DNA from: Centroscyllium fabricii
Taxonomy: Eukaryota
DNA: 64,000 nucleotides
Reading direction: 5' to 3'
Assembly: GCA_051313645.2 (NCBI GenBank)
Contig: JBNRSN020000031.1
Coordinates: 6,634,001 to 6,698,000, forward strand
Shown: positions 1-64,000 of the stretch, in pieces
How the letters are laid out: each line of letters begins with the position of its first letter
How positions within the stretch are numbered: the stretch's first letter is position 1
The notes under the pieces: model-generated
The model's input: the letters and a program-made list of their open reading frames with translations, nothing else
Told to the model about the DNA's origin: nothing
The model's database searches: none
Translations under genes and position numbers: made by a program

Positions 1-479
1 ACAGTCGTGAGTAGTACTTCTGAGAAAAGGGCTTGGGGAACAAGGTGTAAGGGTGCTAAAGTGGATGCCTTGCCATTGTAAATGTCCAGTTGAAATGTGT
101 TCTGTAAGGGTGCTAAAGTGAGTGCCTTGCCATTGTAAAGTGCTGATTGAAGTGTGTTCTTGGGAGTGTCTGTGAATTGAATGAATGCTGATTGATTTGT
201 TATATGACATTAACGCTGCTTTCTGTTTTTGTATCTAGTTGCTAGTTGCTTAACACTGTTTGTATTTAAACTCTATCTCCCATCCCTGTTATTAAAGTTT
301 GTAAATAGAAATCTTGTCTCAGATTCATCTCTCTTAAGGTAAAAGGGTTACATTTGGGTGGAGGTCACAGAGTTCTACACGTGGGGTACGTTAAGAACCT
401 ACGGGGTAATTGGTATTAACCTACCCCCCCCCATACTCAGAGAAAGAGAAGGGGGGGGCCAATCAGAAATAGGGCCACA
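1..479 (+). repeat. Upstream LTR, 3' portion (truncated by the window edge)
   Basis: 1-430 reads identical to 1625-2054; ends ...GGGCCACA, then TT and the PBS. Confidence 0.88.
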
Positions 480-481
480 TT

Positions 482-499
482 TGGGGGCTCGTCCGGGAT
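482..499 (+). promoter_or_regulatory. Primer-binding site complementary to the tRNA-Pro 3' end
   Basis: TGGGGGCTCGTCCGGGAT is the 18-nt tRNA-Pro PBS known from murine leukemia virus; it lies 2 nt (TT) after the LTR-terminal CA. Confidence 0.95.
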
Positions 500-613
500 A
501 CTGTGACTTCCAGTTTCATACACTAGTGGAGTGAACCCATTGTTGCCGAGAGAGAGATGGACGTGAGCACGGTTACTTTGTGGTGTAGTCATGAGGACAT
601 GACTAAGTTTGGT

Positions 614-623
614 AAGGGGGGAG
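614..623 (+). promoter_or_regulatory. Polypurine tract (plus-strand primer)
   Basis: AAGGGGGGAG directly abuts the TG start of the downstream LTR at 624. Confidence 0.85.
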
Positions 624-882
624 TGTAACCTGGGTCTGAAACCCAGAGTCAGGGAGAATCTCCCTAAAGGGTTAAAAGTCTAGGGATCCAGTGGTCTGAG
701 GTCAGGTGACCTCTTCGGTGCCAGTTTGTCTGGAAGTTCAGATCACATGGGGTGGTTGTCCAGGTGTGAGATTGAACACTGTTTCAGACAGGCTGGGCTG
801 CCATGGAAACCAGCACTCGGCTCCGGCCAGTCTGTGTGATTGCTTTGTGATAGGCTGGCTAAAAGTGGGGTGAGTTACTGGA

Positions 883-906
883 GGGTGGAGCCAGGACAGG
901 ATAAAA
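883..906 (+). promoter_or_regulatory. Putative LTR core promoter (GT/GC box plus TATA-like GATAAAA)
   Basis: GGGTGGAG at 883-890 and GATAAAA at 900-906, about 280 bp into the LTR. Motif-level evidence only. Confidence 0.35.
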
Positions 907-930
907 TGCTGGACACGCCTAGAGATTATT

Positions 931-1063
931 AAGATTGAGCTGGAGAGAAGATTGAGCTGGAGTTAAGATAGAGCGCAGGAGGAAGAGAGAAGATTGAGCT
1001 GGAGAGAAGATTGAGCTGGAGTTAAGATAGAGCGCAGGAGGAAGAGAGAAGATTGAGCAGGAG
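931..1063 (+). repeat. Purine-rich 59-bp tandem repeat (x2 plus partial) inside the LTR, built of AAGATTGAGCTGGAG subunits
   Basis: 931-989 is repeated at 990-1048, with a partial third copy after it. Confidence 0.85.
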
Positions 1064-1386
1064 GTTAGATTGAGAAGATCCGGGAAGAGAGAAGATAAAG
1101 AAGGACATCACGAAAAGAAGCCACGAGGACCGCGCTCGGAAGGAGGGAAAACCAGCAGCACGAGGCACGAAGCCCTGAGACTCTTGGAAGACGCTAAAGA
1201 CATTAGCTGACCAGGGGAAGTCAAGAAGGAAGTCCCTGTGCACCGGCTGGGAAGAAGGAAGACCATTCGGGCGGATCAGAACCGGTACGTAGTCCGGGAG
1301 GAGCCCAGAAGATTGAGTGAGGGAAGACTCACCATTCTGGCAGATCAGAGCGGTACCTAGTCCGTGGAGCCAGCAATGCGTCGACG

Positions 1387-1531
1387 AGGTCGCAGGAAGC
1401 AGAGGGTGGAGAGCGGTGTTCGACACCCACTGCTGGAAGTTGCTGGAAGCTTTCGTGTAGGTCGCAGGAAGCAGAGGGTGGAGAGCTGTGTTCGACGCCC
1501 ACTGCTGGAAGATTCTGGAAGCCTTTCGTGT
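1387..1531 (+). repeat. 72-bp direct repeat x2 inside the LTR
   Basis: AGGTCGCAGGAAGCAGAGGGTGGAGAGC... starts at 1387 and at 1459 with few mismatches. Confidence 0.9.
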
Positions 1532-1669
1532 GAAAGGACTGAGAGCCAGATCCAAGAGCCGTCGTTGTCTCCCTTGAGATGAGGAGACTGTAGTGTACGG
1601 TCCTCATTGTCAAGCCCTATTCGGACAGTCGTGAGTAGTACTTCTGAGAAAAGGGCTTGGGGAACAAGG

Positions 1670-1783
1670 TGTAAGGGTGCTAAAGTGGATGCCTTGCCAT
1701 TGTAAATGTCCAGTTGAAATGTGTTCTGTAAGGGTGCTAAAGTGAGTGCCTTGCCATTGTAAAGTGCTGATTGAAGTGTGTTC
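1670..1783 (+). repeat. 57-bp direct repeat x2 inside the LTR (same repeat at 46-159 in the upstream LTR)
   Basis: TGTAAGGGTGCTAAAGTG...TGCCTTGCCATTGTAAA...TTGAA.TGTGTTC at 1670 and 1727 (46 and 103). Confidence 0.85.
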
Positions 1784-1914
1784 TTGGGAGTGTCTGTGAA
1801 TTGAATGAATGCTGATTGATTTGTTATATGACATTAACGCTGCTTTCTGTTTTTGTATCTAGTTGCTAGTTGCTTAACACTGTTTGTATTTAAACTCTAT
1901 CTCCCATCCCTGTT

Positions 1915-1920
1915 ATTAAA
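1915..1920 (+). terminator. Putative LTR polyadenylation signal ATTAAA (also 291-296)
   Basis: ATTAAA variant about 180 bp before the LTR end, in a T-rich context where the R/U5 boundary is expected. Confidence 0.5.
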
Positions 1921-4900
1921 GTTTGTAAATAGAAATCTTGTCTCAGATTCATCTCTCTTAAGGTAAAAGGGTTACATTTGGGTGGAGGTCACAGAGTTCT
2001 ACACGTGGGGTACGTTAAGAACCTACGGGGTAATTGGTATTAACCTACCCCCCCATTCTCAGTAAAGGAGAGGGGGGGGGCCAATCGTAAAAAGGGTTAC
2101 ACACGTAATCACATGCTGAGTTATCATTGGCCCACTGGCATCTGTAAGGACTAATATTGTATTCACTTAACCACATGCTGAGTTATCATTGGCCGCAGGC
2201 GTCTGTAAGGACTACCTATTATATTCACGTAATCACATGCTGAGTTATCATTGGCCCACAGGCATCTGTATGGACCACCTATTATATTCACGTAATCACA
2301 TGCTGAGTTATCATTGGCCCACAGGCATCTGTAAGGACTACCTGTTATATTCAAGTAATCACTTGTTGAGTTATCATTGGCCCACAGGCATCTGGAAGGA
2401 CTTCCTATTATATTCACGTAATCACATGCTGAATTATCATTGGACCAAAGGCATCTGTAAGGGATACCTATTATATTCACGTAATCACATGCTGAGTTAT
2501 CGTTGGCCCACTGTCATCTGTAAGGACTACTATTGTATTCACTTAACCACATGCTGAGTTATCATTGGCCGCAGGCATCTGTAAGGACTACCCATTATAT
2601 TCACGTAATCACATGCTGAGTTATCATTGGCCCACAGGCATCTGTAAGGACTACCTATTATATTCACGTAATCACATGCTGAGTTATCATTGGCCCACAG
2701 GCATCTGTAAGGACTACCTATTATATTCACGTAATCACATGCTGAATAATCATTGGCCCACAGTCATCTGTAAGGACTGCCTATTATATTCAAGTAATCA
2801 CATGCTGAGTTATCATTGGCCCACAGGCATCTGTAAGGACTACCTATTATATTCACGTAATCACATGCTGAGATATCATTGGCCCACAGGCATCTGTAAG
2901 GGCTACCTATTATATTCACGTAATCACATGCTAAGTTATCATTGGCCCACAGGCATCTGTAAGGACTACCTATTATATTCACGTAATCACATGCTGAATT
3001 ATCATTGGCCCACAGGCATCTGTAAGGACTACCTATTATATTCACGTAATCACATGCTGAGTTATCATTGGCCCACAGGCATCTGTAAGGACTACCTATT
3101 ATATTCACGTAATCATATGCTCAGTTATCATTGGCCCACAGGCATCTGGAAGGACTACCTATTATATTCAGGTAATCTCATGCTGAATTATCATTGGACC
3201 AAAGGCAACTGTAAGGACTACTATTGTATTCACGTAATCTCATGCTGTGTTATCATTGGCCCACAGGTATCTCTAAGGACTACCTATTATATTTACATAA
3301 TCACATGCTGAGTTAACATTGGCCTACAGGCATCTGGAAGGTCTACCTATTATATTCACGTAATCACATGCTGAGTTATCATTGGCCCACAGACATCTGG
3401 ATGGACTACCTATTATATTCACGTAATCACATGCTGAATTAACATTGGACCAAAGGCATCTGTAAGGACTACCTATTATATTCACGTAATCACATGTTGA
3501 GTTATCATTGGCCCACAGGAATCTGTAAGGAGTACCTATTATATTCACGTAATCACAAGCTGAATTATCATTGCCCACAGGCATCTGTAAGGACAACCTA
3601 TTATATTCACGTAATCACATGCTGAGTTATCATTGGCCCACTGGCATCTGTAAGGACTAATATTGTATTCACTTAACCACATGCTGAGTTATCATTGGCC
3701 GCAGGCGTCTGTAAGGACTACCTATTATATTCACGTAATCACATGCTGAGTTATCATTGGCCCACAGGCATCTGTATGGACCACCTATTATATTCACGTA
3801 ATCACATGCTGAGTTATCATTGGCCCACAGGCATCTGTAAGGACTACCTGTTATATTCAAGTAATCACTTGTTGAGTTATCATTGGCCCACAGGCATCTG
3901 GAAGGACTTCCTATTATATTCACGTAATCACATGCTGAATTATCATTGGACCAAAGGCATCTGTAAGGAATACCTATTATATTCACGTAATCACATGCTG
4001 AGTTATCATTGGCCCACTGTCATCTGTAAGGACTACTATTGTATTCACTTAACCACATGCTGAGTTATCATTGGCCGCAGGCATCTGTAAGGACTACCCA
4101 TTATATTCACGTAATCACATGCTGAGTTATCACTGGCCCACAGTCATCTGTAAGGACTACTATTGTATTCACGTAATCAAATGCTGAGTTATCATTGGCC
4201 CACAGGCATCTGTAAGGACGTCCTATTATATTCACGTAATCACATGCTGAGTTATCATTGGCTCACAGGCATCTGTAAGGACTACCTGTTATATTCATGT
4301 AATCACATGCTGAGTTATCATTGGCCCACAGGCATTTGTAAGGACTACGTATTATATTCACGTATTCACATGTTGAGTTATTATTGTCCCACAGTCATTT
4401 GTAAGGACTACTTATTATATTCACGTAATCACATGCTGAGTTATCATTGGCCCACATGCATTTGTAAGGACTACCTATTATATTCACGTAATCACATGCT
4501 GAGATATCATTGGCCCACAGGCATCTGTAAGGACTATCTATTATATTCACGTAATCACATGCTAAGTTATCATTGGCCCACAGGCGTCTGTAAGGACTGC
4601 ATTTTATATTCACGTAATCACATGCTGTATTATCATTGGCCCACAGGCATGTGTAATGACTACCAATTATATTTACGTAATCACATGCTGAGATATCATT
4701 GGCCCGCAGGCATCTCTAAGGACTACCTATTATATTCCCGTAATATATGCAGAGTTATCATTGGCCCACAGGCACCTGTAAGGAATAACTATTATATTCA
4801 CCTAATCAAATGCTGAGTTATCATTGGCCCACAGGTATCTGTAAGGACAACCTATTATATTCAGGTAATCACATGCTGAATAATCATTGGCCTACAGGCA

Positions 4901-6269
4901 TCTGTAAGGACTACCTAATATATTCACGTAATGACATGCTGAGTTATCAATGGCCCACAGGCATCTGTAAGGACTACCTGTTATATTCACGTAATCACAT
5001 GCTGAGTTATCATTGGCCCACAGGCATTTGTAAGGACTGCCTATTATATTCACGTAATCACATGCTGGGATATCTTTGGCCAACAGGCATCTGTAAGGAC
5101 AACCTATTATATTCACGTAATCACATGCAAAATTATCATTGGACCACAGGCATCAGTAAGGACTACCTATTATATTCACGTAATTACATGCTGAGTTATC
5201 ATTGGCCCACAGGCAACTGTAAGGACGACATATTATATTCACGTAATCACATGCTGAGATATCATTGGCCCACAGGCATCTGTAAGGACTACCTATTATA
5301 TTCACGTAATCACATGCTAAGTTATCATTGGCCCACAGGCATCTGTAAGGACTACCTATTATATTCACATAATCACATGCTGAGTTATCATTGGCCCGCA
5401 GGCATCTGTAAGGACTACCTATTATATTCACATAGTCACATGCTGAGTAATCATTGGCCCACAGGAATCTGTAAGGACTACTATTATATTCACGTAATCA
5501 TATGCTGAGTTATCATTGGCCCACAGGCATCTGTAAGGACTACATAATATATTCACGTAATCACATGCTGAGTTATCATTGGCCCGCAGGCATCTGTAAG
5601 GACTACCTATTATAATCACGTAATCACATGCTGAGTTATCATTGGCCCACAGGCATCTGTAAGGACTACCTATTATATTCACGTAATCACATGCTGAATT
5701 ATCATTGGACCACAGGCATTTGTAAGGACTACCTATTATATTCACGTAATCACATGCTGAGTTATTATTGGCCCACAGGCATCTGTAAGGACTACTTATT
5801 ATTTTCACATAATCACATGATGAGTTATCATATGCCCACAGGCATCTGTAAGGGCTTCCTATTATATTCCCGTAATAATATGCTGAGTTATCATTGCCCA
5901 CAGGCATTTGTAAGGACTACCTATTATATTCACGTAATCAAATGCTGAGTTATCATTGGCCCACAGGCATCTGTAAGGACTACCTATTATATTCAGGTTA
6001 TCACATGCTGAATTATGATTGGCCCACAGGCATCTGTAAGGACTACCTATTATATTCACGTAATCACATGCTGAGTTATCATTGGCCCACAGGCATCTGT
6101 AAGGACTACCTGTTATATTCACGTAATCACATGCTGAGTACCATTCGCCAACAGGCATTTGTAAGGACTACCTATTATATTCACGTATTCACATGCTGAG
6201 TTATCATTGGCCCACAGGCATCTGTAAGGACTACCTATTATATTCACGTAATCACATGCTGAGTTATCA

Positions 6270-9200
6270 TTGGCCAACAGGCATCTGTAAGGACTACCTA
6301 TTATATTCACGTAATCATATGCTGAGTTATCATCGGCCAACAGACATCTGTAAGGACAACCGATTGTATTCAAGTAATCACATGCTGAGTTATCATTGGC
6401 CCACAGGCATCTGTAAGGACAACCTATTATATTCACATAATCACATGCTGAGTTATCATTGGCCCACAGGCATCTGTATGGACTACCTATTTTATTCACG
6501 TAATCATACGCTGAGTTATCATTGGCTCACAGGTATCTGTAAGGACTACCTATTGTATTCAAGTAATCACATGCTGAGTTATCATTGGCCCACAGGCATC
6601 TGAAAGGACTACCTATTATATTCACGTAATCACATGCTGAATTATCATTGGACCAAAGGCATCTGTAAGGACAGCCTATTATATTCAGGTAATCACATGT
6701 TGAGTTATCATTGGCCCACAGGCATCTGTAAGGACTACTTATTATATTCACGTAATCACATGCTGAGTTATCATTGGCCCACAGGCATCTGGAAGGACTA
6801 CCTATTATATTCACGTAATCACATGCTGAATTATCATTGGACCAAAGGCATCTGTAAGGACTACTATTGTATTCACGTAATCACATGCTGAGATATCATT
6901 GGCACACAGGCATCTGTAAGGACTACCTATTATATTTACGTAATCACATGCTGAGTTTTCATTGGCCCACAGGCTTCTGGAAGGACTACCTATTATATTC
7001 ACGTAATCACATGCTGAATTATCATTGGACCAAAGGCATCTGTAAGGAATACCTATTATATTCAAGTAATCACTTGTTGAGTTATCATTGGCCCACAGGC
7101 ATCTGGAAGGACATCCTATTATATTCACGTAATCACATGCTGAAATATCATTGGACCAAAGGCATCTGTAAGGACTACCTATTATATCCACGTAATCGCA
7201 TGCTGAGTTATCATTGGCCTACTGGCATCTGTAAGGACTACTATTGTATTCACTTAACCACATGCTGAGTTATCATTGGCCGCAGGCATCTGTAAGGACT
7301 ACCCATTATATTCACGTAAACACATGCTGAGATATCATTGGCCCACAGTCATCTGTAAGGACTACTATTGTATTCACGTAATCAAATGCTGAGTTATCAT
7401 TGGCCCACAGGCATCTGTAAGGACGTCCTATAATATTCACGTAATCACATGCTGAGTTATCATTGGCTCACAGGCATCTGTAAGGACTACCTGTTATATT
7501 CATGTAATCACATGCTGAGTTATCATTGGCCCACAGGCATTTGTAAGGACTACGTATTATATTCACGTATTCACATGCTGAGTTATTATTGGCCCACAGT
7601 CATTTGTAAGGACTACCTATTATATTCACGTAATCACATGCTGAGTTATCATTGGCCCACATGCATCTGTAAGGACTACCTATTATATTCACGTAATCAC
7701 ATGCTGAGATATCATTGGCCCACAGGCATCTGTAAGGACTATCTATTATATTCACGTAATCACATGCTAAGTTATCATTGGCCCACAGGCATCTGTAAGG
7801 ACTACCTTTTATATTCACGTAATCACATGCTGTATTATCATTGGCCCACAGGCATCTGTAATGACTACCAATTATATTTACGTAATCACATGCTGAGATA
7901 TCATTGGCCCGCAGGCATCTGTAAGGACTACCTATTATATTCCCGTAATATATGCAGAGTTATCATTGGCCCACAGGCATCTGTAAGGAATAACTATTAT
8001 ATTCACCTAATCAAATGCTGAGTTATCATTGGCCCACAGGTATCTGTAAGGACAACCCATTATATACAGTTAATCACATGCTGAATTATCATTGGCCCAC
8101 ATGCATCTGTAAGGACTACCTATTATATTCACGTAATGACATGCTGTGTTATCAATGGCCCACAAGCATCTGTAAGGACTACCTGTTATATTCACGTAAT
8201 CACATGCTGAGTTATCATTGGCCCACAGGCATTTGTAAGGACTACCTATTATATTCACGTAATCACATGCTGAGATATCATTGGCCAACAGGCATCTGTA
8301 AGGACTACATATTATATTCACGTAATCACATGCTGAATTATCATTGGCCCACAGGCATCAGTAAGGACTACCTATTATATTCACGTAATTACATGCAGAG
8401 TTATCATTGGCCCACAGGCATCTGTAAGGACGACATATTGTATTCACGTAATCACATGCTGAGATATCATTGGCCCACAGGCATCTGTAAGGACTACCTA
8501 TTATATTCACGTAATCACATGCTAAGTTATCGTTGGCCCACAGGCATCTGTAAGGACTACCTATTATATTTACGTAATCACATGCTGAGTTATCATTGGC
8601 CCACAGGCTTCTGGAAGGACTACCTATTATATTGACGTAATCACATGCTGAATTATCATTGGACCAAAGGCATCTGTAAGGAATACCTATTATATTCAAG
8701 TAATCACTTGTTGAGTTATCATTGGCCCACAGGCATCTGGAAGGAATTCCTATTATATTCACGTAATCACATGCTGAATTATCATTGGACCAAAGGCATC
8801 TGTAAGGACTACCTATTATATTCACGTAATCACATGCTGAGTTATCATTGGCCCACTGGCATCTGTACGGACTACTATTGTATTCACTTAACCACAAGCT
8901 GAGTTATCATTGGCCGCAGGCATCTGTAAGGACTACCCATTATATTCACGTAATCACATGCTGAGTTATCATTGGCCCACAGTCATCTGTAAGGACTACT
9001 ATTGTATTCACGTAATCAAATGCTGAGTTATCATTGGCCCACAGGCATCTGTAAGGACGTCCTATTATATTGACGTAATCACATGCTGAGTTATCATTGG
9101 CTCACAGGCATCTGTAAGGATTACCTGTTATATTCATGTAATCACATGCTGAGTTATCATTGGCCCACAGGCATTTGTAAGGACTACGTATTATATTCAC

Positions 9201-12200
9201 ATATTCACATGCTGAGTTATTATTGGCCCACAGTCATTTGTAAGGACTACCTATTATATTCACGTAATCACATGTTGAGTTATCATTGGCCCACATGCAT
9301 CTGTAAGGACTACCTATTATATTCACGTAATCACATGCTGAGATATCATTGGACCAAAGGCATCTGTAAGGAATACCTATTATATTCAAGTAATCACTTG
9401 TTGAGTTATCATTGGCCCACAGGCATCTGGAAGGAATTCCTATTATATTCACGTAATCACATGCTGAATTATCATTGGACCAAAGGCATCTGTAAGGACT
9501 ACCTATTATATTCACGTAATCACATGCTGAGTTATCATTGGCCCACTGGCATCTGTACGGACTACTATTGTATTCACTTAACCACAAGCTGAGTTATCAT
9601 TGGCCGCAGGCATCTGTAAGGACTACCCATTATATTCACGTAATCACATGCTGAGTTATCATTGGCCCACAGTCATCTGTAAGGACTACTATTGTATTCA
9701 CGTAATCAAATGCTGAGTTATCATTGGCCCACAGGCATCTGTAAGGACGTCCTATTATATTGACGTAATCACATGCTGAGATATCATTGGCTCACAGGCA
9801 TCTGTAAGGATTACCTGTTATATTCATGTAATCACATGCTGAGTTATCATTGGCCCACAGGCATTTGTAAGGACTACGTATTATATTCACATATTCACAT
9901 GCTGAGTTATTATTGGCCCACAGTCATTTGTAAGGACTACCTATTATATTCACGTAATCACATGTTGAGTTATCATTGGCCCACATGCATCTGTAAGGAC
10001 TACCTATTATATTCACGTAATCACATGCTGAGATATCATTGGCCAACAGGCATCTGTAAGGACTACCTATTATATTCACGTAATCATATGCTGAGTTATC
10101 ATCGGCCAACAGACATCTGTAAGGACAACCGATTGTATTCAAGTAATCACATGCTGAGTTATCATTGGCCCACAGGCATCTGTAAGGACAACCTATTATA
10201 TTCACATAATCACATGCTGAGTTATCATTGGCCCACAGGCATCTGTATGGACTACCTATTTTATTCACGTAATCATACGCTGAGTTATCATTGGCTCACA
10301 GGTATCTGTAAGGACTACCTATTGTATTCAAGTAATCACATGCTGAGTTATCATTGGCCCACAGGCATCTGAAAGGACTACCTATTATATTCACGTAATC
10401 ACATGCTGAATTATCATTGGACCAAAGGCATCTGTAAGGACAGCCTATTATATTCAGGTAATCACATGTTGAGTTATCATTGGCCCACAGGCATCTGTAA
10501 AGACTACTTATTATATTCACGTAATCACATGCTGAGTTATCATTGGCCCACAGGCATCTGGAAGGACTACCTATTATATTCACGTAATCACATGCTGAAT
10601 TATCATTGGACCAAAGGCATCTGTAAGGACTACTATTGTATTCACGTAATCACATGCTGAGATATCATTGGCCCACAGGCATCTGTAAGGACTACCTATT
10701 ATATTTACGTAATCACATGCTGAGTTTTCATTGGCCCACAGGCTTCTGGAAGGACTTCCTATTATATTCACGTAATCACATGCTGAATTATCATTGGACC
10801 AAAGGCATCTGTAAGGAATACCTATTATATTCAAGTAATCACTTGTTGAGTTATCATTGGCCCACAGGCATCTGGAAGGACATCCTATTATATTCACGTA
10901 ATCACATGCTGAATTATCATTGGACCAAAGGCATCTGTAAGGACTACCTATTATATCCACGTAATCGCATGCTGAGTTATCATTGGCCTACTGGCATCTG
11001 TAAGGACTACTATTGTATTCACTTAACCACATGCTGAGTTATCATTGGCCGCAGGCATCTGTAAGGACTACCCATTATATTCACGTAAACACATGCTGAG
11101 TTATCATTGGCCCACAGTCATCTGTAAGGACTACTATTGTATTCACGTAATCAAATGCTGAGTTATCATTGGCCCACAGGCATCTGTAAGGACGTCCTAT
11201 AATATTCACGTAATCACATGCTGAGTTATCATTGGCTCACAGGCATCTGTAAGGACTACCTGTTATATTCATGTAATCACATGCTGAGTTATCATTGGCC
11301 CACAGGCATTTGTAAGGACTACGTATTATATTCACGTATTCACATGCTGAGTTATTATTGGCCCACAGTCATTTGTAAGGACTACCTATTATATTCACGT
11401 AATCACATGCTGAGTTATCATTGGCCCACATGCATCTGTAAGGACTACCTATTATATTCACGTAATCACATGCTGAGATATCATTGGCCCACAGGCATCT
11501 GTAAGGACTATCTATTATATTCACGTAATCACATGCTAAGTTATCATTGGCCCACAGGCATCTGTAAGGACTACCTTTTATATTCACGTAATCACATGCT
11601 GTATTATCATTGGCCCACAGGCATCTGTAATGACTACCAATTATATTTACGTAATCACATGCTGAGATATCATTGGCCCGCAGGCATCTGTAAGGACTAC
11701 CTATTATATTCCCGTAATATATGCAGAGTTATCATTGGCCCACAGGCATCTGTAAGGAATAACTATTATATTCACCTAATCAAATGCTGAGTTATCATTG
11801 GCCCACAGGTATCTGTAAGGACAACCCATTATATACAGTTAATCACATGCTGAATTATCATTGGCCCACATGCATCTGTAAGGACTACCTATTATATTCA
11901 CGTAATGACATGCTGTGTTATCAATGGCCCACAAGCATCTGTAAGGACTACCTGTTATATTCACGTAATCACATGCTGAGTTATCATTGGCCCACAGGCA
12001 TTTGTAAGGACTACCTATTATATTCACGTAATCACATGCTGAGATATCATTGGCCAACAGGCATCTGTAAGGACTACATATTATATTCACGTAATCACAT
12101 GCTGAATTATCATTGGCCCACAGGCATCAGTAAGGACTACCTATTATATTCAAGTAATTACATGCAGAGTTATCATTGGCCCACAGGCATCTGTAAGGAC

Positions 12201-13120
12201 GACATATTATATTCACGTAATCACATGCTGAGATATCATTGGCCCACAGGCATCTGTAAGGACTACCTATTATATTCACGTAATCACATGCTAAGTTATC
12301 GTTGGCCCACAGGCATCTGTAAGGACTACCTATTATATTTACGTAATCACATGCTGAGTTATCATTGGCCCACAGGCTTCTGGAAGGACTACCTATTATA
12401 TTCACGTAATCACATGCTGAATTATCATTGGACCAAAGGCATCTGTAAGGAATACCTATTATATTCAAGTAATCACTTGTTGAGTTATCATTGGCCCACA
12501 GGCATCTGGAAGGAATTCCTATTATATTCACGTAATCACATGCTGAATTATCATTGGACCAAAGGCATCTGTAAGGACTACCTATTATATTCACGTAATC
12601 ACATGCTGAGTTATCATTGGCCCACTGGCATCTGTACGGACTACTATTGTATTCACTTAACCACAAGCTGAGTTATCATTGGCCGCAGGCATCTGTAAGG
12701 ACTACCCATTATATTCACGTAATGACATGCTGAGTTATCATTGGCCCACAGTCATCTGTAAGGACTACTATTGTATTCACGTAATCAAATGCTGAGTTAT
12801 CATTGGCCCACAGGCATCTGTAAGGACGTCCTATTATATTGACGTAATCACATGCTGAGTTATCATTGGCTCACAGGCATCTGTAAGGATTACCTGTTAT
12901 ATTCATGTAATCACATGCTGAGTTATCATTGGCCCACAGGCATTTGTAAGGACTACGTATTATATTCACATATTCACATGCTGAGTTATTATTGGCCCAC
13001 AGTCATTTGTAAGGACTACCTATTATATTCACGTAATCACATGTTGAGTTATCATTGGCCCACATGCATCTGTAAGGACTACCTATTATATTCACGTAAT
13101 CACATGCTGAGATATCATTG
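6270..13120. repeat. ~3.08-kb block duplicated (about 6270-9350 and 10040-13120) with an intervening 690-bp duplication
   Basis: Near-identical ORF-track translations recur at offset 3769 (6527/10296, 7449/11218, 8015/11784, 9083/12852) and at offset 690 (9083/9773). Boundaries approximate. Confidence 0.8.
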
Positions 13121-16100
13121 GCCCACAGGCATCTGTAAGGACTATCTATTATACTCACGTAATCACATGATAAGTTATCATTGGCCCACAGGCATCTGTA
13201 AGGACTACCTTTTATATTCACGTAATCACATGCTGTATTATCATTGGCCCACAGGCATCTGTAATGACTACCAATTATATTTACGTAATCACATGCTGAG
13301 ATATCATTGGCCCGCAGGCATCTGTAAGGACTACCTATTATATTCCCGTAATATACGCAGAGTTATCATTGGCCCACAGGCTTCTGTAAGGAATAACTAT
13401 TATATTCACCTAATCAAATGCTGAGTTATCATTGGCCCACAGGTAACTGTAAGGACAACCTATTATATTCAGTGAATCACATGCTGAATTATCATTGGCC
13501 CACAGGCATCTGTAAGGACTACCTATTATATTCACGTAATGACATGCTGAGTTATCAATGGCCCACAGGCATCTGTAAGGACTACCTGTTATATTCACGT
13601 AATCACATGCTGAGTTATCATTGGCCCACAGGCATTTGTAAGGACTACCTATTATATTCACGTAATCACATGCTGAGATATCATTGGCCAACAGGCATCT
13701 GTAAGGACTACCTATTATATTCACGTAATCACATGCTGAATTATCATTGGCCCACAGGCATCAGTAAGGACTACCTATTATATTCACGTAATTACATGCT
13801 GAGTTATCATTGGCCCACAGGCATCTGAAAGGACGACATATTATATTCACGTAATCACATGCTGAGATATAATTGGGCCACAGGCATCTGTAAGGACTAC
13901 CTATTATATTCACGTAATCACATGCTAAGTAATCATTGGCCCACAGGCATCTGTAAGGACTACCTATTATATTCACATAATCACATGCTGAGTTATCATT
14001 GGCCCGCAGGAATCTGTAAGGACTACCCATTATATTCACATAATCACATGCTGAGTTATCATTGGCCCACAGGCATCTGTAAGGACTACTATTATATTCA
14101 CGTAATCATATGCTGAGTTATCATTGGCCCAAAGGCATCTGTAAGGACTACATAATATATTCACGTAATCACATGCTGAGTTATCATTGGCCCACAGGCA
14201 TCTGTAAGGACTACCTAATATAATCACGTAATCACATGCTGAGTTATCATTGGCCCACAGGCATCTGTAAGGACTACCTATTATATTCACGTAATCACAT
14301 GCTGAATTATCATTGGACCACAGGCATTTGTAAGGACTAGCTATTATATTCACGTAATCACATGCTGAGTTATTATTGGCCCACAGGCATCTGTAAGGAA
14401 AACCTATTATTTTCACATAATCACATGATGAGTTATCATATGCCCACAGGCATCTGTAAGGGCTTGCTATTATATTCCCGTAATAATATGCTGAGTTATC
14501 ATTGCCCACAGGCATCTGTAAGGACTACCTATTATATTCACGTAATCAAATGCTGAGTTATCATTGGCCCACAGGCATCTGTAAGGACTACCTATTATAT
14601 TCAGGTAATCACATGCTGAATTATGATTGGCCCACAGGCATCTGTAAGGACTACCTATTATATTCACGTAATCACATGCTGAGTTATCATTGGCCCACAG
14701 GCATCTGTAAGGACTACCTGTTATATTCTCGTAATCACATGTTGAATACCATTCGCCAACAGGCATTTGTAAGGACTACCTATTATATTCACGTATTCAC
14801 ATGCTGAGTTATCATTGGCCCACAGGCATCTGTAAGGACTACCTATTATATTCACGTAATCACATGCTGAGTTATCATTGGCCAACAGGCATCTGTAAGG
14901 ACTACCTATTATATTCACGTAATCATATGCTGAGTTATCATCGGCCAACAGACATCTGTAAGGACAACCTATTGTATTCAAGTATTCACATGCTGAGTTA
15001 TCATTGGCCCACAGGCATCTGTAAGGACTACCTATTATATTCACATAATCACATGCTGTGTTATCATTGGCCCACAGGCATCTGTATGGACTACCTATTT
15101 TATTCACGTAATCACATGCTGAGTTATCATTGGCTCACAGGTATCTGTAAGGACTACCTATTGTATTCAAGTAATCACATGCTGAGTTATCATTGGCCCA
15201 CAGGCATCTGGAAGGACTACCTATTATATTCATGTAATCACATGCTGAATTATCATTGGACCAAAGGCATCTGTAAGGACAGCCTATTATATTCAGGTAA
15301 TCACATGTTGAGTTATCATTGGCCCACAGGCATCTGTATGGACCACCTATTATATTCACGTAATCACATGCTGAGTTTTGATTGGCCCGCAGGCATCTGT
15401 AAGGACTACCTATTATATTCACGTAATCACATGCTGAGTTATCATTGGCCCGCAGGCATCTGTAAGGACTACCTATTATATTCACGTAATCACATGCTGA
15501 GTTATCATTGGCCACAGGCATCTGTAAAGACTACCTATTATATTCACGTAATCACATGCTGAGCTATCATTGGCCCACAGGCATCTGTAAGGACTACCTA
15601 TTATATTCACGTAATCACATGCTGAATTATCATTGACCCACAGGCATCTGTAAGGACTACCTATTATATTTACGTAATAACATGCTGAGATATCATTGGC
15701 CCACAGGCATCTGTAAGGACTACCTATTATATTCACGTAATCACATGCTGAATTATCATTGGCCCACAGGCATCTCTAAGGACTACCTATTATATTTACG
15801 TAATCACATGCTGAGTTATCATTGGCCTACAGGCATCTGGAAGGACTACCTTTTATATTCACGTAATCACATGCTGAGTTATCATTGGCCCACAGGCATC
15901 TGGAAGAACTACCTATTATATTCACGTAATCACATGCTGAATTATCATTGGACCACAGGCATCTGTAAGGACTACCTATTATATTCACGTAATCACATGT
16001 TGAGTTATCATTGGCCCACAGGAATCTGTTAGGACTACCTATTAAATTTACGTAATCACAAGCTGAATTATCATTGCCCACAGGCATCTGTAAGGACTAC

Positions 16101-19100
16101 CTATTATATCCACGTAATCACATGCTGAGTTATCATTGGCCCACTGGCATCTGTAAGGACTACTATTGTATTCACTTAACCACATGCTGAGTTATCATTG
16201 GCCGCAGGCATCTGTAAGGACCACCTATTATATTCACGTAATCACATGCTGAGTTATCATTGGCCCACAGGCATCTGTATGGACCACCTATTATATTCAC
16301 GTAATCACATGCTGAGTTTTCATTGGCCCACAGGCATCTGTAAGGACTACCTATTATATTCACGTAATCACATGCTGAGTTATCATTGGCCCACAGGCAT
16401 CTGGAAGGACTACCTATTATATTCACGTAATCACATGCTGAATTATCATTGGACCAAAGGCATCTGTAAGGACTACTATTGTATTCACGTAATCACATGC
16501 TGAGATATCATTGGCCCACAGGCATCTGTAAGGACTACTATTGTATTCACTTAACCACATGCTGAGTTATCATTGGCCCGCAGGCATCTGTAAGGACTAC
16601 CTATTATATTCACGTAATCACATGCTGAGTTATCATTGGCCCACAGGCATCTGTATGGACCACCTATTATATTCACGTAATCACATGCTGAGTTTTCATT
16701 GGCCCACAGGCATCTGTAAGGACTACCTTTTATATTCACATAATCACATGCTGAATTATCATTGACCCACAGGCATCTGTAAGGACTACCTATTATATTT
16801 ACGTAATAACATGCTGAATTATCATTGGCCCACAGGCATCTGTAAGGACTACTATTGTATTCACGTAATCACATGCTGAGATATCATTGGCCCACAGGCA
16901 TCTGTAAGGACTACCTATTATATTCACGTAATCACATGCTGAGTTATCATTGCCCCACAGGCTTCTGGAAGGACTACCTATTATATTCACGTAATCACAT
17001 GCTGAGTTATCATTGGCCCACAGGCATCTGGAAGGTCTACCTATTATATTCACGTAATCACGTGCTGAGTTATCATTGGCCCACAGGCATCTGTAAGGAC
17101 TACCTGATATATATTCACGTAATCACATGCTGAGTTATCATTGGCCAACTGGCATTTGTAAGGACTAACTATTATATTCACGTAATCACATGCTGAGATA
17201 TCATTGGCCAACAGGCATCTGTAAGGACTACCTATTATATACACGTAATCACATGCTGAGTTATCATTGGCCCACAGGCATCTGGAAGGACTACCTATTA
17301 TATTCACGTAATCACATGCTGAATTATCATTGGCCCACAGTCATCTGTAAGGACTACCTATTCTATTCACGTAATCACATGCTGAGATATCATTGGCCCA
17401 CATGCATCTGTAAGGGCTACCTATTATATTCACGTAATCACATGCTCAGTTATCATTGGCCCACAGGCATCTGGAAGGACTACCTATTATATTCAGGTAA
17501 TCACATGCTGAATTATCATTGGACCAAAGGCATCTGTAAGGACTACTGTTGTCTTCACGTAATCACATGCTGAGTTATCATTGGCCCACAGGCATCTCTA
17601 AGGACTACCTATTATATTTACATAATCACATGCTGAGTTATCATTGGCCTACAGGCATCTGGAAGGTCTACCTATTATATTCACGTAATCACATGCTGAG
17701 TTATCATTGGCCCACAGGCATCTGGAAGGACTACCTATTATATTCACGTAATCACTAGCTGAATTATCATTGGACCAAAGGCATCTGTAAGGACTACCTA
17801 TTATATTCACGTAATCACATGTTGAGTTATCATTGGCCCACAGGAATCTGTAAGGACTACCTATTATATTCACGTAATCACAAGCTGAATTATCTTTGCC
17901 CACAGGCATCTGTAAGGACTACCTATTATATTCACGTAATCACATGCTGAGTTATCATTGGCCCACGGGCATCTGTATGGACCACCTATTATATTCATGT
18001 AATCACATGCTGAGTTATCATTGGCCCACAGGCATCTGTAAGGACTACCTATTATATTCACGTAATCACATGCTGAGTTATCATTGGCCCACAGGCATCT
18101 GTAAGGACTACCTATTATATTCACGTAATCACATGCTGAATTATCATTGGCCCACAGTCATCTGTAAGGACTACCTATTATATTCACGTAATCACATGCT
18201 GAGTTATCATTGGCCCACAGGCATCTGTAAGGACTACCTATTATATTCACGTAATCCAAGCTGAGATATCATTGGCCCACAGGCATCTGTAAGGACTACC
18301 GATTATATTCACGTAATCACATGCTAAGTTATCATTGGCCCACAGGCATCTGTAAGGACTACCTATTATATTCACGTAATCACATGCTGAGTTATCAATG
18401 GCCCACAGGCATCTGTAAGGACTACCTGTTATATTCACGTAATCACATGCTGAGTTATCATTGGCCCACAGGCATTTGTAAGGACTACCTATTATATTCA
18501 CGTAATCACATGCTGAGATATCATTGGCCAACAGGCATCTGTAAGGACTACCTATTATATTCACGTAATCACATGCTGAATTATCATTGGCCCACAGGCA
18601 TCAGTAAGGACTACCTATTATATTCACGTAATTACATGCTGAGTTATCATTGGCCCACAGGCATCTGTAAGGACGACATATTATATTCACGTAATCACAT
18701 GCTGAGATATCATTGGCCCACAGGCATCTGTAAGGACTACCTATTATATTCACGTAATTACATGCTGAGTTATCATTGGCCCACAGGCATCAGTAAGGAC
18801 TACCTATTATATTCACGTAATTACATGCTGAGTTATCATTGGCCCACAGGCATCTGTAAGGACGACATATTATATTCACGTAATCACATGCTGAGATATC
18901 ATTGGCCTACAGGCATCAGTAAGGACTACCTATTATATTAACGTAATCACATGCTAAGTTATCATTGGCCCACAGGCATCTGTAAGGACTACCTATTATA
19001 TTCACATAATCACATGCTGAGTTATCATTGGCCCGCAGGCATCTGTAAGGACTACCTATTATATTCACATAATCACATGCTGAGTTATCATTGGCCCACA

Positions 19101-22100
19101 GGCATCTGTAAGGACTACTATTATATTCACGTAATCATATGCTGAGTTATCATTGGCCCACAGGCATCTGTAAGGACTACATAATATATTCACGTAATCA
19201 CATGCTGAGTTACCATTGGCCCACAGGCATCTGTAAGGTCTACCTATTATAATCACGTAATCACATGCTGAGTTATCATTGGCCCACAGGCATCTGTAAG
19301 GACTACCTATTATATTCACGTAATCACATGCTGAATTATCATTGGACCACAGGCATTTGTAAGGACTACCTATTATATTCACGTAATCACATGCTGAGTT
19401 ATTATTGGCCCACAGGCATCTGTAAGGACTACCTATTATTTTCACGTAATCACATGATGAGTTATCATATGCCCACAAGCATCTGTAAGGGCTTCCTATT
19501 ATATTCCCGTAATAATATGCTGAGTTATCATTGCCCACAGACATCTGTAAGGACTACCTATTATATTCACGTAATCAAATGCTTAGTTATCATTGGCCCA
19601 CAGGCATCTGTAAGGACTACCTATTATATTCAGGTAATCACATGCTGAATTATGATTGGCCCACAGGCATCTGTAAGGACTACCTATTATATTCACGTAA
19701 TCACATGCTGAGTTATCATTGGCCCACAGGCATCTGTAAGGACTACCTGTTATATTCACGTAATCACATGCTGAGTACCATTCGCCAACAGGCATTTGTA
19801 AGGACTACCTATTATATTCACGTATTCACATGCTGAGTTATCATTGGCCCACATGCATCTGTAAGGACTACCTATTATATTCACGTAATCACATGCTGAG
19901 TTAACATTATCCAACAGGCATCTGTAAGGACTACCTTTTATATTCACGTAATCATATGCTGAGTTATCATCGGCCAACAGACATCTGTAAGGACAACCTG
20001 TTGTATTCAAGTAATCACATGCTGAGTTATCATTGGCCCACAGGCATCTGTAAGGACTACCTATTATATTCACATAATCACATGCTGAGTTATCATTGGC
20101 CCACAGGCATCTGTATGGACCACCTATTTTATTCACGTAATCACATGCTGAGTTATCATTGGCTCACAGGTATCTGTAAGGACTACCTATTGTATTCAAG
20201 TAATCACATGCTGAGTTATCATTGGCACACAGGCATCTGGAAGGACTACCTATTATATTCACGTAATCACATGCTGAATTATCATTGGACCAAAGGCATC
20301 TGTAAGGACAGCCTATTATATTCAGGTAATCACATGTTGAGTTATCATTGGCCCACAGGCATCTGTAAGGACTACTTATTTTATTCACATAATCACATGC
20401 TGAGTTATCATTGGCCCACAGGCATCTGGAAGGACTACCTATTATATTCACGTAATCACATGCTGAGTTATCATTGGCCCACAGGCATCTGTAAGGACTA
20501 CCTATTATATTCAGGTAATCACATGCTGAATTATCATTGGCCCACAGGCATCTGTAAGGACTACCTATTATATTCACGTAATCACATGCTGAGTTATCAT
20601 TGGCCCGCAGGCATCTGTAAGGATTACCTATTATATTCACGTAATCACATGCTGAGTTATCATTGGCAACAGGCATCTGTAAAGACTACCTATTATATTC
20701 ACGTAATCACATGCTGAGTTATCATTGGCCCACAGGCATCTGTAAGGACTACCTTTTATATTCACATAATCACATGCTGAATTATCATTGACGCACAGGC
20801 ATCTGTAAGGACAACCTGTTATATTCACGTAATCACATGCTGAGTTACCATTGGCCCACAGGCATCTGTAAGGACTCCCTATTATATTCACGTAATCACA
20901 TGCTGAGATATCATTGGCCCACAGGCATCTGTAAGGACTACCTATTATATTCACGTAATCACATGCTGAGTTATCATTGGCCCACAGGCATCTGTAAGGA
21001 CTACCAATTATATTCACGTAATCACATGCTGAATTATCATTGGCCCACAGTCATCTGTAAGGGCTACCTATTATATTCACGTAATCACATGCTGAGTTAT
21101 CATTGACCCACAGGCATCTGTAAGGACTACCTATTATATTCACGTAATCACATGCTGAGTTATCATTGGCCCACAGGCATCTGTAAGGACTACCTATTAT
21201 ATTCAGGTAATCACATGCTGAATTATCATTGGCCCACAATCATCTGTAAGGACTACTTATTATATTCACGTAATCACATGCTGAATTATCATTGGCCCAC
21301 AGGCATCTGTAAGGACAACCTGTTATATTCACATAATCACATGCTGAGTTATCATTGGCCCACAGGCATCTGTAAGGACTACCTATTATATCACGTAATC
21401 ACATGCTGAGATATCATTGGCCCACAGGCATCTGTAAGGACTACCTATTATATTCACGTAATCACATGCTGAGTTATCATTGGCCCACAGGCATCTGTAA
21501 GGACTACCTATTATATTCACGTAATCACATGCTGAATTATCATTGGCCCACAGTCATCTGTAAGGACTACCTATTATATTCACGTAATCACATGCTGAGT
21601 TATCATTGGCCCACAGTCATCTGTAAGGACTACCTGTTATATTCACGTAATCACATGCTGAGATATCATTGGCACACAGGCATCTGTAAGGGCTACCTAT
21701 TATATTCACGTAATCACATGCTAAGTTATCATTGGCCCACAGGCATCTGTAAGGACTACCTATTATATTCACGTAATCACATGCTGAATTATCATTGGCC
21801 CACAGTCATCTGTAAGGACTACCTATTATATTCACGTAATCACATGCTGATTTATCATTGGCCCACAGGCATCTGTAAGGATTACCTATTATATTCACGT
21901 AATCACATGCTCAGTTATCATTGGCACACAGGCATCTGGAAGGACTACCTATTATATTCAGGTAATCAGATGCTGAATTATCATTGGACCAAAGGCATCT
22001 CTAAGGACTACTATTGTATTCACGTAATCACATGCTGAGTTATCATTGGCCCACAGGCATCTGTAAGGACTACCTATTATATTTACATAATCACATGCTG

Positions 22101-25100
22101 AGTTATCATTGGACTACAGGCATCTGGAAGGTCTACCTATTATATTCACGTTATCACATGCTGAGTTATCATTGGCCCACAGGCATCTGGAAGAACTACC
22201 TATTATATTCACGTAATCACATGCTGAATTATCATTGGACCAAAGGCATCTGTAAGGACTACCTATTATATTCATGTAATCACATGTTGAGTTATCATTG
22301 GCCCACAGGAATCTGTAAGGACTACCTATTATATTCACGTAATCACAAGCTGAATTATCATTGCCCACAGGCATCTCTAAGGACTACCTATTATATTCAC
22401 GTAATCACATGCTGAGTTATCATTGGCCCACTGGCATCTGTAAGGACTACTATTGTATTCACTTAAACACATGCTGAGTTATCATTGGCCGCAGGCGTCT
22501 GTAAGGACTACCTATTATATTCACGTAATCACATGCTGAGATGTCATTGGCCCACAGGCATCTGTATGGACCACCTTTTATATTCATGTAATCACATGCT
22601 GAGTTATCATTGGCCCACAGGCATCTGTAAGGACTAACTATTATATTCACGTAATCACATGCTGAGTTATCATTGGCCCACAGGCATCTGGAAGGACTAC
22701 CTATTATATTCACGTAATCACATGCTGAATTATCATTGGACCAAAGGCATCTGTAAGGAATACCTATTATATTCAAGTAATCACTTGTTGAGTTATCATT
22801 GGCCCACAGGCATCTGTAAGGTCTACCTATTATATTCACGTAATCACATGCTGAGTTATCATTGGCCCACTGGCATCTGTAAGGACTACTATTGTATTCA
22901 CTTAACCACATGCTGAGTTATCATTGGCCGCAGGCATCTGTAAGGACTACCCATTATATTCACGTAATCACATGCTGAGTTATCATTGGCCCACAGTCAT
23001 CTGTAAGGACTACTATTGTATTCACGTAATCAAATGCTGAGTTATCATTGGCCCACAGGCATCTGTAAGGACGTCCTATTATATTCACGTAATCACATGC
23101 TGAGTTATCATTGGCCCACAGGCATCTGTAAGGACTACCTATTATATTCACGTAATCACATGCTGAATTATCATTGGCCCACAGTCATCTGTAAGGACTA
23201 CCTATTATATTCACGTAATCACATGCTGAGTTATCATTGGCCCACAGGCATCTGTAAGGACTACCTATTATATTCACGTAATCCAAGCTGAGATATCATT
23301 GGCCCACAGGCATCTGTAAGGACTACCGATTATATTCACGTAATCACATGCTAAGTTATCATTGGCCCACAGGCATCTGTAAGGACTACCTATTATATTC
23401 ACGTAATCACATGCTGAGTTATCAATGGCCCACAGGCATCTGTAACGACTACCTGTTATATTCACGTAATCACATGCTGAGTTATCATTGGCCCACAGGC
23501 ATTTGTAAGGACTACCTATTATATTCACGGAATCACATGCTGAGATATAATTGGCCAACAGGCATCTGTAAGGACTACCTATTATATTCACGTAATCACA
23601 TGCTGAATTATCATTGGCCCACAGGCATCAGTAAGGACTACCTATTATATTCACGTAATTACTTGCTGAGTTATCATTGGCCCACAGGCATCTGTAAGGA
23701 CGACATATTATATTCACGTAATCACATGCTGTGATATCATTGGCCCACAGGCATCTGTAAGGACTACCTATTATATTCACGTAATCACATGCTGAGTTAT
23801 CATTGGCCCACAGGCATCTGGAAGGACTATCTATTATATTCACGTAATCACATGCTGAATTATCATTGGACCAAAGGCATCTGTAAGGACGACTATTGTA
23901 TTCACGTAATCACATGCTGAGATATCATTGGCCCACAGGCATCTGTAAGGACTACCTATTATAATTACGTAATCACATGCTGAGTTATCATTGGCCCACA
24001 GGCTTTGGTAAGGACTACCTATTATATTCACGTAATCACATGCTGAATTATCATTGGACCAAAGGCATCTGTAAGGAATACCTATTATATTCAAGTAATC
24101 ACTTGTTGAGTTATCATTGGCCCACCTGCATCTGGAAGGACTTCCTATTATATTCACGTAATCACATGCTGAATTATCATTGGACCAAAGGCTTCTGTAA
24201 GGTCTACCTATTATATTCACGTAATCACATGCTGAGTTATCATTGGCCCACTGGCATCTGTAAGGACTACTATTGTATTCACTTAACCACATGCTGAGTT
24301 TCATTGGCCGCAGGCATCTGTAAGGACTACCCATTATATTCACGTAATCACATGCTGAGTTATCATTGGCCCACAGTCATCTGTAAGGACTACTATTGTA
24401 TTCACGTAATCAAATGCTGAATTATCATTGGCCCACAGGCATCTGTAAGGACGTCCTATTATATTCACGTAATCACATGCTGAGTTATCATTGGCCCACA
24501 GGCATCTGTAAGGACTACCTATTATATTCACGTAATCACATGCTGAATTATCATTGGCCCACAGTCATCTGTAAGGACTACCTATTATATTCACGTAATC
24601 ACATGCTGAGTTATCATTGGCCCACAGGCATCTGTAAGGACTACCTATTATATTCACGTAATCCAAGCTGAGATATCATTGGCCCACAGGCATCTGTAAG
24701 GACTACCGATTATATTCACGTAATCACATGCTAAGTTATCATTGGCCCACAGGCATCTGTAAGGACTACCTATTACATTCACGTAATCACATGCTGAGTT
24801 ATCAATGGCCCACAGGCATCTGTAAGGACTACCTGTTATATTCACGTAATCACATGCTGAGTTATCATTGGCCCAAAGGCATTTGTAAGGACTACCTATT
24901 ATATTCACGGAATCACATGCTGAGATATCATTGGCCAACAGGCATCTGTAAGGACTACCTATTATATTCACGTAATCACATGCTGAATTATCATTGGCCC
25001 ACAGGCATCAGTAAGGACTACCTATTATATTCACGTAATTACATGCTGAGTTATCATTGGCCCACAGGCATCTGTAAGGACGACATATTATATTCACGTA

Positions 25101-28100
25101 ATCACATGCTGAGATATCATTGGCCCACAGGCATCTGTAAGGACTACCTATTATATTCACGTAATCACATGCTAAGTTATCATTGGCCCACAGGCATCTG
25201 TAAGGACTACCTATTATATTCACATAATCACATGCTGCGTTATCATTGGCCCGCAAGCATCTGTAAGGACTACCTATTATATTCACATAATCACATGCTG
25301 AGTTATCATTGGCCCACAGGCATCTGTAAGGACAACTATTATATTCACGTAATCTCATGCTGAATTATTATTGGCCCACAGGCATCTGTAAGGACTACCT
25401 ATTATTTTCAAGTAATCACATGATGTGTTATCATATGCCCACAGGCATCTGTAAGGGCTTCCTAGTATATTCCCGTAATAATATGCTGAGTTATCATTGC
25501 CCACAGGCATCTGTAAGGGCTTCCTAGTATATTCCCGTAATAATATGCTGAGTTATCATTGCCCACAGGCATCTGTAAGGACTACCTATTATATTCACGT
25601 AACCAAATGCTGAGTTTTCATTGGCCCACAGTCATCTGTAAGGACTACCTATTATATTCAGGTAATCTCAAGCTGAATTATGATTGGCCCACAGGCATCT
25701 ATAAGGACTACCTATTATATTCACGTAATCACATGCTGAGTTATCATTGGCCCACAGGCATCTGAAAGGACTACCTGTTATATTCACGTAATCACATGCT
25801 GAGTACCATTCGCCAACAGGCATTTGTAAGGACTACCTATTATATTCACGTATTCACATGCTGAGTTATCATTGGCCCAGGGGCATCTGTAAGGACTACC
25901 TATTATATTCACGTAATGACATGCTGTGTTATCAATGGCCCACAAGCATCTGTAAGGACTACCTGTTATATTCACGTAATCACATGCTGAGTTATCATTG
26001 GCCCACAGGCATTTGTAAGGACTACCTATTATATTCACGTAATCACATGCTGAGATATCATTGGCCAACAGGCATCTGTAAGGACTACATATTATATTCA
26101 CGTAATCACATGCTGAATTATCATTGGCCCACAGGCATCAGTAAGGACTACCTATTATATTCACGTAATTACATGCAGAGTTATCATTGGCCCACAGGCA
26201 TCTGTAAGGACGACATATTATATTCACGTAATCACATGCTGAGATATCATTGGCCCACAGGCATCTGTAAGGACTACCTATTATATTCACGTAATCACAT
26301 GCTAAGTTATCGTTGGCCCACAGGCATCTGTAAGGACTACCTATTATATTTACGTAATCACATGCTGAGTTATCATTGGCCCACAGGCTTCTGGAAGGAC
26401 TACCTATTATATTCACGTAATCACATGCTGAATTATCATTGGACCAAAGGCATCTGTAAGGAATACCTATTATATTCAAGTAATCACTTGTTGAGTTATC
26501 ATTGGCCCACAGGCATCTGGAAGGAATTCCTATTATATTCACGTAATCACATGCTGAATTATCATTGGACCAAAGGCATCTGTAAGGACTACCTATTATA
26601 TTCACGTAATCACATGCTGAGTTATCATTGGCCCACTGGCATCTGTACGGACTACTATTGTATTCACTTAACCACAAGCTGAGTTATCATTGGCCGCAGG
26701 CATCTGTAAGGACTACCCATTATATTCACGTAATCACATGCTGAGTTATCATTGGCCCACAGTCATCTGTAAGGACTACTATTGTATTCACGTAATCAAA
26801 TGCTGAGTTATCATTGGCCCACAGGCATCTGTAAGGACGTCCTATTATATTGACGTAATCACATGCTGAGTTATCATTGGCTCACAGGCATCTGTAAGGA
26901 TTACCTGTTATATTCATGTAATCACATGCTGAGTTATCATTGGCCCACAGGCATTTGTAAGGACTACGTATTATATTCACATATTCACATGCTGAGTTAT
27001 TATTGGCCCACAGTCATTTGTAAGGACTACCTATTATATTCACGTAATCACATGTTGAGTTATCATTGGCCCACATGCATCTGTAAGGACTACCTATTAT
27101 ATTCACGTAATCACATGCTGAGATATCATTGGCCCACAGGCATCTGTAAGGAGTATCTATTATACTCACGTAATCACATGATAAGTTATCATTGGCCCAC
27201 AGGCATCTTTAAGGACTACCTTTTATATTCACGTAATCACATGCTGTATTATCATTGGCCCACAGGCATCTGTAATGACTACCAATTATATTTATGTAAT
27301 CACATGCTGAGATATCATTGGCCCGCAGGCATCTGTAAGGACTACCTATTATATTCCCGTAATATACGCAGAGTTATCATTGGCCCACAGGCATCTGTAA
27401 GGAATAACTATTATATTCACCTAATCAAATGCTGACTTATCATTGGCCCACAGGTAACTGTAAGGACAACCTATTATATTCAGTGAATCACATGCTGAAT
27501 TATCATTGGCCCACAGGCATCTGTAAGGACTACCTATTATATTCACGTAATGACATGCTGAGTTATCAATGGCCCACAGGCATCTGTAAGGACTACCTGT
27601 TATATTCACGTAATCACATGCTGAGTTATCATTGGCCCACAGGCATTTGTAAGGACTACCTATTATATTCACGTAATCACATGCTGAGATATCATTGGCC
27701 AACAGGCATCTGTAAGGACTACCTATTATATTCACGTAATCACATGCTGAATTATCATTGGCCCACAGGCATCAGTAAGGACTACCTATTATATTCACGT
27801 AATTACATGCTGAGTTATCATTGGCCCACAGGCATCTGTAAGGACGACATATTATATTCACGTAATCACATGCTGAGATATCATTGGGCCACAGGCATCT
27901 GTAAGGACTACCTATTATATTCACGTAATCACATGCTAAGTAATCATTGGCCCACAGGCATCTGTAAGGACTACCTATTATATTCACATAATCACATGCT
28001 GAGTTATCATTGGCCCGCAGGAATCTGTAAGGACTACCCATTATATTCACATAATCACATGCTGAGTTATCATTGGCCCACAGGCATCTGTAAGGACTAC

Positions 28101-31100
28101 TATTATATTCACGTAATCATATGCTGAGTTATCATTGGCCCAAAGGCATCTGTAAGGACTACATAATATATTCACGTAATCACATGCTGAGTTATCATTG
28201 GCCCACAGGCATCTGTAAGGACTACCTAATATAATCACGTCATCACATGCTGAGTTATCATTGGCCCACAGGCATCTGTAAGGACTACCTATTATATTCA
28301 CGTAATCACATGCTGAATTATCATTGGACCACAGGCATCTGTAAGGACAACCTATTATTTTCACATAATCACATGATGAGTTATCATATGCCCACAGGCA
28401 TCTGTAAGGGCTTGCTATTATATTCCCGTAATAATATGCTGAGTTATCATTGCCCACAGGCATCTGTAAGGACTACCTATTATATTCACGTAATCAAATG
28501 CTGAGTTATCATTGGCCCACAGGCATCTGTAAGGACTACCTATTATATTCAGGTAATCACATGCTGAATTATGATTGGCCCACAGGCATCTGTAAGGACT
28601 ACCTATTATATTCACGTAATCACATGCTGAGTTATCATTGGCCCACAGGCATCTGTAAGGACTACCTGTTATATTCTCGTAATCACATGCTGAATACCAT
28701 TCGCCAACAGGCATTTGTAAGGACTACCTATTATATTCACGTATTCACATGCTGAGTTATCATTGGCCCACAGGCATCTGTAAGGACTACCTATTATATT
28801 CACGTAATCACATGCTGAGTTATCATTGGCCAACAGGCATCTGTAAGGACTACCTATTATATTCACGTAATCATATGCTGAGTTATCATCGGCCAACAGA
28901 CATCTGTAAGGTCAACCTATTGTATTCAAGTATTCACATGCTGAGTTATCATTGGCCCACAGGCATCTGTAAGGACTACCTATTATATTCACATAATCAC
29001 ATGCTGTGTTATCATTGGCCCACAGGCATCTGTATGGACTACCTATTTTATTCACGTAATCACATGCTGAGTTATCATTGGCTCACAGGTATCTGTAAGG
29101 ACTACCTATTGTATTCAAGTAATCACATGCTGAGTTATCATTGGCCCACAGGCATCTGGAAGGACTACCTATTATATTCATGTAATCACATGCTGAATTA
29201 TCATTGGACCAAAGGCATCTGTAAGGACAGCCTATTATATTCAGGTAATCACATGTTGAGTTATCATTGGCCCACAGGCATCTGTATGGACCACCAATTA
29301 TATTCACGTAATCACATGCTGAGTTTTGATTGGCCCGCAGGCATCTGTAAGGACTACCTATTATATTCACGTAATCACATGCTGAGTTATCATTGGCCCG
29401 CAGGCATCTGTAAGGACTACCTATTATATTCACGTAATCACATGCTGAGTTATCATTGGCCACAGGCATCTGTAAAGACTACCTATTATATTCACGTAAT
29501 CACATGCTGAGCTATCATTGGCCCACAGGCATCTGTAAGGACTACCTATTATATTCACGTAATCACATGCTGAATTATCATTGACCCACAGGCATCTGTA
29601 AGGACTACCTATTATATTTACGTAATAACATGCTGAGATATCATTGGCCCACAGGCATCTGTAAGGACTACCTATTATATTCACGTAATCACATGCTGAA
29701 TTATCATTGGCCCACAGGCATCTCTAAGGACTACCTATTATATTTACGTAATCACATGCTGAGTTATCATTGGCCTACAGGCATCTGGAAGGACTACCTT
29801 TTATATTCACGTAATCACATGCTGAGTTATCATTGGCCCACAGGCATCTGGAAGAACTACCAATTATATTCACGTAATCACATGCTGAATTATCATTGGA
29901 CCAAAGGCATCTGTAAGGACTACCTATTATATTCACGTAATCACATGTTGAGTTATCATTGGCCCACAGGAATCTGTTAGGACTACCTATTAAATTTTCG
30001 TTATCACAAGCTGAATTATCATTGCCCACAGGCATCTGTAAGGACTACCTATTATATCCACGTAATCACATGCTGAGTTATCATTGGCCCACTGGCATCT
30101 GTAAGGACTACTATTGTATTCACTTAACCACATGCTGAGTTATCATTGGCCGCAGGCATCTGTAAGGACCACCTATTATATTCACGTAATCACATGCTGA
30201 GTTATCATTGGCCCACAGGCATCTGTATGGACCACCTATTATATTCACGTAATCACATGCTGAGTTTTCATTGGCCCACAGGCATCTGTAAGGACTACCT
30301 ATTATATTCACGTAATCACATGCTGAGTTATCATTGGCCCACAGGCATCTGGAAGGACTACCTATTATATTCACGTAATCACATGCTGAATTATCATTGG
30401 ACCAAAGGCATCTGTAAGGACTACTATTGTATTCACGTAATCACATGCTGAGATATCATTGGCCCACAGGCATCTGTAAGGACTACTATTGTATTCACTT
30501 AACCACATGCTGAGTTATCATTGGCCCGCAGGCATCTGTAAGGACTACCTATTATATTCACGTAATCACATGCTGAGTTATCATTGGCCCACAGGCATCT
30601 GTATGGACCACCTATTATATTCACGTAATCACATGCTGAGTTTTCATTGGCCCACAGGCATCTGTAAGGACTACCTTTTATATTCACATAATCACATGCT
30701 GAATTATCATTGACCCACAGGCATCTGTAAGGACTACCTATTATATTTACGTAATAACATGCTGAATTATCATTGGCCCACAGGCATCTGTAAGGACTAC
30801 TATTGTATTCACGTAATCACATGCTGAGATATCATTGGCCCACAGGCATCTGTAAGGACTACCTATTATATTCACGTAATCACATGCTGAGTTATCATTG
30901 CCCCACAGGCTTCTGGAAGGACTACCTATTATATTCACGTAATCACATGCTGAGTTATCATTGGCCCACAGGCATCTGGAAGGTCTACCTATTATATTCA
31001 CGTAATCACGTGCTGAGTTATCATTGGCCCACAGGCATCTGTAAGGACTACCTGATATATATTCACGTAATCACATGCTGAGTTATCATTGGCCTGCAGG

Positions 31101-34100
31101 CATTTGTAAGGACTAACTATTATATTCACGTAATCACATGCTGAGATATCATTGGCCAACAGGCATCTGTAAGGACTACCTATTATATACACGTAATCAC
31201 ATGCTGAGTTATCATTGGCCCACAGGCATCTGGAAGGACTACCTATTATATTCACGTAATCACATGCTGAATTATCATTGGCCCACAGTCATCTGTAAGG
31301 ACTACCTATTCTATTCACGTAATCACATGCTGAGATATCATTGGCCCACATGCATCTGTAAGGGCTACCTATTATATTCACGTAATCACATGCTCAGTTA
31401 TCATTGGCCCACAGGCATCTGGAAGGACTACCTATTATATTCAGGTAATCACATGCTGAATTATCATTGGACCAAAGGCATCTGTAAGGACTACTATTGT
31501 CTTCACGTAATCACATGCTGAGTTATCATTGGCCCACAGGCATCTCTAAGGACTACCTATTATATTTACATAATCACATGCTGAGTTATCATTGGCCTAC
31601 AGGCATCTGGAAGGTCTACCTATTATATTCACGTAATCACATGCTGAGTTATCATTGGCCCACAGGCATCTGGAAGGACTACCTATTATATTCACGTAAT
31701 CACTAGCTGAATTATCATTGGACCAAAGGCATCTGTAAGGACTACCTATTATATTCACGTAATCACATGTTGAGTTATCATTGGCCCACAGGAATCTGTA
31801 AGGACTACCTATTATATTCAAGTAATCACAAGCTGAATTATCATTGCCCACAGGCATCTGTAAGGACTACCTATTATATTCACGTAATCACATGCTGAGT
31901 TATCATTGGCCCACTGGCATCTGTAAGGACTACTATTGTATTCACTTAATCACATGCTGAGTTATCATTGGCCGCAGGCGTCTGTAAGGACTACCTATTA
32001 TATTCACGTAATCACATGCTGAGTTATCATTGGCCCACGGGCATCTGTATGGACCACCTATTATATTCATGTAATCACATGCTGAGTTATCATTGGCCCA
32101 CAGGCATCTGTAAGGACTACCTATTATATTCACGTAATCACATGCTGAGTTATCATTGGCCCACAGGCATCTGTAAGGACTACCTATTATATTCACGTAA
32201 TCACATGCTGAATTATCATTGGCCCACAGTCATCTGTAAGGATTACCTATTATATTCACGTAATCACATGCTGAGTTATCATTGGCCCACAGGCATCTGT
32301 AAGGACTACCTATTATATTCACGTAATCCAAGCTGAGATATCATTGGCCCACAGGCATCTGTAAGGACTACCGATTATATTCACGTAATCACATGCTAAG
32401 TTATCATTGGCCCACAGGCATCTGTAAGGACTACCTATTATATTCACGTAATCACATGCTGAGTTATCAATGGCCCACAGGCATCTGTAAGGACTACCTG
32501 TTATATTCACGTAATCACATGCTGAGTTATCATTGGCCCACAGGCATTTGTAAGGACTACCTATTATATTCACGTAATCACATGCTGAGATATCATTGGC
32601 CAACAGGCATCTGTAAGGACTACCTATTATATTCACGTAATCACATGCTGAATTATCATTGGCCCACAGGCATCAGTAAGGATTACCTATTATATTCACG
32701 TAATTACATGCTGAGTTATCATTGGCCCACAGGCATCTGTAAGGACGACATATTATATTCACGTAATCACATGCTGAGATATCATTGGCCCACAGGCATC
32801 TGTAAGGACTACCTATTATATTCACGTAATTACATGCTGAGTTATCATTGGCCCACAGGCATCAGTAAGGACTACCTATTATATTCACGTAATTACATGC
32901 TGAGTTATCATTGGCCCACAGGCATCTGTAAGGACGACATATTATATTCACGTAATCACATGCTGAGATATCATTGGCCCACAGGCATCAGTAAGGACTA
33001 CCTATTATATTAAAGTAATCACATGCTAAGTTATCATTGGCCCACAGGCATCTGTAAGGACTACCTATTATATTCACATAATCACATGCTGAGTTATCAT
33101 TGGCCCGCAGGCATCTGTAAGGACTACCTATTATATTCACATAATCACATGCTGAGTTATCATTGGCCCACAGGCATCTGTAAGGAATACTATTATATTC
33201 ACGTAATCATATGCTGAGTTATCATTGGCCCACAGGCATCTGTAAGGACTACATAATATATTCACGTAATCACATGCTGAGTTACCATTGGCTCACAGGC
33301 ATCTGTAAGGTCTACCTATTATAATCACGTAATCACATGCTGAGTTATCATTGGCCCACAGGCATCTGTAAGGACTACCTATTATATTCACGTAATCACA
33401 TGCTGAATTATCATTGGACCACAGGCATTTGTAAGGACTACCTATTATATTCACGTAATCACATGCTGAGTTATTATTGGCCCACAGGCATCTGTAAGGA
33501 CTACCTATTATTTTCACGTAATCACATGATGAGTTATCATATGCCCACAAGCATCTGTAAGGGCTTCCTATTATATTCCCGTAATAATATGCTGAGTTAT
33601 CATTGCCCACAGACATCTGTAAGGACTACCTATTATATTCACGTAATCAAATGCTTAGTTATCATTGGCCCACAGGCATCTGTAAGGACTACCTATTATA
33701 TTCAGGTAATCACATGCTGAATTATGATTGGCCCACAGGCATCTGTAAGGACTACCTATTATATTCACGTAATCACATGCTGAGTTATCATTGGCCCACA
33801 GGCATCTGTAAGGACTACCTGTTATATTCACGTAATCACATGCTGAGTACCATTCGCCAACAGGCATTTGTAAGGACTACCTATTATATTCACGTATTCA
33901 CATGCTGAGTTATCATTGGCCCACATGCATCTGTAAGGACTACCTATTATATTCACGTAATCACATGCTGAGTTAACATTATCCAACAGGCATCTGTAAG
34001 GACTACCTATTATATTCACGTAATCATATGCTGAGTTATCATCGGCCAACAGACATCTGTAAGGACAACCTGTTGTATTCAAGTAATCACATGCTGAGTT

Positions 34101-37100
34101 ATCATTGGCCCACAGGCATCTGTAAGGACTACCTATTATATTCACATAATCACATGCTGAGTTATCATTGGCCCACAGGCATCTGTATGGACCACCTATT
34201 TTATTCACGTAATCACATGCTGAGTTATCATTGGCTCACAGGTATCTGTAAGGACTACCTATTGTATTCAAGTAATCACATGCTGAGTTATCATTGGCAC
34301 ACAGGCATCTGGAAGGACTACCTATTATATTCACGTAATCACATGCTGAATTATCATTGGACCAAAGGCATCTGTAAGGACAGCCTATTATATTCAGGTA
34401 ATCACATGTTGAGTTATCATTGGCCCACAGGCATCTGTAAGGACTACTTATTTTATTCACATAATCACATGCTGAGTTATCATTGGCCCACAGGCATCTG
34501 GAAGGACTACCTATTATATTCACGTAATCACATGCTGAGTTATCATTGGCCCACAGGCATCTGTAAGGACTACCTATTATATTCAGGTAATCAAATGCTG
34601 AATTATCATTGGCCCACAGGCATCTGTAAGGACTACCTATTATATTCACGTAATCACATGCTGAGTTATCATTGGCCCGCAGGCATCTGTAAGGATTACC
34701 TATTATATTCACGTAATCACATGCTGAGTTATCATTGGCAACAGGCATCTGTAAAGACTACCTATTATATTCACGTAATCACATGCTGAGTTATCATTGG
34801 CCCACAGGCATCTGTAAGGACTACCTTTTATATTCACATAATCACATGCTGAATTATCATTGACGCACAGGCATCTGTAAGGACAACCTGTTATATTCAC
34901 GTAATCACATGCTGAGTTACCATTGGCCCACAGGCATCTGTAAGGACTCCCTATTATATTCACGTAATCACATGCTGAGATATCATTGGCCCACAGGCAT
35001 CTGTAAGGACTACCTATTATATTCACGTAATCACATGCTGAGTTATCATTGGCCCACAGGCATCTGTAAGGACTACATATTATATTCACGTAATCACATG
35101 CTGAATTATCATTGGCCCACAGTCATCTGTAAGGGCTACCTATTATATTCACGTAATCACATGCTGAGTTATCATTGACCCACAGGCATCTGTAAGGACT
35201 ACCTATTATATTCACGTAATCACATGCTGAGTTATCATTGGCCCACAGGCATCTGTAAGGACTACCTATTATATTCAGGTAATCACATGCTGAATTATCA
35301 TTGGCCCACAATCATCTGTAAGGACTACTTATTATATTCACGTAATCACATGCTGAATTATCATTGGCCCACAGGCATCTGTAAGGACAACCTGTTATAT
35401 TCACATAATCACATGCTGAGTTATCATTGGCCCACAGGCATCTGTAAGGACTACCTATTATATCACGTAATCACATGCTGAGATATCATTGGCCCACAGG
35501 CATCTGTAAGGACTACCTATTATATTCACGTAATCACATGCTGAGTTATCATTGGCCCACAGGCATCTGTAAGGACTACCTATTATATTCACGTAATCAC
35601 ATGCTGAATTATCATTGGCCCACAGTCATCTGTAAGGACTACCTATTATATTCACGTAATCACATGCTGAGTTATCATTGGCCCACAGTCATCTGTAAGG
35701 ACTACCTGTTATATTCACGTAATCACATGCTGAGATATCATTGGCACACAGGCATCTGTAAGGGCTACCTATTATATTCACGTAATCACATGCTAAGTTA
35801 TCATTGGCCCACAGGCATCTGTAAGGACTACCTATTATATTCACGTAATCACATGCTGAATTATCATTGGCCCACAGGCATCTGTAAGGACTACCTATTA
35901 TATTCACGTAATCACATGCTGATTTATCATTGGCCCACAGGCATCTGTAAGGATTACCTATTATATTCACGTAATCACATGCTCAGTTATCATTGGCACA
36001 CAGGCATCTGGAAGGACTACCTATTATATTCAGGTAATCAGATGCTGAATTATCATTGGACCAAAGGCATCTCTAAGGACTACTATTGTATTCACGTAAT
36101 CACATGCTGAGTTATCATTGGCCCACAGGCATCTGTAAGGACTACCTATTATATTTACATAATCACATGCTGAGTTATCATTGGACTACAGGCATCTGGA
36201 AGGTCTACCTATTATATTCACGTTATCACATGCTGAGTTATCATTGGCCCACTGGCATCTGTAAGGACTACTATTGTATTCACTTAAACACATGCTGAGT
36301 TATCATTGGCCGCAGGCGTCTGTAAGGACTACCTATTATATTCACGTAATCACATGCTGAGATGTCATTGGCCCACAGGCATCTGTATGGACCACCTTTT
36401 ATATTCATGTAATCACATGCTGAGTTATCATTGGCCCACAGGCATCTGTAAGGACTAACTATTATATTCACGTAATCACATGCTGAGTTATCATTGGCCC
36501 ACAGGCATCTGGAAGGACTATCTATTATATTCACGTAATCACATGCTGAATTATCATTGGACCAAAGGCATCTGTAAGGACGACTATTGTATTCACGTAA
36601 TCACATGCTGAGATATCATTGGCCCACAGGCATCTGTAAGGACTACCTATTATAATTACGTAATCACATGCTGAGTTATCATTGGCCCACAGGCTTTGGT
36701 AAGGACTACCTATTATATTCACGTAATCACATGCTGAATTATCATTGGACCAAAGGCATCTGTAAGGAATACCTATTATATTCAAGTAATCACTTGTTGA
36801 GTTATCATTGGCCCACCTGCATCTGGAAGGACTTCCTATTATATTCACGTAATCACATGCTGAATTATCATTGGACCAAAGGCATCTGTAAGGTCTACCT
36901 ATTATATTCACGTAATCACATGCTGAGTTATCATTGGCCCACTGGCATCTGTAAGGAATACTATTGTATTCACTTAACCACATGCTGAGTTTCATTGGCC
37001 GCAGGCATCTGTAAGGACTACCCATTATATTCACGTAATCACATGCTGAGTTATCATTGGCCCACAGTCATCTGTAAGGACTACTATTGTATTCACGTAA

Positions 37101-38575
37101 TCAAATGCTGAGTTATCATTGGCCCACAGGCATCTGTAAGGACGTCCTATTATATTCACGTAATCACATGCTGAGTTATCATTGGCCCACAGGCATCTGT
37201 AAGGACTACCTATTATATTCACGTAATCACATGCTGAATTATCATTGGCCCACAGTCATTTGTAAGGACTACCTATTATATTCACGTAATCACATGCTGA
37301 GTTATCATTGGCCCACAGGCATCTGTAAGGACTACCTATTATATTCACGTAATCCAAGCTGAGATATCATTGGCCCACAGGCATCTGTAAGGACTACCGA
37401 TTATATTCACGTAATCACATGCTAAGTTATCATTGGCCCACAGGCATCTGTAAGGACTACCTATTACATTCACGTAATCTCATGCTGAGTTATCAATGGC
37501 CCACAGGCATCTGTAAGGACTACCTGTTATATTCACGTAATCACATGCTGAGTTATCATTGGCCCACAGGCATTTGTAAGGACTACCTATTATATTCACG
37601 GAATCACATGCTGAGATATCATTGGCCAACAGGCATCTGTAAGGACTACCTATTATATTCACGTAATCACATGCTGAATTATCATTGGCCCACAGGCATC
37701 AGTAAGGACTACCTATTATATTCACGTAATTACATGCTGAGTTATCATTGGCCCACAGGCATCTGTAAGGACGACATATTATATTCACGTAATCACATGC
37801 TGAGATATCATTGGCCCACAGGCATCTGTAAGGACTACCTATTATATTCACGTAATCACATGCTAAGTTATCATTGGCCCACTGGCATCTGTAAGGACTA
37901 CCTATTATATTCACATAATCACATGCTGCGTTATCATTGGCCCTCAAGCATCTGTAAGGACTACCTATTATATTCACATAATCACATGCTGAGTTATCAT
38001 TGGCCCACAGGCATCTGTAAGGACAACTATTATATTCACGTAATCTCATGCTGAATTATCATTGGACCACAGGCATTTGTAAGGACTACCTATTATATTC
38101 ACGTAATCACATGCTGAGTTATTATTGGCCCACAGGCATCTGTAAGGACTACCTATTATTTTCAAGTAATCACATGATGAGTTATCATTGGCCCACAGGC
38201 ATCTGTAAGGGCTTCCTAGTATATTCCCGTAATAATATGCTGAGTTATCATTGCCCACAGGCATCTGTAAGGACTACCTATTATATTCACGTAACCAAAT
38301 GCTGAGTTTTCATTGGCCCACAGGCATCTGTAAGGACTACCTATTATATTCAGGTAATCTCAAGCTGAATTATGATTGGCCCACAGGCATCTATAAGGAC
38401 TACCTATTATATTCAAGTAATCACATGCTGAGTTATCATTGGCCCACAGGCATCTGAAAGGACTACCTGTTATATTCACGTAATCACATGCTGAGTACCA
38501 TTCGCCAACAGGCATTTGTAAGGACTACCTATTATATTCACGTATTCACATGCTGAGTTATCATTGGCCCAGAGG
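11873..38575. repeat. ~14-kb / ~12.7-kb tandem segmental duplication within the satellite (A about 11873-25883, B about 25884-38575)
   Basis: Rare variants recur colinearly: CCTGATATAT 17103/31051, ATCACTAGCT 17751/31699, TTAACATTATCC 19901/33973, GGCTTTGG 24001/36692. Offsets are 14011, 13948, 14072, 13821 and 12691. Confidence 0.88.
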
Positions 38576-41500
38576 CATCTGTAAGGACTACCTATTATAT
38601 TCACGTAATCACATGCTGAGTTATCATTGGCCAACAGGCATCTGTAAGGACTACCTATTATATTTACGTAATCATATGCTGAGTTATCATCGGCCAACAG
38701 ACATCTGTAAGGACAACCTATTGTATTCAAGTAATCACATGATGAGTTATCATTGGCCCACAGGCATCTGTAAGGACTACCTATTATATTCACATAATCA
38801 CATGCTGAGTTATCATTGGCTCACAGGTATCTCTAAGGACTACCTATTTTATTCAAGTAATCACATGCTGAGTTATCATTGGCCCACAGGCATCTGGAAG
38901 GACTACCTATTATATTCACGTAATCACATGCTGAATTATCATTGGACCAAAGGCATCTGTAAGGACAGCCTATTATATTCAGGTAATCACATGTTGAGTT
39001 ATCATTGGCCCACAGGCATCTGTAAGGACTACTTATTATATTCACGTAATCACATGCTGAGTTATCATTGGCCCACAGGCATCTGGAAGGACTACCTATT
39101 ATATTCACGTAATCACATGCTGAGTTATCATTGGCCCACAGGCATCTGTAAGGACTACCTATTATATTCACGTAATCACATGCTGAATTATCATTGGCCC
39201 AGAGGCATCTGTAAGGATTACCTATTATATTCACGTAATCACATGCTGAGTTATCATTGGCCCGCAGGCATCTGTAAGGACTATCTATTATATTCACGTA
39301 ATCACATGCTGAGTTATCATTGGCCACAGGCATCTGTAAAGACTACCTATTATATTCACGTAATCACATGCTGAGTTATCATTGGCACACAGGCATCTGT
39401 AAGGACTACCTTTTATATTCACATAATCACATGCTGAATTATCATTGACCCACAGGCATCTGTAAGGACAACCTGTTATATTCACGTAATCACATGCTGA
39501 GTTATCATTGGCCCACAGGCATCTGTAAGGACTACCTATTATATTCACGTAATCACATGCTGAGATATCATTGGCCCACAGGCATCTGTAAGGACTTCCT
39601 ATTATATTCACGTAATCACATGCTGAGTTATCATTGGCCCACAGGCATCTGTAAGGACTACCTATTATATTCACGTAATCACATGCTGAATTATCATTGG
39701 CCCACAGTCATCTGCAAGGACTACCTATTATATTCACGTAATCACATGCTGAGTTATCATTGGCCCACAGGCATCTGTAAGGACTACCTATTATATTCAC
39801 GTAATCCAAGCTGAGATATCATTGGCCCACAGGCATCAGTAAGGACTACCGATTATATTCACGTAATCGCATGCTAAGCTATCATTGGCCCACAGGCATC
39901 TGTAAGGACTACTTATTATATTCACGTAATCACATGCTGAATTATCATTGGCCCACAGGCATCTGTAAGGACTACCTATTATATTCACGTAATCACATGC
40001 TGAGTTATCATTGGCCCACAGGCATCTGTAAGGACTACCTATTATATTCACGTAATCACATGCTGAGTTATCATTGGCCCACTGGCATCTGGAAGGACTA
40101 CCTATTATATTCACGTAATCACATGCTGAATTATCATTGGACCAAAGTCATCTGTAAGGACTACTATTGTATTCACGTAATCACATGCTGAGTTATCATT
40201 GGCCCACAGGCATCTCTAAGGACTACCTATTATATTTACGTAATCACATGCTGAGTTATCATTGGCCAACAGGCACCTGGAAGGACTACCTTTTATATTC
40301 ACGTAATCACATGCTGAGTTATCATTGGCCCACAGGCATCTGGAAGAACTACCTATTATATTCACGTAATCACATGCTGAATTATCATTGGACCAAAGGC
40401 ATCTGTAAGGACTACCTATTATATTCACGTAATCACATGTTGAGTTATCATTGGCCCACAGGAATCTGTAAGGACTACCTATTAAATTCACGTAATCACA
40501 AGCTGAATTATCATTGCCCACAGGCATCTGTAAGGACTACCTATTATATCCACGTAATCACATTCTGAGTTATCATTGGCCCACTGGCATCTTTAAGGAC
40601 TACTATTGTATTCACTTAACCACATGCTGAGTTATCATTGGCCGCAGGCATCTGTAAGGACCACCTATTATATTCATGTAATCACATGCTGAGTTATCAT
40701 TGGCCCACAGGCATCTGTAAGGAATACTATTGTAATCACGTACCCAAATGCTGAGTTATCATTGGCCCACAGGCATCTGTAAGGACTACTATTGCATTCA
40801 AGTAATCACATGCTGAGTTATCATTGGCCCGCAGGCATCTGTAAGGTATACCTATTATATTCACGTAATCACACGCTGAGTTATCATTGGCCCACAGGCA
40901 TCTGTAAGGACTACTATTATACTCACGTAATCACATGCTGAGTTATCATTGGCCCACTGGCATTTTTAAGGACGACTATTGTATTCCCGTAATCAAATGC
41001 TGAGTTATCATTGGCCCCCAGGCATCTGTATTGTCTACTATTGTATTCACGTAATCACATGCTGAGTTATCATTGGCCCACATGCATCTGTAAGGACTAC
41101 TTATTATATTCACGTAATCACATGCTGAGTTATCATTGGCCCACAGGCATCTGGAAGGACTACCTATTATATTCACGTAATCACCTGCTGAGTTATCATT
41201 GGCCCACAGGCATCTGTAAGGACTACCTATTATATTCAGGTAATCACATGCTGAATTATCATTGGCCCACAGGCATCTGTAAGGACTACCTATTATATTC
41301 ACGTAATCACATGCTGAGTTATCATTGTCCCGCAGGCATCTGCAAGGACTACCTATTAAATTCACGTAATCACATGCTGAGTTATCATTGGCCACAGGCA
41401 TCTGTAAAGACTACCTATTATATTGACGTAATCACATGCTGAGTTTTCATTGGCCCACAGGCATCTGTAAGGACTACCTTTTATATTCACGTAATCACAT

Positions 41501-44500
41501 GCTGAATTATCATTTTCCCACAGGCATCTCTAAGGACTACCTTTTATATTCACGTAATCACATGCTGAATTATCATTGGCCTACAGCAATCTGTAAGGAC
41601 TTCCTATTATATTCACGTAATCACATGCTGAGTTATCATTGGCCCACAGGCATCTGTAAGGACTACCTATTATATTCACGTAATCACATGCTGAGATATC
41701 ATTGGCCCACACGCATCTGTAAGGACTACCTATTATATTCACGTAATCACATGCTAAGTTATCATTGGCCCACAGGCATCTGTAAGGACTACCTTATATA
41801 TTCACGTAATCACATGCTGAATTATCATTGGCCCACAGGCATCTGTAAGGACTACCTATTATATTCACGTAATCACATGCTGAGTTATCATTGGCCCGCA
41901 GGCATCTGTAAGGACTACCAATTATATTCACGTGATCACATGCTGAGTTATCATTGGCCCACAGGCATCTGTAAGGACTACTATTGTAATCACGTAACCA
42001 AATGCTGAGTTATCATTGGCCCACAGGCATCTGTAAGGACTACTATTTTATTCAAGTAATCACATGCTGAGTTATCATTGGCCCGCAGGCATCTGTAAGG
42101 ACTACTATTATATTCACGTAATCACATGCTGAGTTATCATTGGCCAACAGGCATCTGTAAGGACTACTATTATATTCACGTAATCACATGCTGAGTTATC
42201 ATTGGCCCACTGGCATCGGTAAGGACGACTATTGTATTCACGTAATCAAATGCTGAGTTATCATTGGCCCCCAGGCATCTGTATGGTCTACTATTGTATT
42301 CACGTAATCACATGCTGAGTTATCATTGGCCCGCATGCATCTGTAAGGACTACCTATTATATTCACGTAATCGCTTGCTGAGTTATCATTGGCACACAAG
42401 CATCTGTAAGGACTACCTATTATAATCACGTAATCACATGCTGAGTTATCATTGGCCCACAGGCATCTGTAAGGACTACCTATTATATTCACGTAATCAC
42501 ATGCTGAGTTATCATTGGCCAACAGGCATCTGTAAGGACTACCAATTATATTCACGTTATCATATGCTGAGTTATCATCGGCCAACAGACATCTGTAAGG
42601 ACTACCTGTTGTATTCAAGTAATCACATGCTGAGTTATCATTGGCCCACATGCATCTGGAAGGACTACCTATTATATTCTCGTAATCACATGCTGAGTTA
42701 TCATTGGCCCACAGGCATCTGTAAGGACTACCTATTATATTCAGGTAATCACATGCTGAATTATCATTGGCCCACAGGCATCTGTAAGGACTACCTATTA
42801 TATTCACGTAATCACATGCTGAGTTATCATTGGCCGGCAGGCATCTGCAAGGACTACCTATTATATTCACGTAATCACATGCTGAGTTATCATTGGCCAC
42901 AGGCATCTGTAAAGACTACCTATTATATTCACGTAATCACATGCTGAGTTATCATTGGCCCACAGGCATCTGGAAGGACTACCTATTATATTCACGTAAT
43001 CACATGCTGAGTTATCATTGGCCCACAGGCATCTGTAAGGACTACCTATTATATTCAGGTAATAACATGCTGAATTATCATTGGCCCACAGGCATCTGTA
43101 AGGACTACCTATTATATTCACGTTATCACATGCTGAGTTATCATTGGCCCGCAGGCATCTGTAAGGACTATCTATTATATTCACGTAATCACATGCTGAG
43201 TTATCGTTGGCCACAGGCATCTGTAAAGACTACCTATTATATTCACGTAATCACATGCTGAGTTATCATTGGCACACAGGCATCTGTAAGGACTACCTTT
43301 TATATTCACATAATCACATGCTGAATTATAATTGACCCACAGGCATCTGTAAGGACAACCTGTTATATTCACGTAATCACATGCTGAGTTATCATTGGCC
43401 CACAGGCATCTGTAAGGACAACCTATTATATTCACGTAATCAGATGCTGAGATATCATTGGCCCACAGGCATCTGTAAGGACTACATATTATATTCACGT
43501 AATCACATGCTGAGTTATCATTGGCCCACAGGCATCTGTAAGGACTACCTATTATATTCAGGTAATCACATGCTGAATTATCATTGGCACACAGGCATCT
43601 GTAAGGACTACCTATTATATTCACGTAATCACATGCTGAGTTATCATTGGCCCGCAGGCATCTGTAAGGACTATCTATTATATTCACGTAATCACATGCT
43701 GAATTATCATTGACCCACAGGCATCTGTAAGGACAACCTGTTATATTCACGTAATCACATGCTGAATTATCATTGGCCCACAGGCATCTGTAAGGACTAG
43801 CTATTATATTCACGCAATCACATGCTGAGTTATCATTGGCCCACAGGCATCTGTAAGGACTACCTATTATATTCACGTAATCACATGCAGAGTTATCATT
43901 GGCCCACTGGCATCTGGAAGGACTACCTATTATATTCACGTAATCACATGCTGAATTATCATTGGACCAAAGTCATCTGTAAGGACTACTATTGTATTCA
44001 CGTAATCACATGCTGAGTTATCATTGGCCCACAGGCATCTGTAAGGTCTACTTATTATATTCACGTAATCACATGCTGAGTTATCATTGGCCCACAGGCA
44101 TCTGGAAGGACTACATATTATATTCACGTAATCACATGCTGAGTTATCATTGGCCCACAGGCATCTGTAAGGACTACTTATTATATTCAGGTAATCACAT
44201 GCTGAATTATCATTGGCCCACAGGCATCTGTAAGGACTACCTATTATATTCACGTAATCACATGCTGAGTTATCATTGGCCCGCAGGCATCTGCAAGGAC
44301 TACCTATTATATTCACGTAATCACATGCTGAGTTATCATTGGCCACAGGCATCTGTAAAGACTACCTATTATATTCACGTAATCACATGCTGAGTTATCA
44401 TTGGCCCACAGGCATCTGTAAGGACTACCTTTTATATTCACGTAATCACATGCTGAATTATCATTGGCCCACAGGCATCTGTAAGGACTACCTTTTATAT

Positions 44501-47500
44501 TCACGTAATCACATGCTGAATTATCATTGGCCTACAGCAATCTGTAAGGACTTCCTATTATATTCACGTAATCACATGCTGAGTTATCATTGGCCCACAG
44601 GCATCTGTAAGGACTACCTATTATATTCACGTAATCACATGCTGAGATATCATTGGCCCACAGGCTTCTGTAAGGACTACCTATTATATTCACGTAATCA
44701 CATGCTAAGTTATCATTGGCCCACAGGCATCTGTAAGGACTACCTTATATATTCACGTAATCACATGCTGAATTATCATTGGCCCACAGGCATCTGTAAG
44801 GACTACCTATTATATTCACGTAATCTCATGCTGAGTTATCATTGGCCCGCAGGCATCTGTAAGGACTACCAATTATATTCACGTGATCACATGCTGAGTT
44901 ATCATTGGCCCACATGCATCTGTAAGGACTACTATTGTAATCACGTAATCAAATGCTGAGTTATCATTGGCCCACAGGCATCTGTAAGGACTACTATTGT
45001 ATTCAAGTAATCACATGCTGAGTTATCATTGGCCCGCAGGCATCTGTAAGGACTACCTATTATATTCACGTAATCACACGCTGAGTTATCTTTGGCCCAC
45101 AGGCATCTGTAAGGACTACTATTATATTCACGTAATCACATGCTGAGTTATCATTGGCCCACTGGCATCGGTAAGGACGACTATTGTATTCACGTAATCA
45201 TATGCCGAGTTATCATTGGCCCTCAGGCATCTGTAAGGACTACCTATTATATTAACGTAATCGCATGCTGAGTTATCATTGGCACACAAGCATCTGTAAG
45301 GACTACCTATTATAATCACGTAATCACATGCTGAGTTATCATTGGCCCACAGGCATCTGTAAGGACTACCTATTATATTCACGTAATCACATGCTGAGTT
45401 ATCATTGGCCAACAGGCATCTGTAAGGACTACCAATTATATTCACGTTATCATATGCTGAGTTATCATCGGCCAACAGACATCTGTAAGGACTACCTATT
45501 GTATTCAAGTAATCACATGCTGAGTTATCATTGGCCCACAGGCATCTGGAAGGACTACCTATTATATTCACGTAATCACATGCTGAGTTATCATTGGCCC
45601 ACAGGCATCTGTAAGGACTACCAATTATATTCAGGTAATCACATGCTGAATTATCATTGGCCCACAGGCATCTGTAAGGACTACCTATTATATTCACGTA
45701 ATCACATGCTGAGTTATCGTTGGCCACAGGCATCTGTAAAGACTACCTATTATATTCACGTAATCACATGCTGAGTTATCATTGGCCCACAGGCATCTGG
45801 AAGGACTACCTATTATATTCACGTAATCACATGCTGAGTTATCATTGGCCCACAGGCATCTGTAAGGACTACCTATTATATTCAGGTAATCACATGCTGA
45901 ATTATCATTGGCCCACAAGCATCTGTAAGGACTACCTATTATATTCACGTTATCACATGCTGAGTTATCATTGGCCCGCAGGCATCTGTAAGGACTATCT
46001 ATTATATTCACGTAATCACATGCTGAGTTATCATTGGCCACAGGCATCTGTAAAGACTACCTATTATATTCACGTAATCACATGCTGAGTTATCATTGGC
46101 ACACAGGCATCTGTAAGGACTACCTTTTATATTCACATAATCACATGCTGAATTATCATTGACCCACAGGCATCTGTAAGGACAACCTGTTATATTCACG
46201 TAATCACATGCTGAGTTATCATTGGCCCACAGGCATCTGTAAGGACAACATATTATATTCACGTAATCACATGCTGAGATATCATTGGCCCACAGGCATC
46301 TGTAAGGACTACCTATTATATTCACGTAATCACATGCTGAGTTATCATTGGCCCACAGGCATCTGTAAGGACTACCTATTATATTCACGTAATCACATGC
46401 TGAGTTATCATTGGCCAACAGGCATCTGTAAGGACTACCAATTATATTCACGTTATCATATGCTGAGTTATCATCGGCCAACAGACATCTGTAAGGACTA
46501 CCTATTGTATTCAAGTAATCACATGCTGAGTTATCATTGGCCCACAGGCATCTGGAAGGACTACCTATTATATTCACGTAATCACATGCTGAGTTATCAT
46601 TGGCCCACAGGCATCTGTAAGGACTACCAATTATATTCAGGTAATCACATGCTGAATTATCATTGGCCCACAGGCATCTGTAAGGACTACCTATTATATT
46701 CACGTAATCACATGCTGAGTTATCATTGGCCCGCAGGCATCTGCAAGGACTACCTATTATATTCACGTAATCACATGCTGAGTTATCATTGGCCACAGGC
46801 ATCTGTAAAGACTACCTATTATATTCACGTAATCACATGCTGAGTTATCATTGGCCCACAGGCATCTGGAAGGACTACCTATTATATTCACGTAATCACA
46901 TGCTGAGTTATCATTGGACCACAGGCATCTGTAAGGACTACCTATTATATTCAGGTAATCACATGCTGAATTATCATTGGCCCACAAGCATCTGTAAGGA
47001 CTACCTATTATATTCACGTTATCACATGCTGAGTTATCATTGGCCCGCAGGCATCTGTAAGGACTATCTATTATATTCACGTAATCACATGCTGAGTTAT
47101 CATTGGCCACAGGCATCTGTAAAGACTACCTATTATATTCACGTAATCACATGCTGAGTTATCATTGGCACACAGGCATCTGTAAGGACTACCTTTTATA
47201 TTCACATAATCACATGCTGAATTATCATTGACCCACAGGCATCTGTAAGGACAACCTGTTATATTCACGTAATCACATGCTGAGTTATCATTGGCCCACA
47301 GGCATCTGTAAGGACAACATATTATATTCACGTAATCACATGCTGAGATATCATTGGCCCACAGGCATCTGTAACGACTACCTATTATATTCACGTAATC
47401 ACATGCTGAGTTATCATTGGCCCACAGGCATCTGTAAGGACTACCTATTATATTCAGGTAATCACATGCAGAATTATCATTGGCCCACAGGCATCTGTAA

Positions 47501-49919
47501 GGACTACCTATTATATTCACGTAATCACATGCTGAGTTATCATTGGCCCGCAGGCATCTGTAAGGACTATCTATTATATTCACGTAATCACATGCTGAGT
47601 TATCATTGGCCACAGGCATCTGTAAAGACTGCCTATTATATTCACGTAATCACATGCTGAGTTATCATTGGCACACAGGCATCTGTAAGGACTACCTTTT
47701 ATATTCACATAATCACATGCTGAATTATCATTGACCCACAGGCATCTGTAAGGACAACCTGTTATATTCACGTAATCACATGCTGAGTTATCATTGGCCC
47801 ACAGGCATCTGTAAGGACTACCTATTATATTCACGTAATCACTTGCTGAGATATCATTGGCCCACAGGCATCTGTAAGGACTACCTATTATATTCACGTA
47901 ATCACATGCTGAGTTATCATTGGCCCACAGGCATCTGTAAGGTCTACCTATTATATTCACGTAATCACATGCTGAATTATCATTGGCCCACAGTCATCTG
48001 TAAGGACTACCTATTATATTCACGTAATCACATGCTGAGTTATCATTGGCCCACAGGCATCTGTAAGGACTACCTATTATATTCACGTCATCCAAGCTGA
48101 GATATCATTGGCCCACTGGCATCAGTAAGGACTACCGATTATATTCACGTAATCACATGCTAATTATCATTGGCCCACAGGCATCTGTAAGGACTACCTA
48201 TTATATTCACGTAATCACATGCTGAATTATCATTGGCCCACAGGCATCTGTAAGGACTACCTATTATATTCACGTAATCACATGCTGAGTTATCATTGGC
48301 CCACAGGCATCTGTAAGGACTACCTATTATATTCACGTAATCACATGCTGAGTTATCATTGGCCCACTGGCATCTGGAAGGACTACCTATTATATTCACG
48401 TAATCACATGCTGAATTATCATTGGACCAAAGTCATCTGTAAGGACTACTATTGTATTCACGTAATCACATGCTGAGTTATCATTGGCTCACAGGCATCT
48501 GTAAGGACTACTTATTATATTCACGTAATCACATGCGGAGTTATCATTGGCCCACAGGCATCTGGAAGGACTACCTATTATATTCACGTAATCACATGCT
48601 GAGTTATCATTGGCCCACAGGCATCTGTAAGGACTACCTATTATATTCAGGTAATCAGATGCTGAATTATCATTGGCCCACAGGCATCTGTAAGGACTAC
48701 CTATTATATTCACGTAATCACATGCTGAGTTATCATTGGCCCGCAGGCATCTGCAAGGACTACCTATTATATTCACGTAATCACATGCTGAGTTATCATT
48801 GGCCACAGGCATCTGTAAAGACTACCTATTATATTCACGTAATCACATGCTGAGTTATCATTGGCCCACAGGCATCTGTAAGGACTACCTTTTATATTCA
48901 CGTAATCACATGCTGAATTATCATTGGCCCACAGGCATCTGTAAGGACTACCTTTTATATTCACGTAATCACATGCTGAATTATCATTGGCCTACAGCAA
49001 TCTGTAAGGACTTCCTATTATATTCACGTAATCACATGCTGAGTTATCATTGGCCCACAGGCATCTGTAAGGACTACCTATTATATTCACGTAATCACAT
49101 GCTGAGATATCATTGGCCCACAGGCATCTGTAAGGACTACCTATTATATTCACGTAATCACATGCTGAATTATCATTGGGCCACAGGCATCTGTAAGGAC
49201 TACCTATTATATTCACGTAATCACATGCTGAGTTATCATTGGCCCGCAGGCATCTGTAAGGACTACCAATTATATTCACGTGATCACATGCTGAGTTATT
49301 GGCCCACAGGCATCTGTAAGGACTACTATTGTAATCACGTAACCAAATGCTGAGTTATCATTGGCCCACAGGCATCTGTAAGGACTACTATTGTATTCAA
49401 GTAATCACATGCTGAGTTATCATTGGCCCGCAGGCATCTGTAAGGACTACCTATTATATTCACGTAATCACACGCTGAGTTATCATTGGCCCACAGGCAT
49501 CTGTAAGGACTACTATTATATTCACGTAATCACATGCTGAGTTATCATTGGCCCACTGGCATCGGTAAGGACGACTATTGTATTCACGTAATCAAATGCT
49601 GAGTTATCATTGCCCCCAGGCATCTGTATGGTCTACTATTGTGTTCACGTAATCACATGCTGAGTTATCATTGGCCCGCAGGCATCTGTAAGAACTACTA
49701 TTATATTCACGTAATCATATGCCGAGTTATCATTGGCCCTCAGGCATCTGTAAGGACTACCTATTATATTCACGTAATCGCATGCTGAGTTATCATTGGC
49801 ACACAAGCATCTGTAAGGACTACCTATTATATTCACGTAATCACATGCTGAGTTATCATTGGCCAACAAGCATCTGTAAGGACTACCAATTATATTCACG
49901 TTATCATATGCTGAGTTAT

Positions 49920-51125
49920 AGAACATAGAACATAGAACATACAGCACTGTACAGGCTCTTGGGCCCTCAATGTAGTGCCGCCCTTATTCCGTCTCTGATT
50001 TTTCCTGTCCCCCCTACTGTTCCTTCCCTTCCATGTACCTGTCTATCATCCTTTTAAAAGCACCCAGACTGTCCGCATCCACTATTTCAGATGGTAGCCT
50101 ATTCCATTCCCCGACCACTCTTTGTGTGAAGAACTTGCCCCTGCCATCCCGTCTGAATCTTCCTCCTTGAATCTTGTGCTCGTGTCCTCTTGTTGTCGTT
50201 CTTCCCGCCCGGGGAAACAGTCTTTGCACATTTACTCTGTCGATCCCCTTCATCATTTTATACATCTCTATCAGGTCCCCCCTCTTCCTTCTTCGTTCCA
50301 GGGAGAAGAGTCCCAGTTCCCTTAACCGTTCCTCGTATGACTTTCCCCCCATTCCCGGCAGCATCCTGGTGAATCTCCTCTGCACTCTTTCCAGTGCCTC
50401 CACATCCCTCCTGTAGTACGGTGCCCAGAACTGCTCACAGTACTCCACGTGTGGTCTCACCAGTGACCTGTACAACTGCAGCATGACCTCCCGGTTCTTA
50501 AACTCTATTCCCCTGTTGATGAAGGCCAATACACCATAGGCCTTTTTTACTGCTTTGTCCACTTGGGTGGCAGCCTTCAGTGATCTGTGTACATATAGTC
50601 CCAGATCCCTTTGCTCCTCTGCTTCACTCAGGATCCTGCCGTTGACCCTATATTCCCTCTTCCTATTTGCCCTGCCGAAGTGCATCACCTCGCATTTCCC
50701 CTTGTTGAACTCCATTTGCCATTCTTCAGCCCAGCTCTGCATCCTGTCTATATCCCTCTGAATCGTTCTACTCCCTTCCTCCTCATCCACTACTCCCCCA
50801 ATCTTTGTGTCATCCGCAAATTTGCTGACCCACCCCTCAGCCCCCTCCTCCAAGTCATTGATGAAGATTACAAACAGTAGTGGCCCCAACACCGACCCCT
50901 GTGGTACCCCGCTGGTGACCGGTCTCCAGCTCGAGTATTGGCCTTCTACCACTACCCTCTGCTTCCTCTGAGCCAGCCAGTTCTCAATCCATCCCACCAC
51001 TTTGCTGCTTACCCCGCAACTCCTTACTTTCTTCATGAGCCGACCGTGCGGGACCTTGTCGAACGCCTTGCTGAAGTCCATATATATGACATCAACCGCC
51101 TTTCCCTCGTCCACACTCTTGGTCT
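49920..51125 (-). mobile_element. 5'-truncated CR1-clade LINE (ORF2 RT C-terminus, 3' UTR, (GTTCTAT)n tail)
   Basis: RT motifs DFSKAFDKVPH, GVPQGSVLGPLLF and FADD; CR1-type C-terminus (LERVQRRFTRM, LFSLERRR.RGDLIE). The minus-strand 3' end reads GGGCCCAAGAGCCTGTACAGTGCTGTAT(GTTCTAT)3. The element splits a monomer at GAGTTAT|CATCGG. Confidence 0.96.
50014..51125 (-). pseudogene. CR1 ORF2 fragment (about 370 codons, reverse transcriptase; no endonuclease or RT N-terminus)
   Basis: Uninterrupted frame from TKSVDEGKAVDVIYMDFSKAFD to the stop at 50014-50016; part of track ORF 50014..51456. Confidence 0.92.
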
Positions 51126-53309
51126 CATCGGCCAACAGACATCTGTAAGGACTACCTATTGTATTCAAGTAATCACATGCTGAGTTATCATTGGCCCACA
51201 GGCATCTGGAAGGACTACCTATTATATTCACGTAATCACATGCTGAGTTATCATTGGCCCACAGGCATCTGTAAGGACTACCTATTATATTCAGGTAATC
51301 ACATGCTGAATTATCATTGGCCCACAGGCATCTGTAAGGACTACCTATTATATTCACGTAATCACATGCTGAGTTATCATTGGCCCGCAGGCATCTGCAA
51401 GGACTACCTATTATATTCACGTAATCACATGCTGAGTTATCATTGGCCACAGGCATCTGTAAAGACTACCTATTATATTCACGTAATCACATGCTGAGTT
51501 ATCATTGGCCCACAGGCATCTGTAAGGACTACCTATTATATTCAGGTAATCACATGCTGAATTATCATTGGCCCACAGGCATCTGTAAGGGCTACCTATT
51601 ATATTCACGTAATCACATGCTGAGTTATCATTGGCCCGCAGGCATCTGTAAGGACTATCTATTATATTCACGTAATCACATGCTGAGTTATCATTGGCCA
51701 CAGGCATCTGTAAAGACTACCTATTATATTCACGTAATCACATGCTGAGTTATCATTGGCACACAGGCATCTGTAAGGACTACCTTTTATATTCACATAA
51801 TCACATGCTGAATTATCATTGACCCACAGGCATCTGTAAGGACAACCTGTTATATTCACGTAATCACATGCTGAGTTATCATTGGCCCACAGGCATCTGT
51901 AAGGACTACCTATTATATTCACGTAATCACATGCTGAGATATCATTGGCCCACAGGCATCTGTAAGGACTACCTATTATATTCACGTAATCACATGCTGA
52001 GTTATCATTGGCCCACAGGCATCTGTAAGGACTACCTATTATATTCACGTAATCACATGCTGAATTATCATTGGCCCACAGTCATCTGTAAGGACTACCT
52101 ATTATATTCACGTAATCACATGCTGAGTTATCATTGGCCCACAGGCATCTGTAAGGACTACCTATTATATTCACGTAATCCAACCTGAGATATCATTGGC
52201 CCACAGGCATCTGTAAGGACTACCGATTATATTCACGTAATCACATGCTGAGTTATCATTGGCCCACTGGCATCTGGAAGGACTACCTATTATATTCACG
52301 TAATCACATGCTGAATTATCATTGGCCCACTGGCATCTGGAAGGACTACCTATTATATTCACGTAATCACATGCTGAATTATCATTGGACCAAAGTCATC
52401 TGTAAGGACTACTATTGTATTCACGTAATCACATGCTGAGTTATCATTGGCCCACAGGCATCTGTAAGGACTACTTATTATATTCACGTAATCACATGCT
52501 GAGTTATCATTGGCCCACAGGCATCTGGAAGGACTACCTATTATATTCACGTAATCACATGCTGAGTTATCATTGGCCCACAGGCATCTGTAAGGACTAC
52601 CTATTATATTCAGGTAATCACATGCTGAATTATCATTGGCCCACAGGCATCTGTAAGGACTACCTATTATATTCACGTAATCACATGCTGAGTTATCATT
52701 GGCCCGCAGGCATCTGCAAGGACTACCTATTATATTCACGTAATCACATGCTGAGTTATCATTGGCCACAGGCATCTGTAAAGACTACCTATTATATTCA
52801 CGTAATCACATGCTGAGTTATCATTGGCCCACAGGCATCTGTAAGGACTACCTTTTATATTCACGTAATCACATTCTGAATTATCATTGGCCCACAGGCA
52901 TCTGTAAGGACTACCTTTTATATTCACGTAATCACATGCTGAATTATCATTGGCCTACAGCAATCTGTAAGGACTTCCTATTATAATCACGTAATCACAT
53001 GCTGAGTTATCATTGGCCCACAGGCATCTGTAAGGACTACCTATTATATTCACGTAATCACATGCTGAGATATTATTGGCCCACAGGCATCTGTAAGGAC
53101 TACCTATTATATTCACGTAATCACATGCTAAGATATCATTGGCCCACAGGCATCTGGAAGGACTACCTATTATATTCACGTAAAAACATGCTGAATTATC
53201 ATTGGCCCACAGGCATCTGTAAGGGCTACCTATTATATTCACGTAATCACATGCTGAGTTATCATTGGCGCGCAGGCATCTGTAAGGACTACCAATTATA
53301 TTCACGTGA

Positions 53310-56300
53310 TCACATGCTGAGTTATCATTGGCCCACAGGCATCTGTAAGGACTACTATTGTAATCACGTAAACAAATGCTGAGTTATCATTGGAAGACAG
53401 GCATCTGTAAGGACTACTATTGTATTCAAGTAATCACATGCTGAGTTATCATTGGCCCGCAGGCATCTGTAAGGACTACCTATTATATTCACGTAATCAC
53501 ACGCTGAGTTATCATTGGCCCACAGGCATCTGTAAGGACTACTATTATATTCACTTAATCACATGCTGAGTTATCATTGGCCCACTGGCATCTGTATGGT
53601 CTACTATTGTATTCACGTAATCACATGCTGAGTTATCATTGGCCCGCAGGCATTTGTAAGAACTACTATTATATTCACGTAATCATATGCCGAGTTATCA
53701 TTGGCCCTCAGGCATCTGTAAGGACTACCTATTATATTCACGTAATCGCATGCTGAGTTATCATTGGCACACAAGCATCTGTAAGGACTACCTATTATAA
53801 TCACATAATCACATGCTGAGTTATCATTGGCCCACAGGCATCTGTAAGGACTACCTATTATATTCACGTAATCACATGCTGAGTTATCATTGGCCAACAG
53901 GCATCTGTAACGACTACCAATTATATTCACGTTATCATATGCTGAGTTATCATCGGCCAACAGACATCTGTAAGGACTACCTATTGTTTTCAAGTAATCA
54001 CATGCTGAGCTATCATTGGCCCACAGGCATCTGGAAGGACTACCTATTATATTCACGTAATCACATGCTGAGTTATCATTGGCCCACAGGCATCTGTAAG
54101 GACTACCTATTATATTCAGGTAATCACATGCTGAATTATCATTGGCCCACAGGCATCTGTAAGGACTACCTATTATATTCACGTAATCACATGCTAAGTT
54201 ATCATTGGCCCGCAGGCATCTGCAAGGACTACCTATTATATTCACGTAATCACATGCTGAGTTATCATTGGCCACAGGCATCTGTAAAGACTACCTATTA
54301 TATTCACGTAATCACATGCTGAGTTATCATTGGCCCACAGGCATCTTTAAGGACTACCTTTTATATTCACGTAATCACATGCTGAATTATCATTGGCCCA
54401 CAGGCATCTGTAAGGACAACCTGTTATATTCTCGTAATCACATGCTGAGTTATCATTGGCCCACAGGCATCTGTAAGGACTACCTATTATATTCACGTAA
54501 TCACATGCTGAGTTATCATTGGCCCACAGGCATCTGGAAGGACTACCTATTATATTCACGTAATCACATGCTGAGTTATCATTGGCCCACAGGCATCTGT
54601 AAGGCCTACCTGTTATATAGACGTAATCACATGCTGAGTTATCATTGGCCCACAGGCATTTGTAAGGACTACCTATTATATTCACGTAATCACATGCTGA
54701 GTTATCATTGGCCCACAGGCATTTGTAAGGGCTACCTTTTATATTCACGTAATCACATGCTGAATTATCATTGGCCCACAGCAATCTGTAAGGACTTCCT
54801 ATTATATTCACGTAATCACATGCTGAGATATCATTGGCCCACAGGCATCTGTAAGGACTACCTATTATATTCACGTAATCACATGCTGAGTTAATATTGG
54901 CCCACAGGCATCTGTAAGGGCTACTATTGTAATCACGTAACCAAATGCTGAGTTATCATTGGCCCACAGGCATCTGTAAGGACTACTATTGTATTCAAGT
55001 AATCACATGCTGAGTTATCATTGGCCCGCAGGCATCTGTAAGGACTACCTATTATATTCACCTAATCACACGCTGAGTTATCATTGGCCCACAGGCATCT
55101 GTAAGGACTACTATTATATTCACGTAATCACATGCTGAGTTATCATTGGCCCACTGGCATCTGTAAGGACGACTATTGTATTCAAGTAATCAAATGCTGA
55201 GTTATCATTGGCCCCCAGGCATCTGTAAGGACTACCTATTATATTCAGGTAATCACATGCTGAATTATCATTGGCCCACAGGCATCTGTAAGGACTACCT
55301 ATTATATTCATGTAATCACATGCTGAGTTATCATTGGCCCGCAGGCATCTGCAAGGACTACCTATTATATTCACGTAATCACATGCTGAGTTATCATTGG
55401 CCCACAGGCATCTGTAAGGACTACCTATTATATTCACGTAATCACATGCTGAGTTATCATTGGCCCGCAGGCATCTGCAAGGACTACCTATTATATTCAC
55501 GTAATCACATGCTGAGTTATCATTGGCCAAAGGCATCTGTAAAGACTACCTATTATATTCACGTAATCACATGCTGAGTTATCATTGGCCCACAGTCATC
55601 TTTAAGGACTACCTTTTATATTCACGTAATCACATGCTGAATTATCATTGGCCCACAGGCATCTGTAAGGACAACCTGTTATATTCACGTAATCACATGC
55701 TGAGTTATCATTGGCCCACAGGCATCTGTAAGGACTACCTATTATATTCACGTAATCACATGCTGAGATATCATTGGCCCAAAGGCATCTGTAAGGACTA
55801 CCTATTATATTCACGTAATCACATGCTGAGTTATCATCGGCCCACAGGCATCTGTAAGGACTAACTATTATATTCACGTAATCACATGCTGAATTTTCAT
55901 TTGCCCAAAGTCACTTGTAAGGACTACCTATTATATTCACGTAATCACATGCTGAGTTATCATTGGCCGACAGGCATCTGTAAAGATTACCTATTATATT
56001 CACGTAATCAAAGCTGAGATATAATTGGCCCACAGGCATCTGTAAGGACTACCGATTATATTCACGTAATCACATGCTGAGTTATCATTGGCCAACAGGC
56101 ATCTGTAAGGACTACCTATTATATTCACATAATCACATGCTGAGTTATCATTGGCCAACAGGCATCTGTAAGGACTACCAATTATATTCACGTAATCATA
56201 TGCTGAGTTATCATCGGCCAACAGACATCTGTAAGGACTACCTATTGTATTCAAGTGATCACATGCTGAGTTATCATTGGCCCACAGGCATCTGTAAGGA

Positions 56301-59300
56301 CTACTATTGTAATCACGTAACCAAATGCTGAGTTATCATTGGAAGACAGGCATCTGTAAGGACTACTATTGTATTCAAGTAATCACATGCTGAGTTATCA
56401 TTGGCCCGCAGGCATCTGTAAGGACTACCTATTATATTCACGTAATCACACGCTGAGTTATCATTGGCCCACAGGCATCTGTAAGGACTACTATTATATT
56501 CACTTAATCACATGCTGAGTTATCATTGGCCCACTGGCATCTGTATGGTCTACTATTGTATTCACGTAATCACATGCTGAGTTATCATTGGCCCGCAGGC
56601 ATTTGTAAGAACTACTATTATATTCACGTAATCATATGCCGAGTTATCATTGGCCCTCAGGCATCTGTAAGGACTACCTATTATATTCACGTAATCGCAT
56701 GCTGAGTTATCATTGGCACACAAGCATCTGTAAGGACTACCTATTATAATCACATAATCACATGCTGAGTTATCATTGGCCCACAGGCATCTGTAAGGAC
56801 TACCTATTATATTCACGTAATCACATGCTGAGTTATCATTGGCCAACAGGCATCTGTAACGACTACCAATTATATTCACGTTATCATATGCTGAGTTATC
56901 ATCGGCCAACAGACATCTGTAAGGACTACCTATTGTTTTCAAGTAATCACATGCTGAGCTATCATTAGCCCACAGGCATCTGGAAGGACTACCTATTATA
57001 TTCACGTAATCACATGCTGAGTTATCATTGGCCCACAGGCATCTGTAAGGACTACCTATTATATTCAGGTAATCACATGCTGAATTATCATTGTCCCACA
57101 GGCATCTGTAAGGACTACCTATTATATTCACGTAATCACATGCTGAGTTATCATTGGCCCGCAGGCATCTGCAAGGACTACCTATTATATTCACGTAATC
57201 ACATGCTGAGTTATCATTGGCCACAGGCATCTGTAAAGACTACCTATTATATTCACGTAATCACATGCTGAGTTATCATTGGCCCACAGGCATCTTTAAG
57301 GACTACCTTTTATATTCACGTAATCACATGCTGAATTATCATTGGCCCACAGGCATCTGTAAGGACAACCTGTTATATTCTCGTAATCACATGCTGAGTT
57401 ATCATTGGCCCACAGGCATCTGTAAGGACTACCTATTATATTCAGGTAATCACATGCTGAATTATCATTGGCCCACAGGCATCTGTAAGGACTACCTATT
57501 ATATTCACGTAATCACATGCTGAGTTATCATTGGCCCGCAGGCATCTGCAAGGACTACCTATTATATTCACGTAATCACATGCTGAGTTATCATTGGCCA
57601 CAGGCATCTGTAAAGACTACCTATTATATTCACGTAATCACATGCTGAGTTATCATTGGCCCACAGGCATCTTTAAGGACTACCTTTTATATTCACGTAA
57701 TCACATGCTGAATTATCATTGGCCCACAGGCATCTGTAAGGACAACCTGTTATATTCTCGTAATCACATGCTGAGTTATCATTGGCCCACAGGCATCTGT
57801 AAGGACTACCTATTATATTCACGTAATCACATGCTGAGTTATCATTGGCCCACAGGCATCTGGAAGGACTACCTATTATATTCACGTAATCACATGCTGA
57901 GTTATCATTGGCCCACAGGCATCTGTAAGGCCTACCTGTTATATAGACGTAATCACATGCTGAGTTATCATTGGCCCACAGGCATTTGTAAGGACTACCT
58001 ATTATATTCACGTAATCACATGCTGAGTTATCATTGGCCCACAGGCATCTGTAAGGGCTACCTTTTATATTCACGTAATCACATGCTGAATTATCATTGG
58101 CCCACAGCAATCTGTAAGGACTTCCTATTATATTCACGTAATCACATGCTGAGATATCATTGGCCCACAGGCATCTGTAAGGACTACCTATTATATTCAC
58201 GTAATCACATGCTGAGTTATCATTGGCCCACAGGCATCTGTAAGGACTACTATTGTAATCACGTAACCAAATGCTGAGTTATCATTGGCCCACAGGCATC
58301 TGTAAGGACTACTATTGTATTCAAGTAATCACATGCTGAGTTATCATTGGCCCGCAGGCATCTGTAAGGACTACCTATTATATTCACCTAATCACACGCT
58401 GAGTTATCATTGGCCCACAGGCATCTGTAAGGACTACTATTATATTCACGTAATCACATGCTGAGTTATCATTGGCCCACTGGCATCTGTAAGGACGACT
58501 ATTGTATTCACGTAATCAAATGCTGAGTTATCATTGGCCCCCAGGCATCTGTAAGGACTACCTATTATATTCAGGTAATCACATGCTGAATTATCATTGG
58601 CCCACAGGCATCTGTAAGGACTACCTATTATATTCATGTAATCACATGCTGAGTTATCATTGGCCCGCAGGCATCTGCAAGGACTACCTATTATATTCAC
58701 GTAATCACATGCTGAGTTATCATTGGCCCACAGGCATCTGTAAGGACTACCTATTATATTCACGTAATCACATGCTGAGTTATCATTGGCCCGCAGGCAT
58801 CTGCAAGGACTACCTATTATATTCACGTAATCACATGCTGAGTTATCATTGGCCAAAGGCATCTGTAAAGACTACCTATTATATTCACGTAATCACATGC
58901 TGAGTTATCATTGGCCCACAGTCATCTTTAAGGACTACCTTTTATATTCACGTAATCACATGCTGAATTATCATTGGCCCACAGGCATCTGTAAGGACAA
59001 CCTGTTATATTCACGTAATCACATGCTGAGTTATCATTGGCCCACAGGCATCTGTAAGGACTACCTATTATATTCACGTAATCACATGCTGAGATATCAT
59101 TGGCCCAAAGGCATCTGTAAGGACTACCTATTATATTCACGTAATCACATGCTGAGTTATCATCGGCCCACAGGCATCTGTAAGGACTAACTATTATATT
59201 CACGTAATCACATGCTGAATTTTCATTTGCCCAAAGTCACTTGTAAGGACTACCTATTATATTCACGTAATCACATGCTGAGTTATCATTGGCCGACAGG

Positions 59301-59585
59301 CATCTGTAAAGATTACCTATTATATTCACGTAATCAAAGCTGAGATATAATTGGCCCACAGGCATCTGTAAGGACTACCGATTATATTCACGTAATCACA
59401 TGCTGAGTTATCATTGGCCAACAGGCATCTGTAAGGACTACCTATTATATTCACATAATCACATGCTGAGTTATCATTGGCCAACAGGCATCTGTAAGGA
59501 CTACCAATTATATTCACGTAATCATATGCTGAGTTATCATCGGCCAACAGACATCTGTAAGGACTACCTATTGTATTCAAGTAAT
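53310..59585. repeat. ~2.95/3.3-kb tandem duplication of a satellite block, with an internal 377-bp duplication in the second copy
   Basis: Markers TGGAAGACAG 53391/56340 (offset 2949), GGCCTACCTGTTATATAGAC 54603/57929 and TTGCCCAAAGTCACTTG 55901/59227 (offset 3326). Boundaries approximate. Confidence 0.8.
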
Positions 59586-62500
59586 CACATGCTGAGTTAT
59601 CATTGTCCCACAGGCATCTGGAAGGACTGCCTATTATATTCACGTAATCACATGCTGAATTATCATTGGACCAAAGGCATCTGTAAGGACAGCATATTAT
59701 ATTCACGTAATCACATGTTGAGTTATCATTGGCCCACAGGCATCTGTAAGGACTACTTATTATATTCACGTAATCACATGCTGAGTTATCATTGGCCCAC
59801 AGGCATCTGGAAGGACTACCTATTATATTCACGTAATCACATGCTGAGTTATCATTGGCCCACAGGCATCTGTAAGGACTACCTATTATATTCAGGTAAT
59901 TTCATGCTGAATTATCATTGGCCCACAGGCATCTGTAAGTACTACCTATTATATTCACGTAATCACATGCCGAGTTATCATTGGCCCGCAGGCATCTGCA
60001 AGGACTACCTATTATATTCACGTAATCACATGCTGAGTTATCATTGGCCACAGGCATCTGTAAAGACTACCTATTATATTCACGTAATCACATGCTGAGT
60101 TATCATTGGCCCACAGGCATCTGTAAGGACTACCTTTTATATTCACGTAATCACATGCTGAATTATCATTGGCCCACAGGCATCTGTAAGGACAACCTGT
60201 TATATTCACGTAATCACATGCTGATTTATCATTGGCCCACAGGCATCTGTAAGGACTACCTATTATATTCACGTAATCACATGCTGAGATATCATTGGCC
60301 CACAGGCATCTGTAAGGACTACCTATGATATTCACGTAATCACACGCTGAGTTATCATTGGCCCACAGGCATCTGTAAGGACTACCTATTATATTCACGT
60401 AATCACATGTTGAATTATCATTGGCCCACAGTCATCTGTAAGGACAACCTATTATATTCACGTAATCACATGCTGAGGTATCATTGGCCCACAGGCATCT
60501 GTAAGGACTACCTATTATATTCACGTAATAAAAGCTGAGATATCATTGGCCCACAGGCATCTGTAAGGACTACCTATGATATTCACGTAATCACACGCTG
60601 AGTTATCATTGGCCCACAGGCATCTGTAAGGACTACCTATTATATTCACGTTATCACATGCTGAATTATCATTGGCCCACAGGCATCTGTAAGGACTACC
60701 TATTATATTCACGTAATCACATGCTGAGTTATCATTGGCCCACAGGCATCTGTAAGGACTACCTATTATATTCACGTAATCACATGCTGAGTTATCATTG
60801 GCCCACAGGCATCTGGAAGGACTACCTATTATATTCACGTAATCACATGCTGAATTATCATTGGACCAAAGGCATCTGTAAGGACTACTATTGTATTCAC
60901 GTAATCACATGCTGAGTTATCATTGGCCCACAGGCATCTCTAAGGACTACCTATTATATTTACATAATCACATGCTGAGTTATCATTGGCCTACAGGCAT
61001 CTGGAAGGACTATCTATTATATTCACATATACACACGCTGAGTTATCATTGGCCCACAGGCATCTGGAAGGACTAACTATTATATTCACGTAATCACATG
61101 CTGAATTATCATTGGACCAAAGGCATCTGTAAGGACTACCTATTATATTCACGTAATCACATGCTGAGTTATCATTGGCCCACAGGCATCTGTAAGGACT
61201 ACCTATTATATTCAGGTAATTACATGCTGAATTATCATTGGCCCACAGGCATCTGTAAGGACTACCTATTGTATTCACGTAATCACATGCCGAGTTATCA
61301 TTGGCCCGCAGGCATCTGCAAGGACTACCTATTATATTCACGTAATCACATGCTGAGTTATCATTGGCCACAGGCATCTGTAAAGACTACCTATTATATT
61401 CACGTAATCACATGCTGAGTTATCATTGGCCCACAGGCATCTGTAAGGACTACCTTTTATATTCACGTAATCACATGCTGAATTATCATTGGCCCACAGG
61501 CATCTGTAAGGACAACCTGTTATATTCACGTAATCACATGCTGATTTATCATTGGCCCACAGGCATCTGTAAGGAGTACCTATTATATTCACGTAATCAC
61601 ATGCTGAGATATCATTGGCCCACAGGCATCTGTAAGGACTACCTATGATATTCACGTAATCACACGCTGAGTTATCATTGGCCCACAGGCATCTGTAAGG
61701 ACTACCTATTATATTCACGTAATCACATGTTGAATTATCATTGGCCCACAGTCATCTGTAAGGACTACCTATTATATTCACGTAATCACATGCTGAGGTA
61801 TCATTGGCCGACAGGCATCTGTAAGGACTACCTATTATATTCACGTAATCAAAGCTGAGATATCATTGGCCCACAGGCATCTGTAAGGACTACCGATTAT
61901 ATTCACGTAATCACATGCTGAATTATCATTGGCCCACAGGCATCTGTAAGGACAACCTATTATATTCACGTAATCACATGCTGAGTTATCATTGGCCCAC
62001 AGGCATCTGTAAGGACTACCTATTATATTCACGTAATCACATGCTGAGTTATCATTGGCCCACAGGCATCTGGAAGGACTACCTATTATATTCACGTAAT
62101 CACATGCTGAATTATCATTGGACCAAAGGCATCTGTAAGGACTACTATTGTATTCACGTAATCACATGCTGAGTTATCATTGGCCAACAGGCATCTCTAA
62201 GGACTACCTATTATATTTATGTAATCACATGCTGAGTTATCATTGGCCTACAGGCATCTCGAAGGACTACCTATTATATTCACATGTACACATGCTGAGT
62301 TATCATTGGCCCACAGGCATCTGGAAGGACTACCTATTATATTCACGTAATCACATGCTGAATTATCATTGGACCAAAGGCATCTGTAAGGACTACCTAT
62401 TATATTCACGTAATCACATGTTGAGTTATCATTGGCCCACAGGAATCTGTAAGGACTACCTATTATATTCACGTAATCACAAGCTGAATTATCATTGCCC

Positions 62501-63599
62501 ACAGGCATCTGTAAGGACTACCTATTATATCCACGTAATCACATGCTGAGTTATCATTGGCCCACTGGCATCTGTAAGGACCACCTAATATATTCACGTA
62601 ATCACATGCTGAGTTATCATTGGCCCACAGGCATCTGTATGGACCACCTATTATATTCACGTAATCACATGCTGAGTTATCATTGGCCCACAGTCATCTG
62701 TAAGGACTACCTATTATATTCACGTAATCACATGCTGAGCTTTCATTGGCCCACAGTCATCTGGAAGGACTACCTATTATATTCACGTAATCACATGCTG
62801 AATTATCATTGGACCAAAGGCATCTGTAAGGACTACTATTGTATTCACGTAATCACATGCTGAGATATAATTGGCCCATAGGCATCTGTAAGGACTACCT
62901 ATTATATTTACGTAAACACATGCTGAGTTATCATTGGCCCACAGGCTTCTGGAAGGACTACCTATTATATTTACGTAATCACATGCTGAGTTATCATTGG
63001 CCCACAGGCATCTGGAAGGACTACCTATTATATTCACGTAATCACATGCTGAATTATAATTGGACCAAAGGCATCTGTAAGGAATACCTATTATATTCAC
63101 GTAATCACATGTTGAGTTATCATTTGCCCACAGGCATCTGTACGGACTACCTATTATATTCACGTAATCACATGCTGAATTATCATTGCCCACAGGTATC
63201 TGTAAGGACTACCTATTATATTCACGTAATCACATGCTGAGTTATCATTGGCCCACAGGCATCTGTAAGGACTACTATTATATTCACGTAATCACATGCT
63301 TAGTTATCATTGGCCCACAGGCATCTGTAAGGACGACTATTGTATTCACGTAATCAAATGCTGAGTTATCATTGGCCACAGGTATCTGTATGGTCTACTA
63401 TTTTATTCACGTAATCACATGCTGAGTTATCATTGGCCCGCAGGCATCTGTAAGGACTACCTATTCTAATCACGTAATCACATGCTGAGTTATCATTGGC
63501 CCACAGGCATCTGTAAGGACTACCTATTATTTTCACGTAATCACATGCTGAATTATCATTGGACCACAGGCATTTGTAAGGACGACCTATTATATTCAC

Positions 63600-63771
63600 A
63601 AAGTCACACAACACCAGGTTTAAAGTCCAACGTTTTATTTTAAATCACAAGCCTTCGGAGCTTTTGCCCCTTCGTCAGGCAAAGAGAAACTGTTGGACTT
63701 TAAACCTGGTGTTGTGTGACTTTTTGCATTTGTTCACCCCAGTCCAACACCGGCACCTCCGCATTATGGGA
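63600..63771 (+). mobile_element. Penelope-like element remnant (inverted plus direct terminal-repeat fragments and 3' extension) with 11-bp TSD
   Basis: Perfect 32-bp inverted repeat at 63600-63631 / 63692-63723; TSD ATTATATTCAC at 63589-63599 and 63772-63782; hammerhead-like core in the inverted arm. Resembles Penelope-like terminal repeats recalled from shark genomes. Confidence 0.8.
63646..63680 (-). ncRNA. Degenerate minimal hammerhead ribozyme motif (Penelope type)
   Basis: The minus strand reads CTGACGA-A-GGGGC-AAAA-GCTCC-GAAG-GCTT-GTG: CUGAnGA core, 5-bp stem II, GAAG in place of GAAA, and no stem I 5' arm. Confidence 0.6.
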
Positions 63772-64000
63772 ATTATATTCACGTAATCACATGCTGAGTT
63801 ATTATTGGCATACAGGCATCTGTAAGGACTACATATTATATTCACGTAATCACTTGATGAGTTATCATTGGCACACAGGCATCTGTACGGGCTAACTATT
63901 ATACTCCCGTAATAATATTTCTGAGTTATCATTGCCCACAGGCATCTGTAAGGACTACATTTATATTCACATAATCAAATGCTGAGTTATCATTGGCCCA

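Follow-up and report, generated by a model that had tools for sequence, protein, structure and literature searches.

How can the two LTRs of a young retroelement be identical along hundreds of bases and then disagree abruptly where one of them meets the PBS? This question is raised by an element at the very beginning of a 64,000-nucleotide stretch of the Centroscyllium fabricii genome (contig JBNRSN020000031.1, positions 6,634,001 to 6,698,000 of the forward strand), which was analysed as a whole and is hereafter called the window. Standard reverse transcription yields identical LTRs, yet two RNAs are packaged and the strand transfers can be intermolecular, as described in two reports (PMC6088434, PMC6894440). 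The analysis below indicates that the disagreement most likely reflects recombination, whether as a single or as a sporadic event of an already known kind, and not a different replication route.

The window opens inside the upstream, PBS-adjacent LTR, whose last third occupies 1–479 on the plus strand, as a direct repeat of 1625–2101. This segment corresponds to about positions 1002–1480 of the LTR as defined at 624–2101; the window thus contains 32% of the 5′ LTR (479 bases out of about 1480). A 2-base spacer (480–481, plus strand) separates the LTR end from the PBS for tRNA-Pro (482–499, plus strand), which agrees at 18/18 positions with the MLV PBS-Pro probe given in an earlier paper (PMC4587795). 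The entire interior (480–623, plus strand) consists of 144 bp of non-coding sequence and closes with a polypurine tract and 2-base spacer (614–623, plus strand), ten purines lying immediately 5′ of the TG at 624. The complete downstream LTR of 1478 bp (624–2101, plus strand) begins after this tract and has satellite DNA at its end; it bears a terminal inverted repeat of 7 bp, with 7/7 terminal bases complementary. The TG...CA termini are complete on the 3′ LTR, while the 5′ LTR terminates in CA and would start, at the left junction, about 1 kb before the window. In direct orientation, the LTR pair (1–479 versus 1625–2101) is 97.9% identical over 474 columns, and 624–1624, present as a single copy in the window, is without a comparison partner. 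No third LTR copy lies downstream of 2101 in the window, and with two LTRs the element would be about 3.1 kb long, its LTR being ten times the length of its interior. The anatomy given in the preliminary description of this locus, comprising the LTR pair, the PBS, the U5 ends and the rule that both ends derive from a single template, is correct.

The sole ATTAAA/AATAAA hexamer in the LTR, an ATTAAA at 291–296 and again at 1915–1920 (plus strand), is a probable polyadenylation signal and would place the R/U5 border near 315. Together with a TATA-like motif at 900, it suggests that U3 is short, that R measures about 1 kb and that U5 spans about 160 bp. Among the 12 scanned of the 51 listed stop-to-stop ORFs of the element, no Pfam family scored above the cut-off (one reached E 0.031). 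ARAGORN detected no tRNA genes in the element, and the search for known RNA families (Rfam), ribozymes and 5S sequence in the LTR returned just a chance lncRNA match (E 0.36). A box-B-like motif occurs at 1418 and 1490, and a strict box A is absent. Two internal duplications were also observed in the LTR: AG-rich 17/25-bp repeats that include a perfect 59-bp duplication (window 926–1105), and a 72-bp duplication with the box-B-like motif inside a CpG-rich stretch (window 1387–1531). The element is a young non-autonomous, non-coding LTR retroelement. It has the cis-acting signals that replication from a tRNA primer requires but no genes, and its packaging must therefore depend on proteins supplied in trans.

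A PBS-Pro fails to tell an ERV from a Ty3/gypsy element, and an MLV-type junction is not diagnostic. The mobilizing partner may be an epsilon-like ERV or a Ty3/gypsy element; epsilon-like ERVs are reported in catshark in a recent preprint (bioRxiv 10.64898/2026.05.06.723177). With MLV and the class I ERVs the element shares the CA, the 2-base spacer and the 18-base PBS-Pro (PMC4587795), as well as the purine tract with a 2-base spacer before TG, but it is without gag, pol and env and its LTR measures 1478 bp. Direct LTRs, a PBS, a PPT and a short gene-less interior liken it to the broad group of TRIMs and other non-autonomous LTR elements, in which chimeras and tandems are known and for which the size classes are set at under 1 kb for TRIMs and over 4 kb for LARDs (PMC13570524). 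At about 3.1 kb it falls between these classes, from which it is further distinguished by its vertebrate host, its disproportionate LTR and the sharply bounded U5 mismatch. The Helenus, Ajax and Cassandra TRIMs are likewise non-autonomous, with short interiors, and occur in fishes and in tandem arrays; the text excerpted from their description, however, gives them tRNA- or 5S-derived LTR sequence and short LTRs, the longest named being 323 bp (PMC10886601). No tRNA- or 5S-derived sequence was found in the present element, and identity with these families was therefore rejected. DIRS and Ngaro elements have inverted or split terminal repeats, an interior complementary to the termini and neither PBS nor PPT. 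Here the repeats are direct, a PBS and a PPT are present and the interior is complementary to 310–376 rather than to the termini, so this identity was rejected as well.

The element is hosted by a 63-bp satellite array (2102–64000, no strand assigned) within which two other insertions lie. One is a 5′-truncated LINE (49920–51124, minus strand), which we take to be of the CR1 type; its RT frame is open over 369 codons, its tail is a short tandem array of 7-bp units, and it is a young insertion in the satellite. Among the named relatives of its protein, the best three from sharks and rays reach 64–70%, against 39–56% for birds and turtles, which makes a cartilaginous fish the probable host. Two matches that score higher or about as high, at 74% and 65% identity to the LINE protein, are deposited under Klebsiella pneumoniae and Proteus mirabilis on contigs of 1.6–1.7 kb and probably represent host contamination of those records. 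The other is a 170-bp insertion (63601–63770) with 48-bp inverted arms (63594–63641 and 63682–63729) and an 11-bp flanking direct repeat; presumably, it resembles short Penelope- or DIRS-related shark repeats.

Between the two LTRs, 1–430 and 1625–2054 align without a mismatch (0/430), and since only one-third of the upstream LTR lies inside the window, these 430 bp are a lower bound on the identical length. The remaining U5 end of the upstream LTR (433–479, plus strand) differs from 2055–2101 at ten of 47 positions (435, 441, 442, 445, 450, 465, 466, 470, 475 and 476). The left border of this diverged block is a C-run (424–432, plus strand) that forms the 5′ arm of a C/G hairpin and counts nine C against seven at 2048–2054, a difference that lies within a homopolymer of the assembled sequence. 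The identity, the ten differences and the C9/C7 step had all been noticed by eye, and alignment returned the same positions. For ten substitutions to fall within one 47-column block of 477 columns, the probability is 3.4e-11 when the block is fixed and at most 1.5e-8 for any block; in none of 200000 simulations was the span as short as observed. Divergence amounts to 21% in the block, as against a 95% upper bound of 0.7% in the identical 430 positions. The distance within the block is 0.25, with 6 transitions and 4 transversions, and one of the ten changes is at a CpG. The stretch 433–479 is the first to be copied once the tRNA primes. A 63-codon frame across the PBS (343–534, plus strand) is open in the 9-C version and closed in the 7-C version; no relatives of it were found, and it is probably due to chance.

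The condition of the element bears on the origin of this block. The PBS matches at 18/18 positions, the PPT and the termini are intact, five CpGs are left in the 144-bp interior, and 5/5 CpGs in 1–430 are common to both LTRs. The observed/expected CpG ratio is 0.63 in the interior and 0.77 in 1031–1624, compared with 0.23–0.31 elsewhere in the LTR. Judged from these sequence features, the insertion is very young. A distance of 0.25 could not have built up since insertion, implying that the block comes from another lineage.

Which of the two ends belongs to the lineage can be asked of the LTR itself, since it contains an inner copy of the LTR-end/PBS junction (341–358, and 1965–1982 in the downstream LTR; plus strand), composed of the terminal 12-mer of the 3′ LTR and six further bases matching the spacer and the start of the PBS. 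The 12-mer (341–352 and 1965–1976) agrees with 2090–2101 at 12/12 positions, as was seen in 1/20000 Markov simulations, and the 6-base run after its CA has a p of 4e-4, while the next 14 bases resemble the PBS at 6/14 positions, which is at chance level (p = 0.12). A tandem duplication of the whole U5 end was rejected, as the likeness is confined to 12 bases. In its last 12 bases the inner copy shows no mismatch with the 3′ end and three with the PBS-adjacent end, siding with the former at 465, 466, 470, 475 and 476; the last 15 bases of the genome-facing U5 end (2055–2101, plus strand) differ from it by no substitution and one gap in an A-run. The left LTR end at 624 matches the 3′ end at 7/7 positions, versus 5/7 for the PBS-adjacent end, which still ends in ACA. 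Given that the left LTR end and the inner copy both match the 3′ type, the genome-facing end is probably ancestral in the lineage and the PBS-adjacent end a newcomer. The latter had been described as having lost its terminal match; this holds against the element's own left end, but the end keeps the CA and the spacer and is maybe the normal end of a sister family. The inner copy looks like a relic LTR-end/PBS junction, as though about 125 bp had at some time been added to U5, and suggests that U5 grew by capturing an older leader. The 3′-type end thus probably adjoined the PBS formerly, in the ancestry of the lineage. In the predicted fold the inner copy also pairs with 529–547 and would therefore be under a sequence constraint of its own.

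This fold is a long RNA rod, in which a 5′ arm (310–376, plus strand) is predicted to pair with a 3′ arm in the interior (495–574) through 56 pairs (44 Watson-Crick and 12 G-U), placing the PBS at the tip. The fold of 305–580 has a z of -5.0, and 0/200 shuffles were equally stable; these values belong to a window picked after the fold had been seen, and 2/9 plus-strand control windows reach a z of about -3. The minus strand gives a z of -2.95, and the equivalent of the 3′ LTR with satellite gives -0.5. The core pairs of the rod have a probability of 1.0 in both 500- and 900-base contexts. U5 is complementary to the greater part of the 144-bp interior, which in its paired form may serve as a compact, minimal signal for priming and packaging in a vertebrate.

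The diverged block forms the last two predicted hairpins 5′ of the PBS (427–456 and 457–476), and both end variants keep both. Six of the ten differences fall in loops, three swap a Watson-Crick pair for G-U and one breaks a pair. A single pair-breaking change compares with 3.4 expected at random (P(at most 1) = 0.07), which is a borderline result for hairpins that were predicted from the same two sequences; it lends mild support to the view that both ends are working variants. The PBS-adjacent end has the stronger predicted terminal hairpin (G-C for G-U), with a probability of 0.96–0.97 when the PBS is held open, and local folds of 75–106 nt, taken by themselves, lack significance for both ends, with z between -0.1 and -1.7. 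The strand bias, 6 wobble-type versus 1 (p = 0.06), is weak, because a G/T-rich plus strand favours G-U pairs.

Taken together, a recombinant origin of the PBS-adjacent end, whether during reverse transcription or after insertion, is likely, and among the three ideas put forward in the preliminary description a recombinant of two subfamilies fits best. The form that we favour, at a probability of about 0.45, is a U5 patch of ~50 bases acquired from a sister family during reverse transcription of two co-packaged RNAs. Minus-strand DNA normally halts at the PBS because the U5 of its own template has already been degraded. Through the 18-base PBS, which is common to all Pro-primed elements, the minus strand could switch to a second RNA with an intact U5, about 79% alike in the patch stretch, and copying would then run on to the C/G hairpin. 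Plus-strand strong-stop DNA would anneal over the PBS and the C-run. The 5′ LTR alone would then carry a heteroduplex of 47 bp, of which host replication or repair would fix the foreign strand. The genome-facing end would be the lineage's own, as its two independent matches suggest. In a variant of this scheme, plus-strand DNA would be transferred between two cDNAs.

If the minus strand switched at the PBS, the block would be expected to lie where it does, with the border and the polarity that are seen. The sharp change from 0/430 to 10/47, exactly adjacent to the PBS and ending at a homopolymer hairpin, counts for a patch written during reverse transcription, as do its polarity, the two ends that look like working variants and the youth of the insertion. 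With a donor differing at 21%, 95% of breakpoints would be at most 13 bp away from the outermost difference, which puts them in the C-run or next to it. On the other hand, the route requires a heteroduplex with ten mismatches to integrate and then to be fixed as the foreign strand, and the same data fit recombination after insertion, the flanking satellite being recombination-prone.

There are precedents for such a patch. Mikkelsen et al. reportedly described in 1998 the same route, in which the PBS-adjacent U5 came from another RNA than the U5 of the 3′ LTR, in engineered PBS-modified MLV vectors; compared with these, the present element is natural, its PBS is intact and the patch spans merely about 50 bases. 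For HIV-1, Joseph et al. 2022 (PMC9278108) report unlike LTRs in 26/88 proviruses, with intermolecular plus-strand transfer. Those asymmetries are mostly 3′ LTR deletions, whereas the element has a patch, and the assay misses the last 69 bp of the 3′ U5, the very stretch at issue here (PMC9278108). Template switching and chimeras are also described as common among non-autonomous LTR elements in a broader survey (PMC13570524). Exact-pattern scans for the donor or other copies, with a shared LTR motif and with the end plus PBS junction in both end types, gave 0 matches in a set of contigs without animal genomes. Two junction-spanning chance ORFs used as probes found no relatives, and a further junction probe returned three weak matches (E 3.8e-5 to 8.2e-4), of which the two located stretches (residues 34–57 and 9–47) fell short of the junction.

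The strongest competitor of the reverse-transcription patch, close to it though less likely, is recombination after insertion, in which two subfamilies differing mainly in the last 47 bp exchanged LTR sequence through gene conversion or unequal crossover, with shared satellite flanks helping. A crossover would have joined the left part and the interior of one subfamily to the right end of the other; alternatively, the PBS-adjacent end was converted. Either event predicts the same block pattern, and the satellite does duplicate as large near-identical units. Neighbouring monomers are 89.7% alike, with 1/292 pairs identical, and an offset scan revealed higher-order duplications whose near-identical copies are, for instance, 1.5, 3.3, 12.7, 14.0 and 17.8 kb apart; 7/30 sampled 1-kb satellite blocks have a copy of at least 99.4% at offsets of 3.3 to 17.8 kb. 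Directly beyond the LTR begins a stretch of 525 bp that is found again 1506 bp further on with 2 mismatches, and the LTR/satellite junction falls at the point where TATATT generally stands before the monomer (in 498 of some 550 cases). It is these recent large duplications, one of them starting exactly at the LTR junction, that keep this explanation in contention. Inter-element unequal recombination is, moreover, said to be frequent for non-autonomous LTR elements (PMC13570524). Recombination after insertion offers no reason why the PBS-adjacent 47 bases should be affected, unless an earlier swap of the same stretch created the subfamily, and a crossover would imply a parent family in which the right end was at odds with both the left end and the inner copy. 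Gene conversion is further disfavoured in that short tracts sharing 79% identity are converted inefficiently.

A more radical explanation makes the asymmetry heritable. The family would keep a U5 end for priming and folding beside the PBS, retained in every cycle through minus-strand run-through, and obtain its integration end from elsewhere each time, either from the strong-stop DNA of a co-packaged helper or by priming and realigning from the inner copy at 341–352. The inner copy could indeed template 5/10 differences, but for the other five neither strand of the window offers a local template, the best match elsewhere being 14/18. The stronger predicted terminal hairpin of the PBS-adjacent end is in favour of such a division of labour, as are the overlapping priming and integration functions of U5 ends that one study describes (PMC3185550). 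However, the inner copy shows a 3′-type end directly before a PBS start, so this junction is probably ancestral, and a 3′-type end that once stood beside the PBS speaks against a built-in asymmetry. Symmetric progeny would, in addition, be expected about half the time and would take over, and the asymmetry is seen at one locus only. We therefore consider heritable asymmetry improbable. In the open literature we found no description of family-wide U5 asymmetry or of the element itself; the family may be catalogued in Repbase or Dfam.

We attach a similarly low probability to a tandem element with at least three LTRs, in which the upstream copy would be internal and passed on separately from the outer LTRs, its body homogenised by template switching or conversion. 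The window does begin inside the upstream LTR, and tandems are common (97 copies in 38/115 sugar-beet families; zebrafish LTR-11_DR arrays; PMC13570524, PMC10886601). The preliminary description had proposed that such an LTR decayed once freed from integrase selection; this does not agree with 21% divergence beside 0/430, with an adjacent PBS at 18/18, or with just one of ten changes at a CpG and one of ten breaking a predicted pair. Relaxed selection alone cannot produce 21% in 47 bp against less than 0.7% in the next 430, and homogenisation between units would be expected to continue through U5 into the shared PBS and interior. Had the tandem arisen by LTR-LTR crossover, its PBS-adjacent end would be identical to the end of the last LTR.

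An assembly chimera, in which two loci or haplotypes were joined across the identical LTR body, would give the observed pattern, and a report on lemur pSIV describes LTRs from two loci joined by misassembly (PMC2651035). Yet more than 60 kb of satellite were resolved here, including 14-kb near-identical duplications, which points to long accurate reads able to span a 3-kb element, and two subfamilies would still be required; a chimera is thus very improbable. Base-calling error was rejected, as it cannot yield ten coherent substitutions. Least credible of all is neutral divergence between the LTRs of an old insertion, with conversion later making them alike again up to the C-run. Conversion between the two LTRs of one element is reported in plants, but a distance of 0.25 would also have hit the interior, where the PBS is 18/18, 5 CpGs survive in 144 bp and the rod is intact, and only one of the ten changes is at a CpG.

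The reverse-transcription patch is our preferred account, and if the PBS-adjacent end is a recombinant, the locus captures in nature, with unusual clarity, the modular passage of a U5 end from one co-packaged element to another, an exchange known mainly from laboratory retroviral vectors and HIV-1. It also warns that a very young insertion may be taken for an old one on the strength of its LTR-pair divergence, which here amounts to 2% and is concentrated entirely in a single block. If, instead, the asymmetry were family-wide, it would represent a new replication route in which every young copy is asymmetric, and would break the rule that new LTR pairs are identical.

Follow-up and report, generated by a model that had tools for sequence, protein, structure and literature searches.

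A hollow short form of a PNMA-type Ty3/Gypsy retrotransposon family with long LTRs and frequent primer-binding-site insertions in Centroscyllium fabricii

The window analyzed here is a 64,000-nucleotide stretch of the Centroscyllium fabricii genome (contig JBNRSN020000031.1) whose first 2101 positions belong to a 3102-bp element composed of a 5′ LTR, a primer-binding site (PBS), a 144-bp interior, a polypurine tract and a 3′ LTR, all on the plus strand. Extension to the left places the start of the 5′ LTR 1001 bp before the window, where an earlier note made from the window alone had predicted about 1000 bp, and gives this LTR a length of 1480 bp; its 3′ third occupies 1 to 479. The interior (480 to 623) comprises a TT spacer between the LTR end and the PBS (480 to 481), an 18-nt tRNA-Pro PBS in its plain, minority form (482 to 499), a leader running into the first ten gag codons (500 to 587, with the ATG at 557) and a terminal segment (586 to 623) that includes the polypurine tract (614 to 623). 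The 3′ LTR follows at 624 to 2101 (1478 bp). Our analysis reproduced the PBS, polypurine tract, interior and 3′ LTR that the earlier note had drawn. The 3′ LTR runs from TGTAACC to GGTTACA as given there; the 5′ LTR ends in GGGCCACA and not in GGTTACA. Between them the two LTRs show 12 differences over 1478 aligned sites; 10 of these and a 2-bp indel fall within the final ~55 bp. The PBS is the reverse complement of the 3′ end plus CCA of a host tRNA-Pro(TGG) called by ARAGORN.

The insertion lies within an array of a 63-bp satellite, 978 units of which fill 2102 to 63599 and which extends at least 29 kb to the left of the element and at least 10 kb to the right of the window. Since a CACG target-site duplication (TSD) is found at both ends of the element (right copy at 2102 to 2105), the window copy is a single LTR-interior-LTR insertion and not the unit of a tandem array that had also been considered; tandem forms do occur elsewhere in the family. 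L181, a candidate tandem, resolved into two distinct insertions that each have a TSD. For L195, heteroduplex segregation inside a tandem was rejected, as this locus has four LTRs and a 6-bp junction.

Within the 3′ LTR, a TATA-like motif (899 to 906; near LTR position 306 in the majority of copies) marks the predicted end of U3, tandem modules of 17/59, 72 and 57 bp occupy the predicted R region (931 to 1784), and an ATTAAA polyadenylation-like signal is predicted at 1915 to 1920; among the listed copies it lies 187 to 203 bp upstream of where the LTR ends. Transcription is predicted to start near LTR position 335 and polyadenylation to fall near position -165. Other family copies carry a 211-bp module in the R region. 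An internal look-alike of the LTR end and PBS start (1965 to 1985) is retained in most copies. A coding LTR was considered and rejected; among frames overlapping 1 to 2101, the longest minus-strand ones reach 193 and 158 aa and the longest plus-strand one 82 aa. An Rfam search of the element returned only a chance-level match (E 0.28), and ARAGORN found no tRNA gene in L011.

The earlier note had called for a coding partner with the same LTR ends and PBS, and we found it as siblings with a 5.2-kb interior, hereafter long copies. The interior of the window copy, which represents the short form, is made up of 108 bases from the start and 38 from the end of the interior of these siblings; the first 300 bp of its LTR are 99.3 % identical to three long copies and the last 300 bp up to 96 %. 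Two frames fill the sibling interior; of 36 long interiors, 32 have both of them open. Gag carries PNMA_N, PNMA capsid and zinc-knuckle (CCHC) domains. Pol shows the order RVT_1, RT_RNaseH, Integrase_H2C2, rve, with the protease evident only as a DTGS motif, and PF14893/PF20846 are present on many of its homologues. The Pol score is 353 bits with yeast Ty3 Gag-Pol and no higher than 106 bits with retroviral reverse transcriptases (RTs). With a PR-RT-RH-IN Pol whose RT is nearest Ty3, a PNMA-type Gag and no env, the sibling sequences identify the family as a PNMA-type Ty3/Gypsy (Metaviridae) LTR retrotransposon.

This assignment overturns the kinship with MLV-like class I ERVs proposed earlier, under which the element would be a non-autonomous ERV mobilized by a gamma- or epsilon-like retrovirus. 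The 18-nt tRNA-Pro PBS, the CA-TT spacing and the 4-bp TSD do fit class I ERVs, and the genome holds an ERV, L119, with MLVIN_C, RNase_H and the same PBS. However, such a PBS and TSD are not diagnostic, as Gypsy-dependent animal Helenus elements also generate 4-bp TSDs (PMC10886601). The sibling Pol lacks the retroviral RNase_H and MLVIN_C matches that L119 shows as a control, and with them the class I combination of retroviral RT, second RNase H and MLV-type integrase C-terminus. Furthermore, the L119-type ERV shares neither LTR nor leader with the element (no L067/L068 matches), whereas LTR, leader and 3′ end are all common to the element and its Gypsy siblings. On these comparisons a class I ERV origin is refuted, and we give it next to no credence, though an L119-type ERV may cross-package the element.

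The short hollow form is present in roughly 900 young copies. Its deletion-junction pattern has 942 matches genome-wide, the PBS-leader pattern 1353 and the polypurine tract-LTR pattern 1400, against none for reversed-pattern controls; the LTR-start pattern matches at least 3164 times, a lower bound because of the search prefix used. Perfect 4-bp TSDs flank 83 of the 87 short elements having both ends resolved (L181 being scored as a failure), with 49 different TSDs, and 36 of 39 long elements. Median LTR-pair divergence is 0.085 % for short and 0.082 % for long elements. A one-off deletion unique to the locus is thus ruled out, and the earlier expectations of a multicopy family with different TSDs and of recent insertion are borne out. 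So is the description of a minimal non-autonomous element that keeps its cis signals, since LTRs, PBS and polypurine tract are present around an interior without enzyme genes.

The short form differs from the long one by a single junction (586 to 587), where a 2-bp TA microhomology marks the loss of ~5.09 kb of gag-pol. A residual 23-codon frame (557 to 628) fuses the gag start to the pol end across it, and we claim no function for this frame. All 61 short copies in a sample of 100 consecutive PBS sites share the identical junction. Could the short form nevertheless have arisen from full-length copies time and again, by genomic deletion or by splicing, and not be a self-replicating lineage? 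PBS types and LTR-end haplotypes are common to both forms, marker 43C with a TCTT PBS among them, and a tree of the final 330 LTR bases requires 11 short/long changes, at least four of them forced, although trees of recombining elements are imperfect. A GTAAG donor-like motif also stands at the left break. But GT and AG are both retained beside the junction, which is therefore not a GT-AG splice product, and splicing is ruled out from the sequence. Nor would a microhomology of 2 bp give the identical deletion hundreds of times over. The leader markers 100A and 127G, limited like the amplified LTR modules to short copies, span many TSDs yet are combined with every PBS type. We therefore consider repeated origin highly unlikely and favor a single self-replicating short lineage.

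LTRs range from 1146 to 2221 bp across the family. Among loci that were not selected for resemblance to the window (54 short, 33 long), the median LTR is 1497 bp in short copies versus 1236 bp in long copies, and 46 of the 54 short-copy LTRs are longer than every long-copy LTR. The extra length is located between the TATA-like and polyadenylation-like motifs, and the 57-bp module is present at two or more copies in 62 of 89 short LTRs versus 0 of 47 long LTRs. The two LTRs of an element are within 3 bp of each other in length in 77 of 86 short elements. These sequences indicate that amplification of modules within the predicted R region accounts for the extra LTR length of short copies.

The plain PBS of the window copy makes a family-wide feature invisible from the window alone. 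Only 435 of the 1353 family sites are plain, leaving 68 % non-plain genome-wide, and 64 of the 100 consecutive sites carry a 1-2 nt insertion, or bulge, after PBS position 10-12 (35 of 61 short, 29 of 39 long). These frequencies rest on the consecutive sites and the genome-wide pattern counts; the first 34 loci and nine early long loci were left out because they had been chosen by interior identity to the window or by the plain-PBS pattern. Four insertion types occur in the sample and a fifth in L114, all within one 3-nt window, and with every type pairing persists over 10 or more bases from the PBS start, at a duplex-energy cost of 3.8 to 7.7 kcal/mol. Another tRNA-Pro family has no insertion among the 100 sites listed of 112, a comparison weakened by the apparently greater age of that family (broken frames). 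A variant host tRNA matching the bulges was considered and rejected: of 140 host ends resembling tRNA-Pro, the 100 listed carry no insertion.

Plain copies nest within bulged clades. Short 43C copies include 18 plain and 19 bulged, and in the tree two plain long copies are zero-length sisters within the TCTT clade. A six-copy plain-PBS clade of long copies has its own internal branches, hence plain templates do replicate. LTR-pair divergence is no different in plain and in bulged copies (p 0.86 for short, 0.45 for long elements), bearing in mind that family copies are related and that counts and p-values do not represent independent events. In one case a family LTR end runs into 33 nt copied from mature tRNA-Pro, CCA included; this single aberrant end may not reflect the normal path.

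A bolder reading, which we hold possible but less than probable, is that the PBS is inherited retrovirus-style from the tRNA, that bulges of independent origin escape silencing by tRNA-Pro fragments while every round of replication returns some of the progeny to the silenced plain form, and that the hollow passenger, which exchanges ends with its helper and amplifies R-region modules, outcompetes this helper much like a defective interfering RNA. Rewriting of the PBS by the tRNA primer would be expected to leave plain copies nested in bulged clades. It is also possible, if short of probable, that the insertions are neutral, reflecting a few highly expressed source loci that chanced to carry them or an RT slippage hotspot, and that plain/bulged switching occurs via recombination and not tRNA copying. 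Recombination is evident in the family, plain and bulged copies show no difference in age, and Ty3 has been said not to take its PBS from the tRNA, with Ty1 and Ty3 strictly inheriting their own (PMC7472051); under strict inheritance neutral insertions could persist. Neutrality sits less easily with five insertion types in one 3-nt window, several of them defining lineages with internal branches, with plain copies that retain the bulged clade's marker 25 nt downstream, with an RT able to read the primer as the 33-nt copy shows, and with the insertion-free control sites. 

In mouse, ZFP809 represses MLV through the tRNA-Pro PBS. Selection of the bulges against such a DNA-binding repressor, or for better priming or RNA folding, is a further explanation that we regard as unlikely. 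The pairing kept at the PBS start and the energy cost would suit any PBS-reading factor, and zinc-finger binding to PBS motifs is noted as a second layer in the HENMT1 preprint, but the bulges occupy the central guide region, and a MusD reporter was de-repressed by mismatches placed there (10.1101/2025.05.12.650695).

Overall, we are confident that the element belongs to a hollow, young and dispersed internal-deletion family of PNMA-type Ty3/Gypsy, likely mobilized by its 5.2-kb siblings, with bulges that are likely an escape from silencing. In our preferred mechanism, gag-pol would have been lost once via a template switch at the microhomology. The hollow RNA, probably about 2.6 kb given that the long LTR is mostly R, would be transcribed from the 5′ LTR and then packaged, reverse-transcribed and integrated by sibling Gag and Pol. 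Recombination between passenger and helper RNAs would let the short lineage keep acquiring LTR ends and PBS types of long lineages, while R modules were presumably amplified within the short lineage. Plus-strand synthesis by RT would read into the tRNA-Pro primer and so return some PBSs to the plain state. Bulged PBSs would meanwhile keep their high frequency by probably evading a silencer aimed at the PBS, for which 3′ tRNA fragments are the most plausible candidate. As bulged copies exceed 50 % genome-wide, above a strict 50:50 reset, the reset would have to be partial. PBS insertions may in this way help the family dodge small-RNA silencing.

LARDs have long interiors, and the element does not belong with these >4 kb elements of long non-coding interior, as short copies measure only 143 to 146 bp inside. 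TRIMs, including tandem TA-TRIMs, are like it non-coding, with two LTRs round a tiny PBS-polypurine tract interior, and also share TSDs, tandem forms and an LTR size near that of the partner (PMC4717578, PMC6934838). While the element has the full TRIM structure (two LTRs, PBS, polypurine tract, short non-coding interior, TSD), its size and the family LTR range far exceed the TRIM definition of <1 kb (or <1.5 kb) in total and LTRs of 100-250 bp. Among 289 plant TRIM subfamilies a coding partner has been identified in just 11 (PMC4717578, PMC6934838), whereas here it is present and nearly identical. Sugar beet mid-size non-autonomous families of 1.5-4 kb, called common but unnamed, are likewise non-coding with long LTRs and short interiors (PMC13570524); these are plant elements, while here we find a vertebrate-type PNMA Gypsy, a traceable helper and PBS insertions. 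Helenus elements resemble ours in their Gypsy dependence, TSD length and occurrence in fish, but are <1 kb with a tRNA-derived LTR promoter (PMC10886601); the LTR described here has no tRNA or Rfam match, and thus lacks the tRNA- or 5S-derived sequence of Helenus/Cassandra (TRIMp3). RBD-capsid-NC metaviruses related to PNMA genes, such as zebrafish Gypsy-12, match the helper's PNMA_N, PNMA and zinc-knuckle Gag by description, and non-coding derivatives receive no mention in the available text (PMC10516033). Zebrafish BHIKHARI is also a non-autonomous, recently active fish LTR family, but is a Lokiretrovirus relative keeping a gag ORF (PMC12067270), unlike our Gypsy element. In mouse ETn/MusD, as here, the non-coding passenger is more numerous than the helper; the most frequent PBSs carry mismatches to the tRNA, and tolerance of indels and apparent reversions to perfect are seen, a pattern read as escape from 3′ tRNA fragments (PMC7472051). 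ETn/MusD, however, are Retroviridae, and ours is a Gypsy family with 1-2 nt insertions. Among the largely open-access papers that our literature search covered, none came up that describes this family or reports PBS insertions in a Gypsy family.

With the hollow element, the known class of TRIM-like passengers now includes a vertebrate-type Gypsy whose LTRs are giant, and having the helper identified for such a passenger is rare. A tRNA-Pro PBS with a 4-bp TSD is not enough to call an element a class I ERV, and screens for the exact PBS overlook two-thirds of this Gypsy family. The PBS pattern is weightier than the hollow structure: the conflict between priming and silencing has so far been argued from mouse ERVs, and the pattern bears on the strict PBS inheritance attributed to Gypsy elements. 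With ~1350 young, near-identical copies differing by a 1-2 nt bulge, the family offers a natural, locus-resolved test of both ideas.

The retrotransposon copy at the left edge of the window is a single LTR-interior-LTR insertion and not, as the earlier note had allowed, a unit of a tandem array. Its tRNA-Pro primer binding site (PBS, 482-499), PPT (614-623), 144-bp interior (480-623) and 3′ LTR (624-2101) lie exactly where that note had placed them, and the start of the 5′ LTR, predicted about 1000 bp left of the window, was found in the neighbouring sequence at 1001 bp. This 5′ LTR is 1480 bp long, and a CACG duplication flanks the element on both sides, within satellite. The PBS is the exact complement of a host tRNA-Pro(TGG) end plus CCA. 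The two LTRs differ at 12 of 1478 sites; 10 of these and a 2-bp indel fall within the terminal ~55 bp of the 5′ LTR (425-479), and 2 in the first 1420 bp. The upstream part resembles another LTR haplotype of the family. The divergent end could reflect a template switch, conversion or assembly error. It terminates in GGGCCACA, and since the terminal 23-mer has no second close copy in the assembly (one unrelated-looking match has 2 mismatches), the window copy is without visible descendants.

Other features of the locus are recorded here in their own right. A sequence resembling the LTR end and PBS start is present at 1965-1985 and 341-361, set back 125 bp from the true end; of the LTRs examined, only 8 lack it when up to 3 edits are allowed. 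The U5 fold has strong hairpins. The remainder of the window is a 63-bp satellite (2102-63599) with higher-order repeats of 189 bp and about 1506 bp, in an array of at least 100 kb at this locus. Inserted in it is a 5′-truncated LINE (49920-51124, minus strand) that retains an open frame for the RT C-terminus and has a tail of short repeats; from its likeness we take it to be CR1-like. A 163-bp non-satellite insert (63594-63771) has 48-nt inverted arms and is MITE-like or a fold-back.

The proposal of a multicopy, recently inserted family was borne out across the 7.2-Gb genome, in which the window occupies G000:C834:6634001-6698000. The interior query gave 40 scored matches at 99-100 %, out of 1868 candidates, and the deletion-junction 30-mer (up to 2 mismatches), PBS-leader and PPT-LTR junction patterns matched 942, 1353 and 1400 times, with no genome match for the reversed control patterns. 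Both ends could be resolved in 87 short elements (those with the ~144-bp interior). In 83 of them the 4-bp target-site duplication (TSD) is perfect, and 49 different TSDs occur; two others are off by one base, one is not resolved, and the last, L181, is actually two insertions, each with its own TSD. Median LTR-pair divergence in short elements is 0.085 %, 22 pairs lacking any substitution. Long copies, with a 5.2-kb interior, are as young and have TSDs in 36 of 39 cases. Across the family, TSDs show a target preference, beginning with a pyrimidine in 103 of 119 and ending with a purine in 108 of 119. Tandem forms occur, with two or three interiors within one TSD; at L195:1028-7042 the order within one TSD is LTR(1310)-int-LTR(1549)-6 bp-LTR(1549)-int-LTR(1310), where the 6 bp resemble cDNA ends left unprocessed, as though a 2-LTR circle had recombined into another copy's interior. 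Further deletion derivatives were each seen once, with interiors of 2113 (L111), 610 (L112), 4285 (L113), 3711 (L115) and 2965 bp (L194).

Searching for the same LTR end joined to a different interior, we found the coding partner that the earlier note had expected. It has the same LTR and the same initial 108 bp of interior, which here continues to 5.2 kb and holds two frames, one of 474 codons and one of 1224-1271; both are open in 32 of 36 long interiors. The 144-bp interior joins 108 bases from the start of the long one to 38 from its end, with an overlap at TA; it is not a splice product, because both GT and AG are retained at the junction. The kinship suggested earlier, to MLV-like class I ERVs, does not hold. 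Against yeast Ty3 Gag-Pol the long frame scores 353 bits, whereas no retroviral RT gives it more than 106; Pfam places RT, RNase H and integrase in Gypsy order in Pol, and in Gag it finds a zinc knuckle besides PNMA_N and PNMA. The control L119, a true ERV of this genome with the same PBS, has RNase_H and MLVIN_C domains and no LTR sequence in common with the family. Judged by sequence, the partner is a Gypsy element, not an ERV. Its best named database homologues are fish and amphibian Gypsy proteins. At L105:2942-6754, residues 250-700 (RT) share 84 % identity with a salmonid entry, about 80 % with several teleost entries and 78 % with a ray entry, a likeness that makes horizontal transfer possible.

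LTR elements replicate by transcription from U3, packaging, tRNA priming, PPT priming and integration, and family copies would follow this route with tRNA-Pro. One identical junction in all 61 short copies among 100 consecutive PBS sites on contig C1 (the other 39 are longer), with two leader markers found in short copies only, argues for a single deletion having founded the short lineage. All the PBS types and leader markers that are common in the long lineages also occur in short copies, and the LTR-end tree requires 11 short/long changes, at least 4 of them forced; the simplest reading is that co-packaged passenger and helper RNAs recombine.

Short copies have also gained LTR length. Among loci not picked for likeness to the window, median LTR length is 1497 bp in short versus 1236 bp in long copies, the helper LTR itself being about 1.2 kb, and 46 of 54 short LTRs exceed the longest helper LTR of the set. 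In the copies listed, a TATA-like motif near LTR position 306 and ATTAAA 187-203 bp from the LTR end hold steady, which places the gain in the predicted R region. Modules of 57, 72 and 211 bp account for it; more than one copy of the 57-bp module is present in 62 of 89 short LTRs and in none of 47 long ones. For 77 of 86 short elements the two LTRs agree in length to within 3 bp, so reverse transcription passes the gains on. An RNA of about 2.6 kb is predicted, versus a 144-nt interior; relaxed size limits or better packaging could explain the added LTR length.

When loci were sampled in genome order, the plain PBS of the window proved to be the minority type; genome-wide it occurs at 435 of 1353 sites. 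Of the 100 consecutive sites, 64 have 1-2 bases inserted behind PBS position 10-12; these insertions are of four types, seen at 27, 17, 16 and 4 sites, and L114 has a fifth. Among short copies 35 of 61 have one, and among long copies 29 of 39. Copies are kin, so that p-values overstate independence. No insertion was found in the 100 listed of 112 sites of another, older-looking tRNA-Pro family, nor in the 100 listed of 140 host tRNA-Pro-like ends. The bulges cost 3.8-7.7 kcal/mol and leave the priming end paired. One sequencing run of the listed organism A, possibly the assembled sample itself, has a 2-base insertion at the same place.

A tRNA primer may reset a bulged PBS to plain. In a tree of 36 long interiors, PBS excluded, two plain copies are separated by zero branch length from bulged sisters, well inside one bulged clade, and the short lineage marked by leader base 43C has 18 plain and 19 bulged copies. 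At L235:1880-1915 (G000:C711:2688372-2688406) the sequence downstream of a family 3′ LTR reads TT, then 33 nt identical to mature tRNA-Pro, CCA included, before unrelated DNA begins, which points to RT having read through the primer beyond position 58. Window position 500, the base after the PBS and facing tRNA position 58, is A, C or T by lineage, a pattern that misincorporation opposite m1A58 would give. Against a simple reset, bulged sites make up more than 50 % overall, replication has occurred within one plain clade of long copies in the same tree, and plain copies are just as young as bulged ones.

In structure the element is TRIM-like, but it is too large for the class limit of under 1 or 1.5 kb (PMC6934838, PMC13570524); in sugar beet, elements of such intermediate size that combine long LTRs with a short interior are common (PMC13570524). 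Helenus elements, known in fish, are Gypsy-dependent TRIMs with 4-bp TSDs (PMC10886601), whereas no tRNA-derived part was found in the window LTR. Partners are seldom identified, in plants for 11 of 289 TRIM subfamilies (PMC4717578). The PBS pattern parallels that of mouse ETn/MusD/IAP, in which PBSs with mismatches or indels predominate and revert, interpreted as escape from 3′ tRNA fragments; Ty1 and Ty3 are said to inherit the PBS strictly (PMC7472051). Central mismatches de-repressed a MusD reporter (10.1101/2025.05.12.650695). That the bulges serve escape here is a tentative idea, less likely than not. Among the papers searched, none was listed that describes the family or reports PBS insertions in a Gypsy element.

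Taken as a whole, the element is very probably a real, young, multicopy non-autonomous Gypsy derivative, and we are more confident still of its identity and that of its partner. Its architecture is a variant of an already known class; what surprises is that, in a Gypsy family, PBS bulges recur and appear to be reset with the tRNA as template.
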